DNA of 63,474 bases, the filler included, from Octopus bimaculoides (Eukaryota), in NCBI RefSeq assembly GCF_001194135.2. It is 4 parts of 4 records of this genome, joined end to end, with 100 filler letters (N's around TTAATTAATTAA, not from the genome) between each part and the next. Parts side by side here need not be neighbours in the genome. Positions count along the whole stretch, not along the records: positions 1 to 21,397 come from NC_068991.1; 3 more parts are not named here. One strand, 5' to 3'. Below the pieces are notes generated by a model. The model did no database searches. It saw only the letters and a program-made list of their open reading frames with translations, and had not been told where the DNA came from. Below are positions 1-63,474 of the stretch, piece by piece. Both the position numbers and the translations under genes were made by a program. The stretch's first letter is position 1. Every line of letters begins with the position of its first letter.

Positions 1-52
<52 letters not shown>

Positions 53-282
53 ATGTATGTATATATATATTTATATATGTATATATATATATACATACAT
101 ATATATATATGTATATATATATACATACATATATATATATACATACATACATGCATGCACATATTTGACATCCAACATGCATACATACATATATACATAT
201 ATATACATATACATAGACACATATATACATATACATATACATTCAAACACACATACACACATACACATATATATATATATAT
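1..282. repeat. (TA)n/(TACA)n microsatellite
   Basis: Direct reading. Confidence 0.95.
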
Positions 283-789
283 AGAAAGCATGAACTGTTC
301 TAAAAAATGCATATGAGAATCATTGTGAAAACTGGTAACAAGATAATTATTGTTGAAGATCTCCAAAAACTGCCATTTCTATATTTATAATTGAATGCAT
401 ATCAACAATAAGTTTTCTGTAATGATCTTAAACTGAATCCTAACAATGTATTATAATATCACAGTGGAAACTGTACAAGAATATAGACAGAAGATATCAA
501 CTGTAAGGTAAATGTGAAAGTTAATTGTTGAGTCACCATAGAGGAAAAGCTGTTAGTAACAATCAAGATGTCCCTTGAGAACCTAACAAAAGAAGGAATT
601 TAAGGTCACATAGAAGCAGCACATTAGCATTAATTTTTGGTATATTTATGGTTAATTTAAGTTGTTAGGGAGTAATATTTTGTAGGAAGGCATAGACAAA
701 GAATGAATTCTTAAAAGATGTTGTTCTAGCAACAATAGATTGGACAATGTAATCACAACTTGGACAAGTATATGAGAAATTCTCTAGAT

Positions 790-1217
790 CAGTGGTTCTC
801 AACTGATTTAGTCATACTTCTGCAATATACAAAATATTTTTTTTTATATATAATTTTTTTTTATATAATTCCTAATAGTATTTAATTATAAAAATATAAC
901 AGGATTTTTTAACCCTTTAGTGTTTAAACCGGCTACATCCAGTCCAAATATTCTACACATTTAATGCTCAAACTGGCCAGAACCAGTATCTCTAACCTGT
1001 CCTGCAATGTCATTCTAAAAATAAACAATTACATCTTTCAAATCGTGAAGCTACAAGATAATACCAGACTAATTTTAAAAAATGTAGATCAATAAGGATT
1101 ACTTTTGACATATTAATTTGAACACTAAAGGGTTAAACATCAAATGGTTATGAGAATCCAGTAGAGCAAAATAGGGATGAAAGGGGTCCATAGGTGAAAA
1201 ATGGTTGAGAACCATTG
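790..1217. mobile_element. Non-autonomous hAT (Charlie-like) MITE, copy 1, carrying a nested insertion
   Basis: TIRs CAGTGGTTCTCAAC...GGTTGAGAACCATTG. Flanking 8-mers CTCTAGAT/CTTCAGAT (6/8 match; NTCTAGAN is the Charlie-type target). Homologous to 40042-40301. Confidence 0.75.
913..1132. mobile_element. piggyBac-like MITE (220 bp) nested in the hAT MITE
   Basis: TTAA at 909-912 and 1133-1136. TIRs CCCTTTAGTGTTTAAA / TTTGAACACTAAAGGG match 15/16. Confidence 0.85.
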
Positions 1218-2168
1218 CTTCAGATGTTGGATTAAAAAGAATTAGGGGAGATAAGTCCTGTTAGTAAGAGTGGAATAGATCAAGTTTGTTATATTTGCTT
1301 TATTTTGTTGGGGAAAGAATGGCTTTTTTTTGGATATAAGTTAATGTTTTGAGTGCAAAAACAAGTTTGTCGGTGAGGCTTTGAAAACAGTTGTTGGATA
1401 TTGTCTTGTTTAGCCTGGATTGTCAATCCATCAAATCTGTGATTAAAAGCAATCCAGCTAAAACGACAATGTCGAATGTGGTCAGAGGGAAAATTTCTTA
1501 TTGATTGAGTGACTGAACAGAGGTTCTCTTGTATTCCATAGTGCATCAGATACAACTTTATAAACAGCAATTTTTAAAGTCTGAAGTACGTATCCACTTG
1601 TATAAGCATTATAGAAGATGTCACTAAAGGCACTTCTTTATCTGTTCATGAGCACTTGATATTGTTAGAGTTTATTTGCTAATTTATTGGATACAGCATT
1701 GAATGTGTTGAAGGATCTTAACAATGGAAAATAAGTGGGTTGGCTGGGTGCTTTTAAGGTTGCAAGAGGGTTATATTTGCAATTGAAAGAAGAAAGAAGC
1801 ATGAAGATCTCCTGTCATTGTAGTCTGCATTACAAGAGGTAATGGAGAAATGTAGCGGAAATGAACAGAGTGATTATACACTCTTGAAGAATACTTGTGT
1901 TTAAAAGGTCCTAGTCAGACAAATGCCTCTTCATACACATTACAATTGAATAATTTTGGATGGGTAAAAATTAGACAATATGTGTATAAGCCATTAATAC
2001 AAATTTTCTGCTGCTGCTGGTATTTGATTGTATTTCTAGGAAGAGTACATTATTTTACAATGTCTCAGTTCACCTTATTGTAAACAGGAAGCAGATCACT
2101 GGGGAATGTTATATGTAATAGACTGGCAATCTTTTCAGAGAAAGTACAGTGAGAAAACTTATAATTAA

Positions 2169-2297
2169 CCTTTAGCATGCTGTCGATGCATCATGTAGCC
2201 ATATGAGTTTTCTCCCCTCTCAGTGTGATACAATGTGCCTGCAGCTATGGAGAAGAAAACTCGTACAGTGCCATAATGTGCCTAAGTGTACCAAAGG
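2169..2297. mobile_element. Possible old piggyBac-like MITE (129 bp)
   Basis: TTAA-CCTTT...AAAGG-TTAA; the terminal 13-mers match 9/13 and all mismatches are transitions. Confidence 0.4.
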
Positions 2298-3637
2298 TTA
2301 ATAAATATTATAGTATTGAGCTTAAATCTTCCCATTGGTCAGATAAAGGCAACAGGGAAATCGCTCCAATGTTATTCTCCCTTTACTCTCTAAGGTAATG
2401 AGACAGCTTTAGTGGTGTTCCTATCACCAGACATCAGCATTGGTCCTTAAAAAAGTCACCATAAAAAAGGAACAGAGCATTTGTCAAATTATCTGAACTA
2501 TATTTTAGATAGAACTGAGAAATATATCATAGGGAAATATTTAGACAAAGTTAAATGAAAGAGTTCTGCTATTTGTTTAGTTAGAGCTAAATGGATTGTG
2601 GAGTTTGCAAAAGAAGGATCTACTAAAAATTGTTTGAGATAGAAAGGGGTCCAACTACAATTGAAAGATGAAGATTTAGGCAAAATTCTGTCAGATTACT
2701 AATAAAATTTGTAGAGGCAAATATTTTCCAATGGTAAAGGACCTTCATATTGGTTTTTATTAGGTAACCGTTGCTATTACTGTTTAAACTAATTTAAACC
2801 TGCTGCCCTAAGATTTAAGACATGAGATATGTGACATCCCTTTTTACAAACAGTCTGTGGTTTGTGTAGTAGAAGGAGATTTGGCTGTTATAAACAATCA
2901 GGTGAAAGAGTTACATACAAGTTCCTTCATTCACCATTCTTTTGTTCATTGTTGTAAAAGCAGCTGAAATTCAGAATGAGATTGTTGGGCACAGCTGTTG
3001 GGATTCTGATGATTTGGCATGGCTGGCTGAGCATTCAGTCTGTTTTGGCCAACAGTACTTTTTGAGAGAAGCAGCAAGCATGCACAAGCACACACATTCA
3101 CACACATTCACACACATGCACACACATGTATGTATAGAAATCTAGACACACAGACAAAAATAGTGAGAGAGAGAGCAGGGGAGAGAGTGAAAGAGGGAGT
3201 GGGAGAGAGAGAGAGAGAAAAACATTACAATCATTAACTGAACATAATTAACTTAAGCATTCTCTATTTCTTCACATGCATAAACAGAGACAGGGTACGG
3301 AAAGAATGGGGGAAACATTAAAAGGCCAAACGGTTGGCACCAAAACATTTGTTTCAAAATGTCTCATACCTGCTGCAATTGATGTGATAAAATCGTTTTG
3401 AAGAGCTTGGTTACAAAGGTTCTAGAGAATACATGATGAAGTAGGATATACCAAAGAAAATAGTTTAATGTCATGTGTCTAGAAATATCAAAGAGAGAGA
3501 GAGAGAGAGAGATATTCTGCTACCACAAGGAGATAGCATAGCATTATCAAAGGTCTGACCAATTGACAAACACAGTCGTGATAGGAAAGAGGGGCATTGT
3601 GAGGAATTGTGTGTTGTGACCATGCAGCAACAAAGAT

Positions 3638-3684
<47 letters not shown>

Positions 3685-4063
3685 TTAATGTCCATTTTCC
3701 ATGCTGGCATGATGTATACAGTTTGACCAGAGCTGGTAAACCAGAGAGCTGCACCAGTAAGACACCTGTTCTTGTCCCTCTTTCATACTTAAGTCTCTCA
3801 ACACTTGGCACAAAGCCACTCCCCTCAGTACTGCAGGAAACTCGTTTTACAAGTTATTTGGTTACCTCTTTAGTGCTTGTGCCGCAAAAAAATAGCACTC
3901 AATACACACTGCAAAGTGGTAAGTGTTAGGAAGGATATCCAACTGTAGGAACCTTACCAAAGCAGCAGACAGAAAACTGATGTTGCCCTAAGGCTCGTCA
4001 TATCCTGTAAAACTATCCAACTCATGCCAGCATGGAATACAGACATTAAACGATGACGATGAC
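3638..4063. mobile_element. Head-to-head pair of (GAT)n-tailed SINE fragments
   Basis: Left: (ATC)n-TTTAATGTCCATTTTCCATGCTGGCATG. Right: CATGCCAGCATGGAATACAGACATTAAACGATGAC, its reverse complement. Confidence 0.75.
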
Positions 4064-4838
4064 AACAACATCGATGACAATAACAATAATGACAATTTCA
4101 ATGGAAATGTAATAAAGGCATTTTATTTATTCAAAGGTATTTTATTTATGATTACCTTAAAATATAAATATTAATAATTGAATAGGCAAGAATAATAAGT
4201 TCAAATATTTTTTATAAAATACAGAACAATGTGTTAAGAGTTGGAAAATATGTTGAATGTATGATTTAATAGTAATTTGCTCCTTCGTATATCTCTAATG
4301 CCTGAATTGATAAAATACATACAGCACAAGAACGTTGCTAAGTTTCTGTTGAGTGTCTTGATTAGACTTGAAGTAAAAATATCTTTGCAGATTAAAAGCT
4401 TTATGAATAGCAACTGACTTTAATCAGTTGGCCCAAGACATTATATCTATGGTGATCTCCTGATATTATTTCATAAACTCTCCTCAGTAATTACTTTTAA
4501 AACTAACAGGATATTTTGAAAATTGCTTTCTTTTTTATAAAATGGCATTATTCTAAGGCCTCAGGTCAGTCCTGATTGAGTAAACCTACAATCAAAGAAG
4601 TTCCAGCCGTGACCATCATGTTATTTTTTTAGAGTGTATTTAATACTACCTTCTCTAACATGTCCTTCTTTATTTCAAATAGTAGGACAAGAAATTTGAA
4701 AGAGATTTGGCTGCTATATCTAGCAGGTTGATTAACCATGTAGAGGCTCCTTTTTTGGGGTACATTTTCTAAATGTTTGTTTGACTTTTATGGGGTTTAG
4801 ACACAGACACAATGATACACACACACATGTATATAAAT

Positions 4839-5150
4839 GACGGGCTTCTTTCAGTTTCCGCCTACCAAATCCACTCACAAGGCTTAAGTCAGCCCGAGGC
4901 TATGGTAGAAGATATTTACCCAAGGTACCACACAGGCAGACTGAACCCAGAACCATGTGTGTGGGAAACAAGCTTCTTACCACACAGCCATGCCTGTAGC
5001 TTTCATACAGTTTCTGCTTATTTAATTCACTCACAAGGCATTGATGGGCCTAGGGCTATAGTAAAAAACACTTACCCAAGGTGCTACATAGTGAGACTAA
5101 ACCCCAAACCCCATGGTTGTAAGGTAAGTCTCTTAATCACCCAACAATAC
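4839..5150 (-). mobile_element. Two tandem 5' halves of tRNA-derived SINE family A
   Basis: Reverse complement of the family A head (GGCTTCTTTCAGTTTCC...CCACACAGCC), followed by a more degenerate copy. Confidence 0.75.
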
Positions 5151-5659
5151 CTATACTGGTTGTTTTCATTTGCTTTTTTTTTTATATAATTTTTTCTTAG
5201 GTTTATAACAATAAACAGTTTTATTGAAAGATCGAAATAGTTATATTGTCTTAAATATTCAGTATTTGAAGAAGATCTCATTTATGGAAATAAATATATG
5301 ATATTGATCTATGACATCAACACCAAGCTTAAAATTATTGAGATGAAAAATAAAGGGTGAGGTTTCACACATCTGTTTGGTTTGCCAAATCAATAATTAT
5401 GAAGATCTCATTTATTACTGTTTTTTTAATTAGAGAATTTGATTAATATTATAGTTAGATGCTTATATTGTAAACTAATTAAATTTTGTGCAAATATTAA
5501 AAAAAAAAGTGATTAATAAAAGTACATAAATATTTAAATATTTTTTTCTTAATGTTGTGGCTTAGAGACAGTGTTTTTTGTAACTACTGTGAGCCAGACA
5601 AAATAATAATCTATCTGAAAATAAATTTTTAACAAAATTCTGAACAAAAAAATATTGAT

Positions 5660-6240
5660 GGCATAGGCTGTGCGGTAAGAAGCTAGTAAGGCAGCGAGCT
5701 GGCAGAAACGTTAGCACACCGTGCAAAATGCTTAGCGGTGTTTCGACTGCTGTTATGTTCTGAGTTCAAATTCCACCGAGGTTGATTTTGCCTTTCATCC
5801 TTTCGGGGTTGATAAATTAAGAACCAGTTACACACTAGGTTGATCTAATCGACTTAATCCCTTTGTCTGTCCTTGTTTGTCCCCTCTATGTTTAGCCCCT
5901 TGTGGGCAATAAAAAAATAAGAAGCTAGTTTCCCATCCACATTGTTCCATCCTCAGTCCCACTGCGTAGCACTTTGGGCAAGTGTCTTCTACTATAGCCT
6001 CTGGCTGACCAAAGCCTTGCGAGTGGATTTGGTAGATGGAAACTGAAAGAAGCCCGTCACATGTGTGTGTGTACTCCCACCACTGCTTGACGACCAGCAG
6101 TTTGGCAAAAGAGTCTGATAGAATAAGTACCGGGTTTTACAAAAAAATAGTACTGGGGTTGATATATTCAACTAAAATTCTTCAAGGCAGCACTCCAGCA
6201 TGGCCACAGTCAAATGGCTGAAAGTAAAAGAATAAAAGGA
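5660..6240 (+). mobile_element. SINE family A copy interrupted in its head by a family B SINE
   Basis: The head GGCATAGGCTGTGCGGTAAGAAGCTAG resumes at 5918. Body AGTGGATTTGGTAGATGGAAACTGAAAGAAGCCCGTC and tail CCAGCATGGCCACAGTC are present. Confidence 0.85.
5687..5917 (+). mobile_element. SINE family B (GGCAGCGAGCTGGCAGAA...TCATCCTTTCGGGGT..., A-rich tail) with 11-bp TSD
   Basis: TAAGAAGCTAG is duplicated at 5676-5686 and 5918-5928. The body recurs at ~21861, ~26205, ~34370(-), ~43600(-) and ~60380(-). Confidence 0.9.
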
Positions 6241-6379
6241 TAAGTAAACTTAGACTCTGGCAATCATATCTTCCAGCAGCAGACACTCAAATTCCCACTC
6301 ACTGAATAAATAAACTTGCACACAGAATTGTAATGAAGTTGCTCTTTGGGAGAAAAATGGATAAATATGTTAAAGAGGA

Positions 6380-6607
6380 ACAAGTATGGCTTTGTGATTA
6401 AGAAGCTTGCTTGGAAGCCAGGTGGTTTCAGGTTCAGTGCCACTGTGTGGCACCTTGGACAAGTGTCTTCTGCTATAGCCTTGGGCCAACCAAAGCCTTG
6501 TGAGTGGATTTGGTAGATGGAAACTGAAAGAAGCCCAGCATTTGTGTGTGTGTGTGTGTGAGTGTATGTTTGTATAAATAGGTAAATATATATATGTTTA
6601 TGTATAT

Positions 6608-6675
<68 letters not shown>

Positions 6676-6685
6676 NNNNNNNNNN

Positions 6686-6754
<69 letters not shown>

Positions 6755-7110
6755 CATACACATATATCTGGGTCCAGTCCCACTGCGTGGCACCTTGGCA
6801 AGTGTCTTCTACGATAGCCTTGGGCCAACCAGAGCCTTGTGAGTGGATTTGGTAGATGGAAACTGAAAGAAGCCCGTCATGTATATATATGTAAATGTAT
6901 GTATGTGTATGTGTATGTGTGTCTTTGTATTTGTGTTTCTCTTCCTGCCACTTTGTAACCAGTGTTAGTTTGTTTACATCCCCATAACATAATGGTTCAA
7001 CGAAGGACCATTAGAATAAGTCCTGGGTCGATTCGAACAACTAAAATCCTTCAAGGTGGTGCCCCAGCATGGCCACAGTTTAATGGCTGCAACAAGTAAA
7101 AGATAAAAAA
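6380..7110 (+). mobile_element. Two further SINE family A copies separated by (TG)/(CA) microsatellite and a short gap
   Basis: Repeated GGCACCTTGG-CAAGTGTCTTCT...AGTGGATTTGGTAGATGGAAACTGAAAGAAGCCC core. Confidence 0.8.
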
Positions 7111-7381
7111 AAATAAGAAGAAGAATAAGTCTTACATGTTGGCTGATAAATTACATATTTCATTGTTTTGCATTTGACAATCCAGGATGTGATCAATAGG
7201 TCAGATATCAATATCTGATCAAAAACTTACATTATTTTTTACTGCAGCATTCAATGCCTCTCTCTGCCATAATTTATAAAACACTTCAAATGGAAAAATT
7301 GATTCTCTGGATTCAAATAAGCTCACTGTTTTTTTCTGAAGCTGGTGAAGTGTGCATGTTATCTGTGTGTGTGTGGGGGGG

Positions 7382-7413
<32 letters not shown>

Positions 7414-7423
7414 NNNNNNNNNN

Positions 7424-7459
<36 letters not shown>

Positions 7460-8206
7460 TTGACTACATTGAATACTTTATCATATCTTGTCTGTTTATC
7501 TAAAAATAAACATTGTTTTCTTCATTCCCCCCCCCCACAACTGTTACTGATTTCAATTATCAGATTGCAGCCATGCTAGATTACCCCACCTTCAAGAATT
7601 TGGTCAATCATATCAACCCCAGTATTTATTTCTGTTTGGTACTCATCTCTCTGACCTTGACTATGTTAATGAGCTTGTCCCGACAAATAGAGATATGCTC
7701 ACCACACAACTTCCTTTGGAAATAGGAACAGGAAAAGAACAGCAACATTATCCGACTAGATTTGCTGGAAGAAGGAAATTTTGGGCTGTAAAATTAAATA
7801 AAGAATCTGGGAACAAGATAGACCCTACATTTATTGTACAGGAAGATTGTAGTTACACACAGCAGAAAAATAATAATAATGAACGGCATAAATATGTAAA
7901 AATATGATTAGATTTTTTTGGCCACCAGCCAAGAAACGTATATAAAAAAAAATGAATGTTTCTGAAGAACTTTTTTTCATGATAATTAAGATTTTAACTG
8001 AATAATTACATATATAACATGTATGTATATGATACAAATATAATAGAAAACCACATTAAAATCCAAATCCAAAACTGAAGAAAACAAAAACATGAGCAAA
8101 AAAAGAAAAAGAAAAAGAAGAAATAAATAAAAGACATCAATTCAACACTACGTGGATCATCAACTGGTCACACACCACAAGGTTCAGCTGATCCTACTGA
8201 AGCAAA

Positions 8207-8525
8207 CCAATGTGGTTGTGATATTACCACAGGTGATGACAAGGCTAAAGGTGTTGGAACAACCAAGCATCCTTATGGGCATCACCTGACACCTTTGTAA
8301 GATGAGCCACCAACAATGACAAGAACTTCACTGTTAGTACCCAGCCTCTCCAAATGTCTCCAACACCACAGGCTGGAAGAAATGTTTCACTGACAAGTTC
8401 TGATACTCAATGATTTTGTTCCTTTCAGCTACAGAAGCAATGACCCTCCCACTTGCCGTGGCATCCAAGAAGTGGAAGGGAGAAAAGGAACCCATTTTAG
8501 TCAGGCAGACCCTACAAAAACTCTT
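8207..8525 (-). mobile_element. Degenerate restriction-like-endonuclease (RLE) domain of a CRE/NeSL-type non-LTR retrotransposon
   Basis: Manual minus-strand translation gives ASVAERNKIIEYQNLSVKHFFQPVVLETFG, then after a frameshift LTKVSGDAHKDAWLFQHL. This fits the AE..K..KY..L...F.P.A.ET.G...WLFQR....RGNA pattern as I recall it. Confidence 0.7.
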
Positions 8526-9560
8526 GCATTTTCACATAACTATATACTTCAGTTGTAGAACTATATACTGTCCAGCCCACACTATCTGTTTGATAACTTC
8601 CATCTCAATCGCAACATTTTAAATAACATGTCTAAAGTTCACTTTAGGGCATATAACTCTTTCCAGATGTATTTGCTTTATGAGTAGGTGAAGGGAAATA
8701 ATCCCAACAAACTGTTAATTATATCCCCTACATTACAATATATTGTGCAAGGGAGGAGGTAGCCATTCATTGCATGGAGTCTAGAAATTGAATCAAAAAT
8801 GAAACACAGTAATCATGAATATCATTTTGCTATCCATCTGGTGAAAATTTGTGTAGCAACTGTAATCATCCTGATAACTGAATTAAATAATACAATATGA
8901 TATTATAATATGATATAATAGTATTACATTACATTCACTAGCATAGCTGGGGGAGGGAGCGGTAGGGGTTGTCTGCCCCCCCCCCGGTCAGCACTTTTAA
9001 GGTGGGGAGGGGGGCACTTTTGGGTCTGCAAGAGGCAATATGTGTTTTTTATAGGGTGGAAAACAGAAGAGTCACTTTGGGCAGCACACACTCTCGCTAT
9101 GCTAGTGATTACATTATATTATATATATGTGTGTGTACATATTATGTGTGTGTGTGTGTCCTGTCACACAATTAAACAAATCTGTGTAAAATCCTATACA
9201 GATCTACTTGTCCAAGCAACTTTATGATTGCACTCTTATTATTTGTAAAAGTAATACATCCACAATCACCCATATACAGAAATAAACATGTAAATATAAC
9301 ATGCTTATCAATAGTTAAATGCTGGGATATTTTAAGTTATGCAATGCAATATATTATCAATTATTTCATAACTATAGGTGTACATACCTACATACCAAGG
9401 ATGTGCTGCTTGGGTAGGCCAGGTAGGCAGTGTATACCTTGAATGAAATAGATCGATGGTATTCGCCCTCACAGTGTGTATCTGAATGAAGCAAAAAGAA
9501 TAATACATCGACACTCTCTTGTTCCTGGTTATTTTTGTGTGTAGCTTAACAAAGCTATAC

Positions 9561-10205
9561 TCATCATCATCATCATCATCATCATCGTTTAATGTCCGTT
9601 TTCCATGCTGGCATGCATTGGACGGTTTGACTGGGGACTGGCAAGCCAGGAGGCTGCACCAGGCTCCAATCAAAACATGAACATAATTTTTTTTTAAATT
9701 CATAAAACTGAATGTTGATATATTAATTATTACAATTAAACTGAATATTTGACATTTTAAATAAAAAATATATCATTGATCTTTTTGTTCTTTACAGTTA
9801 TTTATAATTCCGATACATCTTCACCGCTGTTTTCCTTCTTTTTCAACTGACTAACCTTGTATCACCTTTACAGCAAGACACCTGTTCCTACCCTTCTATC
9901 ATACTTAAACCTTTCAGCCCCTGGCATAAAGCCTGTCCCCTCAATACTACTCCCCACTCAGCTGAGGGTGTCTTTGTCTTGCAAATTTCTTGGCAACCTC
10001 ACTGGTGATCATGTAACGCTAAAACAACCCGGTACACTCTGAAAAATGGTTGGCATTAGGAAGGGCATCCAGCTGTAGAAACCATACCAAAGCAGGCAGT
10101 AAAGTTTGATGCAGTCCTCTGACTCTCCAGCTCCTGTCAAACCATCCAACCCATGCCAGCATGGAAATCAGACGCTAAATAGTGATGATGATGATGATGA
10201 TGATG
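9561..10205. mobile_element. Second head-to-head pair of (GAT)n-tailed SINE fragments with an AT-rich spacer
   Basis: (CAT)n-CGTTTAATGTCCGTTTTCCATGCTGGCATG at 9561-9671; AGCAAGACACCTGTT...CATGCCAGCATGGAAATCAGACGCTAAATAG(TGA)n at ~9872-10205. Confidence 0.8.
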
Positions 10206-10702
10206 AATGATATAGTCATGATTCTTTAATTTATTTGCATTCTCACCTTGTACATGTTATAGCTTTGTGGTAATAACTCTTATATATCATAGCCTTGACG
10301 ACTACTTAATGTTACCACATTTCTGGCTGACAGAACATTTATTTCTGCAAAGTAGTTTTGCATTTAAATTTTAACCTACTTTAAATTATGTTGATTTTTG
10401 TATTTTATTTCGTTTTTTTTTAATGTGGTTTGCAAGATTCTTGATCTGAATTCGTGTGTTGAAGCATATTTTATTGTGTCTGGGGAGAGTCATTCTCTTT
10501 TAGTGCCTCATTAATTTAACGCACTCACTGGTCTGATTTCCACTCATTTACTTATTATTTTTGCATTTTGTTTCTTATTAAAATTAACATTTTCCTAATA
10601 TGCCATATTTTTTGGTCTACAATATTAAGTAAGTTTAATTTATAATTATTTCAATTATTTTATCAATAAATTTTTCATATAATCTTTTTTTGTTTGTTTC
10701 AG

Positions 10703-13700
10703 GCAAGAGCAGTGGACTAGCCATGTCTGCTGGTTCTTGGGAGGACTCATCAAATTTGACTCATGACAGAGATGAAACGAGTAATCTTGAGCTGGTTAAG
10801 AAACGTCCTCCACCTCGACCATCAGGGCCACCTCCTCGATCTGCTCCTCCAAGACCTGCACCAATCAACTTAAAAGCTACTTCTCGGTCAACTTCTCCTT
10901 CTGCTCAACCAACAACAACTGCTTCAGCAAGTGCATCTCCATCAGTTGGACATCATATAACTTCTGCTAATAAAAAGGCCCATAAAATTATAAGTTCTTT
11001 GAAACATAAAGCTGGTCTAAAATCGCCAAAGCACTTCATTAAAGATAAGAAGAAGAACAAATCCCCAATACCCTCTCCTTCGAAAGAATTTGTTGATCCA
11101 ACATTCAGTGATAAAACTGAACGCTCTGAAGAATGGCTGGCCTTACAGCAAATGCTAGAGCGAACCAAAGAAACAGTCATAAAGACACAACAGAATTTGA
11201 ATAGATTAGCATCAAAAGACGAGGGTGATAATCTTGGAGAAGACGACGAAGCTTCAGCTTCTGATAGTTCTTGGGCTGGTTTGAGAGCTAAGCAAGGAGA
11301 ATCAGAAGAAATCGATGAAGAAATATCAAATATTCCATACTCCAAAACTTCAAGCTATTATCCCGAAGACTCTACTGAAGAATTAAATGATATTAGTACA
11401 AAACAAAAATCTGAAACAAGTGGTAGTGTTCAAGACTTATTAGGGCTTGGGTTGGGAGATTTTGAATCCCCACCTGAACCGGATGATTGGCTCTCCAGCC
11501 ATAAATCTCAATTTGAAAAAGACTTTTTAGCAGCAGAAGAAGAAAATTTAACTTTATCCAACAAGAGTGTTACTGATGAATTAGTTGATAGCTTTTTAGG
11601 ACTAGACCCTTCAACTAGCCTAAAACCTTCCCCAGCTATAAGTCCCGCACTTTCTCCCGTCACCCAACTTGCCCCAGAATCTGAAGGAGACCCATTTGTT
11701 GTTCCAAAAATTATCGATCCGTTTGATGTTTCTTCAATTGTTATTAAATCCAAATCAGAATCTGACCCCTTTACTGTTAAATCAGCAGTTGCAACTCCAT
11801 CTGATCCGTTTGTTGTGACGCATGATCCTTTCGTTACATCTGTTGAGAGTGGTATTAAGTCCACTGATCCATTTGCCGTAAAAACAACATCGCCTTCAAC
11901 AGATCCTTTTGTAGTTTCTAGTGATCCAGTAACTACAACACAGTCCTATAATGTTTTAGAAGATCCATTTTCTGTTAAACCAAGTGTATCTAAAACAATT
12001 CCAGATTCACTTTCTCCAAAACCCCAAACAGAAATATCCTCATCTGATCCTTTTATTGTTTCTCCTGCATGTACAGAATCATTATTTCTGGGATCAACTT
12101 TGGGTAGTTCCACATCAGATACATTAGCTGTTTCACCTGGATTGCCAAGATCTGGTTCTGAATTATTTGCTGACACTTCTGATTTGACACCATCTAATAT
12201 TGACCCTTTCACCCCAACTAAGGATATTTTTAGCTCAACAGTTGACCCGTTCACTTCAGCTGCAGAGCTCACAAGTTCAACAAGCGATCCTTTTGCATCA
12301 ACTACAGAGGTCACTAGCTCAACAGCTGATCCCTTCTCTTCAACTGCAGAAGTCACAAGTGCAACAGTTGATCCCTTCTCTTCAACTGCAGAGGTCACAA
12401 GTGCAACAGTTGATCCCTTCTCTTCAACTGCAGAGGTCACAAGTTCAACAGCTGATCTTTTTGCACCAACTACAGAACTCAGCAGTTTAACAGGTGATCC
12501 CTTCACTTCAACTGCAGAGGTCACAAGTTCAACAGCTGATCTTTTTGCACCAACTACAGAACTTAGCAGTTTAACAGGTGATCCCTTCACTTCGACTACA
12601 GAGCTCACGAGTTCAAAAGTCGATCCTTTTGCATCACCTGCAGATTTCACTACTTCAAATACTGATCTATTTGGTGAAAACAAAGATGCATTTGAAATAA
12701 ATTCGAATATACAAGAAACGAGGACCACTGATTTTGTCTCAGAAAAGACTGAAGAAGTAAATCAGCTTGAAGACTTTTTCATTGAAAAAACTAAAGATAC
12801 TGGAGATAATATTTTCATGAATAATATTACGAAAGATAAAGAATTAGGAACTTCAGGTGTTGATCCGTTTGCTTCCTCAGAAGCATCCGTATTTACTCAA
12901 CCAAATTTAGAACTTCCTGATTTTGCCTGCTTCTCAGAATCCGAAGGATTCATTGATCCAGCTGGATCAACAGACACTAGTCTCGTTCCAGATAAAACAG
13001 ACAAGCTGGCCTCCACACCAGAACCTTATTCAACTATTTCTGAACCACTTGATTTTGCTTCAATCGCTTTAGCAATTAAAGCAGTTGAGAAAATTGCAGT
13101 AAGTTCTGATCAAAGTAAACCAACGTCTAGTCCATTCACAACAATATCTGAACCATTAGAGTTTCATACCGATGATACTTCTTATAAATTAGATAAAAAA
13201 ACTACAGACTCTTTAGAAGATAGTCCTTTTTGTACTACATCAGAACCAGTTGATATAGGATCAGTTTCTTTTGTAAAACAGGAGGATTTGCAAATTGCTG
13301 ATCAAGTAGTTGATAACCCCTTTTCTTCACAAACTGATCCTTTTACTACTATTTCAGAACCAGTAGATGTTCATGTAGAATCATCTGAAACTTCTTTTGG
13401 CTGGAATGCCTTTTCTGATCAATTTAGCTCTACTTCAGATAGTGATTTGAACACTAAAATTTCTGCTAATGATCAATCTAGTTTTGCGTTTTCTGAATTA
13501 AGTGTCACTCAAGCAGCTCCTGCTATTCAACCATTTTCCAGTTCACCATTTGAAACTGACTGGCCGAGTTCAGTCTCAGACTCAGCAGTTAAAACTGACA
13601 TAGCTTTCCCAGGGGTAGGAAGTGATTTTAGTTCTGCAAATATGTCTGTGCCAACATCTGAAGATGCATTTCCAATGGCAACTGATGCGACTGGTGATAT

Positions 13701-16633
13701 GTTTGCTGCACAACCAACAGACATAACTATGACAACAATACCAACAACAACATCAACAACAACAAAAGACAGTTCACTGCTGACAATGGAAGTAACAGAT
13801 TTAGCCGCAAGTAGCGCAGAAACTGATACATCCCTGACGAAGACTAGTGCTGATTTCTTAATCAGTGATGAAGCTTTCTCAACAACATTTGGTAGTCCAG
13901 TTTCTTCAAACACGACCACTGAAATCCTTGCCCCAGATATATCACATCCTACAAATGCAAATAAACCTTTTTCACTCATTGATGACAGTTTTGCATCGGC
14001 ATCACCAATGCTTGACTCTTCAGGAGAAAATTTGCATTCTTTAACAGATCCATTTGCTGAGGAAGTAAAATCAACTTGTTTCTCAGATTCTGGTTTCCCT
14101 ACAACAAACTCAGCTTTCCCTATGCTGGAACCGTCTGCTGTACCTACAACGGCACCTTTCTCGGAGTCTTCATTTTCTATCTTGGCTCCACAAACAACTC
14201 CTGTTCCAAGTTCCTTTTCAGCAATGGATTCACAAGAAGTCCCTGATATTTCCAAATCAGAAATCAGTCAGATTAATCCTTTTGACAACATTGATCCGGA
14301 AACTTCTATCCACGTAAATGTTAAAAATCCATTTTCAATGTTTGAAACTATTGAAGATGATTCACCTTTTGGGCAGTCTGTTGATAATAAAGCTAATAAT
14401 ATGGGTGCATTAATACAACCAGAAATATCTGAGGATATTGCTTCTAAATTAAATGCTTTCCTACAGCCTGATATTACTCCTGATCCTGCTCCTGTAGCCA
14501 GTAGCCCTAACATTACTAGTTCATCTGGAGAGGGTGCAGATTCAAACATTAACTTATTTACAGAATCAAGTGTCAATCCGTTTGTAGATCAAAATGATAC
14601 TCCAGCTGTTGCCACTGCCGAATTTTTTGATGAAGATTTCTTCAATACAAAAACTGCTGAGAAAATTGCTGAAGGGGATTCAGCGAAGAATGCTTGGGGG
14701 GCAATGGAAACTTTTGATAAAGACTCGACTTTTAATCCTTTCCAAAATGATAACTTTGATGCTGAAAATATCCCCCAAAATATATTAGATGACATGGACA
14801 GTCAAGAACTGACAAATGAGCAGAAGAACCCATTTTTGTCTAGTGATTTTAATGCAACTGCTATGATTGGAGAGACAACTATTAATCCATTTTTGAGTCA
14901 GGTAGAAGAACTTGAAAAAGCACAGAGTTCATTGTCAGACAATCTCAGTATTTTCCTAGGTAAAGGGGAAGATTTGCCAATTGATCCAACTGACTTGCCT
15001 ATAGATGTTTTTGACCCTTTCAAAACCATTGAGCCTGATGATATTCCAGAAACATCAGGTGCCATGGCCGCCACACATACAGCAGCTGTCGATTCAAGTG
15101 ATGATGACAAAGAATCACCAGATATGGATGATAATAAAGATGCTTTTAAACTGACCATACGAATGAGGGAACCAGTTGAATCGGGGCCATCAGTTGCTCT
15201 ACCGCCTCCTCCCAAAGTGCCCAAATCTCCACAAATGGCACCACGTATAAACCCATTTGATCGAGATTCTCCACCGGAAGAAAACTTTGCAAAATTCGAA
15301 GTGATGGAAACTGAAGAAAAAGTAAAGGAACCAAGAACTGAGACTCAGATGAGTGTTTCTACGACAGAGAGTAGCACACCTGAAGAGGAAGAAAAACATC
15401 TTGAACCCCTTGAGAGTTTTAACCCCAAAATGGAAGAGGACGGATGGACATTAATGCTTCGACAGCCAACGAAGAAGAAGCTGACTGGTAATCGTTTCTG
15501 GAAGACAATTTATGTGAGATTGGTCCAACAAAATGATGGACCTGTTTTGAAACTTTACAATAGCAAAGATGATAAAGATTCATTTCAAGAGCTCCCCCTT
15601 CAGCCTTGTTACTCTTTGTCTGAAATAGCCCTACAACATTATGATCAATATGGAAAGATACACACATTGAAAATTCAGTATGTTTTCTATCGTGAAAGAG
15701 TTGGAATTCGAACAGAAAAGATTACACCAACTTTTGTGAAAAACATGAAACCAAAAGCTAACATGATTTTAGATCATGCTCCACAGATCTCAGAGCTTCT
15801 TAAATTTGGTTCACTAAGTGAACAGACAATTATCACCTTTGTACAAGAGGTGGAAGATGCATTAATGGCAATTGTTGCTCACAGAGAAAAAACATTATCA
15901 TATCAAAAAGACGAAGTTATTGTTGATGTAATCGATGAATACAAAGCACATATTAACACGGGAGGCCATATTGTCGCCCAGAAAGCCAGAGTAAGAATTT
16001 TTTGTTTATCTTTTGTAACAGGTATGCCATTTGTAGAACTAGGAGTTAATGACAAACGGCGCAAAGGGAGAGAAGTTGTTGGTCGACATGATATCATACC
16101 TATCAAAACAGAAGAGTGGATCAAGCCGGAGAACATTCAGTTTCATTGTTCTGCGAAGCCAGAAGAATACGAAAAGGATGGGACCATTAAATTTCATCCA
16201 CTGGATGCATGTCATTTTGAACTAATGAGGTTCCGTATTCGACTGAGAGATAATAAAGAGTTGCCTTTGATAGTAAGAGTATTTCGAAGTATCAAAGAAA
16301 GACATGTTGAATACCGGTGTGATGTTGTGTGTACCGGTTACCATGCGTATAGTAAAAAACATGGACAATTTCCATGTGAAGACATTGAAATAAGATTTCC
16401 AATTCCTGATTGCTGGATCTATTTATTTCGTTATGAAAAGCGATTTGGCTATGGATCCTTTAAATCTGCCACCAGAAAACCAGGGAAAATCAAAGGGCTA
16501 GAAAGGTTGACAATGATGACACAAAGTGGCACTAATCCAGCTCTTCTGGAAGCATCTGTAGGCACAGCAAAATATGAAAATGTTTATCATGCAATTGTAT
16601 GGCGGATTAGTAGATTACCAGAAAGAAATCAAG
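10703..16633 (+). CDS. stnB: Stonin/Stoned family endocytic adaptor, giant coding exon: disordered DPF/NPF-rich N-terminus, stonin-homology domain (from ~15442) and most of the mu-homology domain (from ~15900)
   Basis: Open frame of ~1980 codons. Polypyrimidine tract plus AG acceptor at 10701-10702; first in-frame ATG at 10723 (GCCATG). C-terminal motifs GWTLMLRQPTKKKLTGNRFWK, KIHTLKIQYVFYRERVG, VELGVNDK, FHPLDACHFELMRFR and GTAKYENVYHAIVWRISRLP are typical of stonins. Donor G|GTTAGT at 16633/16634. Confidence 0.93.
12244..12663 (+). repeat. Coding tandem repeat: 10 x 42 nt (14 aa; consensus DPFSSTAEVTSSTA)
   Basis: Exactly 420 nt. Each unit starts with DPF or DLF, and several units are near-identical at nucleotide level. 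Confidence 0.95.
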
Positions 16634-19600
16634 GTTAGTTTGATTTTTCAACGAATTTTAATATAGCTCTCTTTAATTTTTATTTCAGCATTAATTTCCT
16701 TTTATCTAACTCCAAAAATTGTAATTTCCTCGACTGTGATTGCACACAATATGATATATTCTAAAATACTTCACCATTTTTCCTATTTTATGTCTATAAC
16801 CAGCATTTTATGATTTGATAGGGAAATATATATAGGATTATATATTAATCTTTATGGTTGTGTTGAATCAAATATTTATTCCTCTTAAACAATAAAGTAA
16901 CAAATGAAAGCTTCTGTTTATCAATTTAGTTTCACAGTAACTTTCTCTTTACAGAAGGGAAGCTTGAAAGCTGATTGTTAAATGAGTTCACGTTTAACTT
17001 CATTTCAACCTTTATTACTTCAATTTTATGTCAGCTTAATATCTTGAAAAGATGTGTTGAGTAAAGTTTTACATGCAGGACAAAATTGTTAGATGATATG
17101 ACTTAATGATGGAGAAAAACAGATTTTATTTGTCTGAAATGAAGCACTAGCAATGAAACAAAACAAAACAAAACAAAAATTTATTGTTCACACGGCTGAT
17201 AATAAAAATAACATCAAAGCAGATGATGATGATGATGACGACATTGATGACCACCACCATGCCATGGAATATAGGTGTTCTCAAAAGCCACTATCAAAAT
17301 CCATGCTCTTAGCATCTTCCTTGTACTATCTTTCTTGTTTGAAATTATATTTCAGTGCTCAAAGTTATACCAGGGTAAAAGTACCATAACCTGAAAATAT
17401 TAATCTATTCAAAACATTTCCAACAGTCATAAAAATTACAGATAGAGAAATTATAGATAGAGAAAGCTATTTTTGGTTTATATAAAGTTTTATTTTTGTT
17501 TTATGAAAACGCTCACTATATTTCTGAAACTATTCTCATCTTTATCTGTTTCCTTTGCTAAGATGCAATGCTTAAATATAGACTTCTGTGAGGAGTACCA
17601 TTCCCACACAACTGGTTTAAATTCAATCATTTCCTGCTTAAATGAGATTTATTTTTGTTTTTATCAAAAGTATCTTGGTTCTTCTCAAAATTCTTTACAT
17701 CAAAGGCATTCTTCAGTTACCAAGGATTAAGTTATATAAGTCTATAAGCGTTCATATCAGTTTGAACAGCTTAACCTCACAACTTTATCTCTGTTATGCT
17801 ATTTTGCTTTTTACATTTTCAGCAATACCATTTTGATTCTGTTTATCACTGTTATATAACAACCAGACTTCCCTTTGAAGTTTCAATAAGAACTTATATA
17901 TACATTTTCCATCATGTGGTGTTCAAGACATTTGGTGGGGTCGGACCACTGACTGCAAGATCCCTGTCTTCACCAGCAGCTTGCCTAGCAGAGGTAACTG
18001 GTGAAGCTCATGAGGGCACTTGGCTGTTCTAGCACATCATCCTCACCATCACCCACGGCAACGCTGCAAGGGTGCTGGCATGCCTCAAAAGTCATTAGAG
18101 AAGTTTCCCAGCACCCCAAAATTGTCAACCTAAGGTGTTGGATTGTTTTTGTTTTTTTCTGTTTTTCTTTTTTTTTTTCTCATCTCACTCTTGTGTGTAT
18201 AGTTGAGTTTTATACAGCTGTTATAAAAATAACCAGTTTTCACCTCGCTAAAAATAATAATACTAGAACGTCTGAATTTTTTAAAATAACAGGTTCAGGT
18301 CATTTCCCCNNNNNNNNNNNNNNNNNNNNNNNNNNNNNNNNNNNNNNNNNNNNNNNNNNNNNNNNNNNNNNNNNNNNNNNNNNNNNNNNNNNNNNNNNNN
18401 NNNNNNNNNNNNNNNNNNNNNNNNNNNNNNNNNNNNNNNNNNNNNNNNNNNNNNNNNNNNNNNNNNNNNNNNNNNNNNNNNNNNNNNNNNNNNNNNNNNN
18501 NNNNNNNNNNNNNNNNNNNNNNNNNNNNNNNNNNNNNNNNNNNNNNNNNNNNNNNNNNNNNNNNNNNNNNNNNNNNNNNNNNNNNNNNNNNNNNNNNNNN
18601 NNNNNNNNNNNNNNNNNNNNNNNNNNNNNNNNNNNNNNNNNNNNNNNNNNNNNNNNNNNNNNNNNNNNNNNNNNNNNNNNNNNNNNNNNNNNNNNNNNNN
18701 NNNNNNNNNNNNNNNNNNNNNNNNNNNNNNNNNNNNNNNNNNNNNNNNNNNNNNNNNNNNNNNNNNNNNNNNNNNNNNNNNNNNNNNNNNNNNNNNNNNN
18801 NNNNNNNNNNNNNNNNNNNNNNNNNNNNNNNNNNNNNNNNNNNNNNNNNNNNNNNNNNNNNNNNNNNNNNNNNNNNNNNNNNNNNNNNNNNNNNNNNNNN
18901 NNNNNNNNNNNNNNNNNNNNNNNNNNNNNNNNNNNNNNNNNNNNNNNNNNNNNNNNNNNNNNNNNNNNNNNNNNNNNNNNNNNNNNNNNNNNNNNNNNNN
19001 NNNNNNNNNNNNNNNNNNNNNNNNNNNNNNNNNNNTTTTGGTATATTTTATTTTTTAGAGTTGAGAAAAATAAATTACTTTTAAATCATGGAAAACCTAT
19101 CTTGAAAATAAACTTTATGGTGATTCCTACTTCTATATTCAAATGACATCGGAATCAAACTTCTCTCATCACTGCAGAGGGATTGGTGAAGTCAGTACAT
19201 GTAATAAAGGAGAGTCTACTCAGTTAGTTAGACATGCTTTCTTTACAAACAAGCCACACACTCAGACAAAAGAAATCGTTGTAGTACCAGAAATAGCAGC
19301 ATAGTGCTGGTCAAAATGCCTTGAGATATTTAGTTCTATTTTGGTATGGTTTGTGTGCAAGATCTGCCAGAGTTGATTTTACTTGCCATCACCCTCTAGC
19401 ATCAATCAATAGTGGTTAAATCAATTGAACCTATCCTCTACCATATAAAGTTGTGAAGTTGTGTCAATGTGATAACGTAATTGTTTTTAATTCAATTGCT
19501 ATATCAGCAGGTTGGATGGTTTTACAAATTTATACAATATACTGTTAGTGGTGTTTATATATAGTAGAGGCAGGCCACAGAAGGTGTGGAAGCAATTGGT

Positions 19601-20049
19601 GAGGCCCAGATCTCAATGTTGGTGGGGGTAAGGTCTTACAAGACTGAGTGGAAATGCAAAGTAAAATTTTGCAAACCTATCAGACCTGTGCTAGCATAGT
19701 AAACGTGGAATATTAAAAGGACAACTATTATTATTTAAGACATCACAAAGTATCCAATATCATGATGTTGTTGATTGAAGCTATTGTGTCTACAAGGGTT
19801 TTATACTGTCTGTCAAGTCACTACAAGGGCCTTAGACAGACAGTACTTTATGCAATATGTGTGCAGTCCTAAGTAATGCCAATTTTTGCAAAATTCCTAG
19901 ATTGTAGGGTATTTCTAAAGTTTCCAGATGTTTCTTCAGGTTGGGTGGTATTGAACCCAATGCTCCGATGACAATAAAATGAAAAATGGTATAAATATTT
20001 AACTGATTTCTTATATATATATATATATATTTACTTATTTATTTTCCAG
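16634..20049 (+). other. GT-AG intron of the stonin gene (contains an N gap)
   Basis: GT at 16634-16635, AG at 20048-20049, reading frame preserved across the junction. Confidence 0.9.
17904..18098 (+). mobile_element. Second degenerate CRE-like RLE endonuclease fragment (intronic)
   Basis: Translates HHVVFKTFGGVGPLTARSLSSPAACLAEVTGEAHEGTWLF*HIILTITHGNAARVLA; TAG replaces the Q of WLFQ. Visibly homologous to 8207-8525(-). Confidence 0.72.
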
Positions 20050-20351
20050 GTGCTTACAAAACTCATCTTTTCACCTTGAGACTCGACCTAGGACCCCACG
20101 ATGAAATACCCGACTCCCTTGAGATGGTCAGCGATGTGAAGTTTACCATGCCAGCTAGCACTGTTTCCAAATGCCAGATTCGATCGATATCATGTGGCAA
20201 TCCTACCCCACCAGAGAAATGGGTACGCTATATAGCTCACTACAATTATAAAGTTGCTATCGAGCACACACTCGAAGGGAGTATTAAGAATGTACCAGAA
20301 ATTGATGTCCAAATGGCAGCAGAAGGAAATGACTCCGAATCAGATTCGTAG
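20050..20351 (+). CDS. stnB: Terminal coding exon of the stonin gene (end of the mu-homology domain)
   Basis: Acceptor TTATTATTTTCCAG|G at 20049/20050. Phase 1 matches the upstream donor and gives RNQG-AYKTHLFTLRLDLGPHDEIP...KWVRYIAHYNYKVAIE, the typical stonin MHD ending. Stop TAG at 20349-20351. Total CDS from 10723 is 6213 nt (2070 aa). Confidence 0.92.
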
Positions 20352-20804
20352 TCTGAACACAAAAAAAGGCTAAATCGGTGAATGGCAACTCACTAATTTA
20401 CACTGTTATTACTTACTTACTTACTACTAAAAGGACAAAAGACAGTTACTACTACAACTACTACTTCTGTTACTAACAACTTTTCCACGCAACCAAAATA
20501 CCCCCAGTCTCAAAACTAGACATTTTTGATAATCTATACATGATGCCTTCCATAGTGAAGCAAGTTTTAGATATTTGTAAGGAGAGAAAAGAAAAAATAA
20601 TATAATAACCTGAAAATTATTTGTAATGTAAAGCTACCTGTTGTTGTTGTTGTTGTTGTTGTTACTGGTTTATTTATATATATTTTTTTTTAATTGACAG
20701 AACAGACTATGAATTTCAGTTATTGTAACTGAAATACTTGAGAGTACACGCTTTAAATTTTGTGACTAGCTTCAATTTCCTTTCATACATATGTGTGAAT
20801 GCAT

Positions 20805-20837
<33 letters not shown>

Positions 20838-21057
20838 CGTGCGAGTGTGTGTGTGTGTATAGGTGTGTGTATATATGCATACACATGCACATACAGATGT
20901 GTGCATATATGTGGGTGTGCATATATATANNNNNNNNNNNNNNNNNNNNNNNNNNNNNNNNNNNNNNNNNNNNNNNNNNNNNNNNNNNNNNNNNNNNNNN
21001 NNNNNNNNNNNNNNNNNNNNNNNNNNNNNNNNNNNNNNNNNNNNNNNNNNNNNNNNN

Positions 21058-21088
<31 letters not shown>

Positions 21089-21397
21089 CATATATATGAA
21101 TGTGTATGTATATCTATATAAATTTATGTATGTGTGTGTATGTGTATACCTATATATATATGATATATATTTAAATACATATACATATATACGTATACCT
21201 ATATAAATATGTATACGTATCTATACATATACACACACATATATATATATACATATATACATATACATATATACATATGTATACATATCTATATATATGC
21301 ACACACACATTTATATATATATATATACATATATACATATACATATATACATATGTATACGTATCTATACATATGCATATATATATATATATATATA

Positions 21398-21497
21398 NNN
21401 NNNNNNNNNNNNNNNNNNNNNNNNNNNNNNNNNNNNNNNNNTTAATTAATTAANNNNNNNNNNNNNNNNNNNNNNNNNNNNNNNNNNNNNNNNNNNN
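21398..21497. other. Synthetic scaffold join N44-TTAATTAATTAA-N44 (same at 52635-52734 and 54665-54764)
   Basis: Identical 100-nt construct occurs three times, and the 12-mer carries stop codons in all six frames. Confidence 0.9.
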
Positions 21498-21818
21498 TTC
21501 CCAGACCGGGCGTTGTGAGTGTTTATTGAGCGAAAACACCTAAAAATCTCCACGAGGCTCCGGCAGGGGATGGTGGCGAACCCTGCTGTACTCTTCCACC
21601 ACAACTTTCTCTCACTTTTACTTCCTGTTGTGCCTGTAATTCAAAGGGTCAGCCTTGTCACACTGTGTCGCGCTGAATATCCCCGAGAACTACGTTAAGG
21701 GTACACGTGTCTGTGGAGTGCTCAGCCACTTGCACGTTAATTTCACGAGCAGGCTGTTCCGTTGATCGGATCAACTGGAACCCTCGACGTCGTAAGCGAC
21801 GGAGTGCCAACAACAACA
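21498..21818 (+). mobile_element. Well-preserved (CAA)n-tailed interspersed repeat (probable SINE or LINE 3' end, family D)
   Basis: CpG-rich body ending GATCGGATCAACTGGAACCCTCGACGTCGTAAGCGACGGAGTGC-CAACAACAACAA. The 5' end is lost in a gap. Confidence 0.6.
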
Positions 21819-23134
21819 ATTATTATTATTTTAATTATTATTATCATCATTATTATTATGAAGGCGGCGATCTGGCAGAATTGTTAGCACGTTGGATGAA
21901 ATGCTTAGCAGCATTTCGCTCGTCGCTACGTTCTATTTCAAATTGTGACATTTTACTCCTTCCATATGTTCAGTAAAACGCAGATGGGAATTGTTTTTCT
22001 ACACGATTCTCTACCGTGATATGAAGGTATAGACATTCGCTTTTCTTCATCTGCATAGCTGTCTTTAATTTAAGGTTGCTTTTAATGCTAATTGTCATAT
22101 TATATGCAACAAATAAAATAGCTAAATTCAATATTAGGAGCAAAGAGAGATAAAAGACATCAAAAATACTATCAATTCTTTTATTGCCTTTATCAAAAAA
22201 TTACAAACGGAAGCCTGCTGCCCTCCGACTACATGTGTCGTGGAAATTCAGGAGTTTTATTATAAGGTTCAAAAGGTTGTGAAATGGAAGAATTTATAGT
22301 TTCTTATAATTATAAATCTAAATTATAATCTTTCACTTACTGATTTCAAATCCAAATAAGGGCGACTTTCTCTTTCTTTCGTCTGTAAATGATTATAAAG
22401 ACGAATACTTTGAAATTAAATTTTCCGTCGTGTTCATTTTTATTTTCAGTGGAAATTTTGTTTGATACGCTTTAAACATCGCAAAAGATATTCTCAATAA
22501 CAAATAATTTAATATAAGATTCAGCGCATTATAATCATTGAAGACAAAAGTGATATTACTTTCTTAAAGCGTTTGTAATTTTTCTCGGCATCATGACATC
22601 TTTTGTTTTGGTGGATAATGTGCCTACTGAATTCTGAAAAGTAGAAAATTATATTTCACTCTTTCTGTATATATTATTAATAGGATTTTGTATGTGGTTA
22701 GGATTAATAATTTACATAAGAATTCATTCTATTGATGTATTTAGGATATTGGGAGATTATAAATTGTTCAAGTATCATATACTTTTGTGTTTATGTAAGG
22801 TTTCTCTAAGTAGTCTCTGTGTTGAGCAATTGAAAATATGTTCTATTCAATTGAGAGATGAATACTATTGGTTTTAATCATATAATGATTAACTACTGTG
22901 AAAGCCTTGACATCAGAAATAAAACCGAAGCGAATTTAGTTAGGATTTATGTGATTAAAACCAAAGGTAGTTTTCTTCACTCTTCGATTGAATAGAAAAT
23001 GGTAGTTACTCATCGACTGTGTTAGATTGGAGTTGATTAAATACTTAAACTATACACCTGCTGCTTCGTTCTAGTCGAAGCAATCATAATTGTCGGTAAT
23101 AATGTCGTGGCTGTATGTCGTTGAACTCTCGTTG

Positions 23135-38310: not shown

Positions 38311-38685
38311 CAGGAAAACTTAAGAAAGGGGTTTCGTTTCAACGGGATAATACTCCAGCACACAAGTCTTTGGTTTCAATCGCTGTTGTGCGTGACTGTA
38401 GCTTTGAACTGGTTGATTCTCTTGATTTGCCCTCATTTGATTATCATCTCTTCCCCAACATAAAAGAAAACACTTGGCTAGGAACCAGTATTGCAGCAAT
38501 GATGACGTCATGTCTGCTGTTGATGACATTTTTAACCAGTAGGATGAAAGCTTATTCATGAAGGGGATCCAAGCACTGCAACACCGATGGAAGAAGTGTG
38601 TGGACCACAGGGGAGACTATGTTGGAATATAAACCTCATTTGGTCAAATTCCATGAGATTATGAACTTTTCAGCCGCCTCTCGTA
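38311..38685 (+). mobile_element. Mariner 3' end: transposase C-terminus plus right TIR
   Basis: GKLKKGVSFQRDNTPAHKSLVSIAVVRDCSFELVDSLDLPSFDYHLFPNIK...GIQALQHRWKKCVDHRGDYV; the HPPY motif is deleted. Terminal ATGAACTTTTCAGCCGCCTCTCGTA ends in TA. Confidence 0.9.
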
Positions 38686-39039
38686 GTGAGTTGAAAATCT
38701 TCGATTAACTATGATTACGCATGTTATTAGTTGTGAACAAGAATCGCAATGTCTGTTTTTAAAACAAACAACTGAAACGATTACAGAAATGAAAGTTGAC
38801 GGTGAATTTTATTTTACTTTATTACTTTTAAAAAATAATAAATAAAAATGTCTTAAATAAATAAAAAACTTAAGTAAAAGAAATCATTATCTTTTTTTTC
38901 CGAATTGTTGCCTATGATACTTAAAGCTATACACATCCGTAGAAAACAAGTTTATTTGTATATTTAGTTTTAGATAATTTCTGACTCTATTCTATAAGGT
39001 TATTTCGCACACAGCAACACACATATGCATATGTGTGCA

Positions 39040-39095
<56 letters not shown>

Positions 39096-40041
39096 TGTGC
39101 GTGTATGTGTGTAAAAAATCGTGTGGAGTGTTATTACATTGGATATATCCGACAATGTTCAGCACAGTCTCAGTCTACGGAATTCTACTCACACGGCACT
39201 GGTCAGCCTGTGACTAGGGTAGCAGAAGCTTTCACAAGGTTTTGTTGTGTAAAGGAATCGAACCCGAAACCAAGGGAGTATGAAGTGGACTTCTTAATCA
39301 TGCAAACATGTCTCGTCCGAGCATGACTCATGGATGAGCTTTTAGGTTCTCCCGTTGATTTCTTTTAAAATATTTTCTAAAACTGTTCTATATGATTCCA
39401 TGTTACACATTTTATTTTACTTGATTCTTTTGTCGTATAGGAAGCACTTGATTCCTTCATTCGATAAAAACAATTCGGTGACTATTTCTAGTCTGTTCTT
39501 CTCAGGAATTTTTATATTTCAATCATATTCTTTAGAAAAGTTTTCATGAATTTTTTTTTTTTTTTTAGATGAATTTTTATCATACTCTTGATGGATATTA
39601 ATGAAATTTTATGAAGTAATTCGTTTTTTTTTTCTCTAATTTTCAAGCGCTGTTGGGCTGTTTTATTATATCTATTCAATTACAGTATAGCGAGGGAAAG
39701 AGTGACAATGTTATGCATAAGCAAAAATAAAAGCAATACGTTTTTAATGATTTATTTTGTTAGTTCAAATATTTCTATAACTCAGTTAGTGCCTGTTCAA
39801 AACAAAATCTTCCTATTAAAAAGAAATATATAAAATTATTAAAATTTACCTGATTTTCTATTTCTTTTGTCAAACAATTCGTCGAATTGCATATAGTCGC
39901 CATGACACTCTTGTTCTCTAATGCAATAAAACTGATCCAAAAAGAAAGCTTCTACGGGACGTAGAAACTGCTAGAACTAGCAACCAAATCTCTGTTAAAT
40001 TACACCTGACTTTCTTAAAGAATGAGCGATCCACTTTAGAC

Positions 40042-40301
40042 CAGTGGTTTTCAACCGGGGTTTATAACCGGGGTTTATAACCGGGGTTTATATAGGGTTT
40101 TGTTGTCAAAATTTATCAGCAATAGATTGCTTATACTTCTACAAAACAAAATATTTTAGCAATCTTTATACGGTTTCTAATAATACTTAATTATAAAAAC
40201 ATAATAGGATGTTTTTAACTATAAAATGGTTATGGTTGTCCACCTGAGTAAAATCGGAATCAAAGGAGTCCATAGGCCAATTAAACGGTTGAGAAACACT
40301 G
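40042..40301. mobile_element. hAT (Charlie-like) MITE, copy 2, without the piggyBac-like insert; contains 3 x 14-bp AACCGGGGTTTATA-type repeat
   Basis: TIRs CAGTGGTTTTCAACC...GGTTGAGAAACACTG. The internal sequence aligns by eye to 790-1217. Confidence 0.75.
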
Positions 40302-41681
40302 CACTAGGTAGTGCCTGCATCACTCTAGATAATGACTATGTGTGTGCATGTGTGTGCAAGCCTGGCTATTATTTCTTTCTTGGTCTTAGAGTGCCTTCCA
40401 TTTCGCAGACCTAGTGTCTTACTGTTTACTTTCTTTTGGTTGATTCCCTGTCTGTTCCATTTCCCTTTCTGTAAATCTATTCATTCATTTTTTTTTTACT
40501 TCTTACTTGCTGTATTCTTCACTTCTTCTTTCTCATATATATCATATACTTCCCTTCATTCTTCGTTTCTATGCTCTTTGTCTGTCTGTCTATCTTTCTC
40601 GCCATATATATATCGAGACTTTTTCAACTGTAAGTATGGAAAACAATTGTTTTCCATACTTACGCTTGAAAAAGTCTCAATGACTGAAACCGGTACTGAA
40701 ATATTTTTTATACAATTATTTTAGCATTTTCTACCTTGACCTTTTTTCTTTTCATATATATCAACTCGTGTGTAGAAGGTTCCTTTCCAACCTTCTACAT
40801 ATATATATATATATATATATATATAAGACGGGTTTCTTTCAGTTTCTGCCAACCAAGTCCACCCGCAAGACTTTGGTCGGCTCGAGGCCATAGTAGAATT
40901 CACTTGCCCAAGGTGTGACGCAGTGAAACTAAACCCAGAACCATGTGGTTGGGAAGCAAGCTTCTTACCACACAGCCACAGTTTTGAAAACGTTTAAGAC
41001 AGTATAAACCTTTGCTTAAGTGCTTTGAGACATATTTCATATTATATATTAATTTAACCTTTTGCTTCACATTTCATTAGATCTTCATACGATGCTTGTC
41101 AAGGCATAAAGATTATCTGAAGAATATCTGACAAGCAATTAGTGTTTTTTTTTAAAACGATGGTAGAATCATGTTGCATATATTTACTTCATATACCTAT
41201 TTCCATTAACGATATAACCAAATATCTGTAACTTAGCAAAATGATTTATATAGAAACAACAGCAATGTAAGATGACAGAAGTGGAGGAAGAGTAATAAGA
41301 CAAAGGTTCTTAGACAGATGGAGATGAGGATGCTGGAAAGATTTACGAAGGAAAAAATAGTGACAAGGAATATTATACGCGAGTGATACGCGAGTGATAT
41401 TGCTTATGTATGTGATTCTGCGGTTCGTTGGTGTGCCAAACATAACGTGTGAATAAGCACTTGTAAAACATATATCTGCACGCACGCGCACGCACACACA
41501 CACACAAACACACACACACACACACGCATGCATGTACGCACACATAAATAGAAAGGGAGAGAAACGCATACACATACGCTCAAATAAAAAACTATACAGA
41601 TATGCATATACTTATATATGTGTGTATATATGTAATATATATATGTATGTATATATTTATATATATATATACGTGTGTGTA

Positions 41682-41740
<59 letters not shown>

Positions 41741-42697
41741 ATGTATATATATATGTACATATATGTATGTTGCATATATATATATATATATATATATATC
41801 CGTGCATGTATGTATGTACGTGTGTTTAGACATACGTCTATCACAAAAGAGATCGATACACAGACAAGATAGAAAGCAGATGCACTAAAATAGATACGTT
41901 TATTGACAAAACACACTCTTACACTCAAATACACACAAATACACCACACATACACACACATACACACACACATACACACAAACTAATACACGGCGCGCAC
42001 ACCCACACACAAATACACACACCACACACATGCACAAATGCACGCACGTGCTTGTTTATGACGTAAGAGGATAGAAAGAGACACCGAGGCAAACATGGGT
42101 TAATGTAGATATTGGTGCGTGCTAACGTATCGTAACATAAAATAAAATGCATAGAAATGACTTTAAACATTAGAAATCTGCAGAAGATGATTTCGGTAAA
42201 ATTGTAACGTAGCACAATTATTTGAGTGTCAGACCAAGTGCTTTTTTTACTGTTCTGAGTACAAATTTTGGTGTCCACTTTTCCTTTACTCCTTCTGTTA
42301 TCGATTAAATAAAGTACTAATTATGTACTGGACTATATTTCGTCAACAATATCCACCTACCAAGGGCGGTGAGATGGCAGAATCGTTAGCACTATGAAAA
42401 CTATGTCTGAAAACATCGAAAGGTCATGGTCCTTTTGGTCAAACTATCGTATCTCCAGTTGCTTCAGATGCGAAGATATGAAAGTTGTCAAAATGTGGTA
42501 CAGCATTTTTCAAAAGTGTAGTAAGTCTCACATACGACAGTTTTGCAAAAAATATTTCACACTGAAAATATCATACATGCATGGATTTTATGCACCCAAC
42601 AAAATATTATTATTAAACTGAAACTGTTGCTAATGTAAAAAGAAATGGAATGGTGAAACTTTGGACTTACGACACTTTTGCATAATAGCAACGATAT

Positions 42698-42759
<62 letters not shown>

Positions 42760-44585
42760 TACGAGCTTTCTCACTGTTTCCGTAAACCAAATTCGCTCAT
42801 AGGGCATTAGTTGGTTCGCGGTTATAGTAAAAATCACTTGCCCAAGGTACCACGCAGTGAGACTGAACCCGAAAACACGTGGTTGCAAAGCAAGCTTCTT
42901 AACCCCATGCCTATATCTACTTCTATGTGTATGTACAATTGTATTTAACGCTTTCGTGTACACTCAAATGTAGAATTAACATTTGCTACACTCAAATGTG
43001 GAATTTGTTTGAGGAGAGAAATGCTTCTTAAGGACATTCATAGTCCAGTGGTGTATAAAAACAAACTAGGCGTAGTAGAAACAACGAGATGTAGTACAAG
43101 CTCTCTTCTATTTACAAAACTGTGTCTTTAAATTTTTCTTGATATTGTCTGAAATATACGTAAATTTTATTTCAGGATATTTATATTCCTGACAATTGCA
43201 ACTGCTTCGTTGGGTCGTGAATAAAACAGTGACATTTGTAAATATTTAATGCCAAGAAAATGACGTAAATATTATAAATTGCTCTTGTCAATTGTCACAA
43301 AATATCACTTTTTTGTATCCCTAATAATAGAATTACAAATGAGAAAATGAGGGAGCCTATATGCGATCAATTTATCAGTTAGAAACAGCAGCAAATCGCC
43401 ATTAAATCACTATCTATCATCTTAGTGAATATGATTCACAGGATAATGTTTTCCGAGATACAGTACGATGGAAAAAGTCGGGATGGTTACGGCAGGATAT
43501 CCTCTGATATTATCGAGCACAAGACTGAAACTAAACTTAATAGTCCTTTCTAATCTAGGCACAAAGCCTGAATTTGGGGAATGGAGTGCTTATTCGATTA
43601 CATAGACTCCAATGCTCAACTGGTACTTATTTTATCAACCCCGAAATGGTGAAAGACTAGGTCGATTTCGACGGAATTTAAACTCAGGATCTAAAGACGT
43701 ACGAAAAGCTGGCAAGCATTTTGTCCGGCGTGAGAGCAGTTCTGCCAGCCAGCTAAGCATCTCAAAGCTAAGATTTATAATCCTTTCTATTATAGGAATA
43801 AGGCCTGAAATTTAACTGGTCTTATTCATCCCGAAAGGATGAAAGGCATAGACAACCTCGGAGAAATTTCAATTCAGAACCTAAAGAGATAAGGAAAACC
43901 GGCAAGCAATTTTGTCCGGCATGCCCACAATTCTGCCAGGTCGTTGCCTTAAGGTTAAAATTAATAATAAACATTATAACCATACGCAAAATAAGCACTT
44001 AATATAATTGCTGTAAATAGTATTCAGAGTTGTCTGATAATATTGCCATTCATCAAGACATACTCACACAAAGAGGAGCACACACAGATATATACATTCT
44101 CTCTCGCTCTCTCACACTGACACTCTCTCTGTCTCTCTGTCTCTCTGTCTCTATCTCTCTCTCTCTCTCTCTCTTTTTCTCTCTGATTCTCTCTCAAACA
44201 TACATGCAACTATTTTAAACTAAATATAAATCCAAAGGAATACGCACACATGCAACATAAAACAAGACTAAAAGAAAACAAACAAAAATTAAACTTAATA
44301 TATTTCACATATTATTTCTTGCTTTTTATATATTCGTTCTTGTTGTTGTGCTTGTTTAATTTTTTCATCAAATTTAGTCCGCATATTTCAAGTCTTTGAA
44401 GATATTGATTAAAAGAATTTGAAGACTCATAATCATCATTAAAAATATGAGATAAGACACATTTAAAAATTTAATTGTCTTCATCAGATTAGTGGACTAA
44501 GTTTGTTTATAGCCGAGCAGAACATTGACACCGATTGTAACTTCTTATAACTAAATTAATTCTATGTATAGGAAACTAGAAGATA

Positions 44586-44620
<35 letters not shown>

Positions 44621-44871
44621 ACACATATATATGCTTATAGGTGACTAATTCGTTTCCAAGAGTTGACCCCAGCTCCTTGCTTTTAGGTCCCTTATCATAC
44701 AATATCACACATACAAAAATGCCGAGGCTGTGTTGTAAGAAGATTGCTTCCCAACAACATGGTTCTGAGTTCAGTCCCACTGCGGAGCACCTTGAGCAGA
44801 TGTCTACTTCTATAGCCTTGGCCTAAACAAACTATTGTGAGTGCATTTAGAAGATGGAAACTTAAAAAACG

Positions 44872-44921
<50 letters not shown>

Positions 44922-45964
44922 GTATGTATGTATGTATGTATGTATATACGTATGTATGTATGTATATACGTATGTGTGTATGCATGTCTGTATGTATGTA
45001 TGTATGAGTGTATGTATGTATGTATGTATGTATGTGTGTATATATGCATGCATGTATGTATATATTACTATTCCGTTAAGGTAAGATCAACAAAAAAAAT
45101 AGTCCTAGTGAGAGACATATATCATCATTTAATGTACGTCGTATAAAGATACGAGCAACTGATAGTTTCTTGCAGTGGAAACCCGTGTATAAGCAGGTTT
45201 TTATATTGCTCTTTATGTCTCCAAGCAATCTCGAAATAGAACAAACCATGTGTGCAGACCCTGAAAATTGCGTAGAGACGCAAGCCGTGTTATAAAATTT
45301 TTACTATGCACGTGTTTCCACAGCAAGAAACTATTTGTAGCTCGTACCTTTATACTATGTACATTAAATGATGTGTGTGTGTGTGTGTTTTGCATACATA
45401 TATATATATATGTATATATATGTACTATGTCGGTGAGTTTGTTTTTTATGTTTTTACCTACCAGAGCTTTACAATTGGTGCTGGTTTGTTTACGTCCCCG
45501 TAACTCAGTGACTTGGCAAAATAGATCGATAGAATAAGTACCAAACTAGAAAGAGCCCTGTGGTCGATTTGTTCAACTAAACCCTTGAAGCGATGCCACA
45601 TCATGGCCGCAGTCCAATGAATGAAATAAGTAAGAGATAAAAGATTTGTATGTATGTATGTATATACGTATGTATGTATGTATGTATGTATGTATGTATA
45701 GTAGTAAACAGGACCACTGGAACTAAACCAGGCCGTGTTTTAGCTCGTTTGCTATATTCTTTTCGACAATGCTCCAACATGCTTTACCATGAAAGTGTAA
45801 AACTTCTGTTTCGCACAGAAGGAAGTATACTAAACCTAAATGGGCAAAGTTTCAGATCAAAGGAAAAAACAAAACGAGGAAGAGATTCTATGTGATTTTC
45901 TATTTTCTGATGGTTGTGCTTTGATTTCTCATACATTTGAGGTAATTCAGGAAATAGTTGACAG

Positions 45965-46155
45965 GTTTGCCTCAAGAAGACTGAAGATATATTCCAACCA
46001 AAACTTGGAATAGAGCATACTCAAGATTCAAATGTGATGGATTGGCAATAAGTCACTCAAATGGGTCAGGTCATTTAAATATCTTGGAAGTACAGTAAAC
46101 TTTAAGAGTATTCTTGATGATGACATAAATGTAAGAATATCAAAGGCTACAGGGT
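45965..46155 (+). mobile_element. RTE-clade LINE reverse-transcriptase C-terminal fragment
   Basis: LKKTEDIFQP... followed, after a frameshift, by IGNKSLKWVRSFKYLGSTVNFKSILDDDINVRISKA. This is the typical RTE FKYLGS...EINxRIxKA pattern. Confidence 0.75.
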
Positions 46156-46593
46156 GAACACGTGTCAGTCTGAAAACTGAAATAAGTGTATACAAACCTT
46201 GTATTTTGGTCTCCTGTCTACTGATTAGTTTGTCTTTGCATCTGTTGGTTGACTTATCTTTGTCTCTCTTGACAGGCTGCCCTTGTTGCTAGTTGGTATT
46301 TAATGTATATTTATTTCCGTTGAATTTGTTGTTAGGAGCATGTTTAGATGTTTGTATTTTGTATTAAGTTTTGTTTTCCTTTTAGAGTTTATGGGGCAAA
46401 TTTGTCGATCTCGTTGTTTTATATAAAATTACTAATTTTACCTGCTAATCTTATTAAGAATTATTTGCTTCTTCACAAGTTGTTGTTGTTGTTGCTGCTG
46501 TTGTTGATTATGATGATGTTGATGATTCGGGATCTTGTCAACCTTCAACTCCAGACTCAAGAAAATAATTCCCAACTGCTACTACTCCCATTC

Positions 46594-46601
46594 CTACTAC
46601 A

Positions 46602-46670
<69 letters not shown>
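46594..46670. repeat. (CTA)n microsatellite, preceded by (TTG)n at ~46480-46520
   Basis: Direct reading. Confidence 0.95.
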
Positions 46671-46671
<1 letters not shown>

Positions 46672-49600
46672 TGTTGTACACAGTTCGTCCAAAATCAGAA
46701 ACAAATATTTATCTAATTTACTCAAGATTTAGTTTGAACTGAGATTTTCGTTGGGATTTAGAAGTGACATGGTATTAAGAGCTTCCTATAACATTTTCCT
46801 AGAAGACTTGAACTGAGTAACCTAGACGAATGCATCTTTAGTCAATTACGTCTACTTCTAAAAACAATGGATTGTGCCAGCCTTCAGCATTATGGAGTTT
46901 AATAATAGCAGTTCATCACAGAATAGGTATGATCAAAAGATATCTATTTAGTTACCAGTAGTGTATAAAGTTGATGCCTATGGTCATGAACTACTGACTA
47001 TTAGGATAAAAGTCAGACACGACATAAACTCGAGTCGTCACCTGGTACCTTTTCATTTAAACGTGCAGTATTAGAGAAAAGTAGACATTTCTAAGTTATC
47101 AAAAATGAATTAAAATCGATATTATTGCGTTACGATACCCATGTGTGTAACTGTTAGTTATAAATCAATATTCACAGTTTAAATTCTTTTTCGTTTGGTT
47201 TTAATTAAGTTAACAAGTTTTAAGCAACACCCACTCTGCTGCTCAAAGTAAAGAACAGAAAGAAATAAAATCAATATAATAGCCATAATAAAAGATACCA
47301 GACAGAAAATAATGGGAACTAAAGACCACAATAAAACGAATTGTTATAAAGTTATATCATAAAGGAAATATTTTCAATTGAAGATTAAGTTAAGTATTTC
47401 GCTATAGTTTCCAGCTAGTGTTACAAATGGAACCATTAGCATTCTTTACATCACGTCGGCGATAGAAATACACTTATGCAGGAAATTCTCATTTCAGTGT
47501 TATCCAAATGACATTTTCGTGGCGATCTTCCTTCTTTATTGTTGGTTTATTATCTTGGTCTTCTTTAGTTGCTTGGTGCCTTCATATGCAAACCATTTTG
47601 GTAAATATTCTTTTCAGATTTTTTCAGAATTTTAGTAAATATAAATAAACAGCAATCCGTTGAAAGAGATCTTTAATTAACAGTGATGCAGTTCCAGACT
47701 AAATGCATCTTAGTATCTCGTCTCATCCTTCTTCGTTCTCAGTTCAAATCGTATCAAAACTGAATGCAATTTCAGATCGAGGTTAAGTTTCCATTTTACA
47801 TAAAGGTAGATTCAGTAAATTATTTTTTATTGTTTTCTTATCTTCGAACTCCGACTTCAATTTCAATAATTCTTTTCGGCGATAAGAATCTACAGTATCT
47901 ACATCAGTATGGTATATATATTTTATCGAAAATGTTTATGGAAATTTCAATCACGTAGTTTGACTCTGGTGCTGAATTCGCCATTCGAGTGGAGAGAATC
48001 TTTTTTCGTTTAGGCAAAGATGAAGAAACTGCATGTTTAATTTTTAATTTAAAACTTTGATAATTCTTTTTTCTTACACAATAAAGTTCCTAATTTGCAT
48101 TCTGTCGTCGGTAGCGCGTACTACTTCATCTTTCTTTGGAATCGTGAGTGTGACATAACTCAAGACGTAATTTACTTTAGCAAACTTCAACATTCTACGA
48201 AAAAGAAAGAGAGAAGATACAGATAGAAGATAGTTCATGGATTAAAGACATGTTTTATCTTTTTTTTCCTTCATACTAAGTCGTTAAATGCTTAGTAGTA
48301 GAGAAAAGAAAGAGAAATTTCTAACATGCAGATAAAATATTTCCAAGGCAATTCTACTTTGCAAAATAGTTCATTGTGTAGTCATAGTTAATGTTTTGGC
48401 CACGAACATGTTTCAGAAGCCCGCTTTAGTATATTCTTCTCGTGTGCAGATATGGAAATATAATCCTTTTTATAACACCTAGAAACGCAGGGGCCCAGAA
48501 GAAAACCACAACTCCGAAATATTGAAACTGCATCGTTACGTTTAAAAACAAACCAAACCCCGTTATTGGGGAAACAATGTTTCTCCTATGAGCTTATTTC
48601 TTTAGGTTGCTACAGCTGCAGAATCCAATACTGTTCATTGGGGAGGAGGTAAAGTGATCCACCATTATGACGGGATTCCACTTGTCTATAAAAGTTCTTC
48701 TCTGAAGAGATCTGCTCCGATGTAACGGAGGAGTATTTTCTGATGTTCACCGAAGAAAATATTTGAATTCATCAATATTAGCAATAAAGTATTGTTTTAC
48801 CAACTCTTATGGTTCATCAAGAACAGGAAGATTGATTTTTCCATTAGAACAGCACATAGCAGTTGTTTCTTATTTCCATGTTTTGGTCAAGCACGTGTCA
48901 GAAATTCTAAACATAGATCTAATGACACTTACTTTTCAAAAGCGTATTCATGCGCGAATTCACGATTGAAAAATACCTCTCTTCTATTACTCATGTTTAT
49001 ATGTCCAATGGGAATCCCTCTACTTGTCTTACTCTTTTACTTTACTTTTCTTCTTGACCTGGCACTATTTGAGAGATTTTATGGTGTCTATGTGAAGCTT
49101 TTTTTTACAATATTCTGTTAAAGGTGTGCCCGTCACTCACCAAGTGCCTCCAATTCTCTAGGGAGAGCTTGTCTGACAGCATTCGGTTGTCGTTGAGCTT
49201 TTCCTTGATACGTCGTCTCTAGTCAGCTGTCTGCAGCCACTCTAGTAACATTCTGTTCGCGGTGACCCTCACGTTTACTGTTAGCCTCACTTTTAGAGCA
49301 CGTTTGCATTTGGCATCAGAGAACGTTGTAAAAGTAGAGCATGATTTTCCAGTTCGTTATCAAAATAAAAGTCTTTTCTAGCAAATCGCTCATAAACGTT
49401 CGGGATACATACCTATCTATAAAGAATTACTACGAACTCACGCTTTCCTGATTTTCCCGTTTAACTTTTATATTTTTATACTCACTTCTGTATAATCATT
49501 TTATAAACTCTATGGTGACATTAACAACCACTTGTCCATCTTTTATTTTATTAGTCGTGACCGGGATTTGAATTATCATCCACAAAATTTGACTTCCTGC

Positions 49601-50340
49601 TAAATTTAATTAAAATCGTGACTTCCGCCAAAACTGCAACAATGCTACTTGATTTCTTGTAATCACTGTTTTTCATATTACTCTCAGTAGGATACGAGAG
49701 AGAGAGAGAGGGACAGAGAGAGAGATAGACAGACAGACAGAGGGGGAGAGAGAAGAAAAGGCAGAGTGGTGAGAATGATATTGGTAGTATTATATTAATA
49801 GAGGTGATATCGAAGGAAAGACAAGGAAAAAAAAGATAATGCGGAAAAAGAAAAATATATGACGGAGGGAGATATAAAGAAAGCCAAAAGTATAGGACAA
49901 AGAAAGCGGGAAGGTAGCAGAAGGAAAGTAAAACTATTTAAAGTAGTGAAAGAGAAAAGAAAGAAATAGAATTAGACAGCAATAGAGAGGGAAAGAGGAA
50001 AACTAGATGGTTCTTTCAATGAAGAGCAGGAAGAGGTAGAGTAGTAAAACATAGAGATTCAGAATTAATGAGGCAGGAGACAGCAGGGGATAACTATATA
50101 CNNNNNNNNNNNNNNNNNNNNNNNNNNNNNNNNNNNNNNNNNNNNNNNNNNNNNNNNNNNNNAAAGTATAATGACGAGTAGAAAGAAATACTTAAAGTAT
50201 TATCCGTTTGGAAGAAGATTGTCACTGACACAATCTTTCTCAACTATATAACGCAAACGTATACGGCAAGTTTGTACACTATTTGCATCTACTAAATCTT
50301 ACTTGCACGTCATTAATCAGCCAGCGACTAATGTAGAAGA

Positions 50341-50832
50341 AATTTGCCGAGCGGTTCCAAAGTGATATTTTTAAGCACTCGACTGTGTTTTCTCTCATGG
50401 AATTGTTTGTATTTCTTATATTGGATGCAAAGATTTATAGGCAAAGGGAATATAATCGATTGACATGGTGGTGACGTCGGAGAGATTGGAACTGAGAATT
50501 TAAGCACTTAGTCGGCCCACTGAAGTTAGAAGTTAGATGATATCGAGATATTTCTGTGAAAGATAAGGCTGGTGTACAATATGAAATTTGCCAAGCGGTT
50601 CCAAAGTGAGATTTTTTAACACTCGACTATGCTTTCTCTCACAAAGATGTTTGTATTTCTTATGTTGGTGCAAAAAGCTATAGATCTTGAGGCAAAGGGG
50701 AGATAATCGATTGAGATGGTAGGGACGTCGGAAAAAGTGAAACTGGGAATTTAAACACTTAGTCCGCCCACTGAAGTTAGATTATATCAGGCTATATCTC
50801 TGAAAAATAAGGTTGGCATACAATGTGAATTT
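50341..50832. repeat. Diverged tandem dimer, ~244-bp period
   Basis: AATTTGCCGAGCGGTTCCAAAGTGA at 50341 and AATTTGCCAAGCGGTTCCAAAGTGA at 50585, with collinear similarity throughout. Confidence 0.85.
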
Positions 50833-51835
50833 CTGAAGGTTTTGTTTTTTAGACTGACACAAATTGTTTCTATAATTCTACAGTCTTACACTTTGAATAG
50901 CAATAATTACTGGTATTATCATTGATTAACTCCAGAACTCCAGATCAACTCTGGTTGAATGGATTTATGTTCAAAAGCAATCCATCCCGTCTTTTTGTCT
51001 CACACTTTCTATCTGTTACAGTTTCCAGCATATCCTGCAATTTTAAAAGTTTGTTGGATATGATGTGACACTATTTGACTGTTGTTTCTAGAAAGTCAGC
51101 CAACCACGTAGAAGCTACCCGTTGGTTATTTTATGAATTATTTGTGTAAGTTGATGGAAATTTCAGGGATAATAAATCACTGTAATTCCTAGTTCAAATC
51201 CCTCGAGTCAACAACTTTTCGATTGCCAAGTTCAATAAAATATAAGCCACTACTATGCTGGAATTTGTCCAAACTTCCTATTCAAACGAAAACAATTCCA
51301 CAAAACCAATTTTTGTAAAGGGTTAGAGATGTAGAAAATTTAATCAACTCAAATATGCTAATGGTATTTATTTTACGGATCCCGAAGAATGAAAGGCAAA
51401 TTCGCACCTGGTGTTCCCAATGGAATTTCATCTGAGAATATGCAAGACTAGAGTAATATTTAAAAGAAAATTAAATACTGCAATATCGTTTATGCTCATT
51501 CATTTCCATTTAATCAGAATAAATTTATTTTATAATTAACGAAGCAGAAAACCAGATTTTGCCGCGTGAGAAACAGCATTAATTGATTTCATCACACAAT
51601 ATAATTATTTTGTCGGCAGTGATTTGCCAGAGGAGCATCGGAAAGAACGCCTTGCAGTACGTTCTCCAGTTTTCAGCTGTCTGAGTTCAAATTCCCGCAA
51701 GTCCCGAGTTGATAAATAACATACCGTTCCAGGGCAGTGGATTGGCAAAACTGTTAGATTGTCAGACGTAATTAATGCCTTGTGGTATTTGCTGAAGCTG
51801 AACTACTCTACCGTACTGACATTCAATCAATAGTA

Positions 51836-52000
51836 GGTAGTGGTGTCGGTGGTGGTGTCGCTAATGGTGGCGTCAGTGGTGGTGATGGTGGTGGTGGTGG
51901 TGGTGGTGGTGCTAGTGGTGGTGGTAGTGGTGNNNNNNNNNNNNNNNNNNNNNNNNNNNNTGGTGGTGGTGGTGGTGGTGGTGGTGGTGGTGGTGGTGAT
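51836..52000. repeat. (GGT)n microsatellite spanning a gap
   Basis: Direct reading. Confidence 0.9.
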
Positions 52001-52342
52001 GGAATACCGCCGTTGTAGGAGGAGTGGTTTAGTTATTTGATCAACAAAATTATCTGCTCCTGAGTTAACGTGAAATTTTTACTCACAAGATAAGCGCCGG
52101 CTCCTGGTTAGAGAAAATGACATTTGCCCAACATGCCATGCAACGGGATCGAATCCGGTTGTGAACTGAACTTAATCATTCAGCTATGTTGCGCCTATCA
52201 CCAGGAAGCGGGAGAGATATGTCAGCATATGCAGACGATGTCATCGTAACGGTGTCGTACATCAAACAACATGGACGTCATCCGTACTGCTCTGAAGGCG
52301 TATGAAGCGGTGACAGAAGCAAAACCAAACCAGGAAAAGTTC

Positions 52343-52374
<32 letters not shown>

Positions 52375-54764
52375 TGTATGTATGTATGTATATGTGTGTA
52401 TATATATATATTTGTATATATATATATGTGTGTGTATATATGTGTGTATATATATGTGTGGGCTAGCACTTAAGCTAATTTATTGAAATAGAGTGCTTTG
52501 CTCAAGTTTACAAAGCTCTGCTCGGTTCCAGAATCGAACCTCCGATCTTATAGTCCTGAAGAGAGTACGATAACCATCAGACCATGCATTTTCACATACA
52601 TACATACATACACACATACACACATACATACATANNNNNNNNNNNNNNNNNNNNNNNNNNNNNNNNNNNNNNNNNNNNTTAATTAATTAANNNNNNNNNN
52701 NNNNNNNNNNNNNNNNNNNNNNNNNNNNNNNNNNCTACCAAATCCACTCACAAGGCTTTGGTCGGTCCGAGGCTATAGTATAAGTTGCCATGCAGTGAAA
52801 CTGAGCCTGGAAATTTGTGGTTGGGAAGCAAGCTTCTCACCACACACCCACGCCTATGCATGTGTGTTTATGTATAAGTTTATATATAGGATGAACAGGA
52901 AGAACAAACGTTTAAATAATAGTTCTTACGTGCGTGTAACAAAGGATCGTCAAGAACAACTCTATTGTATTAAGTTGCGTAGTTATAAAAAGATAGAGAG
53001 AAAGAGGGATAAATAAATCATATCTATTTGTCTATATATATATATAAATGTTAAATCTTTAAAAAAAATAACAAAAATTGATTTACCTTTATAACGCCGG
53101 CTCCAAATATGACTTCAGTTTGAATTTTTTACAGAAATTAAACAAGTTTTATCCACTGATGTGTATATATTCTATTGCTTCATATAAGATTTTGTCTCAC
53201 GTTCCAGCTGGTATCCGAAAAGCATACTGAATGAATTACCGTGTTGCAATAATTATCTAAGTGTATTTTTTTTAAACGAGAGTGCCAGTATTTTCTCTTG
53301 ATGTATGTGATTGGCTGCAATTCTTTAATATCCGGAAAATAAATCCATTTCCCAGCTAGACCCCATTCCTACTCGTCAAGTATTGAAATGGTCGCAGTGC
53401 AACATGAGATGAAGTATTTCGCGCACAATACACCTCATTCCNNNNNNNNNNNNNNNNNNNNNNNNNNNNNNNNNNNNNNNNNNNNNNNNNNNNNNNNNNN
53501 NNNNNNNNNNNNNNNNNNNNNNNNNNNNNNNNNNNNNNNNNNNNNNNNNNNNNNNNNNNNNNNNNNNNNNNNNNNNNNNNNNNNNNNNNNNNNNNNNNNN
53601 NNNNNNNNNNNNNNNNNNNNNNNNNNNNNNNNNNNNNNNNNNNNNNNNNNNNNNNNNNNNNNNNNNNNNNNNNNNNNNNNNNNNNNNNNNNNNNNNNNNN
53701 NNNNNNNNNNNNNNNNNNNNNNNNNNNNNNNNNNNNNNNNNNNNNNNNNNNNNNNNNNNNNNNNNNNNNNNNNNNNNNNNNNNNNNNNNNNNNNNNNNNN
53801 NNNNNNNNNNNNNNNNNNNNNNNNNNNNNNNNNNNNNNNNNNNNNNNNNNNNNNNNNNNNNNNNNNNNNNNNNNNNNNNNNNNNNNNNNNNNNNNNNNNN
53901 NNNNNNNNNNNNNNNNNNNNNNNNNNNNNNNNNNNNNNNNNNNNNNNNNNNNNNNNNNNNNNNNNNNNNNNNNNNNNNNNNNNNNNNNNNNNNNNNNNNN
54001 NNNNNNNNNNNNNNNNNNNNNNNNNNNNNNNNNNNNNNNNNNNNNNNNNNNNNNNNNNNNNNNNNNNNNNNNNNNNNNNNNNNNNNNNNNNNNNNNNNNN
54101 NNNNNNNNNNNNNNNNNNNNNNNNNNNNNNNNNNNNNNNNNNNNNNNNNNNNNNNNNNNNNNNNNNNNNNNNNNNNCGTTCATTAGTCCTGAAACCTACA
54201 TCTACGATAATTATTGTAATACATCACATGATGTGGATGTTAATTTTCATAGAACTCTCCGAAATATGAGTCCGAACTTACTATCAAAATGAACCATCAA
54301 TTTATTAAATGGCATCTAGGACTAAATTATTCTGCTACTAGCAGAAGAATGAAGGTGATATTCTTCGTGGTTCACTCTCCATGTGTGTTTAGCATATTGT
54401 AACTTTCATGTACATGTGTTATGTCAAGTACAACATTCTCTCTAAGTTTTAGGGGCGTCCAGTTCACCCTGTGTAACTTGCCGCAGGACTCCCTCAGATG
54501 CAGGTGCTACAGAGTAAGGACGGTACTAATTCCCTAAGTTGTTCACTTGAGCATCCACTTACCAATTTATCATTATTCTTTTTACACACAACAGTTTAGA
54601 TTGTTGGAAAGAATTTTCCTACGTCGGGCTACATCAAGTAACCTTAGATGTCAAGAACCTTCCTNNNNNNNNNNNNNNNNNNNNNNNNNNNNNNNNNNNN
54701 NNNNNNNNTTAATTAATTAANNNNNNNNNNNNNNNNNNNNNNNNNNNNNNNNNNNNNNNNNNNN

Positions 54765-54961
54765 CTTGTGTCTATTAAAACCTAAATTGTTCTCAACATG
54801 AAATATAGCAGCATACCAAAAACGTGAGCGGGCAAGACATTTAAAATCACCTAAACAAGCATTATTAAACGGGAACTAGTTTCGGATGTCTTGCCCGCTC
54901 ACGTTTTTGGTATGCTGCTATATTTCATGTTGAGAACAATTTAGGTTTTAATAGACACAAG
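54765..54961. repeat. Perfect 76-bp inverted repeat with 45-bp spacer at a contig edge
   Basis: 54765-54840 is the exact reverse complement of 54886-54961. Confidence 0.95.
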
Positions 54962-55646
54962 ATGTGATCTATTTCTAGCGCATCAATTGTCCACGTTAGT
55001 GGTCGACGTTATTTTTATATATATATATATATATATATTATGTATAAAACAAAATATATATAAACCGCATACAATAGGAAAAAATATATATGCATATACA
55101 ATGAATAATTGAAAGGAAATGATGCATTTATAAATAAATGCGCATCTACACATCTAACGAAATGTCAACTGCACCATAAAATATGGAGAATAAACCTGTA
55201 CAGCTTTCAGAGAAAATGTCCATTCTAGAACTCACATATATTGTCGCTTGTCTACTGGCTTTTACGCTATGTTAGTGTTTTCTTGAAAAGAGATTTATGA
55301 AAAATTAAAGCATTACTTTTCTCAAAGGCTGGATCTAGCATACATTTTCCTTTATCTGTCTCGTTCAGTTTGTTTTTCTTGTTCATCTTTTCTTTCTTTC
55401 TTTCTTTCTTTAATTCTTTCTTTCTTCGATGTCCCGTTATATTTTGCTAAAAGATGTAAGTTTGTAGTATATTGAAAAATAGCATTTTTAAAATAGAAAA
55501 AAAAACTCTTCTGTATTGTACATTCGTTATTAGATTTTGCTTTTAGTTTAGCTAAATACGTCTTGATGAAGCATGGCGTTCAGCGGGGAAAAAGAACACA
55601 CGACGAAGCTGAAACAATATAAAACCACAAAGTTTCAAAAAAATCC

Positions 55647-56030
55647 TAGCTATGTGGTAAGTAGCTTGTTTACCAGCCACATGGTTCCGGGTTCAGTCCC
55701 ACTGCGTGGCACCTTGGGCAAGTGTCTTCTAGTATAGCCTTGGATTGACCAAAGCCTTGCGAGTGGATTTGGTAGACGGAAACTGAAAGAAGCCCATCGT
55801 ATATATGTTTATGTGTGTATATGTGTGTGTGTTTGTGTTTGTCCCCCCTCCTAGCATTGCTTGATAACCGATGCTGATGTGTTTACGTCCTCGTAACTTA
55901 GCGGTTCAGCACAAGTGACCGATAGAATAAGTACTAGGCTTACAAAGAATAAGTCCTGGGGTCAATTTGCTTGACTAAAGGCGGTGCTCCAGCATGGCCA
56001 CAGTCAAATGACTGAAACAAGTGAAAGAGT
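55647..56030 (+). mobile_element. Near full-length SINE family A
   Basis: tRNA-like head with B-box-like GGTTCAGTCCC, internal TA/TG tract, tail CCAGCATGGCCACAGTCAAATGACTGAAACAAG. Confidence 0.85.
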
Positions 56031-57095
56031 ATTCGTGTAAAAATATGAGAAATATATTTGTACGTAGAGATTTGTTGTAAACGGCTTAGAAAAACAAATT
56101 AATCTGGTTAATTCTTGCAGCGTCCCTCGTGTGTTCTTTTATCTTTTAGTTTGTAGGGGAGCTAGTGCGTATGACCCGTGACAAATTTCTGAGATAAGAT
56201 GGAAGGAGAGAGGAAGAGATGTCCGCAACCCCCGATACGCGGCCTAAAAGCTTGGACAAGGTGTATACTGTTACAGTCAACTGAGATGCCAGATGGTGGT
56301 GCTGAACTGAACGCCTAATTATATCTACCTTTGAGTAGGCTAATGCGAATTTGAACTCGCCATGTGTAAGGAGCAGGAAAAAGTATATCACAAAGCATTC
56401 CTTTCAGTTTCCGTCTACCAAATCCACTCACAAGGCTCTGGTCAATCCGATGCTTTAGAAGAAGAGACTTGCTCACACAGCCACACCGGCACCTTTTATA
56501 TAGATACAAGATCAGAATGCCTTTTCTTTTGGCGGGTATGGTTGGGATAAGTTGCTTATATGTCGATATAGTGGTTGGCTGTTATAATATTTTACAGGTA
56601 CCTCGAACGATGAAGTTTTAAGTCAGAGTTGAGTTAAAACTAACGAAAAGGTATGCGACTAAACACCCTCAAAATATTCTGTTTGGCACTCCATTGATTG
56701 TACCAAATCGAAGCCATTAGGTTCATCTTTCGAATATTTAAACAACGAGACACTAATTGCCGCCTTTTAAGTTCATTGTTATCTTATACAATCAACCATC
56801 TCACTGACAAAACAGCAACACACATTAATTTATTACTGTAAAATTGCTTTTGAAAAGACACAAAATCTTATATTTTCGGCGATATAACATCTGATATCGT
56901 GACTTGCATGCATTTTCCAATGGTTTTGTTTAATGTGTAAATTGATTTCAACATGAAATCGAAACAAGGGTGTAGCTTCGGCACGCTGAAGCGTCGCTAC
57001 GTCGTATTCTAATTCTTTTATACTTTAGTTATTCTACTTGTTTCAGTCATTGGACTGCGACCATGCTGCAACACCGTCTTGAAGTGTTTAGTTGA

Positions 57096-57155
<60 letters not shown>

Positions 57156-57241
57156 GTCTGTCTGTCTGTCCATCTAACTATGTTACTTACCTACTCACTT
57201 TTATGTTTGTCTGTCTGCCTGTCAGTCAATTTGCCTGTCTG

Positions 57242-57288
<47 letters not shown>

Positions 57289-57541
57289 TCTCGGTTTTTT
57301 CCTGTACCAAATTCACTTACATGCATTGACTGAGCCCGAACTGTAGTAGAAGACGCGCAAGAAAATACAGAATTTTAGAACTGAAGTTCTAAGCCTTAGA
57401 GTTATGTGCAAATATTCTTTGGATATATTTCTTACTGGAAGAACTACTTTTCATATCTGTATCTATGATTCCTATCTAGAAAAAATAACCATACGTCAAT
57501 TAATCTGTGATTCCGTGAAATCTGCTGAAAAGATACACAAA

Positions 57542-57708
57542 GGCGCAGGAGTGACTGTGTGTAGTAAGTAGCTTGTTTACCAACCACATGGTTCCGGGTT
57601 CATTCCCACTGCGTGGCATCTTGGGCAAGTGTCTTCTAATATGACCTCGGGACGATCAAAGCCTTGTGTGTGAATTTGGTAGACGGAAACTGAAAGAAGC
57701 CCGTCGTA

Positions 57709-57777
<69 letters not shown>

Positions 57778-57990
57778 ATGCTTGTGTGTCTGTGTTTGTC
57801 CCCACAGCATTGCTTGACAACCGACGCTAGTGTGTTTATGTCCCTGTATCTTAGCGGTTCGGCAGAAGAAACCGATAGAATAAATACTAGGCTTACAAAG
57901 AATAAGTCCTGGGGTCGATTTGCTCAACTAAAGGCGGTACTCCAGCGTGGCCGCAGTCAAATGACCGAAACAAGTAACAGAGTAAAAAAG
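57542..57990 (+). mobile_element. Full-length SINE family A with expanded internal (TA)n(TG)n
   Basis: GGCGCAGGAGTGACTGTGTG...GGTTCCGGGTTCATTCCC...AAGAAGCCCGTCG(TA)n(TG)n...GGCCGCAGTCAAATGACCGAAACAAG. Confidence 0.88.
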
Positions 57991-60979
57991 TAAAAGAGCA
58001 AATAACACATGAGCATCTAAGCTCAAGTTTTCAACTCGTATATATGGCTAAGGGTGAACTAATTTAGCATCAGTTTGAAATATGCTCGACAGTTCGATGC
58101 TACAAGATGTTGAATGCACTAAACATTGGGCTTTCGTTTCATTTGCACGGTGCTCTGTACTTCCGAGACACGTGATGATTCACTAATTTATTCTCTTGTC
58201 CTGAGCATTCATCCGTAGTATATACGTAAGTAAAAGACTTCAATAAAGGACTCCGTTGCATTAATGGTTTGAAGAGCTGATCACTTTATTAGATTAAATT
58301 TTGTGTAGATAGACTCGATTTAATTATTTCAGTATCACAATGAAACTGGAAACAATTTGAATAGAAGGCCAAGAGATTGGAGACAAATTATATCATGAAT
58401 GGTCAATCAGCCTGGAAAATTTAACTGGATTAAAAACGTTCGCAATATGAAGCACAATGGATGGAATTGAAGTAGTTCAGTTGATTTCATTTGTCACCAC
58501 TATACTCCTATATCACTGCGCCAGTTTTTCAGCTTGTAATAACTACTCATCACTTTTATCGCAATAGTAATGGTCATTTGACCTGCTATAGATAACAGTT
58601 AATTATAACTTAAATTACAATTTAACAATCTTAAGAAAAGAAAGACACAGTCGATGCTCTATGCTTAAAAGAAAAGAAGAAACAGGATGGCCATGAGTTG
58701 AACAGATTTCCTTGATATGATCTGACTCGGGGAATAAACACCAATAACAATCACCTCGCTTACCACCAAGAAAATGAAAGTACTAATAAAAACACATTTT
58801 GATATGTCGTTCATAAGATGCAACTTCTGAAAGCGAGATTAGAAAGAAGTGAAAATAATAAAGATAACCTTCAATATTTGCACACAATTCGCCCTCAAAC
58901 CTCGAATAACATTTCCAAGAAATATATACGAAGAAAAAAAAGACGACTGTTTAAATTGCTTCTAATAAAATTTCTTGCTCTTCTTTATTTGGATATTTGA
59001 TTTTAGAAGCACCAACGGCATCAGAATGTTTCTGTTTTGAAGTGACAATAAACTGACATGAACTTGGTGTGGTTTAGCCTCAGCTGTTCTTGTTTCTTTT
59101 CAGTCTAACCAAATCACTTTATCGATCGGATAATCCGTTTTCACTTATTATCAGAATTTATTTCAACACTTTTGTGTTGAATTGGTAAGAATAAAAAAAG
59201 ACCTGTTGTGAAGTTCTGTACATCTAAATTTTCTGAGTTAAGTAATCATTTTTACAGAAATTTTATTTCTGGACCATTGTATTGTATGTATATTTACTAA
59301 CCTACAATTGAGACCAAGTATATTCTCTATTTGCCAATATCTAAATTAAATCTATTTATCTCCTTCCCTTTCCGTCTGCCCCTTTTTGTCTTTTATTCCC
59401 TCTTTCAAAACGAAGAGAAAATACTAACATTAAAGAACGTGCCTCAGTGCAATCAATTTCTAAACCTCGGGTATAATTCTATTACTAAAATCCAGACATA
59501 CATGCTTCCGTCACAGCATCGCTGTATAAAGCGATTTTACAGATTTTACTATTCTTTGTGTACGTGGGTTATTAACTCTCGCTCAGGCCAAAGGAAGTTT
59601 TCTGTATTCAAATACTTCACAGTATTCTGGAAAGTTAAAGTAAGTATCTAACAATAAGTAGCGGCTAGAAATCCAAATAACTTAAGTGGAACTTGTACGT
59701 ATTAATTTAATGATCTTTGCAACTTTTGAAAAATATCCAAAGATCAAATAATTGTAGTACACTCGTAGCTTATCTGAATCGACAGTATGTTAAAATATCG
59801 AGTAAAAGTTGAAGTTTGATATCCCATCATTATCCAGGCAGAATACTTAACTGTCAACTGGTTGGCTTTGCTAAGCTATAGATAATAATATAGGTATTTT
59901 AAGTAGTTAAATCTCAACACTAAGCAGTGACGATATTGTACAATCGATCTGTGTTTACTTAGATGCTGTGCTGTATTCAGTGTTTAAATGTTTTCATTGT
60001 GATTTGTCTGGAAAGAGGTGGATACTGTGATGGTTGAGTAGTCAAAGATTCACCATAAGATTCACTCTATGGAGAAGTATGGAGTCTGTTATGCTACACG
60101 AAACTTAGCTCTACTGAATTGATTGGATGTTGGACTACGGCATAAAGGGGAACTGCCCGAATATTGCCACAAGAGCCGAATTATATCCGTGAGAAAGACT
60201 GCAACGAGTATAATTCATTGATACATTGCTAAGATTTAAACACAGGAAATAATCTCTGTGTAATTAATTATTATTTTGTGTTATTGTATTTCCGAATACA
60301 AATAAGGTAAATGAAAACATCAGGAAACCATTCAGACTTAAAGATTAGTAGAAAATCCTCTTGTAATATGGCTTCAAATTTTGGCACAAGGCCAGCAACA
60401 TCGATCCCAGTAGTCAAATGGTACTTCATTTATCGACCTCGAAAGGATGACAGACAAAGTCGACCTTGGCAGAATTGGAACTCAGAAGGTAGACAGACGA
60501 AGTGCCACTAAGCATTTTACTTGCCCAGTGTGCCACCCTGCAACAACTTGTAATATAATAGTTTTTTTTTTAATGTACTAAACACACACTATGTACTGTG
60601 TGCCACAGAAGAACTATGAACAGATCAATGACGAACGGCTTTCTCGCTGTTGATATGACGCTGTTTATTAACGATGCCTAATATCTATTCACTACGAACG
60701 TTTTTTACAAGTCCATAGTTTTGGTGTGAGAAGGATGTGGTACGTAATTTTAGCCGGTGAAGTAACGACGTAGAGGCCGTCCAGTTAGTTTGTTATACAT
60801 ATATGGACCCAAAAGATGGCACCTAATATTATTGAAAACTATTTTCCTGCTGAACAATCAAATGCCATATCCTAGTTGTAAATTTATCCTCTCATCGCCT
60901 TGAGACTATGAGAAACGATATTAAACATCAGGCCTGTGGAATCTTGTGACTCGTAAAACAATTAACAAATATGGCAGTA

Positions 60980-61475
<496 letters not shown>

Positions 61476-61752
61476 AATGTATGCATGTATAGGTGTGAAG
61501 AATGTTGTGCGTATATATGTTGATGTATGTCACATGTACGCGTTAGTGTTTGTTATGTGCGTGCGTGAGTGTGTCTGCATGTGCGTGTACGCGTGCAATG
61601 CGTGAATGTGTTTGAAATGATAACAGCGTGATAAAGTGAAAAAAGAACTCGCTTTCAAAGTATACACATGTGTTTATTGCGTATATAATGCATGTGCATG
61701 TGCGTGTGTGTGTCTTCGTTCTTGAATGTCTTAGCATACATATACATGTGTG

Positions 61753-61784
<32 letters not shown>

Positions 61785-62691
61785 CATACATGCATACGTC
61801 TATATGCATGTATACGTGTAAGTATATATTTGTTTGTAAATATCTATATGTATATGTATGAGTGTATGAAATGTTTTCTCGGTGCATTTAGCAGATTACT
61901 TTTGCATCAAGCTAGTACCCAATTAACGCATGGATTTCTCATTTGCGATAGGTGTGTATGCCCACGCACAATAAGTTTTACTCTGTGTTGATGAAGTTTA
62001 CTCTATGATGATGGACTATGCTTGCGAGTGTGTGTATGTGTGTGAGCTCATGTATAAGACAGTGAGTGCTTGCTTCTTGTAAGCAATTTTCAAAAAAAAA
62101 AAAAAACAACAACAAAAATCAAAAGGAAAAAACAAACAAAACAAACAAAAATACCTATATATTTACATATGTGCGTTGAATTAAATCAAACACACGCATG
62201 CAGACACACACACACACGCACACACATACACTCACACAGAGAGTAATTTTAGGTTTTATTCATTTGCGAGAAAATAATGCAATTTGAGAAACATAGAAGT
62301 TTTTAAATTCTTACCTTAGCAGCAAATCATTTTGTAAATTTCCATGCGTCCCCACAAAAAGAAAAAAAAAAAAACAGAAAAAAAACTAGAAAAAAAAACT
62401 TAAAATGTAAAACAAAACAAGTAAAAATAAATGTAAAAGTTAATACACACAACAAGTAATTATTTTTCACATATGTTTAGAGCATAAATACGAGGAGAAG
62501 GGATTAGTTGATTAGATCGTCTCCAGTATTTCGTTCTTTAGTTTATCCACAATAGAAGGATTAAAAGTGAGTTCTGTACACTCCCGAGATGAATATAGGT
62601 AAACGACCGTAACGCAATACATCAAATAAGTTTGTTTGATGCTCCACCGATTATTCCAATGCTACAATTCTATGTGAATGTATATGTATGA

Positions 62692-62761
<70 letters not shown>

Positions 62762-63474
62762 CCATTCTGTCTGTCTGTAGTCTCAATAGATGAGATCCAG
62801 ACAAGTTCAATATAGATAATACACGTAGAAGTGCTCAAATGATTTGAAATGAAATCCAGAAACCTCCAGCGAGGACTATGTCCGCCGGGTAATGAGTGAC
62901 TAGAAGAGAAATCCAGGTCAACTGATATGGAGAGTGCGTTGCAAATGAACACGCTTGAGCTTGATATATAATATACTAACATAGATATATACATCGTTTT
63001 TCTTATGCAAAAGTGTCGTAAGTCCAAAACATTGTTTTTTTAGAAAACGAAAAATAGTTTCACCACTCCATAACAAAACCGTTGTACTACACTTTGACAA
63101 TTTTTGATATCTTGGCATCTGAAGCAGCTGGAGATACGATAGTGAACTGAACGTTGTAAATCTCTGAAGAGGCCTAGTGAATCATGCATGTACTTCTATT
63201 GCATCCTTTTCATCTACCAATTACTCCAGCTTACTGAAGTTATATAGATAGAATGGGGCATGCCAATACTAGGCCGAAACAGCTGTAAGACTTTGTCCCT
63301 TCTTCGGTCGCTAAATGTCCTTTTGAACTTTTAATTTTTAATTGTTGATATGACATAGTGTGTCATATGTGTTTGTATATTGTCTTTATTGTACTTTTGG
63401 TTGAAAAATAAACGGATTAATTAACATAGTACAGTGTCTGCAAGTTGATGATTACCACATATTTCCCTCCATTT

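What the first reader, a model, noticed from the sequence alone, without database searches (positions are those of the whole stretch)
10723..20351. One ORF appears to fuse Stoned-A-like and Stoned-B-like halves, which are separate cistrons in Drosophila
Seen in sequence: a single stop-free ~2070-aa frame. Its N-terminus has LKSPKHFIKDKKKNKS, then EEWLALQQMLERTKETVIKTQQNLNRL (11128-11211), a proline-rich RPPP tract and a dense DPF array; the C-terminal half has an NPF cluster, SHD and MHD. Established: the Drosophila stoned locus is dicistronic, making DPF-containing StnA (~850 aa) and NPF/SHD/MHD-containing StnB (~1260 aa), whose summed length is close to this ORF. Recalled from memory and not verified: StnA begins MLKLPKGLKKKKKKSKK and contains EEWAKFKALTSGVDSVLHKTQDELDRI, which parallels the two octopus motifs in order. 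Inference: this mollusc gene is a StnA+StnB fusion, so the insect dicistronic locus may have arisen by fission of one ancestral protein. That would also give the supposedly orphan StnA a lophotrochozoan homolog.
Basis: partly seen in the sequence, partly recalled or inferred. Interest (0 to 1): 0.82.

Follow-up and report, generated by a model that had tools for sequence, protein, structure and literature searches.

The report
Unsplit Stoned-A plus stonin gene
This cephalopod gene encodes one 2,070-residue synaptic-vesicle endocytosis adaptor that starts with the signature helix of the fly 'orphan' protein Stoned-A and ends as Stoned-B/stonin, which indicates that the classic two-protein fly stoned mRNA arose by splitting one ancestral gene.

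Summary
A TAG at 16636 ends the frame. The gene is two exons (10723-16633 and 20050-20351) joined GT-AG in phase 1. The assembly gap lies inside the 3.4-kb intron and removes no coding sequence. The product (2,070 aa) is a stonin: SHD plus a complete mu-homology domain, 8 NPF and 22 DPF.

The Stoned-A idea holds, but only through intermediate sequences. Insect StnA profiles hit the octopus N-terminus at the predicted place without significance (E 0.03-0.4). Tick, spider and centipede stonins carry the same module. They match pancrustacean StnA (E 1e-19 to 5e-7) and also the octopus (E 1.2e-11; 0 of 20,000 shuffles).

Three motifs are collinear: a basic motif, a 30-residue helix (EEW..F..KTQ..L), and a W-x-x-F-acidic motif. 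Molluscs, an annelid, ticks and a centipede encode everything in one ORF. A barnacle, a mayfly and a wasp have a stop codon, a 5-54 nt spacer and a new ATG.

So fission happened in the pancrustacean lineage, and StnA is not an insect orphan. The length match (850+1260) is coincidental, and the cephalopod DPF array is a lineage-specific tandem expansion.

The parts
10703..16633 (+). Giant coding exon. Acceptor tttgtttcag| at about 10702, ATG at 10723, donor CAAG|GTTAGT after 16633 (phase 1). Encodes residues 1-1970 plus the first base of codon 1971.
   Evidence: The uninterrupted 5.9-kb ORF is conserved in a second cephalopod-like sequence (P0234/L001), with pN<pS in all regions.
10723..10758 (+). 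Mollusc-conserved N-terminus MSAGSWEDSSNL.
   Evidence: Same start in P0001/P0234 (MSAGSWEDSS), the gastropod (MSTGSYDESSNL), P0305 (MSGSFDESSS) and Mya arenaria (MSKQSFDDSSNL). Absent from arthropods.
10798..10863 (+). Proline-rich tract KKRPPPRPSGPPPRSAPPRPAP. Putative SH3-ligand region.
   Evidence: Sequence. Function inferred from what is described for stonin N-termini (PMC3393740).
10966..11064 (+). Basic motif ANKKAHKIISSLKHKAGLKSPKHFIKDKKKNKS. Counterpart of the Lys-rich N-terminus of StnA (MHKITKGLKKKKK / MLKLPKGLKKKKK) and of chelicerate and myriapod stonins (MNFIKKKIKGSKK).
   Evidence: MAFFT places these together without guidance (A2). The region is low-complexity, so taken alone it is weak evidence.
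11128..11217 (+). StnA-type helix EEWLALQQMLERTKETVIKTQQNLNRLASK (residues 136-165). This is the conserved core of the module. The 42-residue profile window is 11110-11235.
   Evidence: W-to-KTQ spacing is identical in all taxa. Chelicerate+myriapod HMM vs octopus: E 1.2e-11, 31.5 bits. AF2: single helix, pLDDT 88-97, disordered flanks. A library-wide profile search returns StnAs and unsplit stonins.
11266..11322 (+). Degenerate W-x-x-[FL]-acidic motif SSWAGLRAKQGESEEIDEE. It sits at the position of SWVNFEESEG (tick), TWVSFDQEQ (mollusc P0305) and RWVGFEEGAG (orthopteran StnA).
   Evidence: Alignment A2. AP2-ear binding is inferred from WVxF motifs of stonin 2 (PMC3393740). The octopus copy lacks the F.
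11428..11607 (+). Conserved acidic/leucine blocks VQDLLGLGLGDFESPPEPDDW...ELVDSFLGLD.
   Evidence: Present in P0234, the gastropod, the annelid and ticks (LLEEFGFGIEEPP). Function not tested.
11689..12870 (+). DPF/DLF array (19 of the 22 DPF). Includes a 42-nt (14-aa) tandem repeat of about 10 copies at 12235-12658.
   Evidence: The gastropod and annelid orthologues have only 3 DPF, so the array is a cephalopod expansion.
13315..15258 (+). NPF cluster (8 NPF) in a disordered region. Putative EH-domain ligands.
   Evidence: Function inferred from StnB and stonin 2 literature (PMC3373503, PMC3393740).
15442..15705 (+). Stonin homology domain core (GWTLMLRQPTKKKLTGNRFWK ... KIQYVFYRERVG).
   Evidence: BLASTP vs Strigamia stonin, colinear, 53% identity. 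Homologues retrieved.
15877..16633 (+). mu-homology domain, first part (in the big exon).
   Evidence: Pfam PF00928, E 1.7e-34, profile 2-189. PDB hits to AP-1/AP-2 mu subunits.
16634..20049 (+). Intron (GT...AG, phase 1). Contains the assembly gap 18310-19035.
   Evidence: The intron position is conserved in molluscs and the annelid.
20050..20351 (+). Last coding exon. Holds the end of the mu-homology domain and an acidic tail. Stop at 20349-20351.
   Evidence: With this exon the Pfam hit rises to 5.9e-49 and covers profile positions 2-257 of 259.

Best explanation
The window holds the cephalopod orthologue of stonin (Stoned-B / stonin 2 / UNC-41), a clathrin-adaptor-like sorter of synaptotagmin. 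It is in its ancestral, unsplit protostome form.

One polypeptide of 2,070 aa carries these parts in order: a mollusc-specific N-terminus and a proline-rich tract; a basic motif; a 30-residue amphipathic helix (EEW..[FL]..M...KTQ..L..L); a degenerate W-x-x-F-acidic motif; a DPF array; an NPF cluster; the stonin homology domain; and the mu-homology domain.

The basic motif, the helix and the W-acidic motif are homologous to the N-terminal third of Drosophila Stoned-A, meaning its Lys-rich domain and the start of its coiled-coil domain. In the lineage leading to Pancrustacea, the single ORF was interrupted between the DPFDTSF-type motifs and the first NPFL motif. The interruption is a stop codon, followed 5-54 nt later by a new initiator. 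This produced the dicistronic stnA-stnB mRNA.

Shown here: the gene model, the homology through intermediates, and the single-ORF versus split state in the sampled taxa.

Inferred: the helix contributes a second synaptotagmin-C2B contact, as reported for the StnA coiled-coil domain. DPF and W-acidic motifs recruit AP2 ears. NPF motifs recruit Eps15 and intersectin EH domains. The mu-homology domain binds synaptotagmin.
For: Gene model and gap.

Stonin identity: Pfam MHD 5.9e-49; 53% identity over SHD+MHD to Strigamia stonin; homologues named stoned-B/stonin.

Module homology:
- Ungapped alignment with the same W-to-KTQ spacing in octopus, P0001, gastropod, annelid, tick, barnacle and Diptera.
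- Dipteran StnA HMM vs tick E 1.6e-11 and vs spider 2.7e-8. Lophotrochozoan HMM vs tick 8.4e-10 and vs spider 1.4e-10. 0 of 20,000 shuffles reach these scores.
- A 62-sequence pancrustacean StnA HMM vs ticks 1e-19 and 2.5e-13, vs Strigamia 1.1e-8.
- Chelicerate+myriapod HMM vs the full octopus protein 1.2e-11 at residues 124-177, vs other molluscs 2.7e-13 to 1.2e-9; 0 of 20,000 shuffles.
- hhalign of lophotrochozoan vs pancrustacean profiles without any bridge: P 1.6e-4, same register.
- The module HMM finds exactly one hit per locus, always upstream of the SHD on the same strand, including the untrained spider locus (6.9e-12).
- A 42-column profile searched against 1.84 billion proteins returns 111 hits. 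Those whose sequences were inspected are StnAs or unsplit stonins, apart from about six apparently spurious low-scoring matches; the mid-ranked hits were checked only by N-terminal motif.
- Bivalve and annelid-like stonins retrieved only through their MHD also carry the module.
- Three collinear motifs in A2. The helix is confident in AF2.

Polarity:
- Uninterrupted ORFs in octopus, P0234, P0305, gastropod and Capitella.
- Tick-like P0335: 1,473 aa on 7 independent contigs.
- P0306 on a 4.4-kb contig. Strigamia T1JEA4.
- Stop, spacer and ATG seen in barnacle, mayfly and wasp DNA.

Literature: StnA is described as Lys-rich domain + coiled coil (binds Syt-1 C2B) + DPF repeats, 'no homology outside Insecta' (PMC3373503, PMC3393740, PMC2174325).
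Against: - Direct octopus-to-insect similarity is not significant on its own (E 0.03-0.4). The argument rests on transitivity over a module of about 45-90 residues.
- The basic motif is low-complexity.
- The rest of the 'StnA half' cannot be aligned. The StnA repeat unit (DPFDTS[IF]A..ELK.LE.EL) is absent from the octopus, and its DPF array is a separate tandem expansion.
- A fused Triops (branchiopod) protein model could not be checked at DNA level.
- No octopus transcript or protein evidence was available.
- No deuterostome, cnidarian or nematode copy of the module was found, so 'ancestral' is shown only for protostomes.
- Strigamia's model was not checked against DNA.
- Taxa of the Logan contigs are inferred from similarity only.
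Confidence: 0.85

Rival explanations
1. The EEW...KTQ segment is a chance or convergent amphipathic helix. The basic, DPF and NPF motifs are short linear motifs that arise repeatedly in endocytic adaptors. On this view there is no common ancestry with StnA.
For: Insect-only StnA profiles give E 0.03-0.4 against the octopus. DPF arrays clearly expand independently (42-nt repeat). UNC-41 shares only DPF motifs with StnA (PMC3393740).
Against: Both legs through chelicerate and myriapod sequences score 20-57 bits. Shuffle maxima are 11-12.5 bits in 20,000 trials. Spacing is identical and three motifs are collinear. There is one hit per locus, always N-terminal to the SHD. The module turns up in stonins found independently via their MHD.
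Confidence: 0.06
2. The homology is real but the polarity is reversed. The ancestor had separate or dicistronic StnA and StnB, and molluscs, annelids, chelicerates and myriapods each fused them.
For: No outgroup with the module was found, so the root state is not directly observed. A fused Triops model could hint at lability.
Against: This needs at least two or three independent fusions at the same junction, against one fission. All non-pancrustacean animals described so far have monocistronic stonins without a separate StnA (PMC2174325, PMC3393740). The split state was seen only within Pancrustacea. Fused insect models proved to be annotation artefacts.
Confidence: 0.05
3. The octopus locus is one ORF in DNA but normally yields separate N-terminal and C-terminal products, through an internal promoter, internal initiation or proteolysis. 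It would then behave like the fly dicistron. This is compatible with the main explanation for ancestry.
For: Not excluded by anything here. The long disordered linker (residues about 720-1500) could be cleaved or could hold internal starts.
Against: There is no stop or frame break in 1,970 codons, and the same holds in a second cephalopod-like sequence. pN<pS throughout, including the linker. Tick-like and myriapod-like contigs carry the whole ORF on one intron-less contig.
Confidence: 0.1
4. The long ORF is an assembly artefact that joins unrelated pieces, for example across the gap.
For: The window has four N runs, including one inside the finding's coordinates.
Against: No N run lies in the coding exons. 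The gap is intronic. The splice is canonical, its position is conserved, and the junction aligns without a gap to other stonins. The same architecture is present in P0234 and L001.
Confidence: 0.02

Closest known systems
Drosophila Stoned-A (STNA; first cistron of the stoned locus)
   Same: The order of features is the same: Lys/basic motif, then the EEW..F...KTQ..L helix that begins the coiled-coil domain, then (in non-dipteran StnAs) a W-V-x-F-acidic motif, then DPF motifs. Homology of the module is supported through chelicerate and myriapod intermediates.
   Different: In the octopus this is the N-terminal part of a stonin, not a separate protein. About 85 extra residues (MSAGSWEDSS plus a Pro-rich tract) precede it. 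The KE-rich extension of the coiled coil, the DIFDT.YID..TSGE.KLAY.P.SP block and the DPFDTS..ELK.LE.EL repeat unit are absent. The octopus DPF units are a different 14-aa tandem repeat.
[quoted passage not shown]
   Same: Stonin homology domain plus C-terminal mu-homology domain. Disordered N-terminal region with NPF and proline-rich motifs. 44-63% identity to invertebrate stonins over SHD+MHD.
   Different: The pre-SHD region is much longer (about 1,570 aa). It carries the StnA-type module and a DPF array, both of which fly StnB lacks.
Unsplit arthropod stonins: Strigamia maritima T1JEA4, Rhipicephalus sanguineus KAH7972172.1 and tick-like P0335 (database entries, uncharacterised)
   Same: Same architecture in one ORF: basic start, module helix, W-acidic motif, DPF, NPF, SHD, MHD.
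   Different: They start directly at the basic motif (MNFIKKKIKG). They are 1,350-1,470 aa long, have StnA-like DPFDTSFV motifs, and have no large DPF tandem array.
Mollusc and annelid stonins: Mya arenaria 'STNB-like protein', Plakobranchus and Capitella loci
   Same: Same N-terminus (in molluscs), same module, same intron position after ERN[QE]G, single ORF.
   Different: Only 2-3 DPF and a pre-SHD region of about 600-900 aa. In the public annotations the gene is split into partial models or named as an AP mu subunit.

Membership tests
Stonin (Stoned-B / stonin 1-2 / UNC-41) | C-terminal mu-homology domain (Adap_comp_sub) | tested here: met
   Pfam PF00928, E 5.9e-49, profile 2-257 of 259 on the spliced protein. 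PDB matches to AP-1/AP-2 mu subunits.
Stonin (Stoned-B / stonin 1-2 / UNC-41) | Stonin homology domain immediately upstream of the MHD | tested here: met
   Colinear BLASTP to Strigamia stonin from GW.M.LRQP.KKK.TG.RFWK onward (E 7e-176). Top homologues are named stoned-B or stonin. There is no Pfam model for the invertebrate SHD.
Stonin (Stoned-B / stonin 1-2 / UNC-41) | Disordered N-terminal region with endocytic peptide motifs (NPF, Pro-rich, AP2-ear motifs) | tested here: met
   8 NPF vs 0.37 expected, 22 DPF vs 0.78 expected, PPPRP tracts. Binding was not tested.
Stonin (Stoned-B / stonin 1-2 / UNC-41) | Binds synaptotagmin and sorts it into endocytic vesicles | not testable with these tools
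   Inferred from orthology only.
Stoned-A | N-terminal Lys-rich motif (M[LH]K[LI].KGLKKKKK) | tested here: inconclusive
   The octopus AHKIISSLKHKAGLKSPKHFIKDKKKNKS is aligned to it by MAFFT, and HMM matches of ticks and the centipede extend over it. It is low-complexity and internal (residue 82) in the octopus.
Stoned-A | EEW..F...KTQ..L.RIK helix at the start of the coiled-coil domain | tested here: met
   Met through intermediates: chelicerate+myriapod HMM vs octopus E 1.2e-11, and pancrustacean StnA HMM vs the same chelicerates and myriapods 1e-19 to 4.5e-7. The direct insect profile gives only E 0.03-0.4, in the correct register. Helix predicted with pLDDT 88-97.
Stoned-A | C-terminal repeats of the unit DPFDTS[IF]A..L.PGK.ELK.LE.EL | tested here: not met
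   The octopus DPF motifs sit in unrelated units (DPFSSTAEVTSATV and others). Chelicerates and myriapods keep one or two DPFDTSFV copies.
Stoned-A | Separate polypeptide encoded by the 5' cistron of a dicistronic mRNA | tested here: not met
   There is no stop between the module and the SHD in the octopus. So it is not a StnA protein. It is the unsplit homologue of StnA+StnB.
Stoned-A | Coiled-coil domain binds synaptotagmin-1 C2B | not testable with these tools
   Reported for fly StnA (PMC3373503). Only inferred for the octopus helix.

The most novel reading that the evidence does not exclude
The 30-residue helix is an ancient protostome stonin element that gives the adaptor a second, MHD-independent contact with synaptotagmin C2B. 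Pancrustacea uncoupled the two contacts by cutting the ORF, so that AP2-binding StnA and EH-binding StnB can be made in different amounts from one mRNA. If so, StnA's puzzling biology could be studied as a stonin domain in any protostome. A tick or octopus stonin, or an engineered StnA-StnB fusion, should then rescue fly stoned mutants that lack both cistrons.
Probability: 0.35. Interest if true: 0.75.

Novelty: new variant of a known kind. Interest (0 to 1): 0.68.

Why it matters
The stoned locus is a textbook example of a eukaryotic dicistronic mRNA. The papers I could read describe Stoned-A as having no homologue outside insects (PMC2174325, PMC3373503, PMC3393740).

This work shows that StnA's N-terminal module sits at the N-terminus of ordinary single-ORF stonins in molluscs, an annelid, ticks, a spider and a centipede. 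It also shows that crustaceans (a barnacle) already have the split. Three things follow.
- A concrete origin for the dicistron: one fission, placed between the DPFDTSF and NPFL motifs, before the last common ancestor of barnacles and insects.
- StnA loses its orphan status.
- A conserved 30-residue helix, absent from Pfam, is defined and can be tested for synaptotagmin binding.

There is also a practical by-product. Several public gene models that fuse StnA and StnB in insects are artefacts. Several mollusc, annelid and chelicerate models wrongly cut the gene into pieces.

I found no paper stating any of this, but the literature search covers only open-access text.

Tried and rejected
1. Searching the 5.8-billion-protein index with the octopus N-terminal 330 aa gave one hit only (P0001). 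That index returned no stonin longer than about 900 aa, so unsplit proteins had to be found otherwise.
2. It was rejected as a decisive test in either direction.
3. The out-of-frame N-terminal ORF in contig L001 looked like a possible frameshift site or second cistron. It was rejected: P0234 reads straight through the same sequence, and no slippery heptamer lies in frame.
4. Three overlapping frames in the tick genome locus L005 were rejected as biology. One break is at a T8 run, and R. sanguineus P0316 and P0335 are continuous.
5. Fused StnA-StnB protein models in Pieris, Diachasmimorpha, Hypothenemus, Cloeon and Amphibalanus are not evidence for unsplit genes in Pancrustacea. The DNA shows stop codons and a separate ATG in the two I checked, and Pieris brassicae has separate entries.
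6. The length argument (850+1260 is about 2070) is coincidence. Other unsplit orthologues are 1,275-1,473 aa.
7. The DPF array is not evidence of StnA ancestry. It is a lineage-specific expansion.
8. The papers of Andrews 1996, Phillips 2000 and Estes 2003 are not held. The exact boundaries of the StnA coiled-coil construct are therefore unknown to me.
9. Rfam and tRNA scans of the window found nothing.
Full report
**1. What is in the window**

Frame 1 is open from 10639 to 16635 and then hits TAG at 16636. The first ATG is at 10723. It follows a strong acceptor (tttgtttcag|) about 20 nt upstream.

The frame ends in ...RISRLPERNQG, in the middle of a mu-homology domain. The donor CAAG|GTTAGT lies after 16633. 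An acceptor TTTTCCAG| lies before 20050 and opens a frame-3 exon that continues AYKTHLFTLRLDL... to a stop at 20349-20351. The spliced CDS is 6,213 nt, or 2,070 aa. The 'single stop-free frame' is really two exons.

**2. The gap**

The N run 18310-19035 lies inside the 3,416-nt intron. Four results show no coding sequence is missing.
- The splice sites are canonical and phase-compatible.
- The spliced junction aligns without a gap to the Strigamia stonin (RLPERNQGAYKTH vs RLPKEGQGAYTEH; 53% identity, E 7e-176).
- The Pfam Adap_comp_sub match grows from 119.8 bits (profile 2-189) to 167.2 bits (profile 2-257 of 259) once the last exon is added.
- A second cephalopod-like protein (P0234), mollusc P0305, the gastropod Plakobranchus and the annelid Capitella all have an intron at exactly this point.

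**3. The protein**

The features in order are listed below.

| Feature | Residues |
|---|---|
| MSAGSWEDSSNL | 1-12 |
| Pro-rich tract | 26-47 |
| Basic motif ANKKAHKIISSLKHKAGLKSPKHFIKDKKKNKS | 82-114 |
| Helix EEWLALQQMLERTKETVIKTQQNLNRLASK | 136-165 |
| SSWAGLRAKQGESEE | 182-196 |
| LLGLG / VDSFLGLD blocks | 236-295 |
| DPF/DLF array | 323-714 |
| NPF cluster | 865-1510 |
| SHD | from 1574 |
| MHD | 1719 to about 2046 |

- DPF occurs 22 times against 0.78 expected, and NPF 8 times against 0.37.
- Part of the DPF array is a 42-nt tandem repeat of about 10 copies at 12235-12658.
- Against the squid-like contig L001, non-synonymous differences are fewer than synonymous ones in every region: pN 0.05 in SHD/MHD, 0.21 in the N-terminus and 0.42 in the array, with pS 0.75-0.95. 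The whole ORF is therefore under coding constraint.
- The C-terminal half is an ordinary stonin.

**4. Is the N-terminus related to Stoned-A?**

Pfam has no StnA family. The literature I could read says StnA has no homologue outside insects. It describes StnA as a Lys-rich domain, a coiled-coil domain that binds synaptotagmin C2B, and DPF repeats (PMC2174325, PMC3373503, PMC3393740).

It finds the predicted segment in the predicted register but without significance:
- domain E 0.011 and full-sequence E 0.38 for a dipteran profile;
- domain E 0.033 for a 62-sequence pancrustacean profile.

**5. Intermediates**

I fetched genomic loci of stonins found through their MHD. The same module lies upstream on the same strand in every one.
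- Plakobranchus: KSEHWQAFLQMQDRIKQNVLKTQTSIGKL
- Capitella: DSDEWKAFEAMQSRITESVKNMQEKVV
- the tick Rhipicephalus microplus: GEEWRFFEQLTQRVQDTVQKTQTTLSKIKESS
- the spider Caerostris: TEEWQFFQQLSMKVQDTVQKTQTTLNKLK
- a barnacle, which has a clear StnA

All align without gaps, and W to KTQ is 16 residues in each. The statistics below use Z=1.

| Profile | Target | E-value | Bits |
|---|---|---|---|
| Dipteran StnA | tick | 1.6e-11 | 30.7 |
| Dipteran StnA | spider | 2.7e-8 | 20.2 |
| Lophotrochozoan (4 seqs) | tick | 8.4e-10 | 25.3 |
| Lophotrochozoan (4 seqs) | spider | 1.4e-10 | 27.8 |
| Pancrustacean StnA (62 seqs) | ticks | 1.1e-19, 2.5e-13 | 57.3, 36.5 |
| Pancrustacean StnA (62 seqs) | Strigamia | 1.1e-8 | 21.4 |
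| Pancrustacean StnA (62 seqs) | myriapod-like P0301, P0306 | 3.4e-8, 4.5e-7 | 19.8, 16.1 |
| Chelicerate+myriapod | whole octopus protein, residues 124-177 | 1.2e-11 | 31.5 |
| Chelicerate+myriapod | P0305 | 2.7e-13 | 36.8 |
| Chelicerate+myriapod | P0234 | 2.1e-10 | 27.4 |
| Chelicerate+myriapod | gastropod | 1.2e-9 | 25.0 |

In 20,000 composition-preserving shuffles the best null scores were 11-12.5 bits, against observed 25-32 bits. A bridge-free profile-profile comparison of lophotrochozoans against pancrustacean StnA gives P 1.6e-4 in the same register.

Further support:
- A 42-column module profile was searched against 1.84 billion representative proteins and gave 111 hits at E<=1e-3. 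Those whose sequences I inspected are StnAs or long module-bearing stonins, apart from about six apparently spurious low-scoring matches. The mid-ranked hits were checked only by their N-terminal motif.
- The bivalve Mya arenaria 'STNB-like protein' and an annelid-like protein had been retrieved only through their MHD. They also carry the module.
- MAFFT independently lines up three collinear motifs. The first is the basic motif: AHKIISSLKHK in the octopus, MHKITKGLKKK in orthopteran StnA, MNFIKKKIKGSKK in myriapods. The second is the helix. The third is a W-x-x-F-acidic motif: SWVNFEESEG in the tick, TWVSFDQEQ in the mollusc, RWVGFEEGAG in orthopteran StnA, and the degenerate SSWAGLRAKQGESEE in the octopus.
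- AlphaFold2 predicts residues 136-165 as one helix (pLDDT 88-97) in otherwise disordered sequence.

I conclude that the module is homologous to the N-terminal part of StnA.

**6. One ORF or two?**

The ORF is unsplit in:
- the octopus;
- P0234 (2,037 aa);
- P0305 (1,275 aa, reading into the conserved intron);
- the gastropod first exon, which runs from the Met through the module into the SHD;
- the Capitella big exon;
- tick-like P0335, a 4,422-nt uninterrupted ORF running from MNFIKKKIKG to the MHD on seven independent contigs;
- P0306, an uninterrupted 4,059-nt ORF on a 4.4-kb contig;
- Strigamia maritima T1JEA4 (1,451 aa).

It is split at DNA level in:
- the barnacle Pollicipes..LERELLQS TGA, 43 nt, ATG MASGNPFLEM;
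- the wasp Diachasmimorpha..LLESELMEK TAA, 54 nt with further stops, ATG MDSKGGNPFLMDD;
- the mayfly Cloeon..LLEKEIIG TGA, 5 nt, ATG MDFAQGGNPFLMSDEDY in another frame.

Separate 'protein stoned-A' entries exist for Orthoptera, Phasmatodea, Collembola, Lepidoptera and Diptera.

The fused protein models for the wasp and the mayfly skip these stop codons and are annotation artefacts. Those for Pieris rapae, Hypothenemus and Amphibalanus very likely are too. A fused Triops model could not be checked.

With Chelicerata and Myriapoda outside Pancrustacea, one fission before the barnacle-insect ancestor explains everything. The reverse polarity needs several independent fusions. In ticks the region corresponding to the break lies between DPFDTSFV (residue 266 of P0335) and EEMSNPFLVD (residue 330).

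**7. What does not carry over**

- The StnA repeat unit and its conserved DIFDT.YID..TSGE.KLAY.P.SP block are absent from the octopus.
- The gastropod and annelid orthologues have only three DPF, so the cephalopod array is a local expansion.
- The near-equality of 2,070 with 850+1,260 is accidental.
- No module-bearing protein from deuterostomes, nematodes or cnidarians appeared in the library-wide search. That search also missed the gastropod and annelid copies, so absence there is not established.

**8. Mechanism**

Shown: the architecture and the homologies. By inference from the named families:
- the MHD and possibly the helix bind synaptotagmin C2 domains;
- the DPF and W-acidic motifs bind AP2 appendages;
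- the NPF motifs bind EH domains of Eps15 and intersectin;
- the Pro-rich tracts bind SH3 domains.

Together this makes a multivalent sorter for synaptic-vesicle recycling.

**9. Prior knowledge**

Seven full-text searches found no statement that StnA derives from a stonin N-terminus, or that non-insect homologues exist. The key subscription papers and reviews are not held. I therefore rate the evolutionary reading as apparently new, and the gene itself as a stonin of an unrecognised, ancestral architecture.

Noticed in passing
L007 (Diachasmimorpha, 3626-3722); L008 (Cloeon, 3548-3661); proteins P0238, P0246, P0271, P0307, P0224: Public protein models fuse StnA and StnB in insects and a barnacle: Pieris rapae XP_022113235.2, Diachasmimorpha XP_063993687.1, Hypothenemus KAL1506697.1, Cloeon CAB3370331.1 and Amphibalanus 'stoned-B'. 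In the two loci I read, the genome has a stop codon and a separate ATG, so the models bridge the stop with an invented intron.
   Followed up: partly
L008:3620-3645: In the mayfly the intercistronic spacer is only 5 nt (TGA tcaaa ATG) and the two ORFs are in different frames. The spacer is 43 nt in the barnacle and 54 nt in the wasp. Such a short spacer suggests termination-reinitiation rather than an IRES.
   Followed up: no
L001:1120-1159: The squid-like Logan contig has the N-terminal 182-aa ORF out of frame with the remaining 1,820 codons, with a 40-nt overlap. P0234 reads through the same sequence in one frame, so this is a 1-nt assembly or sequencing error, not a second cistron or programmed frameshift.
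   Followed up: yes
L005:900-1400: The Rhipicephalus microplus assembly GCA_030522445.2 breaks the stonin ORF into three frames. One break is at a T8 run. R. sanguineus KAH7972172.1 and the transcript-like P0335 are continuous, so these are indel errors. They caused the gene to be called as separate pieces. The spider locus L004 shows the same problem.
   Followed up: yes
window 12235-12658: A 42-nt tandem repeat of about 10 copies at 75-83% identity, also readable as 84- and 126-nt periods. It encodes 14-residue DPF/DLF units (..TSSTADPFSSTAEV..). It shows how AP2-binding motif arrays grow by replication slippage or unequal crossing-over within a coding exon.
   Followed up: partly
window 16633/20050; L002 about 13590/16300; L003 11620/11660; P0234 and P0305 C-termini: The phase-1 intron after ERN[QE]G in the mu-homology domain sits at the same position in the cephalopods, mollusc P0305, a gastropod and an annelid. 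Almost all the rest of the CDS is one giant exon in the cephalopods, P0305 and the annelid. The gastropod has additional introns.
   Followed up: partly
P0316 and P0335 (ticks), residues about 325-335: Both tick sequences have an in-frame Met directly before the first NPFL motif (..EEMSNPFLVD..). This is the position where pancrustacean StnB starts (M..GGNPFLMDD). The spider and centipede lack this Met, so it may be coincidence.
   Followed up: no
P0287 (Triops cancriformis CAG4651580.1): A 1,638-aa branchiopod protein model runs from a StnA-type N-terminus through NPF, SHD and MHD without the usual ..ELK.LE.EL end of StnA. No DNA was available, so it may be an artefact or a real exception within Pancrustacea.
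   Followed up: no
window 4818-4979 (-), 5918-6072, 6399-6553, 6738-6892; also 3657-3727/9561-9631 and 3978-4062/10107-10191: Dispersed repeat copies (about 155 nt at 62-82% identity, plus a second element next to (TCA)n runs) lie upstream of the gene. They are probably SINE-like elements. The poly-Asp 'ORFs' there are just (GAT/ATC)n microsatellites.
   Followed up: no
window 1-320, 6550-6700, 7414-7450, 20770-21397: Long (TA)n/(TG)n/(CA)n microsatellite tracts lie at both ends of the piece and flank the short N runs (6676-6685, 7414-7423, 20930-21057). They probably caused the assembly breaks.
   Followed up: no
window 11948-12761 (-) and 13529-14267 (-): Antisense ORFs of 271 and 246 codons lie inside the coding exon. 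They are most likely by-products of the biased Ser/Thr/Asp/Pro-rich coding sequence.
   Followed up: no
L003:2658-3770: In Capitella a separately annotated 435-aa 'gene' sits 4.8 kb upstream of the stonin exon. It is acidic, has a WVNF motif and ends in a long Pro-rich tract. It looks like the missing first exon of the stonin gene, matching the octopus Pro-rich tract that precedes the basic motif.
   Followed up: no
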